Shown: positions 1 to 63,530, counted from the whole stretch's first letter. The stretch: DNA of 63,530 bases, filler included, from Reticulomyxa filosa (GCA_000512085.1; 26 parts of 26 records of this genome joined end to end with filler, not necessarily neighbours in it), one strand, 5' to 3'. Program-made: numbers and translations. The notes: generated by a model not told the origin, from the sequence alone.

Positions 1-46
1 TTTTTTTACAAACGCAGCACGTTTGTTTTTCTTTTAAAAAAAAAAG

Positions 47-1950
47 GAAGGCGTCTCCCTTGAGATATTAATGCAAAGTAATTTCCATGATTTCCAAAAT
101 CTTGGGTTGGAAATTAACATACAATCCGTGTTACAATTATTGATTATCCTAATCGTTTGCATCTTGGCAGCATCACTGTCATCAGTCCACCTACTTAAAG
201 ACTTCATACATCCAGTGAACGCACCGCCAACAACAGCAACAAAGAAAAATCAAGAAAGGAACTCAAGCACACATTATTATTTATTATTAGGCGAATGTCC
301 AAACCAAAGATATTCGCACAGCAAAGCGTTTGTGGACAGCGAGTAATGGATAGTGCGTTTGCAAGAGTCAAACCGACATTGGGAAGTGCACAGTACAAAC
401 CCTCCAATATTCTGTTGGAGCCATTTTTTTTCATTAAAAAAAATACGTATGCACACACATATATATATATAGTTTCAAAAAAAAGAGTATTTGACGTTGG
501 AATACAACCAACCATTGAGAATGGAAGACGTTGGAGAAGTATTTGAAACGAATGAACTTTTTCAAGAAAAAAGGAAAAGGTGATAAACAAGAAATCTCAA
601 ATGATGAAGGATTTGTGGATAGAGTACGTGTGCCTCTAGATACTTCAGGTGTATTAAACTGCTTTTTAAAAAATAAGAAAACAAACCAAAAAAATAAAAT
701 AAATAAAATAACAGAAAAACTGGCAAAAATAGAATAGCTTTTACGTAACGGCAAATTCAGAGTAGCAATTCAAGAAATACAAAAAGAAATGTCGAAATAT
801 TCAACATATTACAAATATCGTCAGTTGATGTCAGCATCGTACAAATGTTTGGAAGAAGTTGATTTGGTTTTGAGGGATAGATATTATCAAAAGACGTTGC
901 GAGTTGCCCCAACGAATGTGCAATTGGTTTTGGATTTGACAGCTTTTTATTACATGGCTTGTCAGTAGGATTTGATCGCACAATACTGTTCTTTGTTGGC
1001 AAAAGCATCTCAAACAAAGACCTCAATAGTTTTTCCTACTTGTAACATGCAAGCGTATTTTTTTTAAAAAAAAAAAAGAGAAATAGGATCGTACGAGTCA
1101 TCGCAACACATTGATGTGTTGCTAAATGACGTGCTTAATTCGCAGTTGGACGATAGTAAGTTTAAAGATGCGCACGCGAACTGGAAGAGTCTGAAGCAAA
1201 TCAAGCTGGAATGGAAGGACCGCACTATGGTGAGAAACGTGTGATATCGCGAGTAACATCCACGCATATCAAACTCGCACTTGAATGCATGCGAGAAGCG
1301 ACTCGAGTGGTTCGACAAGTTGAAGACCAATGTGCATCCGGACGTGTCGTGTCGTGGCATCTTTGATTTTGGACAAATCGCAATCGACGTTGGTGTACAT
1401 GTATGACGTATACTTGTTTCGCAAGTGTGAATTCACGGCCGCAAAAGTCCAGTTTCTATCGCTCATCGAAAACAGTCCGTGATACTCCATGGCATATTTC
1501 TGCAAAAGTGCACGTGTTGCCTGCGTTCAAGCTGAAAATATGGATTCATTGCCCAATGGAGCCTGTGAAGAGAAGAAAATTGAAGACGACAATGATTCGT
1601 CGTTTCTGGAGGAGGAGGTGTCGTTAGCAGCCCCTGCAGATGGCAACGAGCCTGAACACAATGACGAGGAAAGCCAAGATCGAAAACGAAGGAGACACGA
1701 TCTCTGCTTTACCTGATGCATTCAGCAGACTGCCCGTGGCGATGTCGAACCTAAGTGAGGGGACTCTGAAAAGGGCGATGAGAAAATGAACGATAAGAAA
1801 CTTTCCCCGGCCAGAGAGGTCTCCCATTCCAAGTCTGAAGTGTCACTGCTTTGGACGACGACCACGCCGACTTGCAACACGACAACTCTAAGGGCAGACA
1901 GCCACAGATTAGCATCGATCCCAATCTTGTGGATCAAATCCATCTTGATG
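47..1950 (+). pseudogene. Decayed TPR-containing gene (possible SAM-like and CCCH remnants at the 5' end)
   Basis: Manual translation gives TPR-like helices (LMSASYKCLEEVDLVLRDRYYQKTLRVAPTNVQLVLDLTAFYY; AAKVQFLSLIENSP*YSMAYF) broken by TAG, TGA and TAA stops and frameshifts, followed by an acidic tail. Upstream EGVSLEILMQSNFHDFQNLGL and LLGECPNQRYSH are weak SAM-like and CCCH-like matches. Confidence 0.45.
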
Positions 1951-2919
1951 AAAGAAATTTATTGATGATTTTCTGACTTTGCACGACAAGTCTATAAAGT
2001 TTATCAATTTGATTAGGTTAATAAATATTTAATGGAAAGAATATTAACTTTAACATGTCTGACATGTTGCAATTTTGTGAGAATGATTTACGACAAAAAT
2101 TACAATAATAAGGTTTTTCTCCTGTTGTTTGTGATGTTCAAATAGACAAAATTAAGACTGCAGTCGTTACATTTGAAGAGCTAATTACCTTTTTTTTTTA
2201 AACAAAATTATTAACTAATATAATGTTGACTTTTTTTCAATTTAACTGATAATACTTTTTTGTTGAACTTGAGAATGAATTGCGTCGACATTCAATTCTG
2301 TTTGGATGTTGTCTTGGCTTTTATTTTCTCTTTCGTTATGAATACTAATTTGATCACTTTGCAAATCGTGTGATGCAATAGCAATGCAAATTGAAGACTA
2401 TTATGGAACTATTCAAAACAATCATGTTTTTTTTTTCAAAAAGACCAAACCAAATATATTAACTTGCAAAATTGGATCCAATGGAAAATTAACAGAAAAA
2501 TCAAATTTAATTGGATCAGTTGTGTCTACGTTAATTTAACAAATGATCTATTTCTTGAATTATATTTGAAACATCTTTTTTTCGTTCGACAGTATTAATA
2601 TTAACATTTGCTACTACTTGATTAAATTTATTGTGCCATTCATTCATTTGTACTTTTTGTTTTAATTGATCAACAATGTTATCTAAATCTTTACATTTTT
2701 GTTTCATCAATAAGTCAATATCACACAACATTTTTTTTTATATTGCGATATTTTTGATAATAGTTCGTCAGCAATTTTAGTTAATTCCATTTTTTGACTT
2801 AGCCTTTTTCTTTTTTCAGTTCCTTTTCTTCTTCCAATCTTTTCTTTTTTTCTGATAACTTTTTAGCTTCTTCGAACATTTTTTCCAATTGTGATTGGTC
2901 ATCATCATTTAATATCACC

Positions 2920-3019
2920 NNNNNNNNNNNNNNNNNNNNNNNNNNNNNNNNNNNNNNNNNNNNTTAATTAATTAANNNNNNNNNNNNNNNNNNNNNNNNN
3001 NNNNNNNNNNNNNNNNNNN
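2920..3019. other. Artificial contig linker (44 N + TTAATTAATTAA + 44 N), first of 25 identical linkers
   Basis: The same 100-bp spacer starts at 2920, 5530, 7296, 8559, 10778, 12223, 13660, 18634, 21794, 26830, 29246, 30465, 31565, 32839, 34319, 35421, 39582, 42188, 45755, 49348, 52665, 57252, 59570, 61244 and 62344. The core 12-mer places stop codons in all six frames. Confidence 0.98.
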
Positions 3020-3113
3020 TTTACCGAAATTAAAAAAATGAGTGGTGGGCACTGCAACTAACACAACACAGTAAAGTTTTCTTCTTTCTTTCTTGCTTCC
3101 TTCTCATTGTGTA

Positions 3114-3590
3114 TTAATTTGTGAAAATATTTGATGAAAATTGAACAGACACCAAAGAGTTAGCAAAATCACGAAACGTGAATCTTCCAAACAACTCACA
3201 TAAATTTTCTTTGTGACGTTTGTCGCTTTGCAAATATTTTATAATATCATCATGTGTGAAATAGTCAATACTTTTTTTGACAAAAGATAATGACAAATCC
3301 TCTGAAAATCTGCGAACTTATCTTGTTGTTATCGCTGCGACAAGATTGAAAAACAAACAAAAATTATCAAATATTCTATCAACTAAGATATTGATCAATT
3401 CTTTCATTATATCATAATTTTTATCATGGAGGAAGACAAAAACATTTTGAATAAATCCTCTTGCTAATGCATCCGTCATATCTAAATCATAAATTCTAAA
3501 AATATGCTGAAGTTGTGTCAATTCGATAAATGTCCAAAAAGGTAAAAACTCGTTCCATTATATACCGTTTGACGAATCTACATCTATTAA
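3114..3590 (-). pseudogene. Fragmented helical protein-coding remnant, family not recognised
   Basis: Two co-linear in-frame ORF pieces (3318-3521 and 3114-3296) are separated by a stop codon and read like protein. Confidence 0.3.
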
Positions 3591-5786
3591 ATTTTACCTT
3601 ATTGACGAAAAGTTCGTCTTCCTTTTTTTAAGGTTTTACAATTTATTCCCGCTGGTGATTTACTCAATCCCCCCAAAAGGTCATGTTTTTTTAATACTGT
3701 GGTTGCAGTATATTGTGTTTTTCTATGTTTGCTCAAAAAAAAAAAGTAAATTTCCAAACTACCTTTAGTCTCCAATTGTGACTTCCAATAATGGTGAAAA
3801 AGCTAATATGTACAGATGTCGAAACGAAAATGTTCGACAATCTCTCTTTTTACTTAATCTATTTAGTTGATTCATTTTGTATGATACTTCCAAGTTGCCA
3901 TTTTAATTGTTTAGAAAAGGGTTTCTACCCTTTAGTTGAAGAATTTTAAATAAAATGAAAAAAAATAACCCTTTGCTCGTTTTCGCGTTTAACTTGAAAA
4001 ATATGAACCCCCCAAAAAAAAGTGAGTTTGTTGCATGTTTATTTTGTAAGAAACCAATTAAATTTTCAAAATTGGAAGAAAGACAAAACATTATATTCGC
4101 AGACAAAACCAAATGAGAAAAGTATCTTTTTTTTTTGACTGAGTTAGAGTTCAAGTGTAGACTCGATAATTTGAATTTTACCCCACAGATAAGGTATTCA
4201 TTGAAAGCGAAAATAATATACTAAGTCAAGATGGATTACTATCAATGCTGCAAAAACTACATGAACCACGTTAACAACTTGAACACAAAACGCAGAAATC
4301 CAAAGACATGATGAAAGGTTTGGTCCTGCAGTTGTTGCTCATCACCACAAAGCAAAGCCATTTTCTTCGTAATTTCATTTGATTATTTTTATCCGCCACA
4401 GTTACACATTGTTCTTATGTTTTTATATAAAAGGATCTAAGCTGTACAATGCAATTCTTTTTTAGGTGAATAAACCCCCTATTTTCAAAAAAAAGGTTAT
4501 TAATTGAAGCCGTATGGACAAGAGCGTGTCAATTATTGCACAGAAAAAGCAGACGAGTACAGTACTACCGAAGAATGTCAGATGATTCAGTCGAATCTTG
4601 TGCCTCTTCAACAATTGTGTTGTATTCCAAAATTCATGCACTTGGTTTGCAGGCTTAGTACTCATATAAGCCTTACATTTTTTAAAAAAATTTATAAGAC
4701 ATTTTGAGAATGAGACTTTTAACAACTCATTCTATTTTACAAAAACCTCAGAAATCCTTTCCAAGTGTAAAAAGTAAAACAATTGGAAAGTATGAATTAA
4801 CATATGTAGTATTTGAGAATAGTTTAGTTGATAAAGCAAAGTGATCCTTCTTGTTATTTGCATCATTGTCTATATTCACACGATGCGATTTCACAATATT
4901 TCATGTGCAAAAAATTCGCTATTTGTTCGAAGCAGCGTAGACCTATTTGTTATTATTATTTACTTTGCAATTTCTTGAACAAAAAGTTATTTAAAAAATC
5001 ACTTTTCAATTGAGTCAGAACAAAATAATCTATCACTTTGATTCAGTCGTAAGGGAAAGTGTGCTCATCAAAAAAAAAAAATTTAACGAAAATAATCGTT
5101 ACCTCAATTCCACCCGCATTTTCGCAAAGAAAACCAATTATTTAAAAACATACGACTAGGATATGGACTTGTCCTTGTCAATACAACTTGCTTTAACAAA
5201 AAAAATAAAAAAAGCAATTAACAGTTTAACAAAAAAAACAAAAGTACAAAACAGTTTTTGTCTGTGAAGAAAAACTCAAACAAGGGGCCAACTTTTAAAA
5301 AAATTATAATCCAATTTTTATAAGCAAATTTTTTGATAAAAGCATTTTTTACAAATTATTAGAATTCATCGAATTGAAGATCGCTGTTTATCAGTTTTAT
5401 GAGGAAAAAAAACCTCTACAATATGACACCAATTCACAAAAAAATAAATAAAAAAGTAATAACTAAGCATCTTCAACGATTTGAAGATAGATCATTTTGT
5501 TCTAGGGCAATTTTTTATTATTATTTTTTNNNNNNNNNNNNNNNNNNNNNNNNNNNNNNNNNNNNNNNNNNNNTTAATTAATTAANNNNNNNNNNNNNNN
5601 NNNNNNNNNNNNNNNNNNNNNNNNNNNNNCTATCCTTAAAGTGTTAAATGTGGCTTATTTGTGCAAAAAAAATAAAAAAAAATTAATACCAAAGTCCAGA
5701 TATTAAATTCGAAAGATAGTTCAATAATAAAATATTAGCTTTATTATTATATAATGTGCAATTTTCATGTTTGGGAAAATACAAAT

Positions 5787-6480
5787 CAACTGATTTGCTC
5801 TTTATTTAGCACACAACAAAAGCTAAAATATTCATGTTTATGTAAAAAAAAGAATAGTCTTGATCATTCAATATTTCCCCTTTCATTTCAATATCACTAT
5901 CATTTATACGCTTTTTCCAACTCTTGCTTTTCCATAGATACTAATATAGAGCAGTCGCTGTGTTGTACGTGTTAGAGATTGTCAACTGATTTATTGCGTT
6001 CTTTCAAAGGCAATACAAGCTGTGAAGTCCTTCAAACACAAATCCAACTTTACAAAAGTCAATGATTATTATTGTTCTTCTTTTCAACCTGTTTGCATTT
6101 ACAAGAGTGAATTAGAAAACCAAACTTATTCAAGTGATGTAAAAGCATATTGTAAAATATGATATCTGGAAGAATATATTTGCTTTGCATAATTTTGACA
6201 ATTCAATTGATTAACTTACAACAGGATGTATATTTAAGACATTTGAAAGTTCATTTAATGTGCACAATTCACACTTTGCTTATTATGTCATTGTGGAAAC
6301 AAAATAGCATAGAAAACTGGAGATATCTACAAATATTTGTTCATAGTTTGATAATGTTTAATATATTCTCAAAACAAATTACTTTCTTAACTGATTTGCT
6401 CTTTATTTGGCGCACAATAAAAGCTAAGCTCATTTGTGTTTGTGTTAAAAAAAAGGAAAACACTTTCAATCATTCAATGA
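5787..6480 (+). repeat. Diverged direct repeat of about 90 bp (about 5787-5872 and 6389-6478)
   Basis: aactgatttgctctttatttagcacacaacaaaagctaa...tcattcaat recurs as aactgatttgctctttatttggcgcacaataaaagctaa...tcattcaat. Confidence 0.7.
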
Positions 6481-7073
6481 AATAACATATTTACTTAAAT
6501 TAAATAAATTGAATGTACTGTGTTAAATGAACTTTGTAAATTATTTTGCTTAACACATATCTAACATTGATCTATCCTAATCATATCAAACTCAATTTTG
6601 AATAAGTATTTGCTATAGAAAGTGTGTTCACGCAATGCCAAAATAAAACTTTATCAACTATGTTGTCAGATTCAAATATATTCTTTTATTATGTAATTGG
6701 AATATTTATAAAAAATTAAATACGTTAGACTAAGTTCAATATTACATTGTTAAATAACTTAACATTTTCAGAAATCATTTCATCAAAGTAATAAATTCTT
6801 CATCTTTTAATAATATCCTTACATTGTTGATGTTCCATCTGCAATGGTTCAGTATTGATTTCAATAAAGTTTTATAAAATCACAAATTCTTTTCAAAGTG
6901 CAGTTTTCATTTATTGTGCTTTTAAATTCTTCAAAAAAAATTGAACAAAGTTTTTCAATTTTTTAAACAACAAAGTAAGATAAAACACGTCTTTTAGTAT
7001 GTGGTCAATTAAATCAAACAAGTTTAATATCAACTTACTTTCTTCTAATCAAACTTTTCAAAAAAAAAGCCAA

Positions 7074-7295
7074 TTATCCCCAAATACAAATGGGACCTTT
7101 GAGCGAACCATAACACACCTTCAAATCATATGTAACATTCTTTGTCTCATTTTTCTTTTTCAATCCAATAAATTTAAGACAAAATATTCCATCGTCTTCT
7201 TTTTTATCTCTTTTGATCATATACAATTCATTCTTATTTGATCGAATATCCCAAAAACGAATTGTACTATCATCTGATCCAGAACATATCACATT
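7074..7295 (-). CDS. WD40-repeat protein, C-terminal end (5' part lost in the gap)
   Basis: VICSGSDDSTIRFWDIRSNKNELY...CYGSLKGPICIWG*, the same family as 18734-19707 and 7396-7510. Confidence 0.9.
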   Translation of the reverse strand, partial: NVICSGSDDSTIRFWDIRSNKNELYMIKRDKKEDDGIFCLKFIGLKKKNETKNVTYDLKVCYGSLKGPICIWG

Positions 7296-7395
7296 NNNNN
7301 NNNNNNNNNNNNNNNNNNNNNNNNNNNNNNNNNNNNNNNTTAATTAATTAANNNNNNNNNNNNNNNNNNNNNNNNNNNNNNNNNNNNNNNNNNNN

Positions 7396-7510
7396 AATAA
7401 CTTGTCTTAAATTTATTGTATTGAAAAAGAAAGAGAATATCAAGAATGCTACTTATAATTTGAATTTATGTTATGGTTCGCACAATGGTCCCATTCGTAT
7501 TTGGGGATAA
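7396..7510 (+). CDS. WD40-repeat protein, last about 37 codons
   Basis: ITCLKFIVLKKKENIKNATYNLNLCYGSHNGPIRIWG* matches the C-terminus of the other copies, and the conserved 3' flank follows. Confidence 0.85.
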
Positions 7511-8681
7511 TTTGACTTTTTGTCGAATAAGAAATAAAAATGTTTTTTGTTTGAAACGTTTGATTAAAGTAAGGTGATATCAAATTTGTTTGATTTGATT
7601 GAGTGCAAGCATTGAATGATGTGTTTTATCTTACTTTGTTGTTAAAAAATGAAAAGAGCTTCATTCAATGTTTTTTAAAGAGTTTGAAAAGCATAATAAA
7701 TAAATACTTCAAGTGTTGTATTTTTTGTATAATCGATCAAGATTGTTTTTTAGTAATTCATGATAGAATTTTTTTCATTAAAAAACTTGAAATATTGTTA
7801 CCATTGCGTTTTTTTGAAGAATGCGGTGATAGATATAAAAAAGGCAAACCAATAGTGAATCAATTTTGATGGTATATTAATCAAAACACAATAAGAGAAG
7901 GGAATATGATCATGAAGCAACTATTATGAAAATAATCACAAATTAGACAAATACGAAATAGAGGTGTTTGCCTGCATCAAGTATATTGGAAAACACCATG
8001 ATGACAAAACAAATCTTTTTTTTTTGATTCCACAACCATAAAATAATCAAAATCTTGTGTACTTTGTCTAAAGAAAATGTGCACTATATCGAGTGTAATT
8101 TTAATCAATGTTTGTATTATATTTTTGTGCAAAGACATTGACTGTTTAGAATAATTCCAGTTTCTTGATTATTACAACTGGTTTTAGATAGAAATTATTG
8201 AATAAGAAATCAATTTGGAATCTTGTTTCTTATGTTCTCATTAGACAATTTTGTCAACACAAGACATATCAAACTGCATTGCATGAACAGCATCAAAATA
8301 CTCAAAACAGGAAAATGTTAAAGTAACAAGGTGTACAATCATCTCTTTTTTATTTTGCTATAATTAATATTTATTAATATTTATTTGATGTAATTTATTA
8401 TTTGTTTGTGTTGTAATAATTTATTTTTGAAATTTCCCTTTATAATTGTGATAAAACACAAACTTGTTGTTGAATGATTTTTCCAATTACTAAGTCAAAA
8501 TATTATTTTAAGACAAAGAAACAATGCATATCACATAATCTAAAAACAGGATTTCTGANNNNNNNNNNNNNNNNNNNNNNNNNNNNNNNNNNNNNNNNNN
8601 NNTTAATTAATTAANNNNNNNNNNNNNNNNNNNNNNNNNNNNNNNNNNNNNNNNNNNNAAACAAAAAAAAAAAAAATAATA

Positions 8682-9183
8682 GGGACAGTGATCGTATCAA
8701 AAGTATTGTTGCAGGGACAGAAAAAGCTTTGATAGTGGATGCAAGGTCTCCTGAACACTTCTCCGGAAAAGTGAAAAATTTGAATCCCGCTTTGCGAAGT
8801 GGTCACATCCCAGGAAGCATGTCCTTGTCTTATGAACTACTCCTGGACGACAGTCGCTTATGTTACCGTCCTGTTCGGGAACTTCGGGCCATTTTTCAAT
8901 CCTTTGGAATTGACATCAAGAAAACACCCATTGTCACCACTTGCGATCATGGAATCACTGCTCCGATTATTTCTTGTTATTTTTTTTTTTTTTTTTTTGT
9001 ATTTATGAACTCCCTCCACTTTCGTGAACGACTCTTTGCTTTTTGCTGTTAACAGTTGCGATCCACTTGGTACAATGGACAGACTACATCAATTCGTTGG
9101 AACTATTTCCGCCTCTTTGTTGGTATAATGGTAGTTGGATGGAATGGGGCTCGCGACAAGACTGCCCAGTTGCAACCGATTAG
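8682..9183 (+). CDS. Tandem-domain sulfurtransferase (rhodanese/3-mercaptopyruvate sulfurtransferase family), C-terminal domain, spliced
   Basis: IVDARS..F.G, GHIPGS and the active-site TTCDHGITA are present. A GT-AG intron (about 8976-9055) restores the frame to FAIHLV...WYNGSWMEWGSRQDCPVATD*, the rhodanese C-terminal signature. Confidence 0.92.
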
Positions 9184-9818
9184 TTTCATCTCGTTGTCAC
9201 TTTCCGAATTAAAAATTTGAACAAAATTACACAACTTAAACTTAATTTACAAAATATGCTTTATTTTGTTTTATCTTAGTTTACTTTTCACAATTTAAAA
9301 TTTTTGGTTCTGGAAAAAATTAATCCAAAAACTAGCAGGGCTTCTAATCTTCCGTAAATTTCGCTCTGTTCCCGTAAAATTCTTTTTTGTACTATCAAAA
9401 ATTGTTTGAGAAACACTAACCATAAGTAATTTAGGCTTGGAAAGTAATGAATAAGTTCCTTGTTGATTTTTATATTGCATAAATCTAAACGCTAATAGTG
9501 ATAGTGCTATTATAGCAAAATTCTTTTTGAAAAAATTGTAGCAAGTGAGCGAGATAAAACGAAAAGATGCTAAATACAAGCACTACTAATAAACAATTCA
9601 GGAAAAAATGCATTTTGGAGTTTGTTTTTGTTTTTTGCATAAGATATTTTGACGAGTAATGCAAAAAAGAAAGTGAACTAAAACGGAAAAAAAACAAAAC
9701 AGTAAGTGAGGAAAAAAATCAAAAGTTCCAACACAAACATATTATTTCAACCTTTGTTAGTGCAAAACAAAACGACAAAAAAAAAAAAATATAAAAAACA
9801 CAAAGGAAATAGATAAAA

Positions 9819-10426
9819 TCAAAAACCTTCAATTCCACACGACGTTTGAGGTTCAAACACAGGTACGGGCACGTCACTCACGACCTTTAAAAATTAATTT
9901 GAATAAGATGTTGCAAAAAAAAAAAAAAAAAAAAAAAAAATTTTGAACAATGTATAAAAGAAAGAAAAAGGAAAAAAAATATCGCTCCAAACCTTTAAGA
10001 AAGGATGGCGAAGAAGTTGTTCTGTGGTAATCCTTTTGTTCGCAGGTTTGAAAATACAATCCATCACATCTATGTAAAGTGAGATGATCAAGACAGTGAG
10101 GTATATGTGATGTGAAGTAAATAGATAAATAGAAAAACAATACCAATGGCATCACTAGACAAGGAATGAAACAAATCCGCGTGTTGTGGAAGAGTTTTGA
10201 AATGGCCATTGAGAATCGATTGAAATGTGTGATCGACATGAGTGGGTAAATCATACAATTTTTTGCGTGTCAGAAGCATATACAAAACCACACCCAAGCT
10301 CCACACATCTGCCAAACGTGCGTCAAATTTGGATCCCGCAAACACCTATTTTTTTTTTTTTTTTTTTATGAAACAATTAAATGAACAGTTTTAGAAGAAA
10401 TCATCAAAAAAAAAAAAAAAAATATT

Positions 10427-10461
<35 letters not shown>

Positions 10462-10777
10462 TACATATGAATATAAACCAAACTTCGGGTGCCATGCAAG
10501 TGACTTTCCCGACTTGTTGATCATAAAGGAACTGGCGCTTATCATCATCAGTTTGAGCAGGGAAGTGTTGTGCCATTCCGAAATCGATGAGTTTGATGAG
10601 AACGGGGAACTCAGTATCCAAGATGACTCTGCGCGTGACGACAGCTTCGACATAAGTCTGTCCACTCGTTTGTCGTTTCAAGGTATTCAAATTGCTACTG
10701 CTGCTGGTCCTGCTGTTGGTGATACTGCTAGTGCTACTACTCGCCGTCGCCGAGAGTGTCGTACCACTTGTTGTTGT
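9819..10777 (-). CDS. Ser/Thr protein kinase (CAMK-like group), C-lobe, 4 exons, 5' truncated
   Basis: IKLIDFG, GKVTCMAPE, ADVWSLGVVLYMLL and RITTEQLLRHPFL, with a Ser/Thr-rich insert before DFG. GT-AG introns separate the ORF pieces. Confidence 0.92.
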
Positions 10778-10877
10778 NNNNNNNNNNNNNNNNNNNNNNN
10801 NNNNNNNNNNNNNNNNNNNNNTTAATTAATTAANNNNNNNNNNNNNNNNNNNNNNNNNNNNNNNNNNNNNNNNNNNN

Positions 10878-10917
<40 letters not shown>

Positions 10918-10922
<5 letters not shown>

Positions 10923-12150
10923 GCAGGCCGCAAAAGTGTGGCGTTGACATCGAAATCGTGATAGTAAATGTCTTCAAAGTCGAGGTCCTCTTCGTTGAAG
11001 AAGCCGCGCATGGAAGAGGAGGAGTTGGAGGGGGAAGAAGGAGCGGACGAAGAAGAAGAAGAAGAAGAAGAAGAAGCTGAAGAAGTAGAAGAAGCTGAAG
11101 AAGCAGAAGAAGAGGACTTTTTCAACAAATACTTTGTGTCATTCTCTTCATTCCCATTTTCACTTTCCTTTCGTTTCTTTCGTCGTTGTCGTCTTTGTTG
11201 TTGTTGTTGCTGTTGCTGTTCTCCATTGACAATATCCCAATTTTCTTCCTCACTACTTGCAGCAGATAGTTCGTCGTCACTCAGATGCTTGCTTCGATGG
11301 CGAAAATGCATATTCACACTTTTCGCCTTGTCTTTCACAGCGCGTTCTCGCTTCATCTCCTCCTCTTCTTGTTCTTGTTCTTGTTCTTGTTCTTTCTCAG
11401 CGATAAAGAGGGATACATTCGCCATGTTTGCGAGCAGAGGGGTGCTCTTCGACATCGGCAATGACGTTGTCGATTCCTGGTTCACGGCCACCACCCCCTA
11501 CTGGCGCTCACATGCGGCTTCGTTTCCTCGGCCTTGTGTCCATCTTCCTTTGCATTCGCATTGGAATGACTTGCATTTTCATTTGTATTCGTTGCTGTTG
11601 TTGTCGTCATCGATGAAGACGACGATGAAGATGATGACGATGAAGATGATGACGATGAAGACGACGATGATGATGATGATGATGATGACGATGATGACGA
11701 TGATGACGCTGATGTTGATTTGGGATCGATTGTCAATGACGGTAGTGATGATGACGATGATGAAGACATGGATGTCCCAATGGAACTTGCATTTGTATTG
11801 ATATTGGTATTTGTATTTGAACTTGAATTTGAATATATAGAAACAGCAGCATTGGTTATAGTTGTAGTTGTTGCTGTTTTAGTAGTTGTCGCGGCAACAG
11901 CACCCGAACGATGGGACAACGTAATGGCATGCAGTGCCGGGTCATTGTCATTATCATTATTATTGTCATTGTCATTGTCATTGTCAAATTCATGCATAAA
12001 CACGAGTGACGCGTCGTTCCCAAACTTTTGATAGAACCGATGCCGCATCGATTCGCAAGTGCAATACGTACGATACTCACGCAACTCCTCTCGCAATCGC
12101 TGAATCTCTTCACGCGTTTTCACATCACGATACGAAGGGTCTGGATCTTT
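10918..12150 (-). CDS. Internal exon of a low-complexity (Ser, Asp/Asn, Gln, Glu-rich) protein
   Basis: ORFs 11482-12210 and 10826-11494 join if one base is added to a G-run near 11494. The exon is flanked by intronic (CA)n and poly-T tracts. Confidence 0.55.
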
Positions 12151-12344
12151 TGTGTGTGTGTGTGTGTGCGTGTGTGTATGTGTATAATGATGTGTCATAC
12201 TGTAATACATTTCATTGACTTGNNNNNNNNNNNNNNNNNNNNNNNNNNNNNNNNNNNNNNNNNNNNTTAATTAATTAANNNNNNNNNNNNNNNNNNNNNN
12301 NNNNNNNNNNNNNNNNNNNNNNTGTGTGTGTGTATGTGAGACTG

Positions 12345-13620
12345 ACAGGATTGGTAAATTCGGTATTTTGTGCTGCTTTTTGAGTCAGATCGGTCATGAG
12401 CTTTTGAATTTCTTTTGGCCATTTTTTTCGTTCTAATTCTTGAGGATCTGGCGTTGATTCGGGTTTGTGTAAGTCTTCATTGTTCTCGTCTGGTGTTGGG
12501 GGCTTCAATTCCAACATCTTCTTTTCGTATTCCACCAACTGCTTTTCCACTTTTTCGACTTCGTTTTTCAGTGATGTGTTTTCTTGCTCCAATTGCAATT
12601 TTGTTTCCTTATTTGTGTAATATGTATTTGTTTCGAGGTTGTGTCAACAGCAAATGGGTTTTTACATTTTGTTTCTTTTCAGTGTGTGTGTGTGTTGTTT
12701 TTTTTTTTTTTTGTTTACCTCAAAATTTTTTTCTTTTTCTTGTAGCTGTGCCTGCAGTGTTTGATACTTGTGTTTCATTGATTCTTCTGTGTTGGTATGG
12801 CAGTTTCTTTTTTTTTGTATGTTATTTTTTGTTCTCTTGTTTTTCGAGAAGAAAAACAAACAAATAAGCACAACATGCCAATGCAGTAACCTAAATCACC
12901 GAATTAGACAAAACACAAATCATTTTATTTTGGTGACCTGGTGGTGGTATCAAAGATATTTCCATATATAACGATGTGGCCAGACCAATGCCACTTTGCT
13001 GTTTCAAAAAAAAAAAACAAACAAACAAAAGGAATTGATGTATGTAATATATATATATATACATATATACACATATACATATATATATATGTATATATGT
13101 AATGACGTTGAAATTTCTTAAACTGTTTTTAGTGATTCAATATGTCGCAACAGTTTTCCACAATGAAGGGCTTTCACTTTCAAATCTTTCATCATCACCT
13201 CAGTGTTCAAGTCATGTAGTAACACTTCGCCGTTGACATTTTCTTGGACAAACTGTGGCGCGTACAACTCGAAGCCGACTCTTCGAAGCCAATAAGCGAC
13301 TTCATCGGGGGTCCAACCGGACGCTCGATGATCCTGCGCAAATAGCGAGCTTTCTTCTCCCTTCTTCGTCAGGTACTTCCACCACGCCTTTGTGCCGACC
13401 GGCGGTGCTTTCGCTCTGTTGGACAGCGTCGATTTTTTGCGATGATGCACGACGCCACGAATGACCACCGACCCTTGTTTCGAATGCATGCTTTCCTGCG
13501 ACAATCGCGATGTCTGTGATCGCTGCACGGATTGTAGTGGGATCTCTATCGGCTCACCATTTTCATCTTTCGCTATCGTTGTCGCGGAGCGAGTGCGAAG
13601 TGAAAAGTTTTCCGCTGAAA
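12345..13620 (-). CDS. SAM-domain and coiled-coil protein, multi-exon fragment
   Basis: WTPDEVAYWLRRVGFELYAPQFVQENVNGEVLLHDLNTEVMMKDLKVKALHCGKLLRHIESL is a classic SAM domain. Downstream exons are heptad-rich (QLEQENTSLKNEVEKVEKQL). Confidence 0.88.
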
Positions 13621-13627
13621 TGTAATC

Positions 13628-13659
<32 letters not shown>

Positions 13660-15159
13660 NNNNNNNNNNNNNNNNNNNNNNNNNNNNNNNNNNNNNNNNN
13701 NNNTTAATTAATTAANNNNNNNNNNNNNNNNNNNNNNNNNNNNNNNNNNNNNNNNNNNNGGTTTAATAAAATTGCGACGTAATGAGCATAAGTAATTAAT
13801 TCAAACATATAAGCAACAATAAAAAAATGTACGTACTGTATCAAAACATAAAATAGTTAAAAAAAACCAGCAAACAGAAAAAAAACAAACTGAAACAAAA
13901 GATTCAGACGACAATGGGTTTGAATCAATAGAGGTGATAAAAATGTAGTCAAACTATTTACAAAAAAACTCAAAGACACATTCAAATAAATCATATCGTT
14001 AACAAAAACTAAATAAAAAAAATAGTATCAAAATTATACAATTTTTTTGTAATTATTAATCATTAACATATCAAAGTAATACTACAACAAAAATCATTAA
14101 CATAATATAACTCGTTTTTACATAGGCCCACAAGTTTAAAAATTTTTAAAACTTGTTTAGTGAAATTCTACATCATTTATTGCATAAGAAAAACCTTGCC
14201 TTTGGGAAAAAATAGTTATATTTTGCTTTAAAACAATTTTTTACTAGTATCATAGGTTTAGTTAAAGTAAAAGAATTGTTATTTTTTCAATTTGACGCTT
14301 ATTCGTTCATTGCAAAAGTAGTTTTTATTATCTATTGTCTAATCTTTTTTCGGCTTAAGAAACTGTTATTCTTACAACTATTTAATTTGTCAATAGTTTT
14401 CTGATTTTCGAAAAAAGCTTTGATGAAAAATATTTCACAAAATGATATAATATACTATCATTTTAACATACAGCGAGACTAACTTTATTCTATTTTTTTT
14501 GTGTTGTCAATAATTTCTGTTTCCAGTACTACCACTAGTCGATAAACTACTTTGAAATAAGTTTACTCAATTGATTTCGGTATCATCTTATTGGGGAGAT
14601 TAAATACTTTATACCTGAATTAACACAGTACCAATCTTGGTGGTCACAATTATCTTTGGAAAAGGTAATTTCGTGTGGCCAATAATAGGTTAGCAACTGG
14701 TAAGAATGGCCAGTTGATTGGACAAAATAAAGTAGTGACGGGTGATGTTCCTCTTTTTGAGCGTTGATTGAGAAGCTTTTTTTGAAAAAAAGGGAGACCT
14801 GTTTTGTTAGTCTGTCACCGGAGTTTCTTGAAACTTTCAAGATGTAGGAACAGTAACATGAAATTAATTAACTAAAGGTAATTCGCAAAAATAAACAAAA
14901 CAAGTTATTATTACAAGTTTCACAACACCCTTTTTAGGAACATATTTTCAAAATAAAACAACAATCAATAATTCTATAGCAAATTTCATTTCTTTTTTTA
15001 TGACTTGTTTCATATTTTTTAATTCAACCAATTTTAAAAAATAACTATTAAAAAATGTATCTTGAATGTACTTCTTTCTGGATATGCTTATTATTTAAAT
15101 ATTTAACTCATACTAAAACTTGATAACAAATGTCCAAATTTTGCAATAAGCTTATGTTA

Positions 15160-16520
15160 TCGTTTGAAAAGATAAAAAAATACTTTGTGGCGTATATGTA
15201 CTTTGCATTGTCGTCATTTTCAAAGTCTTTGCCTTTTTGCTATATATCTTTCTGAACTATTCCTCAATTTTTTAAAGATACACATTTTCGATGTTTAGGC
15301 AATAATTATGATGATAAATCAAAAGAATTAATATTTTTTTGGTGGACATATCAATGTTTTCATTTAAAAAATCCGAAAATGAACAAGTCCGTTTCTTGGA
15401 TAATTCAGCAGACAATAGATAGCACATTGTATCTTCTTTTTTTCTTTGCAATCAAATATTGTCATATTATATTATTCAAAGAAATAGCTACCAAAAAATA
15501 TCAACAGAAACAAAACTCAATTTTGAAATTGATGCAATTTGTTTTTTTTTCTTTTTTTTTGATGATGCAATGAGGCAATCAATAATCTGACTTTATTATG
15601 ACGTCCATGTGTTTCATTGTAAAGTAATTACGCCATTGTGCTATCTTTTTTGAAATGTATTTTCTTCTTTTAATGTTAATTTCAAATTATGTTAATGATA
15701 ATTTTTTTTATGTTTTCGCAAAATACTTATTTGGAAACTACTCTCGCAAGTGTACCAAACCAAATAACTTAGCACTGGATAAAACTACGCTATGATAGAT
15801 TTATAATGTATATTACGAAAGAGTATAAATCATTTATTAATGATGTAATTGCATTTACTATGCTTACAGAATTATCTTTGAATTAAATTTCGCTTTTGAA
15901 ATTGATATTGCTGATTTCGTTTGTTTAAACATCCATTAGCCACAAAGACCAAATGCTTTTTATTTATTGTTGACAGAATAGTATGTGCTTATTTTCTTAT
16001 CTGTTTGATTTGTATTGCAAGTATTGACTTCGTAAAAGTGTAGCCATTTTAAGGGCAAGTTTTGGATAGAAATGACAGGCAGCTACTTATTCATTTTCGG
16101 ATTTTTAAATGAAAATATTGGTATGTCCACCAAAAAATGTTAATATTTTGATTTGTCATTGCATTATTATTACTGAAGTTCCGAAAATGAATAAGTCTGT
16201 CTTTTTAGATAAACCAGAATAAGTTTCTAAATGAATTATCAATTCTAATTACAACGTTGCAAGCATTATCAAGGATAAGCAGACAATCTATGACAAATGT
16301 TCTGTATCTTTGACAATAATGCTATTTATCTTTGAAATGGAAAAAAAATTGAACAAACTATTCAGATTGATATGTGTACTACAAAAAGTCGAAGATTTTT
16401 GAAGTGTTTTTTTTAGCTTTAATAACAAAATAATCGAAACAATACAAATAATGTCATGTCAGCAGAAAAACGCTGACGATGAAAAAAAATATACGTCATA
16501 AAGGACTTTTTTCTATCTTC
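15160..16520. repeat. Rearranged inverted and direct repeat patchwork
   Basis: 15303-15388 is a diverged reverse complement of 16085-16170. About 15160-15215 is inverted relative to about 16470-16520. 15372-15420 recurs in direct orientation from 16180. Confidence 0.7.
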
Positions 16521-18593
16521 GCAAAAACCTTATTTATCATTTAACAGTGTCGTTGTCATTTCTTGAAATAAAAGTGTTCGAACATCAGCAAATATTATAT
16601 ATTGGACATGTAAACAACAAGCTTCTTTAATTTGAAAGAATAATGAATATCCGTTTTTCTGCAAATGATTTTCTTTGTTGATCTATTTGTTTCGTCCTTT
16701 TGCATAATCAGATAAACATTGTCTCAAAAAAAGGAAGACAGTTGAGTAAAATGGTGCAACAACTAAATTGTTACATGTGTCATTGACATATTTGCATCAT
16801 TTTTTGCAATGCATTTCAGAGAGAAATTGTAATAATAATGCTGTTTTTTAAAAAAATGTGATTTAGAATTATTGTTTTGTTAAAGTGAAAAAATATCAAC
16901 AAATTTTGACAAGTGAGAATTTCTCAAAAATGCTTTGTTGTTTCTATTTATCAAAGCAATAACCTTTTTTTTAAACAGAGAAGGGCTTGTTTTTCATCAA
17001 TTCTCTCAACAAACAGAGACAAGACGTTCGGTTTTTCAAAAAAAATTCGGTCAGAAAATAACTTCTTGTTATGTTTATTCAACCTGATGTTACTTGTGTA
17101 TTTTATCATTTGTAAGTACAATCCAACATAACTTTATTTAATAATATTTGCACTTATAAAATCCTCGACATTATTGACAATTTCAAAACTGTTTCTTTTT
17201 TCTTGTCATAAATATTTGATGAAAGAATCAAATTTATTCAATGATTTCAAAAACAACATTGTGGCAAATGCGTTATTAGTTGTGTTGATCTATCAATTTT
17301 TATATGAAATGACAGAAGATGTAAAAGATAAGGTGATTTTTGGCACAAATTAGGAGAATAATCCAATTTGAGTTTCATGTAGTTTGTAACTTATTGATTA
17401 TTAAACGTTTTTAACGTTACATTTTTAACTTTATTTTTTGTTCTCATTATATTAATCTTGTAAATGATATCAAAGGTAATGTTACTGCTCTTTCAATTCT
17501 GTAAGTCAATGTTTTTTTTAACGCAAATTTAAAAAGATGGCTTTCTTAGATTTCATTAGAAGAAGACAGATCTATTCATAATTCAATATTGGGTTCGAAT
17601 ATACATGTTTTGTTAAAAACAATTCAAATTAATAATTATTTTCTTCTCATTAAAAAGAAGTCATGCGTTTTTTCAATTTGTTAACATGTTTTATTTAATC
17701 CTCAATCTCTTGAATATAAAATCACTTTTATCTTTCAATGTTGCCATATTATATGCATTCAAACATGTACAGGTCATATTAATTGTAGTATAATGTCATT
17801 CAATATAAATGTAAGCAATATTGTGTCGTATTTATAATTGAATGATAAACTTATATATTCATTTTTGATTGTATGAATGAATAGCAGTGGGGCGTGTTTG
17901 AGGAGACTAGAAGACAAGACACTTCTAAGGTTCATTAGAACCTTGCGACTAATAAGTTCAAAAAATCTTAATAAAAAAATTATACAATAAAACGTGAGTT
18001 TCAAGAAATTGTAATACAATTGCATAAATTTTGAGATAGGTGGCAACTATGATATTTACCTACCGAACTAGAGTGAAGATTATAGTAATTCTCCAATGAG
18101 AAAATGAAAAAGCAAATAATGGTTGAGAACGACGAAAAGGGAGCTTTTTCAGAATTAAAAAAGATAATCAAGGGAATGGGTTTGCTTGATTTCCTGAAAA
18201 ATTCCTCAATATTCAATGTGGCCTCTTTTTTTGACTTGGTATTTGTATGGCTCTGGATGGCTTCAATAGCATTAAGGCCAACAGTCATATCAATTATCCA
18301 CATGGTGTTGTTTTCAGTCTATGTCCTGTTTGGAGGGACACTAATAAGAAGTCAAAAATTGGACGTAAGTTTTGCAAAGCCACTGAGTATTTATTTTCCT
18401 TGAAAAAGCTGAAACAAACAAAAAACAAATGATTAAAACGGCACAGACGGGGATGACAAATCAAAATCGGCGTCCAACATTGCCAGTTTTAAAAAAGCAA
18501 AAAAGCGATCTGACGACAGTTTCGACTTTTAAATCGAGCACAAAACAAAGCAAAAAATAAAATTCGAAGTGCAAGTGACTTTTTGTTCATTGA

Positions 18594-18629
<36 letters not shown>

Positions 18630-18733
18630 TTTTNNNNNNNNNNNNNNNNNNNNNNNNNNNNNNNNNNNNNNNNNNNNTTAATTAATTAANNNNNNNNNNN
18701 NNNNNNNNNNNNNNNNNNNNNNNNNNNNNNNNN

Positions 18734-19707
18734 TATTTGATGATTGTCAATTATTTGTTCTGGATCAGATGATCAAACAGTTCGTGTATGGAATGTTGAT
18801 AACAACAAACAAATTCAATCATTCAATAGACATTCGTATTGTGTGAAATTTTCATCATATCATTATCATAATCATGGCCAATATGTGATTTGTTCTTCAT
18901 CAAGTGACAGAACCATTCTTTTTTGGGATTTCAAACATAATCAACAGTTACAAATATTCAATGAACACACACTAACTGTTTATGGTATTGAATTTTCATC
19001 ATTTAATGGTGGTAGATATTTGTGTTCTGGATCTAGTGACAAAACAATTCGTTTATGGTACGTCGAAACATCAAAATTATTACATATTTTCAATGGACAT
19101 AAAGATGGTGTTTGGTGTATTGATATTTCAACATTACAAAGCAATAATAATAGTGATAATAATAATAATGAAATGAATAATATTGGTGTGATTGGTGGAA
19201 ATGGATATACAATTTGTTCTGGGTCACGGGATAAAACCGTTCGAATATGGGATATTGAAACAACCAAACAATTCAATATATTCAATGGACATGACAGTTA
19301 TGTGAATAGAGTGAAATATGGATCAAATGAGCTAGTGAATACAATATTATCTGGATGTGCAGATAAAAGTGTTCGTTTATGAGATATTCGATCTGGTCAA
19401 CAAATTCAAGTATTCAATGGACATACAAGTTGGGTGTATGCTGTTGAATATTCACCATTTGTAACAAATAATAGTATTAATAATTCAAATGTGATATGTT
19501 CTGGATCAACTGATAATGCAATTCGTTTTTGGGATATTCGATAAAATAAGAATGAATTGTATATCATCAAAGGAAATGAGAAAGAAGATTTTGGAATATT
19601 GTGTTTTAAATTGTTGTATTGAAAAAGAAAGATAAAACAAAGAATGTTACATATGATTTGAATTTGTGTTATGGTTCACGCAAAGGTCCTTTCGTATTTG
19701 GGGATAA
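18734..19707 (+). pseudogene. WD40-repeat protein (about 6 repeats visible) with a premature stop and frameshifts
   Basis: Repeated ICSGSxDxTxRxWD and FNGH motifs. TGG has become TGA at about 19380 (VRL*DIR), and frameshifts occur in the last blade before IWG*. Confidence 0.9.
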
Positions 19708-20259
19708 TTTACTTTTTTGTTGAAGTGTTTTTTCTTTGAAAAATTTGATTAAAAGAAAAGTTAGGTATTAAACTTGTTTGATTTGATTGAACGCAAACAT
19801 TGAAAGATGTATTTTATCTGACTTTGTTGTTTAAAAAAATTAAAACCTGCGTTCAATGTTGTTTAAAGAATTGAAAAGCATAATAAATAAAAATTTTATC
19901 TAAATATCAAAATAAGTTTCAAAGATTTTAAGTATTGTGTTTTTTGTATAGCATCAAACACAATTTTTTGTCGTAATTTTTTCTTTTTACATAAACACAA
20001 ATCATGAACCTAGCTTTGTTGTGATGGCATTTAATGCGGAAATAGAAAATTATTTTGTGAGTACAAAGCTAATATTATTTAAATTTATGAAAAAGATAAT
20101 GTAGCAAAATGGAATGAAATGCATTTTTTCAATAAGTGAAAATTACATTATCTGCAATGGAAAGATGATGAAATTTTGGGCTTGATTCATATGCGTACCT
20201 TTTGGGACCAATAGTAATGGTAGAAGACTAGAAGAAAGTACAACTAGAAGAAAAAGGTT

Positions 20260-21590
20260 ACAGCGTACGGATTTCCACCGACAGATACATTTTGTTTATA
20301 ATATTCATATAACACCACATGAATAGTTTGCTCTTTCTCTTTCACTTTTTCTTTCTCCATTGTTGTCATTTCTTTATCTTTATCTTTGGCGTATCCAGGA
20401 GTAAAGCTGTTCAAATACAAAGTTTGCTATTTTCAATAATGCGTTGCTGTCGATTTCTGCATTGCCTTTTTTGAACAATTGTGGTGGCCTTAAAATCCCA
20501 ATAGACAAATGAAGTTTATGACTTTTACTATTTTTGCTATTTCTTTATTGTCATTCCATTCACAGATATATTATGATTTTTGTTAGCGTAATATCGCTTT
20601 CTTGTTTAATATCTTCCTCTTCTGTATTATTTGGCTTCCATGACCTGATGTGTTCATGACTTAATTTTGGATAGATAAATCCAGTATATTTTTCCAATGT
20701 GGCAAATTGTTTCAATGTTGCTTGCATCTCCACATATACATCATGCTTTGGTACATATAATTTAATATTATGAAAACGATGATGTATTTTTGATTGTTTT
20801 TCGAAAAAGTCTTTATCTTCTGAAACAGCCAAATTAAATTGTCTGCTGTACGCAATTTGGTATCATTATCACATAAAATAGTAAATCTCTCAACATCAAA
20901 TACTCGATTAAATTTACCATTGTAGTCAGTTTGAATTTTTTCAGATAATCGTTTCATATCTTTGACTTCCTGCGGTTTTGCTACTGTAATCGAACATTGT
21001 TAAATCTCTTGACTTTCCATTGCCTTTTTACTTGAGCAATTAAATCTTCTAAACTTTTTGCAAGTTGAACAATTTTGTTAGCTTTTAATTTATAAGATAA
21101 TCCTGATTCGAGTGGATGAGTATATTTATATTTATTATCAATCTCATGCAAAGGACCATAACTTGAGTCAATTGAATATTCAGAGTTGAAAAATTTTACA
21201 CGTATAACAGGCGCAACAGTCGATCTATCACAACTGGGACACATATAACATGTTTTAATTGAGTAATTGAAATATCTCCAAATTTTTGATTCACCCATAC
21301 TACACGATCACCTTTCGATGCAATGCATAGCTCTTTATTGTGCAATAGCCTTGCAAGTTTATTCCTGGTCCAAATCATTTGTTTTCGGCATTTTTCAATT
21401 TTCTTTCATTTTCTTTTCTATCTTCCTTTGCTTCAGTGTTATTATTCTTTATTATATATTTTTTTACGTTGCAAAAATTAAAAAATAAAATTTACAAACT
21501 TGGTCTTTTGTTGTATTTTCCAAAATCAATGTTGGGTTTCGGTTTGAATGTATTTTCGATTGGTTATTCAAGTTATCTTTGTCTTCAGAT
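20260..21590 (-). pseudogene. Cys-rich Zn-binding module fused to a RelA/SpoT-like nucleotidyltransferase domain, decayed
   Basis: Stitched frames read GPGINLQGYCT/NKELCIASKGDRVVWVNQKFGDI/KTCYMCPSC, then VKDMKRLSEKIQTDYNGKFNRVFDVERFTILCDN...SEDKDFFEKQSKIHHRFHNIKLYVPKHDVYVEMQATL...SHEHIRSW. This gives the K-x2-R-x2-EK, D-x2-R and ExQ pattern of the RelA_SpoT synthetase fold. One AT-rich GT-AG intron lies near 21450-21500. Confidence 0.72.
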
Positions 21591-21591
21591 A

Positions 21592-21737
21592 CAGTAGAAT
21601 GCAAAGTAAAGTTGACACCTAAAATGGAACCTTATAGAGATGATTGATTTTCTTCATGAAAAAACAACATTCGACCTAATTTTTTTTAAAAATTATCTAC
21701 AAATCGTGTAGTTTTTAAATATCTTTTTGGTTTTTTA
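21592..21737 (+). mobile_element. Tc1/mariner-type element end (TA|CAGTAGAATGCAAAGTAAAGTTGACAC...)
   Basis: About 145 bp closely similar to 25953-26100. It starts with CAGT directly after TA. A second end starts at 21756 (TA|CAGTAAGATAAAAAAGAAAGTTGACACCTAAAATG). Confidence 0.75.
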
Positions 21738-21893
21738 TTACATCTTTCCTAATTACAGTAAGATAAAAAAGAAAGTTGACACCTAAAATGCCANNNNNNN
21801 NNNNNNNNNNNNNNNNNNNNNNNNNNNNNNNNNNNNNTTAATTAATTAANNNNNNNNNNNNNNNNNNNNNNNNNNNNNNNNNNNNNNNNNNNN

Positions 21894-21955
21894 GACACTC
21901 AACAAAAATTGCTTGTAAAACAACGTGGTGGAACATTTTGATATTTTTTTGTTAT
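21894..21955 (+). mobile_element. Possible Tc1/mariner transposase C-terminal remnant
   Basis: QKLLVKQRGG, then a frameshift, then HFDIFL resembles the terminal ..GGHFE..L motif of DD(E/D) Tc1/mariner transposases. The match is very short. Confidence 0.35.
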
Positions 21956-22510
21956 TGCTTGTAAAAAATAAGTATTTGTTCTCAATAATGCATATTCTTG
22001 AAAAATGTTACTCGAAGCAAAACAAATTCTTTAAATGATCGGACAAAACAAAAGTCACGTGTCCCTGTCGTTAGACCAAACAGCAAAGCTATCAATTTCA
22101 TTTTCACAAAGGCAACAATTGTTGGTATTATCTTATGTGTTTCGGTATGTTGCGATTTAGCTTCAAATAATTCTTTGAAATTGTTCATAACTATATTACT
22201 TTCAGATTCTGAGGTAATTTTATGTCTATTCGTTAGCAAACTTACAATCAAGAAAATATCAATTTTTAACCAAAAAAGCAAACATTATTTGACAGAGACT
22301 CTGGAAATGGAACCACATTTCCTGAAAAAGTTGCTCTGAATTACGTTGCCTCTCTTGCATTACTTCGGTCAATTGTTCAAATAAAAGTACAAAGGACGTG
22401 ACGATAGACAGCTTAAAAATCGTTTGTAGTTTTGATTTATGTTCTCAAACGTAAAATTAAAATTGAATAATCTTCGTGAGTGTATAATCAAAGAGTGGCG
22501 ATTATAACTG

Positions 22511-22590
22511 CAGGTAGGAACAAAAGTTCTGACAAACAAAAATGGCACCTTATGAAGATGATCAATTTTCTAAATCAAAAAACATTTTTT
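22511..22590 (+). mobile_element. Diverged end of the same TIR family
   Basis: CAGGTAGGAACAAAAGTTCTGACAAACAAAAATGGCACCTTATGAAGATGATCAATTTTCT shares the AAAATGGCACCTTAT...ATGAT.ATTTTCT block with 25953. Confidence 0.55.
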
Positions 22591-23099
22591 CGAAATATTT
22601 TTAAAAATATCTACGAATCTTCAAGTGTTTCAAAATGCATTTCATTTTTTTCTACAATTTTTTGTCAATTACAAACATTTTATCATTTTCTATAACTTAA
22701 TATTGTGCTTTATTAATTTTCTTTGTTTAGCTATGTTAATTTTTTTGACATTTATTAAAAACTTATAGCCCAACATAGGCTGATAAGTACAAAAAACTTT
22801 TAGTTTAAAAAAATTATGACATCTTTGTTGCTTTTCAAATTTTTTAAAAGTTTTTAAAATTCACTATGGATTTTTCTGCAGAAAAAATTTTTGTTGTTTT
22901 GGAAAACGAAAAGTAATGTTAAATATTAAATTAAGTAACAAAAAGTTTTGTGAAAATGCACCTCAATAATTTATGCAAAATATTCTCACAGCGAATTTCA
23001 ATAAAATTTTAGTAAACTATCGAGTGTGATACATTCATAAACAAAAAGAATAAGTATTTGTCATTATCAGCTGATTTGCAGACATGTTGTCTCGATTTG

Positions 23100-25380
23100 T
23101 TCATTGCGCGTCTACAATGAGTACAGATAGCAAGCGTGTTTACTTTTTGAAGGGCAACGCTTACTTTTTGATAAATCAATCCTGAAGCAACATGCTTTCT
23201 TTATCTGCTAGCGCTTTGGCCAACATATCAAAAAACTCTCTGGCAGCTTTGTGCCAACATCATGTGGTTTCAGCGTCAGACCAATTCGAAATTTTTGTGT
23301 CTTTGTGTATGGCTAATAGACTCGGTGCTGCGGCGATGACAGATGCAATGAAGGAAGCGATTGCGTATCTCTATATGGTGCGCAAACCAAAACCCACTGT
23401 TTGATCGGAAGTTGGCATTGTTGACAATGTGTTTCAAGGGCCAATGATCGATTCCGTCCAACTGCGGATGCTGTTATCAAACTTGGAGACCAATGAATAC
23501 CAGGGGTCAGCGAAGTTGGCGCGGAGAAAATAATTTGCATTTGAGAGATTCATTGAGTGGCGAAGAAGGAGTAACGATGATTGATAGTGCTGTAGATTGG
23601 TAAGTTTGGTGAATTGTTGTTGCCATTGAAAAGCTTTCTTTTCTATATGCTCTTGTTTGTAATTATCATCAATAGGGACGCTAACAATACTTGTGTTGAA
23701 TGTTGTGTTATGTGGCATTAAACTGAACGCTACAGGAAGTGGCGTATCATTGACTGCGATCCAATAACTTTTACGCAGGTTTACTTGAAGACCATGCAAT
23801 GCTTTTAATGATGATATCGCTGTGAGCGCACGCGAAATAGTTTGCACGGAATCAAGCTGCTATTGTGATATCGCCATGATAAGCTGCGAAATATAGTTTG
23901 GTCAAGTCGACGAAGGCAGCATTGATAGCATCGGCAAAACAATGAAGAACAATGTGCTACCAAAGGATCCCATTGGTGGACGCATGTGCATGATTGTATC
24001 GTAAGAAAGAGATTTAAATATTTCGTATATCAGTCATGTACGTATACTGATAGTTCAGGTATGTGAGTTTCAACTAGTTGGATAAGTTTGGATCTTTTTA
24101 CCATGTTGAATGCGTTTTGAAAATTGATTCTAACAGATGTAGCTTCTGGTGTGTGCTTGGTGTGAATTAATAAAGATTTAAAGACTTGTATGAACTGCTA
24201 GATTTCCGCTTTGACATTAATTCCAATCTGATTAGGACCGACGATGCTTTTAATTTTTTCAGCATATCTACACGTTAGAATGGCAGCAGAACGACGAAGA
24301 AGAGGATTGATAGCAATTGATCTGGGGGATAAGTCGGGCTTTGGGACTGCAATGAGGCGTGCTCCATATCCAATTGGAATTGCAGCTTCACGGATATATC
24401 CTTGACAAACAATGGTAGCTACTTTGGTCCACAATGAAATTTGGAATTTAATGCATCGATAACTGCTTGTGTGTATACCATTGAGGGTGAAGGGGATAGT
24501 GATTGAAAGGCTTTGGAATATTCGCTGAGTGAAACAAAGTTAAGACAACGAGTCTGACCATTAGCTTCTGTTTTTTGCTTTGGTGGATGATTGCTTAACG
24601 TCTTTATTCTGTTTGAATGAGTAATATAATCTCGCCATAAATCGATATAGGCTCCATCTTTCTATCTTCGTATTCTCTTATTTAATACTGAAGATAATGC
24701 GTTTGTGTGCTTTATCATCCTTTCAGGTACCCAGAGGAGTAGACGAGTGAGAAGCATCCACTTGGACCAGGCAGTGTCAATAATTTCACGTAGGCAAGAA
24801 GTTGTCACTGATATAAAGGCTGAACGGACGTTGCGAGGAATTCTCGGGATGATTTTGGCAGGAAGCGTTGCTATTGTAGCTGTTGATGGCTAACGCCAAG
24901 TTGAGTCGAGTAGGGGAATGTGTTGATTATCAACACGCGGGTCTGTTCTAAATGATTGTAAAGTATCTGCATTGTCTTTTTGCTTATCCAAGGGAAATAT
25001 TTGGTCGTGAATTTGCATTTTTGAATGAATGGATGCTCGCTGATCTCGAAATAGTTGATGGCAGTGTTTGTGCATACAATCTTGGATCCATTTGGAGACT
25101 GAGATGTTTCTGCAGTAAGTAGATATCTTCATGTTGTATTGCGCGAAGTATGATTGTGGGATGTCGTCACGTGACAACGTTCATATGGGTATTGGCGTGC
25201 TTGTGCAAGGATAATTCTGTTGTAAAGTGAGATAAACAATTGGGAACGGGGCAACTTAGACGAATGCTTGCTTTATGGTCAACTTGATGACGATGGCATG
25301 TCTCTTGCCTGGATTTGATCTAATAGGCCGCTGGTTCGAATGAATATTGGACCTTTCAGGGATAAGCTGAATGCTACAAA
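23100..25380 (-). mobile_element. Degenerate CRE-like non-LTR retrotransposon (C2H2 finger, RT, terminal part of a restriction-like endonuclease)
   Basis: N-terminal CPVPNCLSHFTTELSLHKHANTH. RT motifs LIAVPKPDLSPRSIAI, NQIGI, INFQNAFN, QWDPL (for QGDPL), AYHGD (for YxDD) and GLQVNLRKS. Post-RT QLPIK..GFGLR and ASFIAS. Terminal WHKAAREFFDML...QKVSVALQKVN. Many stops and frameshifts. Confidence 0.88.
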
Positions 25381-25539
25381 TTTAGAAAATATATTTGAAA
25401 AGTGAAGAAGTTAAAAATTAAGTTAAAATGAAGTACATAGAATTATTTGGAAAAAAATATGAAGAATTGGACAAAAAGAATATAATTGAAAATAGGTTGA
25501 TTTAATATTTGGAATTATGATAGTAAATTTAGTTTTTAA

Positions 25540-25586
25540 CTTTTTTAAAATGAACGTAGTATGGCGGGTTTTTTTGCAATTTACTG
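25540..25586 (-). mobile_element. Tc1/mariner-type element end, same family
   Basis: The reverse strand reads TA|CAGTAAATTGCAAAAAAACCCGCCATAC. It sits exactly where homology to the WD40 3' flank of contig 3 stops. Confidence 0.6.
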
Positions 25587-25952
25587 TATTGTTAAATAAC
25601 TTAACATTTTCAGAAATCATTTTATCAAAGTCATAAATTCGTCATCTTTTAATACATTCTTACATTGTTAATGTTCATCTGCAATGATTCAATATTGATT
25701 TGAATAAAGTTTTATAAGATCACAAAAATAAAATCTAATTCTATTCAAAGTGCCGTTTTCATTTGTTATGCTTTTGAATTCTTTAAAAGATTGAAATTAA
25801 TTTGCTTAACTTTTTTAAACAACAAAGCAAGATAAAACAAATCTTTCAATGTGTGTTCAATCAAATCAAAGTTTAGTATCATTTTACTTTTCTTTTAATC
25901 AAATAAAAACACTTTCATCTTGTTCAACAAAAGAGTCAATTATCCACAAATA
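25587..25952 (-). repeat. Orphan WD40 stop codon plus conserved 3' flank
   Basis: Co-linear with 6745-7088 and reverse-complementary to 7500-7700 and 19695-19890. It begins with ...ATTTGTGGATAA (the IWG* equivalent). Confidence 0.85.
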
Positions 25953-26100
25953 CAGTAGAATGCAAAGTAAAGTTGACACATAAAACGGCACCTTATAGAA
26001 ATGATTGATTTTCTTCATGAAAAAACAACATTCAGACCTAATTTTTTTTTTTAAATATCTACAAATCGTGTACTTTTTAAATATAATTTTGGTTTTTTAA
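25953..26100 (+). mobile_element. Tc1/mariner-type element end
   Basis: Copy of 21592-21737, inserted at the TA within the last WD40 codons. Confidence 0.75.
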
Positions 26101-26587
26101 GAAACGTGTTGACAGAGTTGTTGTGCAGCTTGATGGAATTGAGGATAAGTGATAAAATTTCGTGAGGGACAAGATTGATATGCTCGTTGTGGTATTGTTG
26201 GAATATCATATTTGACTTGGCTATATATGCTTGCAATTCCTTTAGTGTTCGCTTATTGTCTTTACTTTTTTTTATTAGACTTTTCATGTACACTTTCGTC
26301 TTTCCTTCTTTTTCTGCATCTCTCTTCGATATCAAGATAGTGTGTCATCTGCACTCATTTTAAGCAAAAAAAATTTAAATATCTAACGTTCCTTTTATTG
26401 GCAAAATAATTTTTTATTTTAAAAAAAAGAAAAGTATTTTGTCCTTTTGTGATGAACTGTATTATTATTATTTATTTGACTCTCTTCAAAAATAAAAAAA
26501 AATTAGCTTAAAAAAAACCACTAACTCCAGTTTTATTTGGAGAAAAGAAATTTCTTCAACAATCATTCTTCAAAATCATTAATAAAT

Positions 26588-26829
26588 TTAACCACTGCGA
26601 TTTACAAGACCAAGTTGTTTACCTACTTTACGCAAAAAGCTATCATTATCTCTTTCCTTATGCCATTGTTCATTGCACGATGTACGACCACAAGAATTGC
26701 CTGGTGCGGATACAACATTTTGACGGTTACAGTATTTACATCCATAAGGAAACTTTGGTTGTTCAACTTCGTACTTCAACGAAATCTTTGAATGGTTAAT
26801 TGTATAGCTATCCTTTTTGACTGACATGG
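26588..26829 (-). CDS. Small Cys-containing hypothetical protein or terminal exon
   Basis: Open frame to the contig end with CKYC...CGRTSC. No family recognised. Confidence 0.35.
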
Positions 26830-27065
26830 NNNNNNNNNNNNNNNNNNNNNNNNNNNNNNNNNNNNNNNNNNNNTTAATTAATTAANNNNNNNNNNNNNNN
26901 NNNNNNNNNNNNNNNNNNNNNNNNNNNNNTAGTGAATCTACTCGCTCGGGTTCTGTGTGTGCCCCCCCCCCCAAAATAAAAATTTTGAGTCGTCGCGTGT
27001 CTGTACGCTATCTTATCAAACAAGCCAATTCAAAAAAAGATACAACTTTTTTTTTTTTTTTAATA

Positions 27066-27580
27066 CCTTTGGGAGGTGGTAGATTGTTTTCTGCCTGAAA
27101 GAGTCGCTTGCTTTGTAAAGCGAGGGCTGCTAATTTAATAAATAACGAAGTTTCTGAAGAGAGCTTGTTGTAAAAACTGTCGGAAGATGGAGACCAAGCA
27201 GTGGGTGGATGATTATTCACTCGGTTTTTCAAATACTGTCTGTGCTCACCAAACTGACTGCCAAACGGAAATCCTGACGCGAACCAAACAGCAGCCTTTG
27301 ACATTTTTTTTTTTTTTTTAAATTGTATACTCATTCGTTTGTTTTGTTTGTAACCCAATGCAGTTTTTTGTGTATAAAGACCACTTTTTTTGGAATTTTC
27401 TTTGCTTACCTCAAATATGCACAGCAAAGCCAAAAATAAGGATAAGCGATGATAGACTTTTTCTAAGTTGGTGTGTTTGACTTTACGACAAACTCGGGTG
27501 AAACGCGAAGAACGAACTTTGGTGCAAACAACTTCCGGGCGAGGTTTAGAAAGAGGAAACAAGTAAGACAAGAAACCCAT
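27066..27580 (-). CDS. Hypothetical protein, first two exons
   Basis: ATG at 27580, a likely intron (GTAAG near 27408 to the poly-A tract near 27305) and raised GC in the exons. No family recognised. Confidence 0.45.
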
Positions 27581-28822
27581 CGAAGGGCTAAGAATAACGA
27601 TTGCAAAGAAAAAATTAAAAAAGCATTACAGATGCCGCAAAAAAATTCACTTGGTTAATCTTTTATTTTGTGTCCCCCCCTCTTCCCCTTCTTAGTCTCG
27701 TAAAGAACCACATGTATTAAAATTCTACAGGTGTTCAAATAATTTACTTTGAAATGATTCAATCTATTGATAGCGAGTGAACATGATAATATTTAAGACA
27801 AAATGATTTCATACCGAAATTCAGATCGGCTTACATAGGCACTTATAAAAAAAAATACTATATCAACGATGTTAAAGTGACAAAAGTGGCAGTGTTCTGG
27901 AATATCCAACAATTGTGAGTCTAGTTAGTTGAATTCTTGAAATTTAAAGATTTTCTGAAATATCAGTATTTAAAACAATATCGTGTACTTTAGCAAATTT
28001 CAAACGTTCCCGACCAAGAAAGAATAATTTAAAGATAAAAAATATATAATTGTATTTAAATAAGAATCAATGACAGTATCGATATTAAGTCTACAGTATA
28101 ATAAAAATCGAAAGATTCAAACAAATGCAATTAGTCAAAATACTAATTGAAAATGCCGAAGATGTTACCAAATATTAAATGGCACATAAGTATGTATTGT
28201 ATACAGGCACCAGCTAGAAATATATTATAACAATAGACGACTCACAAGACTACATTTCCGGCAATGTAAAAGATATTTTAGATCGCAAATGAGCACATCT
28301 GGTGATTCAATAATGTGTCAAAAAATACAGCAAGTACTTGAAAAAATATAAATCAAATGTACAAAACTTGAACAAACAATAATTGAAAAATAAACAAAAA
28401 ATTGAAAACAAGAAAAAAAGAGCTATTATAAAAAATTTTTATAAAAAATAAATATAGTGAAATAGTCACTTGATAAATGAAGGTGCAGACTAAAAAGACA
28501 ACATCATCCAAAACAATTTTTGAGAAATTTAATCGAAGCACAATCGTTTGAAAAGATCGTACTCAATCTACTACAAGCACATAAACGAAAGACTAACAAC
28601 AGTAAAAGTATGATTGAATTAGTACACAAGAAAGATTATGTGGACATTTTTTGATGAAAGGTCAATAATATATTCAATCAGGAAAATTTGGCATTCAGAC
28701 ATCAAAAAAACTTTCATTTTGTGACTTCATTTCAGCTGTTTTTTCAAAAAAAAAACTAGACAAAAGGGAAAAAAACTTTGAACTTATTCTTTAATCTTTC
28801 GCCATTAACTAACTTTCTAAAA

Positions 28823-29245
28823 ATGTCACGTTCACGAAAGACAAAACGAAGTTTGCCTGGTCTCTCGCTTCCAGATTATACAACTTACACTTACGAAGTA
28901 AAAGAAAAACTCTTAGCAAAAGCGCGTGGGGTATGGTACGAAGCAGTAGTGTTGGACAGAAAAGCAATAATAAAAAAACAAATTGAATGGCCTGTTGCAT
29001 TTTCTTGTGATATGCATGATTTGAGTCAATTTAATGTAGAAAAAGAGAAGGAAGAAAAAAAAGAAAAAGAAAAAATAAAAGAAAAAGAAACAATTGAAGA
29101 GACTTATTTAGTGCATTATTGTAATTGGGCAAAGCGTTATGATGAATGGTTATCAAAAGAAAATTTGGATAAATTTAATAAAAATAAAATAGGAACAATA
29201 GATAATAATGAAGAAAAAAATATAAAAGAAAAAATAAAAGAAGAA
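28823..29245 (+). CDS. Tudor-knot/chromo-barrel domain protein (MRG15/Esa1-type N-terminus), 3' truncated
   Basis: YEVKEKLLAKARGVWYEAVVL...YLVHYCNWAKRYDEWL matches the chromo-barrel Y.VHY.GW..RYDEW motif. Confidence 0.88.
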
Positions 29246-29581
29246 NNNNNNNNNNNNNNNNNNNNNNNNNNNNNNNNNNNNNNNNNNNNTTAATTAATTA
29301 ANNNNNNNNNNNNNNNNNNNNNNNNNNNNNNNNNNNNNNNNNNNNAGGTGAAGTCATGATGATTTGCCCGTTCGTGCGGCCCGCGCGGCCTCGCCCCGGA
29401 CCCGGTATGGGCGAGGCGATCGGCGAGCCGGGCGGTTTGTAACCAAGCCGCCGCAGAGGGTCAAGGCGCGCAAGGCAGCCATTTTCTAAGCTATTTCAAT
29501 AACTTATTTGCTTTGCCAACAGCGGCCGAGACGATTAGTTTCCGCCCCTTAGCCCTCGGGCGAACCAGTGGGACCCAAGCG

Positions 29582-30040
29582 ATGCTGCGCGGAAAACTGA
29601 CCGAAGCGATGAAAGACGCCATGCGCGCCAAGGATCAGGCGGCACTCGGCACGATTCGTCTCATCCTCGCCAAGCTCAAGGACGTCGATATCGCCGCCCG
29701 CACCGAGGCCAGCCGCGAGGGTGTGGCCGACGACAAGATCCTGTCGATGATGCAGGGCATGATCAAGCAGCGGAACGAATCGATCGCGCTCTATGAGAAG
29801 GGCGGCCGCGCCGACCTGGCCGAAAAGGAAAAGGCCGAGATCGCCGTGATCGAGCGGTTCCTGCCGCAGCAGATGGACGAGGCCGCCGTCGAGGCCGCCG
29901 TGCGCGAGGCCATTGCCGCCACCGGCGCCACCTCGATCAAGGACATGGGCGGTGTCATGGCCGCCCTGAAGGGCACGTATGCCGGCCAGATGGACTTCGC
30001 CAAGGCTTCCGCCGCCGTGAAAAAAGCCTTGAGCGCCTGA
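29582..30040 (+). CDS. yqeY: GatB/YqeY domain protein (bacterial)
   Basis: MLRGKLTEAMKDAMRAKD...KQRNESIALYEKGGRADLAEKEKAEIAVIERFLPQQM...IKDMGGVM. GC-rich bacterial codon usage and no introns. Confidence 0.96.
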   Translation: MLRGKLTEAMKDAMRAKDQAALGTIRLILAKLKDVDIAARTEASREGVADDKILSMMQGMIKQRNESIALYEKGGRADLAEKEKAEIAVIERFLPQQMDEAAVEAAVREAIAATGATSIKDMGGVMAALKGTYAGQMDFAKASAAVKKALSA

Positions 30041-30093
30041 TCTTCCCCGCTATCCCCTATGGCGTGGCCTCCGCGCGGGGGCCATCTTAAGGG

Positions 30094-30464
30094 ATGGCCT
30101 TCCCTCCGGGATTCCTCGATGAACTGCGCGCGCGCCTCAGCCTATCCGACATCGTCGGCCGGAAGGTGTCGCTGAAGCGCCGTTCGGGTGCCGAGTACGC
30201 AGGCCTCTGCCCTTTCCACAACGAGAAGACACCGTCCTTCACGGTCAACGACAAGAAGGGCTTCTTCTATTGTTTCGGCTGCCATGAAAAAGGCAGCGCC
30301 ATCGACTTCGTCATGAAGACGGAGGGGCTCTCCTTCCCTGAAACGGTGGAGAAGCTCGCCCGCGAAGTGAACCTGCCGGTTCCCGTCGCCACGCCGGCCG
30401 AGCGCGAACGCGCCGACCGGGCTTCGACCCTTCAGCAGGTCGTGGAAATGGCGGCTCAGTGGTT
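30094..30464 (+). CDS. dnaG: DNA primase, N-terminal CHC2 zinc finger (bacterial), 3' truncated
   Basis: GLCPFHNEKTPSF...FYCFGC..KG..IDFVM..EGLSF.E.VE.LA. It follows yqeY as in alphaproteobacteria, with a Shine-Dalgarno-like AAGGG before the ATG. Confidence 0.97.
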
Positions 30465-30564
30465 NNNNNNNNNNNNNNNNNNNNNNNNNNNNNNNNNNNN
30501 NNNNNNNNTTAATTAATTAANNNNNNNNNNNNNNNNNNNNNNNNNNNNNNNNNNNNNNNNNNNN

Positions 30565-31495
30565 TGATTCCAAATTCATTGGATAAAATGGCGACACGCT
30601 AATCCAAAAAGGGAACAAGCAATGTCCCAATTCTGGAACGTATCGGAATGTTCTTGGAACCCCAAAAGAGCGATAGAGAGCGCCAAAGTGATGCATAACC
30701 TCCATTTCCCATTCCTGCAAGCGTTGCAGCAAGATGCTTTCACGAAAGTGTCGCAGCCAATTAGCAGTTTCATTCCAAAAGTGTGGTTTGGTGATTTTCA
30801 CAACAATTGGGATCGAGTCAATATCTTTATAAGCTTTAATGGACGACAAAAGAGGGGGAGAATAAGTTTTTGTCCGATTTTTTGAAAGTGAGCTGACTTG
30901 TTCAGGTTGTTGTTGTTGTTGTTGTTGCGCAGTATTTGACGGGCGAAAAGCCAAATGAGGGTATATCATGTTTTCGAAATAATGCAAATCCGTATCACGA
31001 AAGATCCAATCCTTGGGTATATCATATCTAAAGACATAGCGATAAAAGCCATGTCCAATCAGATAAGAGCACCTTTCCCCCATTTCTTCGACACAGTCAA
31101 GAAGAGGGAGTATGATTTTAGGCAGTATCTGTGTATAGCATTGCAAAGTGTATCTATGCTTTTTCAAAAGCATTCTCCATTGGGGATATACAGTACACTG
31201 CTTCTTCACCGCACAAGTGTCAGTCACTCGCCAAAATTGTTCGGCGTTGATCCAGTCTTTTGACTTGTAGCGCAATTGCGATTTGTTGATATTGCGATAG
31301 TATACGTCACTCGTCTGTCCATTCACGTCGGTGACATGCACACGCTTCGGAGGGATTTCTTCATTTTTCCCTTCTGCATGGTCCTCTTTTTTCTCTTCTT
31401 TGGAGTCGCGCTTGTCAAGCAATGCAAACACCCTCCACATGCGCGCATAGTCTAGTTTATTATTTAGTGCCTCTCTAAACAATGGGATCGTCTGT
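30565..31495 (-). CDS. Atypical protein kinase N-lobe, PKDCC/VLK-like
   Basis: Gly-loop IGHGFYRYVF, beta3 IVVK, alphaC RHFRESILLQRL, then LGHC. Long uninterrupted exon cut by the gap before the catalytic loop. Confidence 0.6.
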
Positions 31496-32984
31496 GCATT
31501 GTCATTTCAAAAATCATTTCAAAAAAAAAAAAAAAAAAAAAAAAAGTTGTAAATAGCCTGTATTNNNNNNNNNNNNNNNNNNNNNNNNNNNNNNNNNNNN
31601 NNNNNNNNTTAATTAATTAANNNNNNNNNNNNNNNNNNNNNNNNNNNNNNNNNNNNNNNNNNNNTGGGGGAAAATAGATATGTCAAATCATCACATAATC
31701 AAGGAAAATAAGGTGCAAGATTTTATACAAGATAAAGTGAATCATAAAATTGAAGATGTCTCCTATGAAACATATGAAGTAAGCAAATTTTTGAGGCCTG
31801 TGGAAATGACTTTTTCCCAAGTTTTGCTCAAAATTTTTTTGAATAAACAAAATAGTTACAAACCGACCTCTACAAATAAAAGTAGCTAGAACGGACGAAA
31901 ATAGAAATGGTGTCTAGCAGTTGTGCAGGTATTAGATGTGATTTTTTTATTTTTTTTTTTGTTCCGTTCTTTTCACATAAGGAGTTTCGAATCAGACACA
32001 ACAATACCCGAGAGTAACTTCCAACCTCAATGTTTTTGCTAAACAATAGGACTTATCGATGATAACACGCTGCCTCCAGTTGAAACGATGCATGTTCGAG
32101 TGCTTTGTATTTGTTCAAATATGCGTGGATATGTGTTTTTGTTTGGGTGAGAGAAGTGTAATACGGCGTGATTTGTTGTTGTGCACCCAATCAAATTTTT
32201 TAAAAAAGAGGATTGTTATGATGTCCCAACGGAAAAAATCCAAAACTATCGATGTATCGTCGTGGCAGCACTGGATTGATTGGAAATTTGGTGTATTTGT
32301 ATTTTGCCACGATTAACGAGTCAATGCGAATTTCCAAAGGTAGTGGAAATGAACACGAAAATGAAAATATCGAATTAATGTTCATACTAGTGAAAGACTC
32401 TTGTCGCTTTGTTATGAACGATCAGTTGGATTTCCCTGCGGAACTGAAGTTTGCAGTTTTCTAGTTTTATCAAACCTGTCCTGACTTGTGCAAAGATATG
32501 GATTGTTCTTTGTAAAATTCCTTTCTCGTTCTCTTTTACTTTGTTTTTAATTATTGTTGTATTCAATCAATTTTGTAAAGGTAATTTTCAAGGACATAAA
32601 AAATAGGAAAAAGAGTTCACCTAATATTTTTCTTTTCAAGTTCTTTGGCCACAGCATAAATCACATTGCAAACTCCACAAATAGTTGGTGTACTTTCTAT
32701 TTTAGTTGTAATCGGGGCGTTGGTTTATTTTGTTTACAATACATCAAAATAGAAAAGAAAGTAACTTTTTAGACGGTTAGGCTTAATTACGATTTCTAGT
32801 TTTATGTGTAATATATCAATTTTTTATGTAAACTTCAANNNNNNNNNNNNNNNNNNNNNNNNNNNNNNNNNNNNNNNNNNNNTTAATTAATTAANNNNNN
32901 NNNNNNNNNNNNNNNNNNNNNNNNNNNNNNNNNNNNNNAAAAATTAAAAAAAAAAAAAAAAAAAAAAAAGAAGGGGAAAAGAAC

Positions 32985-34283
32985 TACGGGGGATCTGTCT
33001 CGTCCCAGGACAAGGGAATTGAGATCTGGCAAATTGGGATCGACTGTGTCTGTGGGTGGTGAAAGAGGTGATTTGTTTGAATTGGCATTGTCGATGATAA
33101 GGCCTATGTTTGTATGTTTCCGTCCGGTGACATGCAATCAAATGTTTCATTTCGAAAGAGAGAGAGAGACACAGAGCACAATAATATGCACACATGTTTG
33201 CATACCTGCGTTGGTGCTATCACCGGCATTGGATTGGTGATTGGAGGCGGCGTCATCTCCATGTGAGGAGACAGACAATGCGTCTGCTTCTTTGTTGTTG
33301 TCCTGTTTGGGGTTTAATGTCGCCAAGTCTCTCAATGTTATATTGCTTCCAGTTCGAGCACGGGAAGCTCCTGCTTCTTTGTGATCTGATCCTGAGGCAA
33401 TGTCTTCATCCTTTTTTGTTTGCACACATACACACACACACACACACACATGTATATATGTATATGTAGAAAATGATGGTTCATTCAAGGGATAGTCCAT
33501 ATACACAAATACACTACACAAAATCGTTGTAACTTCGTTTACAGTGAATTGATAGCGAACATTGGAGGATACATAATCAACTCCCAATTTATCAAAATCT
33601 TCTTGTTCATCCAAATTGCCACCAATGTTTAGATTAGGAGCTTTTAAATACCTATTATATGGAAAGAGTGAAAAAAAAGTAACTCAAAGTCATAACGTGA
33701 TTAACAAGTCCTTCCCCCCCCACTCCCACTCCCACTCCCTCTCCTCTTCCTTTGGTTCTTCAATGATTCAAATGGAAAAGAAAAATAAGGGAATATAGTT
33801 GTTTTCGTTTGTTGCATAAATCTTACTTGGCCATGAGCTCCATGAAGCGAGCCAACAATCGCAGAGCGCCTTGGACGACGCGGTCTTCTTTCAACCCATA
33901 ATGATTGGACGTGAAATACTCCCCTTCGGTCAACTTGGCGATGGTGGCCACCAGATGTTGGCAAACAGGCCAGTTGATGACATCGTTGTCGTAATTGTAA
34001 AAGATGTCGATAAGTGCAGACTTATTGATGAACATTTGGGTCAGTCCATCCAGCAAATCCACTTTTTGCGGCGGGGTGCAAAACGAGCTGCACAACAAGC
34101 CCACCATGCCTGTGTCGAGTAATACTCCGATTTCAAACTTCAACAAATTCCGATACGAATGCCACAAGATCTCATGCAATTGGAACATCGTTTTAAACAC
34201 TGCCGGCACGTGTGTTATCCCACTGTGCAAAAACGACGTAAAGATTATTCGTCGCAGTATCACCAAGGCAGTTGCATCTTTCT
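32985..34283 (-). CDS. Large ARF-GEF/Mon2 family protein, Sec7_N (HUS) region, multi-exon fragment
   Basis: YRNLLKFEIGVLL...QKVDLLDGL...LIDIFYNYDND...VCQHLVATIAKL corresponds to the LK.EI..F, QK and NYDCD pattern of BIG/GBF/Sec7. Confidence 0.78.
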
Positions 34284-34418
34284 AATCGATACAAAAAAAA
34301 AAAAAAAAAAAAAAAAAANNNNNNNNNNNNNNNNNNNNNNNNNNNNNNNNNNNNNNNNNNNNTTAATTAATTAANNNNNNNNNNNNNNNNNNNNNNNNNN
34401 NNNNNNNNNNNNNNNNNN

Positions 34419-34769
34419 CTCCTCCTTTTTCTCTGTGCTCTCCTTGTCTTCCAATCCTGATAACAACGGCGTCGACAGCGAAAATATATGGTCGCCATGG
34501 CCATGCAACAATGGGTAGGGATGCTGGCTTGTCGTAGCGGTTGTCGCGTGATGCTCTCTCATTACTTCTGCTTCTTCTAATGTTGTCGCGCTTTTCTTTA
34601 TCCGCTCGTTTCCCACTTCATTCACTTTTTCTTCTTTCTCCTCCTGCTTGTCTTCTGTTGTTTCGTTCGTTGTTACGCTTTTATCTTCCGATTGCTGAAG
34701 GCTCGTTGGTGGAATTTCAGTCGTTTGATTTCCTGAAGAGCCCCAATAACCCCATCCTCCTGTCCACAT
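34419..34769 (-). CDS. Hypothetical protein N-terminus (charged, Thr-rich), 3' truncated
   Basis: ATG (MWTGGWGYWGSS...) follows an AT-rich leader, and the frame is open to the gap with coding-like GC. Confidence 0.55.
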
Positions 34770-35659
34770 TTTTAATATTACTTGGGTTAGATTATTAAAA
34801 AAAAAAAAAAGAATTATTATTATTATTTTTCTTTTAAATTCCCCCAACTTCTTGCGCTCAGTCCTAAAATCGAACACTTTGATCTTCCAAACTATTAATA
34901 AAAAACACCATTTAAATCAAAGGTGCAAAAAGATATTATAAAAACGGCCATATATCAACTTCATAAGACATCTTTCAACAATACCAGATAAAAAAAGTAA
35001 AATTTAGAAAATATTACATTATGTTGAACGTGAGATACTCCTATCAATACATGCGCAAATCTGACTCACTTCAAAATTAATTCTTTTTCAAGAATTTGAA
35101 ATAATTAAATAGTATTTTCCATCATTAAAAAGATATTTGCACACTAAAGAATACAATAACTGCAAAAATATCTGAAAAATATTAAAATCAAGTGCCAATT
35201 TTTCTTTTAAATGTTTTAAGTCAGATATTTCTTTGTCTTAGAATTAATATTATTCACCGAGTTATTTATAATATTAATTGTTTCAAAATCACAATGTCTG
35301 CTTACCTTTTAATAATCTATTTATATTTAAAAAAACTTTTAAAATTTATAAAATACCATTTTGATGCTTCAATACTTTTAAATTTCATATGGTAATTGAT
35401 TTTTCTAAAATTGGTTCTAANNNNNNNNNNNNNNNNNNNNNNNNNNNNNNNNNNNNNNNNNNNNTTAATTAATTAANNNNNNNNNNNNNNNNNNNNNNNN
35501 NNNNNNNNNNNNNNNNNNNNCTTGTATCATTCGTAGTCTTTGAAAAAAATCATATTCTTTTATTTCAGTTATTCCCTTTGTATGCTAAATGATTAAAATT
35601 TTAATATTGAAATTAGTTTTTAGTAAAAATTCAAAGTATCACAACAAAAAAAAGGACGC

Positions 35660-35702
35660 CAAGATATCGTTTTAGGCGTTCAGTTTTTTTTGCAACTTAC
35701 TG
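35660..35702 (-). mobile_element. Tc1/mariner-type element end, same family
   Basis: The reverse strand reads TA|CAGTAAGTTGCAAAAAAAACTGAACGCCTAAAACG. Confidence 0.6.
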
Positions 35703-36149
35703 TATTTGTTACATATCATACCTCATGCATTAGTGACTTTATATCAAAAAAAACTTTCTTTGCCCGAAAGTCGCTTTTGTGTTTGTTTTCTGAAATTTTG
35801 TGTTAAAATGCGATTTAAAACTATTAAAAGAACAAAAAGGTATTTTTCAATCAGTAAAGGAAATATTCTTATAAAATGTTTAACATAAAAACAAAAAACT
35901 TTAATAAAATTTGTCAAAAGCGAGATAAAGCGAAATAATGATACATACTAATTATCCTTTCATTATTTTGTCATTACTCCATTCATATTTGCAATAACTT
36001 CATAACCTGATCGCGAAAAAGGAACTTGAAAAGTTTTTTGCTCTTCTAAATAATTAATCATCAGATGTCAGCAATTCCGAAAACATTAGTAAGATTCATT
36101 TAAAAAATCCACAAATTAAGATAATATCTTACTTTTGTTCATATACAAC

Positions 36150-36923
36150 AGGTAATTTGGGAATGGGAAGACAAAAGACATAATTAGCATCATTATGACT
36201 CAAAAATATGTCAAGAAATTGAGAAATTAGTATTCATAAGACAGTTAATAAATGAATTTTGATATTTTTTTTTCTATATGTAAAAAATATAAAACAGATT
36301 GATATGTTGTTTATAGACTGATCATAAATTATTCTCGCAGATATATGTATTACACGTAATTCATTCAATACAGGAACGCAAGTAAATACAAAAACTGGTG
36401 CTATACATAAATTAAGACAAGTATAAAAAAAAATTTAAAATTTATTTATAATTTTTATTTAAATTTTATTGTAAAAACTTGCTAAAAAAAAACAACAGAT
36501 AAAAACGATATGAAATGTCAATTCTTAGTAAAAAGATCTGTGGCAAGATTTTCCTGAAGCTTCAGCCAAAGATATTGACGAACTGAAGAATAACGAATTT
36601 ATGAAATACTATGCTCATGGAAAATATTATAAAATAACAAAAGTAACCGCAAATGAAACATATCAAGAAAATATAAAAACGCGCAAAAGAAGACCAATTC
36701 GAAAAATTATCGAAAAATCGTCAAATAAAGATACTTCAAAAAATAAAAAGAATGAAAATTTGTACAATATTGATTTGTGTGTCGTATGTATTGACAAACA
36801 ACGCACACATATTGTATGTCCTTGCTTCCATTTTTGTATTTGTCAAGCTGTTGTCAAGGCCTCTACAAGTGTCCAGTTTGTCGAACTACAATCCAAAATA
36901 CAAATAAGGTTTTTCTTTCCTAA
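36150..36923 (+). pseudogene. Tandem WWE domains plus C-terminal RING-HC E3 ligase, disrupted
   Basis: WWE1 WEWEDK..*HHYDSKICQEIE...QVNTKTGAIHKLR. WWE2 WQDFPEASAKDIDE...YKITK...QENIKTRKRRPIRK. RING CVVCIDKQRTHIVCPCFHFCICQ, frameshift, then SC..LYKCPVCR. Stops and frameshifts present. Confidence 0.8.
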
Positions 36924-37019
36924 AAATATTTTTTTTAATTTGAAACAAATTTAACAATTTTTGCGTCAACAAGACGAAATAATAACGCGTAGTAACTCTT
37001 GCAGCATTCGAACCGTTTC

Positions 37020-39290
37020 ATTGCTTTGATGCTTCATAGCAGGAGAATGTTTTGAATGTTCGGCCAACCCAATATTGTCAATCAATAATACTGGCTTGAT
37101 TTCACTATCTTTGCTTTGACGCATTGCTTGATCCTCTATCTTTAATCCCTTGTGCTTTGGTAGAACGAGCGCATTGGAATGAAATTAAATGAATTGGTTT
37201 AACGGCAAAAGGTACGCCATTTTCATGTAATTTTTTTCAAACTCCGTTTTGTTGTGAGAGAGATGTCACGAATAATGTGAAAAGATAGAGTCTTGGAGGT
37301 GTCTAATTTACCTACTAAAACAATTGGAGTAGTAGTGATAATGAACATGAATAAAACGAACAAATTCTCTTTTAGTCCTTGATTCAATACAATACCCACA
37401 AGAATTAAAAAAGATTGCACAACTTGTCAAATGAAACATCCAATGGCAATGTTCAAACTTCGATTCATTCAAGGAATGTAACTGGAATCATCATCAACGT
37501 ATTGTTTCGTCAACCATTCAAATATTTTCAAACATCTTAATACATCTTGCAATGAAACAATAGCTCTATCTTTTGAGCAGTTGTTTCAATTTTTCAAAAT
37601 ATTTATGGAAACTTATCTTTTACTTGATTTACCATTTCCACAATATATTGTTGTTCATCCAAATCTGACAGACTTTCAAACGACCATACGTACTTCTTCA
37701 TGGTTTCGCACAATGGATACACTCAATATACGTATTTGCCCAATTCATCACTTCCAAACAGTTCTTCTTGTTCCTCATCACTTAATTTGCGTCGTCCATA
37801 TGTGACAATAATTTTAATGTCCTCTGGTATTTTCATACTGTCTAATGTATGATTACACACTAATTCATTCAACCAACCAATATCTGGAGAAGTGTTGATG
37901 TCATCCAACAATATCCATTGTTCTTGATCTTTCTTGATCTTTTTCCCATTTGTTCATACACAATGTAACAATATTTCGAAGATCTCCACTTCCAAATCCA
38001 TAATGTACATCAATGAAATGCAAGTGAACATTGGCTATTTTGGCCAAAAATTTGATCAGTAATGTCTTCCTACGACATGTTTCTCCCATTAAAATAATTG
38101 GAATATTGGATTGTATTCTCAAATATATTGCAATCATTTTCAACATATTATCGTAAGTTAACACATAATCTCGAAACTATCCAATCTTCATATTTTCGAT
38201 TATCGTTTGTCCCTTTGGCATGAATTCCATTCCACATAGCTCCACTTTGATCTTTGTCCATAACGTTTCGTTTGTGCCAACAATGCGTAGCAAGGACTCT
38301 ATTCTTTTATTTTTTTCTGCAATCTTCCATATGTTTTCCTTTCAATTTTTTTTTATACATATTTTGCAAAGTGTATATGTACATACACACATATTTTGTT
38401 TATTGCGAAAAAGACCTTTTATCTAATTGCATCATATTTAGCTTTTAGTTCTTCATTCCAGCTTAAGAGTGTAGCATCAATAGAATCACAAGCAGTACGC
38501 AAAAATAGAGGTACCAATTTTGCGTTGTTAGTCAGCATAGAAATTGTGCCTTTTTATAAAGAGATTGAGGCCATACATTCAAAAAATACTTTTTTTTTAA
38601 CTGGAAACAATTTCAACAAATTGAACAAACCTAAATCGTCCTAATTGACCAAATATAGATAACATCTTTGGATGCTTGCCATTTTTTGCACAGAAAAAAC
38701 TCATCCCGTACAATTGACTGGAAAGATTTATTTCCATTTCAATGATTTCATGTTTGAAACGAAGGGACCATGCCTGAATTTCTTCGTTTTCGTTTCGCAA
38801 AAAAACAGAGTCAGCTAAGTAAGCAAATCGATTAAACAGGTATTTGTAAAAAGCAATTTGTTGCAAGGGAGAGGCCTGACAATTTTTGGACAATTTGTTG
38901 TTATGATTTAATCATCTCTAAAGATTGCAAGTCATCATTTTTTGCATATTAGGGTCTTTGTCTATATTGTTTTATTTGTTTGTATTAATTATGTTCAAGA
39001 TAATAGTATAATCAAATTGCGTTTTGTTACAAAACTTTAAATATCCATCAAAGAAATTGTTTCATCCATTTGATAGCAAACTTTGCTTCTGGGCCAAATA
39101 TATATGGATTGGTTTCTTTGAACAAAGAGAATATCTTTTTGTAATCATTAACACTTCCATTCAAGTTGAAAGATATTTCAATTAAAAAGGCTATTTTTGC
39201 ATTGACATGAAAACATTGTGAAGTCATCATGTTTAATGTGATATTGATATATTGCAAATACAAAAAGTTCAAATAAAAATGTATTCATTT
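37020..39290 (-). pseudogene. RNF213 (mysterin)-like dynein-related AAA+ ATPase core, decayed
   Basis: YVLTYDNMLKMIAIYLRIQSNIPIILMGETCRRKT (Walker A), LLDDINT (Walker B), VY*VYPL, IVSLQDVLRCLKIFEW, LKENLFVLF..PIVLVGKLDTSKTLS (second Walker A), LISFQC and LLIDNIGLAEHSKHSP. The motif order is co-linear with animal RNF213. Confidence 0.88.
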
Positions 39291-40339
39291 CAGTCTGAAA
39301 ATGTAAACTCATTAATTTCATAAATTATTCTTGTTACATTTGTTTTGAATAATCTGAATTATTCTATTTCCACATGGTGATTTTTTTTTTTTATAACGAA
39401 ATAGTTTGAAAAAATTCTATTTTATCTTTTTATTTATCAAATTAAAAGAGATTGATTATACCAAATATAATAATCAAGTTAAAAAAACATAATGCAATTC
39501 ATAAGAAATATCTTTTCCTTTTTTCAAACTTGGCTGATAGTTCAAATGCTAATTTTTTGCTGCTCTCATAAAGACACCTGCNNNNNNNNNNNNNNNNNNN
39601 NNNNNNNNNNNNNNNNNNNNNNNNNTTAATTAATTAANNNNNNNNNNNNNNNNNNNNNNNNNNNNNNNNNNNNNNNNNNNNTTTTTGACAAAGTTGGACT
39701 GCAATCAGTGTTGTCCCAAACAGTTATGTGACTTATAACGAAGCCTTATGGAAAATTGAGTTCTCCTAAGTGACTCTTGAGAATCCCAAGGACCAACAAA
39801 TCATTTGGATAGCCTATCTATTGCTCTTTTCATTGCACATAAAAAAATTTTGGAACACATCTTTTGTTTTTTTACATGATACGATAATGCTTGTCATCTG
39901 TCAAAATATACCAAAAATGACCACTAATTTCAAAGATGAAAAATAACATAAAAAAAAAAATTGTCAAAACAAAGTCAGGACGTTAGAACAAATTATTTTA
40001 CATCGATTGGTGAAATTCTGGTGAAATAGTTTTGTTTTTTTGAGTAAATCAGGTTACGATTTCAATTGTTTTTATATTTGCACAACGCTGTATGGCAATT
40101 TTTTTTTTGATGAATTTGGAATTGGATATGCGTTGCTTGTAGCTGGAGGTTTTTTGATCATTTTTTTTTTTATGTTGCAATGATGCAATTGTAAATAAGT
40201 CTTTTTGTTGTTTTTTTTTATTGTTTTACTTTTTGCCTTTGAGTTTTAATGTGTTTGTACTGATATTTGAAATATTTAACTATTGAAATGATTACTCTTT
40301 TGTTATTTGAATATTATGATATGCATTTCATGTTGTTTT

Positions 40340-40425
40340 TTTATGTTGTATATTGTTTCTTCATGGAAAAAAAATTGATTTTTTAATGAAGTGCCATTTT
40401 AGTTAACTTTTTTTGCATTATACTG
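40340..40425 (-). mobile_element. Tc1/mariner-type element end, same family
   Basis: The reverse strand reads TA|CAGTATAATGCAAAAAAAGTTAACTAAAATGGCACTTCATT...CATGAAGAAACAA, co-linear with 25953. Confidence 0.68.
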
Positions 40426-42439
40426 TATAATATAACATTTGAATATGATTATACAAAATTTCAAATGTGCAAAATTTTATTATAAACTCTGCTTGAATCT
40501 ATTACAATTATATCACTTGTGGCCATAACAATTTGTATATTATATGCACTGGAAAAATAAAATTCAGGATTCAAGTATTTTATTATTTGTCGAATCCTTA
40601 AAATCAACGTTATATATAATTAAATTTTTCTATTATTCGCAGAAAACAAAATTGAACATTTAATATTATAATTTTTGAAATACTTAAATTCTAATTATCA
40701 TAATTAGAAAAAAGTGAAATTGATTATGGATAAAGTTTAAGCAAAAATGAAAAACTTGTATTATATTTAAATTTTTGTAAATCATATTAGTATTGCAATC
40801 ATTTAAATTTGTAAAATTGAATATGTAGTAGTATCACTATAAAAAGCATTTGCTATAATTAATACTTTGCATTTTCTTTAGGTAAATAATTAATATTTGT
40901 ATTGCTAGCTTGATATTAATACATTTTTCTTAAGTTTTATGAATCCTTAATTTCACTTTCGCATAGTCATATAAATTATGTAGAAAAATAATTTCAGTAT
41001 TTTACAATTATACACTAGCAATATAACTATTTTTCTAAATAGTATTAAAAGAAAACAATATGTGAATATATTATATGACTCCTGAGTTTTTCGACATAAA
41101 ATTATTTTCAAGGATATGTATACAAGCTCTTATGACAACTTATGATTTTTACAATTAAAATTATCAAATTATTTAGTGACAAATACTTATCAAACGATAT
41201 ACGTTTTAACATACAATAAACTAATATTGTGTATTAAATTAAATTGATTGAACAAATAAAAGATATACATAAATGAAATATAAATGTTAATTAAATAAAA
41301 AAAATCACAATTCTTTTTTAAAAAATTTAATTTAAATCTTTTTCAAGTATAAACATAATGACAATAATTTCAAAAAATTGTTTAAAAAATTAAATTATGA
41401 TATGTAGAATAATACTAAAGAAAATTAAATGATGAAAAAAACAGAAAAAAAGTAAAACTTTAAATCAGTAGGCAATTCGTGAATCCTAACATATAGTTTT
41501 TTTTCATTGTTTCATTTTTTAAAAATTTTTTGTTTTTAAGTTTATTTTGGTAATTTACATTTCAGTAATTAAATTACTTTCGTATTACACTTACTTTTTA
41601 TCACTTTTGCAAAATAACTAAAACTACAATATTAACTAACAATATACAAAAACATTGTGAAGACTATTTAATTGTTGAATAAATGACAAATTAAAAAACA
41701 AAAAAGAACATAAACAATAAGTTTGAAATGAAAAAAAGATCTTCAAAAAACATAAAATTGACTATTTGTTTTTTTAAATATTTTATTTGATAAAGACAAG
41801 ATTTGTTCATGTATTATAAAATCAATTTAATCGAGAATGATATTGTGTAAGTTCAACATATCATTGTTGATAACACCAGCTTTCAGCAAAGAAAATTAAG
41901 TAACTTATTCTAATGTTTTTATTAGAAGTTATTTTTCAAAGGCTTGAAATATTTAATTAATTACTTTGCTTTGTTGTAGTTACAAAAAACTTTTCTTATA
42001 TATGACTTTTCACGATAAACTGATTAAAAAGCAAAGACAAAGTGATATACACGAAAGTATATTTTTTATTTGTATTTGCTATTTGATAGAATTTTTTTCT
42101 TTAAATCTTTTATTTGTTGACTGATAACTTACTATTAATTATTTTTATATATATATATTTTATAAAAATAAAACATACATGTTGCTGNNNNNNNNNNNNN
42201 NNNNNNNNNNNNNNNNNNNNNNNNNNNNNNNTTAATTAATTAANNNNNNNNNNNNNNNNNNNNNNNNNNNNNNNNNNNNNNNNNNNNTTGTACGAAAGCG
42301 TCAGGTATAACAAAAAAACTAAACTTCTTTCGTGTCAAGGAACCTTACAGTTAAAAAAAAGTAAAATAGTGATCCTTTTGAATAAAAAGATGACCCAACT
42401 GTTATATTCGACTGCAGATTCATCCGAGAATCCTTCGTC

Positions 42440-42560
42440 ATGTCACTTTTCCTTGCGCGAATTAACCCATTTGAATTTGTCATTTGTTTCACTGGACGTG
42501 CTTCCGCAGTGCGCCCGTGTGTGTCAGCTATGGTATTACTTGGCCAAGTACTTGGTTCCA
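42440..42560 (+). pseudogene. F-box motif remnant
   Basis: SLRELTHLNLSFVSLDVLPQCARVCQLWYYLAK fits LP.E....I.S+L....L..C..VC+.W..LA. The frame is lost shortly after. Confidence 0.55.
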
Positions 42561-42859
42561 ATCCCTCTGGTTGACCTGAGGTAAGTTTTCCACCGTTGCA
42601 AAAGGAGTAAGGTTGTATGTGCAAGAGAGAGCGAGACTAGAAAGTAGTGTTCTGATTTGTTGCGTACAGACAATTGGCAGTAGGACAATTAGTGTATTAT
42701 CTTCCTTCAAACAAAGACGAGCCACCACGTGGTGTTATATTGCAAGTTTTGTTTTGTGTTAGTAATGTATCTCAAATTGTTTGTTATTTGATAGAAAACA
42801 AAACATATTTAGTAAGGTATACATACATATGTATGTGCTTCTTCTCCTTTTCAAAAAAA

Positions 42860-44340
42860 AAAGCTTGGAGAAACTATTGGCGGTTTGTTAAATGCAACTT
42901 CGGAAACGCTGTTGAAGTTTAATAAAAACAACACAATAACAAATTGGCATTATGGCATTGATCATAACAATCATATATATTTTTTAAATTTTTTTTTATA
43001 AAAAAAAAAAGAAACAACTTGTAAAAATAAAAAATAAAAAAAAAGATTGTGATAATGATATTGGCCCTGGTGAAAGCAAAGAATTTTCAAAATAATAACG
43101 AAACAGACAATCTTGACACGTTAATCCACATGGTTCAACTCTCGCTTATTGTCAGCAACTCGTTGCTAGTTTTGGGATGCGCATTTTTAGTAGCCAGATA
43201 CAAACAAGACGTCACGTTCAATATTGCTGCCACAAGTGCCAACGTCTCCTTGTTGCTATTGGCTTCGTTTGTTATGATAATGCATGCTCCTTATGATGGT
43301 CTGTTTCTCTTATGTAGCTCCAACACACAAACACTTTTTCTTTTTTTTTTTTTGCAAAGGGAAGGAAAGTAATGTATAATTTTGTTTTGTCCCTTTTTTT
43401 GTTCTTTGCTTGCATCTCTGTCCCTTGTTTTTTTTTTGAATGATGAAACTAGGAAACGCCGGATTGATTGTGTCGCGGACAGCTGCAATATTATTGTTGA
43501 TAATATATTTATGCTTGCTTGTATTTGTGCTGCGTACGCACAAGGACCTAATTAATGATGACACAACAAACAAAGACAAAGAACATCGCTCCGTTGGACT
43601 CTTTTTCTTGCATGAGCCGCACAAGTCACATGAGCAAAAAATCAATGGCACCGCCTCTGCTGAAGACAATGACACTCATCCAACCAGGCCGAAAAGGATG
43701 GAGAAAAGCAAGTTGAAAAGAAAAATGCAGACCCAAGAAATGAAAGAAAAAGAAAAAGAAAAGAAAGAATAAGATGATGAAGAATTGGAGATTTCATTAT
43801 TTGGTAGCATGACATTACTGTTATTCACTACGGTCCTTGTTGCGATTTTGTCAGAGTTCTTGGTCGGTGCTATTGAACTCATGTCTTCTAATGCTGTCAT
43901 TGGAGAAGGATTTGTTGGAATGATCTTACTTCTGATTATTGGTAATTTTTTATGATAGCACTAAAAAAAAATGATCAATACATGACACACTTGTTGTCCT
44001 TTTTTCAATATCAACCACAACGATAACAAAGTCTATGTATATGAATCATAATTAAGTAACGGCGTGGAACATATCACAGCAGTTCGTATGGCACGCAAAA
44101 GAAAAATGGATATTACATTGTCCATTGCCATTGGTAGTGCGGCACAAGTGGCCATGTTTGTTGTCGCTATGGCAGTGATTGTCGAATGGATTTTATGTGT
44201 TCTGATGACCCTAGATTTCGAAGAGTTTGAAGTAAAAGTGCTTACTTACACTTCCATTATCTTATTCATTTTGATCATTGTCTAATTTGTTGGAAGGCGT
44301 CATGTTATTGTGCTTATATACTTCAATTGGGTCGCCGTCT
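42860..44340 (+). pseudogene. Ca2+/H+ antiporter (CAX/VCX1 family), intron-containing, disrupted
   Basis: LGETIGGLLNAT, frameshift, GNAVE. Also SNSLLVLGCAF, SRTAAILLLIIYLCLLVFVLRTH, an in-frame TAA at about 43770, SEFLVGAIE, NGVEHITAV..A.K.KMD....IAIGSAAQVAMF and SNLLEGVMLL. Confidence 0.9.
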
Positions 44341-44480
44341 GGCATCAAGAAATTTGAACTATTCTCTTCTTTCGTTCATATTTTCTTTTTTTTTTACACA
44401 ACACCATTAACATTTCGTTTTTTATTTTTTCAGCATTTTTGGTGTATTTTTGCTTTTATAGTCAACGCTGTGCGTTTTTT

Positions 44481-44760
44481 CTATTGAATGCCATATCGTT
44501 TCACTGCTGGAGAACACATTGACAGAATATCACGTCGACTACTAGGTATCCTTGCTTTTTTGATGAATCTGCCGGTGTCTCCACTTATAATGTTATCCCA
44601 CACATCACTAGTGTGTTGCCAATACTCACCAGACATGAACCCTCTTTGTTGGCACGGGACAATACTGAATGTCTGAGTTTTTTTTAGTCTTCCATAAAAA
44701 AATGAAGAAGTATTCCACTCCAATTTGCACCAAGTTTTTTTGGAGTAATTTTTTGATGAT
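44481..44760 (-). pseudogene. Exosome RNase PH-like subunit (RRP43/EXOSC8-like) N-terminal remnant
   Basis: A frame not in the ORF track reads SVLSRANKEGSCLVSIGNTLVMCGITL*VETPADSSKKQGYLVVDV, then a frameshift, then LSMCSP. This matches GSALVKLGNTTVICG....P....GY.V.NV.L...CS. Confidence 0.75.
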
Positions 44761-45854
44761 AAAATTTTTTTTATTTTTGGATAGAGGTAGATTTACATTT
44801 ACTTTTTTCTCTATTCCATTTTGATTCCTTTGCCCCAAAAAAAACTGAAATAAGAAATTTTGCTTGCAATATCAGTTTTGAGATCGTTTGAATTCATTTC
44901 AATTGCATTACATTTATATAATACAGTCTTAAAAGACAAAGTTTTTGCTTTCAAAAAAATCTATTATCTTAAGTAATTTTTATTGGCACATCAAGTAGTT
45001 GACATTCTCCCAAATTAACATTTAATTAACAAACTCCAAAAAAATTGAGTATTTTTAAAATTTATAGCAAAGTTATTTATAATGAAGATGAAGATTAGTA
45101 CTTGTTCATACGATGCATTGTCAATGAACAACTCTGCTTATCCATTCTTTTCTTTGGACAATTTTGCTTATTCTAAATGTTTTTACATATTCCTCCACAG
45201 GATATGAATATGCAGTGTTTATTGAATGTTGGAATGCAGAAATCCGATTTTATTTCTTTCATAAAAAAACTATCTTTTTTGGAGTCACTCCAATTAATTA
45301 TATACGTGATCATTCATTTTTTCTTTTTGTTAAAGAAATACACTTAGATTGTATATCTTACATATAGTTATTTTGGTTTTTATTTCACAGTTGAAACATA
45401 TTGCATTATTACTATCTTTTTTAAAAAGCTATTGCTCCAAGACTATTCCAATCATAGTATTATCTCACTCTTTTTGAAAATAAAAATTACTTTGTTAAAA
45501 CGTCTGTAATTTATTTTAATTTGATCAATGATTTTTTATTTTTCTTTTGCAATTGCAAACTTAATATTGTTCCAATGTTAAAAATGAAATGGAAGGCAAA
45601 ACAAATAAACATTCTCCTTTTTTGTTTTCAATCATTGCATGTGCACTTCAAAGGAGAGAAAAAAAAACTTAAATGAACAAAAAAAAATTGACTCATACTT
45701 AGAAATGTTGATACCTAATTATCAAATATGTTTCAAATGCAAATCCAATTTAATNNNNNNNNNNNNNNNNNNNNNNNNNNNNNNNNNNNNNNNNNNNNTT
45801 AATTAATTAANNNNNNNNNNNNNNNNNNNNNNNNNNNNNNNNNNNNNNNNNNNN

Positions 45855-46450
45855 GAAAGTCTCAAACATTATCTGTGTCGTCTTTTCTCGATTCGCATCG
45901 GGGTTAAACGCTACTTCCGTCATTAGAAAAGGGTGTTCTTCGGGGAGTATACGTAGTTCACTTTTTTTTCATTCCCCCCCCAAAAAAAGTTCCAAATTTT
46001 TTTTTTGTATACTATATGTATGTAAATATATGTATGGATATGTTAAACACATACAAACTTATAAAAAGTATGCTGCCAGATCTTCTCCGTATCGTCCCAG
46101 TTGGTAACGATTCCATGTCCAACTGGATATTTAAGTGACAATAATCCTTTCTTTGAAAACGCATCGTCCCCGACGAGTGCGTCTCTATTTGCCAAAGGAC
46201 AACATGTACAAACAGAGAAAGAGATACGTACAAAAAAACAACTTGTCAGAGTATTCAGCTTTGGCATTGTTTTTTTCTCTTCCTCGTTGCTCACCTTTTT
46301 CTACCTGACTGCCGCGTTTATCCAAAGCCCTCGGTATCTAGGTCGTCCAACGACTGTAGGAAATAATGAGCGCGGAGAGAGATCCTCAGCAAATCCTGCT
46401 TTGACGTTTAAACTTCCAGTGTCAATAACGCAAATTTGTGCAACTTCCAT
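45855..46450 (-). CDS. Divergent actin or actin-related protein, first 3 exons
   Basis: [38 protein letters not shown]. An intron (46185-46304) restores [39 protein letters not shown]. The next exon reads [30 protein letters not shown]. Confidence 0.95.
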
Positions 46451-47700
46451 ATTATATGTACAAAAAAAAAGGGAAAATTTAGAAACTACGAACAACACGA
46501 GTAACGTTTAAATAAAAAATCAACCAATAACATCTAAAACTGGAAGCAGTGTTAAATAATTTAGGAGAGTAACCACTTCAATGTAATACAAAAGAATTAT
46601 TACTGGAATGAGTCTTCAATAAACCAAAAGTAAATTAAATAAAAAGATAAATCACGAGACACAAGACAAAAATGAAAATAAAGAGACAAGAAAAAGACTA
46701 TTGATGAAAGTGAAAAGGAAAACTTTTTGTAACAAAAAGGTTCAAGTACATTCACGCTTTGGTAATAGTTAGACGATTGCAGTTAGTTTCATTAATTTCA
46801 ATGTATGTACTGTTTTTTGAAAACTACATTTAGATTACACGTGCGCTTAACAATAACATATGGACAGAAGTTTTATTTATTACATACGAGTTAGTATTTG
46901 ACAAAAATCGAATAAGTTCGTATACTTTAAAGTGTCATTTTATTGTGTTTATTCAAATTTGTTTGAGTTTATTATTTGATATAGTTGCTTTATTTGCTGA
47001 TTCTTGCAATATTTTCCATTGAATTTCAAATGTTATTTTGTAATCATTAAATGACGTTTATTGTATTTAGTATTATAGTGTGATAGCTATCTTAATTTGT
47101 TTCAGGTATTACATTAATTTACTCAATAAATTTGCTAGTATGTGCTAATTTTGTTCATCTTGCTTGTGTAATATTATATGAAACAAAAATAGATTGTAGA
47201 AATATGTCACAAAAATCTCTATATGTAAAATCAGTTTCAAGTATCTTTCACAATGATGTAATCTTTTGGGCATGCTATTTAATATTTGTGATTTCGTTTT
47301 AATAATTTCACTAGTAAGTTGTGTTCTAAATATGATTATATAGACTATTATAAGTGACTGAAAATCAGTTCGCATAAAAGTTATTTGATGTTTGAATTTA
47401 CAACAGGTGTTGTTGATATATATCGAGTAATATCATTTTTTTTAGATACGTTGCAATGCGATGCGTGTCAAGTGTTGGACTAATCTATTGCTTCATCATT
47501 GACATATATACATGCTTAAACTCAGGTATTTCTAGTTAAAAGAGCATTTCGTTTTAAAAAATAGAACACAATACTCAAAAAAAGAAACACAAAACAGGAA
47601 AGGCAACGACTAAAAGATATATGCAAAAATAATCAAAAGAAAAACAATAAAGTTATTTCAATTTAAATTTAGATTTGTATTGAAGAAATTTGACAATTGT

Positions 47701-49347
47701 TCAAATCTTTCTCTTGGTATTAATCACGAATGTTGTTGCTGCCTTCAAAGCTTTGATTCTGATATGATCACAAATGATGAACTGTTTTATCGACAGTAAC
47801 AATACATTATTGTCGAGAAGCAATTCTTGGATATTTGTCCAAAAATCGCGACGTAATTCTTGACACAGTAAAGATTCTATCAGGAAATAATGCAAAGTAT
47901 GATCTTTGGATATTATACAAATAATAAATACTTCAATCCAACTTTGCAAGTAATAAATCAATGGTCTTGCTTTCACTAAATGTCAATGAATACAAAACAA
48001 TATTGTCAATATCAAATTGGACAGGAAATATCGTGGTACATGCTTGTTCAATTGCTATGTGAAAAAGGGATTCAATTTATGATTATTCAGGACGCAACTG
48101 ATATATGTTTTTGAATCAAATCCATTGATAGGATACTAGAATGACCTTTAATACAATAAATATTTGGAACATTATACTCATTAAATGATATCAATACCTT
48201 ATGACAATCTAATTGGCAATTTATAGATTTTAGAATTCCATTTGTTGAATATCATTAATCACAAACTTGCAATAATTAAGAATTATCAATATTCCATAAT
48301 GTGATCTGTAATGACTACTAACATATTATAATGTGAGTTTCATTGCTTCAATATATGGTCCAATGTTTGTAATCATTGATTGGATATTCCAACTGGCAAT
48401 ATGGATCTTGAATGACAAGTCATGTACTTTAAATTCCAGGATTTGGGAATGTGCATCAATCACAAAATATCACAATGCAATCAAAATCCAATGATAACAA
48501 AATTTCATATAATGTTGGCTAGTTGAAGATCGCAAATGGTGATTTATTGGATTATGGCATAAGTGCAATTTACACGGGTGGAATATTTGGGATTGGATCT
48601 GGTTCAATTGCTAGCATTTCAGTATCAGCTTCATGGATACAATACGAGATAATGTCGACAATTTACCAATACATGAGATATTATTAAGTGAGTCTTTGGT
48701 CTTGAATCATTTTAAATCTTTTATGCTACAATTGAATCGACTTGATAAACTGGTGATACGATTTTACTTCTTATTGTCTAAGCCTTAGTTCAAGAGGTGG
48801 AAGTAGGGAAATAGCATTGACTGTGTCATAAGTAGCTGGTTCATTACACCAAGAATTCATCTTTGTATCATTTCCAATTATCTATTATGGATGTCCTCTG
48901 TATCATTTCAAAATGCGGATGCTATTCAAGACTAGGACGAATGATGGTCTTGATTTATGATTGGTTAGGTCGCAATGTTTATAAAAATTGCGTTTCTTTG
49001 GACATTCGTCAGCAATGAACTTAATTACCGAATTAAGTTCTTTTGATTGGAAGAATTGACTACCCGCTTTCTTGTTTGTCTTTCATACATTCTCGAATGT
49101 GATCTCTTCCTTTTCCTCTTGTTGACGGTTCATATTCAACAGTGCAGCTTGTGCATTGATTGCATTGTTATAGATTGCGTTTACTACTTTTTCATCAACA
49201 TCCATTCCATTCAAATTTATCAGGCCTTGATAGAGTAATTTCGGCTTCGGGCAAAACAGAAACTCACTAGATAATAACAAGGCTTGTGAAGGTGATCCGG
49301 ACGGCCGAGGCAAGGTGTCTTTACCATAATCGGCTCTACTGCAAGCC
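47701..49347 (-). mobile_element. Degenerate RNase H-bearing non-LTR retrotransposon, internally deleted
   Basis: Thumb motif KTIIRPSLE*, then LEMIQR, tether NAISLLPPLELRLRQ, RNase H IKGHSSI and terminal HTLHYFLIES...FVINTKR. Upstream there is a gag-like knuckle, ADECPKKRNFYKHCDLTNH. Confidence 0.7.
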
Positions 49348-49447
49348 NNNNNNNNNNNNNNNNNNNNNNNNNNNNNNNNNNNNNNNNNNNNTTAATTAAT
49401 TAANNNNNNNNNNNNNNNNNNNNNNNNNNNNNNNNNNNNNNNNNNNN

Positions 49448-49479
<32 letters not shown>

Positions 49480-49553
49480 ACGTATACATATGTATGTAAG
49501 TAGCCGTCCATACATGCAAATATATATACATATATATGTATATGTACGAACAG

Positions 49554-51046
49554 TTATAGTGACCTCCGATCAGTTTTTTAAGCTGGATGGGAAAACATTG
49601 TTTGCGCATCTTGCCGAGGCGATGTACTGCCGTTATGGAATTGACTTGAAAAAGGAAAAGTTGGAGATATTTCCGGGCTTTCATCCGCAGCGCAATTGCT
49701 ATTTGTACGCGATGATAGCATTAGACATTGGCGACGAGCAGTTGGCTGGGACGTGTCTAGACTACTACTCAAAGTCACCGGAGATGAACTGGAGGAGCAC
49801 GAGCGTGGCGTATTATTACAGCGACTTGGCATTGACGGAGGGCCTGTTGCATTCCAACCATTGGTACGAAGGCTACAAGCACGCGCTCGAAGGGTGGAAG
49901 CGATCGAAGGTGGTTCCCTATCAGCAATTGGTGTTGGTCGTGATGCTGTCCACAATCCGCATGCTTTGCTTTCAAAAGCGAATTGTGGATGAAGTCATGG
50001 GATATAAAAAGAGCCACAACGAGAAGAGTGGTTCAAAATCCAATGCTAAAGGTGACGATGATGATAATGATAATGATGACGATGAAGATGATGATGATGA
50101 TGATAATGGTGATGACAATGATCATGATGATAATGACAATGAACATGGACATACCAATAAAAAGCGCAAGGTGAAACGTGCATTTCGCAAATTGTTTATG
50201 GAGCGCTTCCAACCCAGTAAACCCATCAATTGCATCTTATTTTATGAAGAAGTGCTGTGTCGCAAGCGGTCTATTTTGAGGGAAAAGGTCAAGTGTTGGC
50301 GAATGTTAGATTTGTGGGAAAAAGGTGTCGTCGTCGACAATTTTATTGTTCGAGATGAGTCGTTGTCTGCTCACAAACAAATTAAACACAAAAAAAAGTT
50401 ACAAAAACAAGTTATGTTACTCACTCGAGCCGCTTTTTATTTCCACGCCGCCAGGTATTATGTCGCGCAGCACAAGTGGCATCACGTTCGGAAAATGCAT
50501 CGAAAAGCTCTCGATGCTGCGCAAACCGTTACGTATATCGACCAAATCGTCTCCCTTTGGCAGCCGTTTGTCGATCAAGCTAAAGAAAAAATCGTCTTGG
50601 ACGAGACGTTGGAGTCCATTTCCAAATTAAACATTGGCAAAATTCGTCCGACCAAATTTGACGATAAGAATGTCCATGCATCTTCGCACTTGCGTGATAA
50701 CAGTGATGACAGTGATGATCGTCGTCCGTCTTTTGTTGTGAGCACTTCGAACAGCAATAAGGATGATGCCACTGACGACGACGACGACGACGACGACAAT
50801 GATGACGATGACGATGACGATGACGATGGTGATGATGATAATGATAATGATGATAGTGGTGATGTTGGTGGTAATGACAGTGGTGACCAGGACATTTCGA
50901 GAAAACATCAAAAAACTGCCTCCGAACATCAACTTTCAAAGGACAAAAAATGCTCCAAGACAAAGTTATGCATCCCCTCCAAGGAGGAAAATACATCACA
51001 ACAAGAAACAAAACAAAAGAAAGAAAAAGGAGCTCCACGAGAATAG
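49554..51046 (+). CDS. Large terminal exon of a helical/TPR-like protein with two poly-Asp tracts
   Basis: About 500 codons open with coding-like GC, preceded by a (TA)n intron. No catalytic motif recognised. Confidence 0.75.
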
Positions 51047-51515
51047 AGTTTAAAGCAAATGCAAGGCTCAAGTATCATCTATTCGTTTGGTGGAGGAAAA
51101 TGATGGAGTGTGCACATTAGAAAATAACAGAGAGGAGGAGGAAGGGGAAGGGGAAGGAGGAAGTAACCAAGCATCAACTTTTTTTTTTTCCTCTCCAATT
51201 GAAAGTGTAGGTTACTGTTCTAAACATTTTCTTTCTTTCACTTTTAAAGTATGCTAAATGCTTCAAAATCCACTACAATTCGATTCTTCTTCCAATTCGA
51301 TCAAGAATTGCATTAAAAAAAAAAAACCATAGCTTGATCATAAAGGATTGCTTGCATCATTTATCAGCTTTTGGATGAATGAAATTTTATGTGGTTATTA
51401 TACAGGCACATAAAATAGAAATTGCAAAAAAAAAAGATGTGAACGAGAAGAGGGAGGTGGGAAGGGAAAGAGGGAAAAAACGAGTGTCTTTTGGACGAAC
51501 GCTTGTTGTGTGACA

Positions 51516-52664
51516 TGGCATATGATCATCCTTTGAAACCTGACGGTGAGAACGAGCAACAAATGTTTGACACCTTCTGTTGGACACCATTATCCGAAGC
51601 ATGGACAATCGAATCTGTAAAAGAGCCAAGTCCGGACGATTTGCGCGTTGAAGAGAGTATCCATGATAATGACCCGAACGAAGAGCAAAGTGTCATCGAT
51701 GTGTTTGCATTTGCAAAGGAATTGGACAAAGAGAATGATATGAATACAGCAAACAAAGAGTCAGTTACAACGACGGACTTTTTTTCGATATTCACGATGC
51801 GCCGTTCGAATCTCCCACTCCTCCTTTGGTTCCGTGCTTCATAACTATATATTTTTTTATATATTACCTCTAGAAAGAAAGGAAAAGATTTTATTTTATT
51901 TATTTTTTTTTTTGTAATGGGTTGTATTTTGAATTGATTCAGTATTGTGCGCCACTATGGCGTGAAGAACAAATGGAGAGGGTGCAATTGCAGCAGTTAC
52001 TTGCTGACATTACAAATCATGGAGAACGAATGCAACAGTTGAATTATCTGTATGAACATTACCAAGTTTAGCATTTTTATGCGATTTATGCAAGAGATAT
52101 GTCATAAATTCATTTCTCGTTGTCTTCAAATGTGTGGTTGAAACGTATACGTTATTGTCATTTAGACCATTAAAGAAAAGTTGATGAAAACTTGGCAAAC
52201 GAGACTATTGAATGGCTCTCAATCGCTGTGTCAATTGAAATCAGGCATACATAAAATGCAAATGCAAGCAAACGCAATTATGTTTGCCATGTGCAGACAT
52301 TACCTGCAACTGTTGGAAAGGCTGAGTCAAGTGTGGAAGTACCCACTGGACTTTGCACAGCAACGGCTCGTCGAGTCGCACCAATCGTGTTGTGATGCCT
52401 TTGAACAAAAACAGAGATCATTTATTCAATGTATGTTCGTTTTCAATTTTAAAAAAAATTGACAACAAAGAAAAAAAGGAAAACAAAACAAAATTGGCAA
52501 CAGGTGTTGCGCAATGCATTGCATTGCAACAACAAGCATCAGTACAAGCAATGATAAATAGCGACTTAAGCAAACAGTTTTCAAAAAATGGTATGCCACA
52601 ACAGACAGGTTTCCAAATGGGAGCAAATGCAACAAGCGATTCCACAAATGGCGGCAGAAGCTGT
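51516..52664 (+). CDS. Hypothetical multi-exon protein, 3' truncated
   Basis: Starts MAYDHPLKPDG. GC-richer exon blocks (about 51516-51830, 51943-52050, 52181-52430 and 52504-52664) are separated by AT-rich GT-AG introns. Confidence 0.55.
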
Positions 52665-53108
52665 NNNNNNNNNNNNNNNNNNNNNNNNNNNNNNNNNNNN
52701 NNNNNNNNTTAATTAATTAANNNNNNNNNNNNNNNNNNNNNNNNNNNNNNNNNNNNNNNNNNNNTTTTCCTTTTATTTTTCCGTTATTTTTCCGTTATTT
52801 TTTTGTTTTATAATAATAGTCAACCGAAACCTCAAAAAATTTTTTGTGAACTTAATTTTCGATCGAACAAAATTTTTTTTTTAGTTTCACTGTTTTTTGA
52901 AAAAGTTTATAGAATTTTAGATGAATGAAAGTATTATATTTTTAGAAAAAAACTCTATTTTTGATGAACGGATGATCAAATTGAGAAATCATTTTAATTT
53001 TTGTTAATTTAAAAAATTGAATAATAAAGGAAAAAAATTAAATTTTTTCACCATGAGCACATAATTAAGTAAGTTTTTTGGAATGTCCAAAGAAATTTTT
53101 TTTTCAGA

Positions 53109-56100
53109 TCAAAAATCATCGACCCACGCCTGCAAGGAAGATGAACTTGGATTAAAATCGATATCAATGGCCTGACAATTGTGAATGGCAAAGCGTAATT
53201 TGTCGCGGCACAGTTCAAAGGAAGAGTAAGGTGGTAAGTCAATACTGAAGAAGCATGTGTGAGCAATTGGCAATGACTCTTCTCCAGCGTTTAAGGCTTT
53301 GATTGTAAAGTTTGTGTTCCAGTCATGTTCAGTTGGAGGTAGTCGATTTCTTCCCCACACAAAGCGAAGGAACAGTTGCCGTTCCTCTTGCGAGAACGCA
53401 TACAACGTCTTCCAGAAAAACTTGACAACGTCAGAGGACGCGGAAAGACCACCTTGGTAGACAGTATGTCTGCGCAGAGCCTCAATGTCAATATTGGGAT
53501 TGCCACAAACCAATACCTCCAAGTCATACCAATTGAACAATGACAACATGCGAACAGGTACAACCTGGTTCAAACCTTTTGAAATCGCTTTCATTTGTTC
53601 GGTAGATTCGTTCAATCTTTTCTTGATTACCAACGACACAAACTCGGGTAGATTTTTCTTTGTCACGTCAATGTTTTTGCCATTTTCTTTCAGCTCAATT
53701 TCCGTGCCGTCACTTAGTTGCGTAGTGAATCTCTCATAGACCACATAATTGAACGACTTTTCGTCAATCTTTTCCAATTCATTCAGCGCCTGCACACAAA
53801 GTTTGTCAATGGCCTCCAAATCGGTCATATCGACTTTTTCATCCGGAAGCAGTTGTTTCCACACAATCGACGGCAGATCAAATCCTAGCGTTTGTTTGGT
53901 GCGAAGTGCAATTCCCATCAGCACACCGACAAACTCATACATGCTCAGATGCAACGAGGACGTGCAAGAGGGATTTGGAATCCACTTTTCTCGATTTAGT
54001 CCGACGCTGTTTCTTCCGTTGGGACTCAGTACAAAGAGTGGAGTGGAGCTGCTTTGCAGATCGCTGACAGCATTGGTCAACGACTCACGATACGGTCCAC
54101 CGACGTCGATCGACCCTTCGCCCACAAATTGGACACTCCACAGTTGTTGGCCTGAATTGCCTCGGAATGTGCTATAACGAGTGTTTTTCAGTTGCGAAAA
54201 CAATTGTCCAAAGGTGGACTTTAAGCCATTGGGATCGTTTTTGGCCTCCCGAGCGCGAGCAGCCTTGATGCGGTTCACAGTGATGCGCGGTTGGTTGCGT
54301 TGATTGAACGTGCAAGAGCTGGCGAGCAATGTATCAAATACCGACTTTTTCGTGTTCATAAAATAGCAGCCTTTCAATGTATGAATTTGTGAAGACAAGG
54401 AGGAAGACGTGGTGGCCACTGCCAGAGATGACGATGATAAAGATGATGATGATGATGATGATGACGATGATGATTTGGCATCTTTCTTGCTTTCTTCCGT
54501 ACCACCACTTCGACTGACAGAGGGAGATGTCTGTGTTCGAGCTAACGCGGATAAAAATGACATGGCAAAGGATGCCAATGAGGTGTTACCGGCACCACCC
54601 TCGTCATCGTCGGAGAATAAGGTGACGTCAATGTAATGCAACAAAGGAGTAACCAGTTTATTCAAGTATTTAATAAGGGCAAAGCGACCTTGCATTTCCT
54701 CATTTTCGGCCACAGTCAATTTTTTGAATCGGTTCAGGTCGTCCTTGTTGGGTGCTAGCATGACCGAGTCCAATGTGATTACGTCCACGCCCAGACGAGT
54801 GGCAACAATTTGCGACATTTCTGTTAGCGCCTCATCCATCGCCAGCGTCCAATTGCCGCACTTGGATTGGATCACCGATTTGAGAGAGTGAATAATCTCG
54901 TTGCGTTTTTTCATCGACTCGTCGGCATCTCCGATCAAGTTGGCCAGAGGGTGACAGCCGTGGATGCAATCGAAAGATATATACTCAATGCTGAATCCGC
55001 CAAAGTTTCCCGTATCTCGCGACACCAACTTTAGTGTGACAAACTTGCCCGACACAGGGGGTCTCATTTTGACATGGGCAGCACTGCCGACTACATCGAT
55101 AAAGGCCACTGGTTCGTGAGGTTTGCGAATGACGACTCCAGCATTGGCATTGCTGTTGATGATAATGGTATTGGCCGTTGTGTTGGAACTTCGCTTGCGA
55201 GCTTCAAAGTTGTCAAAGGCTCGTTGGTCCCAATGCTTGCACCACTCAAACGAGTCAAAGTCGGGGTCATTATTGCCGACAAACACAAAAACGCGGAATG
55301 AGGTAACCGAAGGAGGACAGCGGATACTCACGCTTCGTAGCACAAACTCGACGGGCTCATGACCAGATACCTTAAACGTAATGTTGGTGTTCTCGGGCTT
55401 CATTGAATGAGCACAGGAGGGGTTATCTTGCAAGATCAGATCGGCATTGGCTCCTCGAATGGCGTTCGACTTGACCACCTCGAACCTCATTTTTTGCGAG
55501 TACTCCAAAGAAGCCTCGCTAGCCAGGGCGCTATGGACAATCTTGTCGGGTAATGGCACACGCTTGGTAAGCAGCATGGTCACATCGCTGGCGACTTGAT
55601 AGCGCTTCAGCCATGACGAGGACAATATGCCGGCATGTTCGAATGGGACGTATCCTTCGGAGGGATCGGGGGCGAATGAAAACGCGTCGCTGCCCAGATT
55701 GATGACACATTGGGTGTTTTTGGTTTAAAGAGATGCAAGGGAACAGACCATCCTCGCATTCAATGCCATTGAACACATGACCTTTGGAAACGCCGTCGAA
55801 TAAAAACTCGACAAACTTGTCATCCAAGTTGAGTTTGACGCCGATCACGACACCCGACGTCCAGTTGGGACGTGCCATTTCAAACTTTTCATTTCGAATG
55901 GATTGGATATTGCGACCGCGATGCATGAATGCGGTGTTGGGCTCCACCACGCACCACGTGTTGCCTGTGTTGTCATTGCCAATGCCACTGTTGCTGCGTT
56001 TGCGATAGTTGCGATTAATGAACCCTACGCAAGCGTAATTGCACTGTCCGTTAAATCTGCACTCGTAGTACCACTTGCCCCCTCGCACGCATACGTCGGC

Positions 56101-57251
56101 GACAAAGTCGTCGACGAGATAGCGATTGTGTGGGTCGGGCTTTGTCATCAACGTCCGCGACGTCATGGTCTCTTCGTACATCAGCGATATCATCGTGCAT
56201 TTCGAAGGTCCATCGCGATACTTGGTAAATGCTTGCAACACATTGTCGGGGATTTTATTTTCCGTTATCGTTTTGGAAAGCCATTCCAGTGTCTTCTCTT
56301 TTTCTGCGGTTGTGGTTTCTGCTTTGAATGTTCCTTCGGCGGCAGCAGCAGCATCTTCTGCGTCTTCCTTTGGAATTATACTTCGTGCTGCCAACAACAA
56401 TTCCAACAGCGTTTGAATGTGTGGTCCGGGCAACGACCCGCTGCTCCATTGAGTCAAAGTCCACGTACGTAGTCCTTCGTGCGCTGTCTCCAGATGGTCG
56501 ATGCACTCGGCAATGAGCGCTCGGACTTTCGAGGCTATCTTGTTGTCTTCCAGACGTGGGATGGAGCTCCATTGATTTAAGATGCATGTTGCAATACGAG
56601 CAATGGCTTGTGCCGCCTTGCGGTCGCCTGCGTGCTCCAAGCTGCGCAGTAACTGCAACAGAACGAGGTCCAAGTTGGTTACTTTCGCTGTCAGCATAGC
56701 GTTAATGAATACCAGAGCACTGTAAATGGTGCCTTCCAATACCTCTGCTTCTGTGATGCGGAAATCGCTGCTCAGGTCAATGATAGTGAAGATCACCTCG
56801 GCAGGGGCACATCCATTGTACCAGTTTGTGGATGTGACCGTGTAATAAAACTTGCTTCCTTCCACCACTTGAACGTGCTTGGTGAAGTCAAAAGGACTGA
56901 CGGAAAACTTGGCAAGCAGCTTTTTCTTGTTTTGATCTTGGAAGATTGACACAAATGCGGTGCCGACACTGGCGAGAGAGGGGTCCGACCCAACCACGAT
57001 CTTGAGCTTTTCGGCGCCCGGCCATTCAAATGGCAGCGCCTTCACGTGCGATTCTTCATCGACATAAGGACGATTATATGATCCAAAGCCTCCTCCGGTA
57101 GCGCGTCCATGGACGGGTACAGGCAGACGTCTTGTCGTCGAGCCATCACTATCGTGTCCAATCAAGGAGTCGTCATTTCCTCCTCCTCCTCTTCCTATTC
57201 CTACTCCAGTTCCTATTCCTGATCCTACTCCTGCTAATGTTCTTAATCCCA
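53109..57251 (-). CDS. Giant HECT E3 ubiquitin ligase with a SPRY domain (HERC1/HECTD-like), 5' truncated
   Basis: SPRY GKWYYE...GVVIGVKLNLD..VEF..DG...G.VF..LFPCIS. HECT F.GEG..D.GGPYRE, FLRFVWGR.RLP and catalytic LPIAHTCF..IDLP.Y. The two ORFs join by removing one base from a homopolymer near 55720. Confidence 0.96.
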
Positions 57252-57684
57252 NNNNNNNNNNNNNNNNNNNNNNNNNNNNNNNNNNNNNNNNNNNNTTAAT
57301 TAATTAANNNNNNNNNNNNNNNNNNNNNNNNNNNNNNNNNNNNNNNNNNNNTTTTTTTTTGTGGTTTATTTTTTTTCGTCTGCGCCAGTGCTCATTAATC
57401 AAACAAATAAAAGAATAATAACAATTAAATAAAGTTTTCACCTCAAGATGTGACATTACATGAACAAAGGCTTTTCAGACTTCAGTGACAAAAATTTGCA
57501 TGGACTGCGCATACGCCTTGAAAGTTGGAGAAAAGAGCCCCTTAATCTGATATACCCAAAGCCAAGGCAATCCATTACAAATATTTATCAGTTTGAGAAA
57601 AACCGTACATTTGCAGCCTTTGAGAAAAAAAAGAGACGTCCGAGTCTCGAAACAAAAAAAACCTGAGTATGAATTCCTAAAAGC

Positions 57685-59155
57685 ATGTCCAAGTCTCGCA
57701 AAGGAAAAACTAAAAAGAATATCAGTGACAAAATGTCAAAGCATGTTAAAGACAATGTCCACAAGCAGTTGATCTCTGGCAGAATGTTGTGGTGTATAGT
57801 TCCTTTGCTGGTGGTTGTACTGGGTTTCCTCAACCGTAAGACTCCTCTAGCTTCGGATGGAGCATGCGACAGCAAAGCGCAAGAGTGGTTGAACCACGAC
57901 TTTCCAATGAAAGGTTATCATTTGCTGTGCTTGGGCCAAAAAAAGACATCAATATCACTTACTATTTATTCACCAATGGAGACAACATCAACAACAAACT
58001 CAACACGAACGCTGACTGTTGGAGAAGCGACATATTCCAAAATCACATGGGACATGAATACAAACAATTGTTCATGGTCGTCCTTCCAAGAAATTCGAGA
58101 AGAAGTCAGCCAGAAATTGAATATTAATCCTTCAAAACGAACGAGATGGGGCATGTACAGTAGCGAAGGCAAACAAATAAACGATCTAATGGCTTGGACT
58201 TCATTGCTAAGTAAATGCTGCAACTCCAATAGTATATCATCAACAATGACAACAACAAAGACATTTGCAAATAGCGACGATCAGCTGTTGTTATTGCTGT
58301 TCGAAGGAGGAGTATTTATTTATCCCGGTGTGCGACTAAACTATCAACGCTCAATACGACTCTCCGATAGCAATGTGTACAACATGACCACGTTATCGTT
58401 GCAACCACTAATGTTTAGTGTACATGACTTTATCTCGGAAGTGGAACAGTCACAGCTGATTGACTTAACGCAACAGATGATCCATCAGATGACTCCCAGT
58501 GACGTTGTCGAAAGTGACTCTTACAGGTAAGAAATTTTTCCAATCAATAGCAATAGTTTATTATTATTTGTTATAAAAAAAAAAAGCACGTATACAAAAA
58601 CTTACCTTTTTTTTTTTAAGTCATTGGAGAACATCTTCTACAGCGTGGATCGATTGGAACACAAGTGTGACAAACGATGATGTATCGTATCGAATCGGCT
58701 TGCTTCTAAATATTCCCTTTTCGCATCAGGAGAAAACTCAAGTGCTCCGATATCGAGAAAATGAAAAGTATGGGCTTCACTTGGACTATTTCGATTCTCC
58801 AAACATGCGCTCTGCTAATCGTGTTGCAACTGTACTGTGGTATATGAATGATGTCCCTATCGGCGGACAAACTATTTTCCCTATGCAAAATAATACTGTA
58901 CTTGACAAAATTTATAACTTATATTCCATTCAACAATGCCAAGAATTTCAAAGGACTATTAACGCTTTACTGGTTACCCCTGAAAAAGGTAAAGTTGTCA
59001 TCTTTTACAACTTACAGGCAAATGGGGAGCTTGATGACCATAGTATACATGGATCTTGTCCTGTCGGACCAAATCTCACTAAATGGGCGGCGAATAAATG
59101 GATTTGGAACATACCTCAGCATACTTTTCAATTTCATCGCTCCGGCCTTATATGA
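57685..59155 (+). CDS. Membrane-anchored prolyl 4-hydroxylase (2OG-Fe(II) dioxygenase), 2 exons
   Basis: N-terminal signal anchor. An intron (58527-58620) restores SHWRTSS. QVLRY...YGLHLDYF (HxD), R.ATVLWY.NDV..GG.T.FP, SIHGSCPV and KWAANKW are all present. Confidence 0.94.
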
Positions 59156-60301
59156 ATAAATACATTATCTAATTATTCTTACATTATCTTCTGATTACTT
59201 ATTATTTTTTCGACAAAGTAAGTTTAAATGCAAAAACAGCTTTCAAAGTAAAAATCAGTTTGTGAAAAGAATTTTGGAAAAAGAAGCTCAAGCAACAAAT
59301 AATTGCGCTGCAGTTCAAAAAAAAAATACTGCTAATGGTTAAATCAATTTGTTGATGTTTTGATGACAATTACAGAATATTATTATGTACATCATGCTGC
59401 TTTTTTAAATACAACATTCGAATGACATTTTAACGTTATAAGAAAACTACAATATTTAATATAAGTTGAAATTTTTTTATTTGTTATGTTCGTTTTCATG
59501 TAGGAGAAGCTCCTGTAAAGTAAAAGGGGCTGATGAGCCCCCGGTGGGTTAAACTTCCCCATTCTTCACNNNNNNNNNNNNNNNNNNNNNNNNNNNNNNN
59601 NNNNNNNNNNNNNTTAATTAATTAANNNNNNNNNNNNNNNNNNNNNNNNNNNNNNNNNNNNNNNNNNNNCTTCCCCTTTTTTTTTTTTTTTTTTTTTTTT
59701 GTCCTTTTCTCCCCTTTTTTTTTTACTTCTTTTGTGACTCAACTCAGAAGATGTGCTTGGCGAGTAGTACAATCCTGCCTGTTGCTCTAGTACATTTATT
59801 GGAGGAAGGCCAGTTACCGCATGGCTGGATTTTGTTGTTGTTGTTTGTTTTCGTGTTTTGAGTCAAGGCAATTTTTAACAAGCTTAGTCGTGGTCAATCT
59901 AATAAACTCTCAAACAAAATTGATTCCATTAAACACAATGCTAACATTTTAACCATGACATTGGTCTGGCATGAAGAAGAGAGGTAGAATTTAACCTCCA
60001 TCTAGTATGATCCAGTTTTAATTTAGTATAATTTTGAGATTGCCCCCTTTTTCAAAGAAAGCTCAAGCACCAAATTAGAGTGATCTTCACTACCAATGAA
60101 ATGCAAAAGAAAACATTATGTTCAACTAACGATCTCGCAGTGTAGTAATCACATGTTTTTTTTTAAAATGAGCGACGCCTCTCTTTCCCTTTGGAACAGT
60201 AATTAAAAACTCACAACCATTAAAATAACAAAAAAAACGATAACTAAAGTTTTATCCAGATAAAATCAAAAAAAAGTTCAATAAAATGCAACTGTAAGAG
60301 A

Positions 60302-61190
60302 TTAAAGAGGCACAGTATCATCCGGATGCAATGGAGATGATAAAGAGACAGTTGTGTGTTTCTTAGAGAACTCGCGAATGCGAATTTCAAAATCTTTGAG
60401 ACAAAGAGCGAGTAGGACACTCATCATGGGTCTTTCTTTTTCAAATTCTTTGGCACATGCGCCGACATTGACGACATATTGGTCATTGGAGTGATCATTT
60501 CTTTTGATGAGATCAGTGTCAACTTGAGGAGGGAATAGCAAGTTCCACCCCTTCCATCGCAGCATGGCATCATAAAAATGCCAAAGTTCCAACACTAAAG
60601 TAATTCTTTGATAGCATACGCGACACATGATCCATTGTAAATGCCGGCAATATTTCACCTGGTCAGTTGAAATGGACTGACCAATCTCTTGATTTGATTG
60701 CCCTCGCATGTGTCTGGAGAAAGGCAGCCGATATGGATTTTCAATCAACACACTATGGCCGCGCTCACATCCAACGCAGCCACATAAATCGCACATCGAA
60801 TTCATATAAGCTTCGCAGTACTTTTCGTCAATGTCGTCCTTTGACCAGCAGCAAACCCCCCCCCCCACCCACCCGATATATAACGTCACAATATGACAAA
60901 AGTAAGCTTGCACAAGTATGAGAATCAATGAATAAATGAAGAAATACACAACATAAGTATACATATATTATATGTACCAGATTTTGATGTTTGCAGACGG
61001 AATAAAAGTCGGCTCGCTCTTGCGATACGACGCCGGGTTCTCGTGGGTTAATGATACATGTCCCTTTGATAATGCTGAACAAGATGAAGCGTGACTTTAA
61101 TTGCTGTGGCAAAAAGGAGCTTTTAATTTGATCCCAAAATGATTGCTGGGCTCCTGAACCTCCACGTTTTTGATGTTCACTTTGTTATTC
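60302..61190 (-). CDS. Cys-containing protein C-terminus, possibly Sec2/Rabin8 C-terminal-like
   Basis: LFSIIKGTCIINP...CDLCG...WIMCRVCYQRITLVLELW resembles the NTL.IEP, C.L.G and C..CR.RI..VC.F pattern. Two exons, stop at 60302. Confidence 0.42.
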
Positions 61191-61197
61191 CCGCCCC

Positions 61198-61239
<42 letters not shown>

Positions 61240-62443
61240 TATANNNNNNNNNNNNNNNNNNNNNNNNNNNNNNNNNNNNNNNNNNNNTTAATTAATTAAN
61301 NNNNNNNNNNNNNNNNNNNNNNNNNNNNNNNNNNNNNNNNNNNATTTTTGGATTTGGTGCGTTCGACAAGTGCTAGTAAGAAAACTTTCTACAACGCTTG
61401 ACTCATCTAACCTTTCTGAATTTGGCACTCTTAAATGTATTGCTCATCAAACTTGTGACTATAAACTTTGAAGTTTCTTCATTGCATTCTAAAGGGGCTG
61501 ATTTTTATTTTTTTTCTTTCTCTTTGTCATTGGTCGATTTGAGCACAACCAGTTCTTTTCGACCGACTATCAGCACTAGCAAGTCATATGAAATTGCCTG
61601 GTCAAGTGTAGTCCAAGTCACGTGAGTATTTTATCAATTGTTGTTCATAAAGACGGAGGATTTGTTGTTTTCGTTTGTTGTATACGTGTGGTCTCTTAGT
61701 TAACAAAAAGGGGCCACAAGAATAAAGAAAAACAACGAAACATTGATGGTGAAAAACAAAATGCAATCAATTGCTATAAGAACCACAATGGCAACACAAA
61801 AGACATTTTCAATTTATGTTGTACTTGCAATCTAATAATTCAGATTTATCATTCAAAAGTACGGCAATTAAATTTTTTTTCAAATTTTGTCAACAAGATT
61901 TTTTTTGCTGTAACTAAATATTTTAAGAATTTGTAACGAAGCAGCATTACTGGTAAATATATTCTGTGTTTTTATCTTTTAATGCGCGCCACAATGCACC
62001 TACGTGTTTTATCAGCAATTTGACTCCGTTCCTTTCATCAAATGGACTGTAATCTCTTTCATCGAAAAGCATTGTTTTCATCCAATTGCACAGTATTTCA
62101 TTCCTATTCAATGTATGTTTGAATTTATTCATTGGTTTTTAGAATAAACAAAAGAATCAGACAAATATAAAAAGGATTGAAAGGTAATGAACTAAACGAT
62201 TGAATTCTGTTTGTATGACGAGCCAATGACACAATTACTTGACCAAGTATTTGAACTGCATTTTGTCTTTCTTGTGGATGATTAAACAATGATTGAATGA
62301 TTTCCCATTCATCAAAGCTGAATGCATAACTTTTGACTTCAGGNNNNNNNNNNNNNNNNNNNNNNNNNNNNNNNNNNNNNNNNNNNNTTAATTAATTAAN
62401 NNNNNNNNNNNNNNNNNNNNNNNNNNNNNNNNNNNNNNNNNNN

Positions 62444-63335
62444 TTGTTGTTGTTGTTGTTGCGACAGAAATAAAATGTTCAAATCATCACTGAAGCGTCT
62501 TACGTACTCGCGACTAAACAATTGCAAGCGAACCGCCTTTGGGAAATAGTGTCGAACGAAATGGTCGGGCAATCGATTGCCAAAGTAGCCAAATGGCAAG
62601 CGATAATAGGTATCAAAAAAAGGAAAGGGACAGTACATTTCGCCCGCGCGTTCCAACCAAGCGACATCGCGATCTTGCGAGTGCAACTGCTTGTCCAACC
62701 GATTCAAAGATATGGTTTCATTCTGGTCTAGACACACTAGTAAGGCTTTGTCCAAGTATTGCATGGCAGTATTCGCGTCTACGAATAAGTAGTTGTAGGC
62801 TTCCAACAGATATCGAGTCCCTTGCAAATACACAAAGTCATCTTTTTGCACGCTTCGACCTGCTGCTTGTTTGTTGCCTCGGGCGCGTCGATCGTTTTCA
62901 ATGTCCAAGTATCCCCACAATGGACGCAGTCGCTTCAATGTGCCGTCCCACGCATTGCGGTCGTCGTCGAGATGCAAAGTCGCAATCAACAAGTGCACAA
63001 ACCACGCCTTGAAATTGCTCAAATGAAACGCGTGAAACAAGTACTCCTCGCTAATCTTTTTCCAAGGAATGCCCGAGTTCGCCGCAGTCGTATACGTCAC
63101 GAGATTGCTCATCATCACGTTGCCATTGTCCTCTTGCTTCGGATGGCTGTGCACCACGTCGTCCGACAGCGACACCGACACTCGCGCATTTGGCGGAATC
63201 GACAATGTCTCCGTAAACACCACCAGTCGGTCGCCACGAAGTTCTACTCGGATGTCTTTTATGTCCAACTCCTCGTTGTATTTTATCCCATTTGCTTTGT
63301 CTTCCCACTCAATTCTATCCAATTGCAACCACGTG
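62444..63335 (-). CDS. Hypothetical protein internal exon (beta-rich segment followed by TPR-like helices)
   Basis: About 300 codons open to the gap with coding-like GC and an AT-rich intron upstream. NTAMQYLDKAL is TPR-like. Confidence 0.7.
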
Positions 63336-63490
63336 CACAACATACATTTATATGCATTTAAGTTTTATACGTTTTGTTGTATATTATTATTATTATATGA
63401 CAATACTTATATACATATATATTTTTTTATAAACATTTATGTATATAAGTATTGTCATATAATAATAATATATAACAAAACGTATACGTA

Positions 63491-63530
<40 letters not shown>

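Follow-up and report, generated by a model that had tools for sequence, protein, structure and literature searches.

Organization of the locus

The window analyzed here is a stretch of 63,530 nucleotides, filler included, from Reticulomyxa filosa (assembly GCA_000512085.1, ASPP01). One of its pieces, 3060 nt long (18734-21793) with a GC content of 28.8%, carries a gene remnant on the minus strand (21604-20247) that converges on a fragment of a WD40-repeat gene on the plus strand. Translated pieces matched R. filosa proteins only, at 52-75% identity, and comparison of R. filosa paralogues with the separate window pieces gave E-values of 2e-34 and 2e-29. Judged by sequence similarity, the match between the motifs quoted in a first-pass annotation of this DNA and the R. 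filosa family is far above chance level. The following features were recognized on the piece.

21500..21604, minus, frame 0: 5' exon-like segment, ...VSEDKDNLNNQSKIH...TKDQ (translation, splice enumeration)
21447..21499, minus: candidate intron, 53 nt, GT-AG (splice enumeration, paralogue comparison)
21041..21446, minus: Lys/Glu-rich leader and Cys4 beta-sandwich ('Zn') module, PGINLQGYC...C...W.N...CPSC (paralogue DNA and protein alignment)
20985..21040, minus: helical linker, SLEDLI..SKKAM.. (paralogue alignment)
20563..20999, minus: RSH synthetase-like core (paralogue alignment; fold from intact paralogues)
20247..20562, minus: remnant of the helical region that lies between RSH core and NACHT P-loop in paralogues (paralogue alignment)
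18734..~19700, plus: WD40-repeat gene fragment, cut at the left edge of the piece (PF00400, E 5e-29)

Six-frame translation recovered every motif string quoted in the first-pass annotation, all on the minus strand and spread over five segments in three frames, with four frame switches.

from 21374, minus, frame 2: PGINLQGYC
minus, frame 1: CIASKGDRVVWVNQKFG
21307-20984, minus, frame 0: CYMCPSC to SLEDLI, Cys codons at ~21241 and ~21232
20999 onward, minus, frame 2: VKDMKRLSEKIQTDY...VFDVERFTILCD, Asp codon at 20897-20895
20862-20563, minus, frame 1: HHRFHNIKLY (20784-20767)...VEMQ...SH..IR

The RSH-like core of the window copy contains the basic Syn1-like stretch KPQEVKDMKRLSEKI, FDVERFTILC, which holds the Asp codon listed above, HHRFHN, VEMQATL (20730-20722) and SH-EHIRSW.

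The head of the 5' exon-like segment is without an ATG. Part of this segment, VSEDKD...QSKIH, is a copied piece of the RSH core; at the DNA level 46 nt (21593-21548) match the RSH core of paralogue L006 with 84.8% identity. The 5' edge of the remnant is also spanned by a 37-nt direct repeat (21590-21626 and 21754-21790), the two units of which are 84% identical and lie 164 nt apart.

The first-pass annotation had described an intron-containing gene, and one candidate of this kind was found. The 53-nt stretch at 21499-21447 is AT-rich, has stops in every frame, and its removal joins ...TKDQ in frame with NNNTEAKEDRK. Relative to the paralogous contig L007 it shows several indels between flanks that are 86% identical, and it is omitted from the deposited models of the paralogue proteins P0007 and P0008. 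It is the sole plausible intron, situated 5' of the Cys4 module. The deposited P0007 gene model was not reproduced with a single intron by splice enumeration.

The plus-strand WD40 fragment consists of six repeat units of ~132-192 nt each. It is interrupted by in-frame stops at 19380, where TGA replaces the Trp codon of L-W-D, and at 19542, 19620 and 19659. Nothing corresponding to its C-terminal tail was found in the three long paralogues that were compared. It is a separate, likewise broken gene that lies outside the minus-strand gene.

The window copy as a probable pseudogene

Lesions were called by DNA alignment to L007 and L008, the paralogous contigs nearest to the window copy (85-86% identity over ~500 nt), and to L009 (74%). 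The four frame switches correspond to 1-nt deletions relative to the paralogue DNA, located after 21338, ~21260, 21034 and 20842. The same ~372 codons form one continuous exon in five long intact paralogues (tblastn, 100%, single HSP), and the frame breaks are therefore lesions rather than introns. The earlier tally of four broken frames is accurate for the stretch that holds the quoted motifs, but the lesions outnumber these four. A TGA at 21377-21375 occupies the place of a GGA (Gly) codon in the closest paralogues, and a 21-nt deletion has a junction that forms a TAA at 21002-21000. Between KLRTA and QFNL, in the ~20845-20842 region, seven more codons (21 nt) have been lost, and a 9-nt deletion after 20658 takes out the L-F-Y of the SHLFYE motif, the Tyr of which is nearly invariant in the family. 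Three additional 1-nt deletions, after 20585, 20568 and 20524, bring the 1-nt deletions to seven overall. The helical-region remnant bears stops as well, and the open frame ends at 20247.

The rival reading that an intact, expressed gene lies here and encodes a stand-alone Zn-module plus RSH protein lacking NACHT, with the breaks due to sequencing or assembly errors and small introns, was weighed against this pattern. In its favor, each frameshift is the loss of one base and can be assigned to a short homopolymer, fragmentation of the assembly is severe (many paralogues sit on contigs of 500-700 nt), and the candidate intron at 21499-21447 looks real. Some of the 1-nt lesions may thus be sequencing or assembly errors in a fragmentary assembly. 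However, the change of Gly to a stop codon, the stop formed at a deletion junction, the losses of several codons (with them a nearly invariant Tyr) and the truncation are not of the homopolymer-error type. The missing start codon, the intron-free state of the region in intact paralogues and the stops in the adjacent WD40 fragment also speak against a functional stand-alone gene, which we regard as improbable. An alternative code with TGA read as Trp was rejected as the cause of the stops; frameshifts and multi-codon deletions occur together with them, and the paralogue models and uninterrupted exons read through without any stop reassignment.

The last similarity to the family, at 20330-20286, corresponds to paralogue residue ~405, ~80 residues ahead of the P-loop, and tblastn gave no NACHT match in the remaining ~540 nt or anywhere else on the piece. 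Since similarity ends at ~20286 and the WD40 neighbor lies on the opposite strand with four stops, the window copy is linked to no STAND NTPase. In a three-way comparison the changes unique to the window lineage were 17 nonsynonymous and 5 synonymous, a small sample that gives a pN/pS of 0.82; the corresponding values were 0.96 for L007 and 0.24 for L008. The window-lineage ratio is consistent with relaxed constraint.

These observations make it very probable that 21604-20247 (minus) is a pseudogenized, 3'-truncated member of an R. filosa NLR-like multigene family with a Tas1-like RSH domain. Its status as a pseudogene, taken separately, is at least equally well founded, and the window copy cannot make an RSH-NACHT-WD40 protein.

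Architecture of intact family members

The first-pass annotation suggested that similar Reticulomyxa sequences continue into NACHT, pentapeptide and WD40 domains. Pfam searches bore this out for intact paralogues, as opposed to the window copy with its early end. The intact paralogue ETO36350 (1734 aa) contains a Cys4 beta-sandwich, an RSH-like domain, NACHT, (pentapeptide) and WD40. Motif positions are constant in the long paralogues, with PG.N..G.C at ~36, HHRFHN at ~246, EMQ at ~264 and the Walker-A P-loop, within NACHT, at ~487. EMQ and the P-loop are separated by ~220 aa in all five of the long paralogues, and by 200 and 162 aa in two partial ones. NACHT was matched by Pfam in P0012 (E 5e-11), P0019 (E 2e-7) and P0017 (E 5e-7) and is present in the precomputed annotation of P0011. 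Pentapeptide repeats were found in P0017, and 9-14 WD40 repeats in P0011, P0015 and P0023.

Both features by which an NLR-like STAND protein was judged, a NACHT following the effector in one protein and C-terminal repeats in that same protein (here WD40), are found in the family; the first is not found in the window copy. The predicted domain order shows the intact members to be NLR-like STAND proteins composed of a leader, the Cys4 module, the RSH domain, a helical connector, NACHT, (pentapeptide) and one or more WD40 propellers. In the literature searched, Reticulomyxa was not found together with NACHT, and NLR-like proteins of Reticulomyxa were not described.

A HMMER search of 1.84 billion representatives, with a profile that covered the C-terminal half of the RSH-like domain only, returned 42 proteins at E<=1e-3, and all 10 of the 10 that were looked up came from R. 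filosa. The named matches of the word searches were all from R. filosa too, and no relatives outside Reticulomyxa appeared. With the N-module profile, a word search again yielded R. filosa proteins only; being limited by length and shared words, this search has little bearing on distant kin. So far the gene family appears confined to R. filosa. The decayed window copy and the many fragmentary paralogues document rapid birth-and-death turnover, which is typical of immune receptor families.

Fold of the RSH-like domain

The motif order had been read as that of the RelA_SpoT synthetase fold, and profile search, structure prediction and Foldseek all agree with this assignment, with Pfam scores below threshold. 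PF04607 (RelA_SpoT) matched the same region of P0004, P0010, P0012 and P0019 with 17.3-20.4 bits (E 6e-4 to 6e-3), and none of the paralogues reached the gathering score (27 bits). The window copy was searched as separate pieces throughout, and profiles and models come from intact natural paralogues. For the window pieces Pfam gave no RSH match, only matches at chance level. When profile A5, built from 13 paralogues, was searched against all PDB sequences, a single significant match was obtained, to Tas1 (6OX6, E 1.9e-4). It comprises two collinear segments, K-x-K...R...K-I..DY.GD / D-x-[GA]-R-x-T-I-[IL] and, later, H-x-x-Y-E. An earlier PDB search with profile A4, which was without the N-terminal half of the domain, returned noise (best hit DrrA, E 0.3).

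An AlphaFold2 model on A5 had a mean pLDDT of 83.9 and a pTM of 0.74. With this model, the first ~40 ranks of a Foldseek search against the PDB were all RSH synthetases, headed by Tas1 (E 7e-6) and followed by SaEAS, SAS1, SAS2/RelP, Rel and CapRel. TM-scores to solved RSH structures were modest (0.40-0.59), and the identity to the nearest solved enzyme is 20%. The conclusion that the domain following the Cys module has a RelA/SpoT synthetase fold is sound, and its nearest solved relatives are Apk1/Tas1-type toxins, not stringent-response enzymes. In a separate feature-based Atlas look-up, which we treat as a lead only, 11 of the 30 nearest named clusters were RelA_SpoT-bearing phage or bacterial clusters.

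The RSH fold could also belong to a RelA/SpoT homologue of the housekeeping or organelle type that serves (p)ppGpp metabolism, or to bacterial contamination. The first-pass annotation had already argued from missing hydrolase and TGS domains against a long enzyme of the plastid or bacterial type, and Pfam indeed detected no hydrolase, TGS or ACT domain in the family proteins. The DNA, with 29% GC, a WD40 neighbor and an intron, is eukaryote-like, dozens of paralogues are fused to NACHT-WD40, and no relative outside Reticulomyxa was obtained at E<=1e-3 from the 1.84 billion representatives. A housekeeping or contaminant origin is hardly credible against this evidence.

Catalytic residues and selection

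The D and ExQ residues singled out in the first-pass annotation are conserved among the 13 paralogues, with at least 90% conservation of Asp62 of F-D-[IV]-G-R, an invariant Glu125 of EMQ and at least 90% conservation of Gln127. In the AlphaFold2 model the Asp is located just ahead of strand RFTILC and the Glu inside strand IYVEMQATL. By motif position and predicted strand topology, Asp and Glu would correspond to Syn2 and Syn4 of RSH enzymes. Alignment of the family profile with the E. coli RelA synthetase region by hhalign was weak (E 0.18) and is informative for the Asp position only; it sets the FDVGR Asp on the Asp of FDVRAVR. The window copy keeps the Asp codon and the Glu codon (20730-20728) in different frames, with lesions between them.

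The motif G-Y-x-S-x-H is the guanine-acceptor motif of (p)ppGpp synthetases. It was unrecognizable in the 13-paralogue alignment, where T-H-[HYF]-R-F-H-N, invariant or nearly so, stands in its place before the strand, in agreement with the replacement noticed earlier in the window. The Arg of EIQIRT was unrecognizable in the paralogue alignment as well. The presence of THHRFHN instead of GYxSxH speaks against (p)ppGpp synthesis of the canonical kind, not against the fold. Without GYxSxH and the EIQIRT Arg, activity may differ or be lost.

Pairwise dN/dS values for five intact paralogues, which are rough since dS between paralogues was saturated (>1), were 0.04-0.24 for the RSH part, 0.12-0.33 for the N-module and 0.11-0.52 for the helical tail. 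These ratios indicate that the RSH domain is under purifying selection, the strongest of the three N-terminal regions.

It is conceivable that throughout the family the RSH-like domain has lost pyrophosphokinase activity and serves as a nucleotide-binding or oligomerization adaptor that has retained the fold. The sub-threshold Pfam scores, the motif replacement together with the absent EIQIRT Arg, and the low identity to the nearest solved enzyme all fit such a role. Against it stand the nearly invariant metal-binding Asp, the invariant Glu within the E-x-Q strand, retention of the basic donor-site helix (K-x-K...R...K) in the family, and the strength of purifying selection on this domain. Furthermore, Tas1 and SaEAS, to which the domain is most closely related, are highly active as enzymes (PMC10083569, PMC12691689). 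We consider a purely adaptor-like domain unlikely.

The Cys4 module

The family alignment of the N-module (A6) shows invariant C17, C23, C52, C55, W33 and N35, and zinc binding is suggested by this Cys pattern. The AlphaFold2 model of the module (pLDDT 86.5) is all-beta. In the ESM Atlas, eukaryotic clusters matched it at TM 0.63-0.72 over >100 residues; they include Rotifera hypothetical proteins, a Ciliophora cluster, Rotifera ADP-ribosyltransferase fusions, and, from Porifera and Mucoromycota, proteins fused to ubiquitin that in some cases also have a RING domain. The module appears to be an unnamed unit, widespread in eukaryotes, that accompanies effector enzymes.

Comparison with known RSH systems

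The fungal precedent mentioned in the first-pass annotation is real. RelA_SpoT-NACHT-WD40 proteins occur in fungi, for example in Gaeumannomyces graminis (Dyrka et al. 2014, PMC4986451). They follow the same three-part logic of an RSH-type effector, NACHT and WD40, and both families are multi-copy and variable. Unlike the Reticulomyxa domains, the fungal RelA_SpoT domains reach the Pfam threshold, and the Reticulomyxa proteins add the upstream Cys4 beta-sandwich and often pentapeptide repeats ahead of WD40. No fungal proteins were among the HMMER matches at E<=1e-3 obtained with the profile of the C-terminal half of the RSH domain. An activity or product of fungal NLR RelA_SpoT domains was not reported in the literature searched, and RelA_SpoT, alarmones and ppGpp go unmentioned in a recent review on fungal cell death. 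What is new is the predicted RSH-NACHT-WD40 layout, earlier reported in fungi only, in another supergroup, with a divergent Tas1-like domain and a Cys4 module.

The closest solved relatives are Tas1/Apk1, a (p)ppApp synthetase toxin of the Pseudomonas aeruginosa type VI secretion system (6OX6), and the exported SaEAS (8VX3). These domains are found behind PAAR, MuF or a signal peptide, whereas the Reticulomyxa domain is eukaryotic and located inside a NACHT-WD40 protein. The small synthetases SAS1/RelQ and SAS2/RelP (5DED, 6EWZ, 6FGK) are 13-18% identical to the Reticulomyxa domain and carry the guanine-stacking G-Y-x-S-x-H in place of T-H-[HYF]-R-F-H-N. No sign of the homotetramer of these synthetases or of their allosteric pppGpp site was evident in the Reticulomyxa domain. 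CapRel and the toxSAS FaRel2 and PhRel2 (7ZTB), which pyrophosphorylate the tRNA CCA end in antiphage defense or as part of toxin-antitoxin systems, show 9% identity. Their sensor is a pseudo-zinc-finger antitoxin domain, whereas in Reticulomyxa the sensor would be NACHT-WD40. In contrast to long RSH proteins (RelA, SpoT, Rel, plant RSH), the Reticulomyxa proteins have no HD hydrolase, TGS, ZFD or ACT domain and no ribosome-linked context.

Proposed mechanism

The architecture of the family suggests an immune role. By analogy with other NLR/STAND proteins, the WD40 repeats of intact members would sense a ligand, which would lead to oligomerization of NACHT. Oligomerization could then gather or release the N-terminal RSH domains and thereby activate them, and the activated domains would use ATP as the pyrophosphate donor for a 3'-OH acceptor. 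An adenine nucleotide would be the most likely acceptor, in which case (pp)pApp would be formed and ATP depleted, as by Tas1; alternatives would be a guanine nucleotide and the CCA end of tRNA. Growth arrest or cell death would be the outcome.

The tRNA-modifying toxSAS enzymes have the same RSH fold. Acceptor choice varies even within the Tas1/EAS clade, where SaEAS is promiscuous and VpEAS makes only pppGpp (PMC12691689). Since these two enzymes differ, acceptor specificity cannot be read from clade membership. Tas1 itself makes pApp, ppApp and pppApp and kills through depletion of ATP and ADP (PMC10083569), and by similarity to Tas1/Apk1 the synthesis of (pp)pApp with ATP depletion would be the most attractive output. 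That the intact members are the first eukaryotic Tas1-like (pp)pApp synthetases, and that a foraminiferan NLR-type receptor, when triggered, brings about the death or arrest of its own cell through conversion of ATP to (pp)pApp, is a tentative proposal, possible though rather doubtful at present.

If true, this would be a mode of execution by nucleotide depletion parallel to that of TIR NADases and PNP_UDP ATP nucleosidases. A regulatory or targeting role would in that case fall to the additional Cys4 module, which also occurs in eukaryotic proteins with ubiquitin or ART fusions. The fusion of an RSH domain to a receptor is now found in Rhizaria, and with bactericidal (p)ppApp synthetase toxins as the nearest solved relatives it leads to a testable hypothesis on the output, namely ATP depletion or a toxic alarmone. 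ETO36350 and ETO08206 are intact, cloneable candidates.

Apparently damaged or rearranged copies of the RSH family

In the window gene, the 5′ exon (VSEDKDNLNNQSKIH) duplicates a portion of the RSH core, VSEDKDFFxKQSKTH, and can be aligned at the DNA level with the corresponding core part of the paralogous R. filosa locus L006.

21593-21548 (−), matching L006 742-787: 5′ exon segment duplicating a stretch of the RSH core, DNA 84.8% identical

The N-terminus of the paralogue protein P0007 likewise bears the RSH-core piece found in this exon. Its occurrence at both places suggests partial duplication, or recombination, among copies of the family. The region immediately upstream of the gene remnant is flanked on both sides by a direct repeat.

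21590-21626 and 21754-21790: 37-nt direct repeat, 84% identical, 164 nt apart

Damage or rearrangement was also apparent in further family members, including L001 (ASPP01022995.1, 253-952) and the proteins P0004 and P0021. P0005 is without the segment between FD and KAEQ, and the P0004 model misses ten residues containing EMQ. In P0021 (1017 aa, named 'vcbs repeat-containing') the RSH domain lies near the C-terminus, at about residues 714-974, and NACHT is absent. The condition of P0005, P0004, and P0021 suggests rapid turnover of the family and alternative architectures. Much of the closest subfamily of the window copy may be decaying: in a three-way comparison of the window (21353-21010) with its two closest contigs, L007 and L008, pN/pS was about 1 in the L007 lineage as well (12 nonsynonymous to 3 synonymous) and 0.24 in the L008 lineage, counts too small for a statistical test.

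WD40 fragment and Cys4 module

A second gene fragment lies in convergent orientation to the RSH remnant.

18734-19700 (+): WD40-repeat gene fragment, six repeat units

It is probably a second pseudogene, with four in-frame stops (19380 TGA, 19542 TAA, 19620 TGA, and 19659 TGA), the first replacing the conserved Trp of L-W-D. Its C-terminal tail did not match three long family members.

The Cys4 β-sandwich module belongs to no Pfam family and matches nothing in the PDB. Among ESM Atlas clusters, the module of the paralogue P0015 (residues 28-140) had structural look-alikes at TM 0.63-0.72 in eukaryotic proteins of Rotifera, Porifera, Mucoromycota, and Ciliophora, fused there to a ubiquitin, RING, or arginine ADP-ribosyltransferase domain. 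The module may be an unnamed widespread domain.
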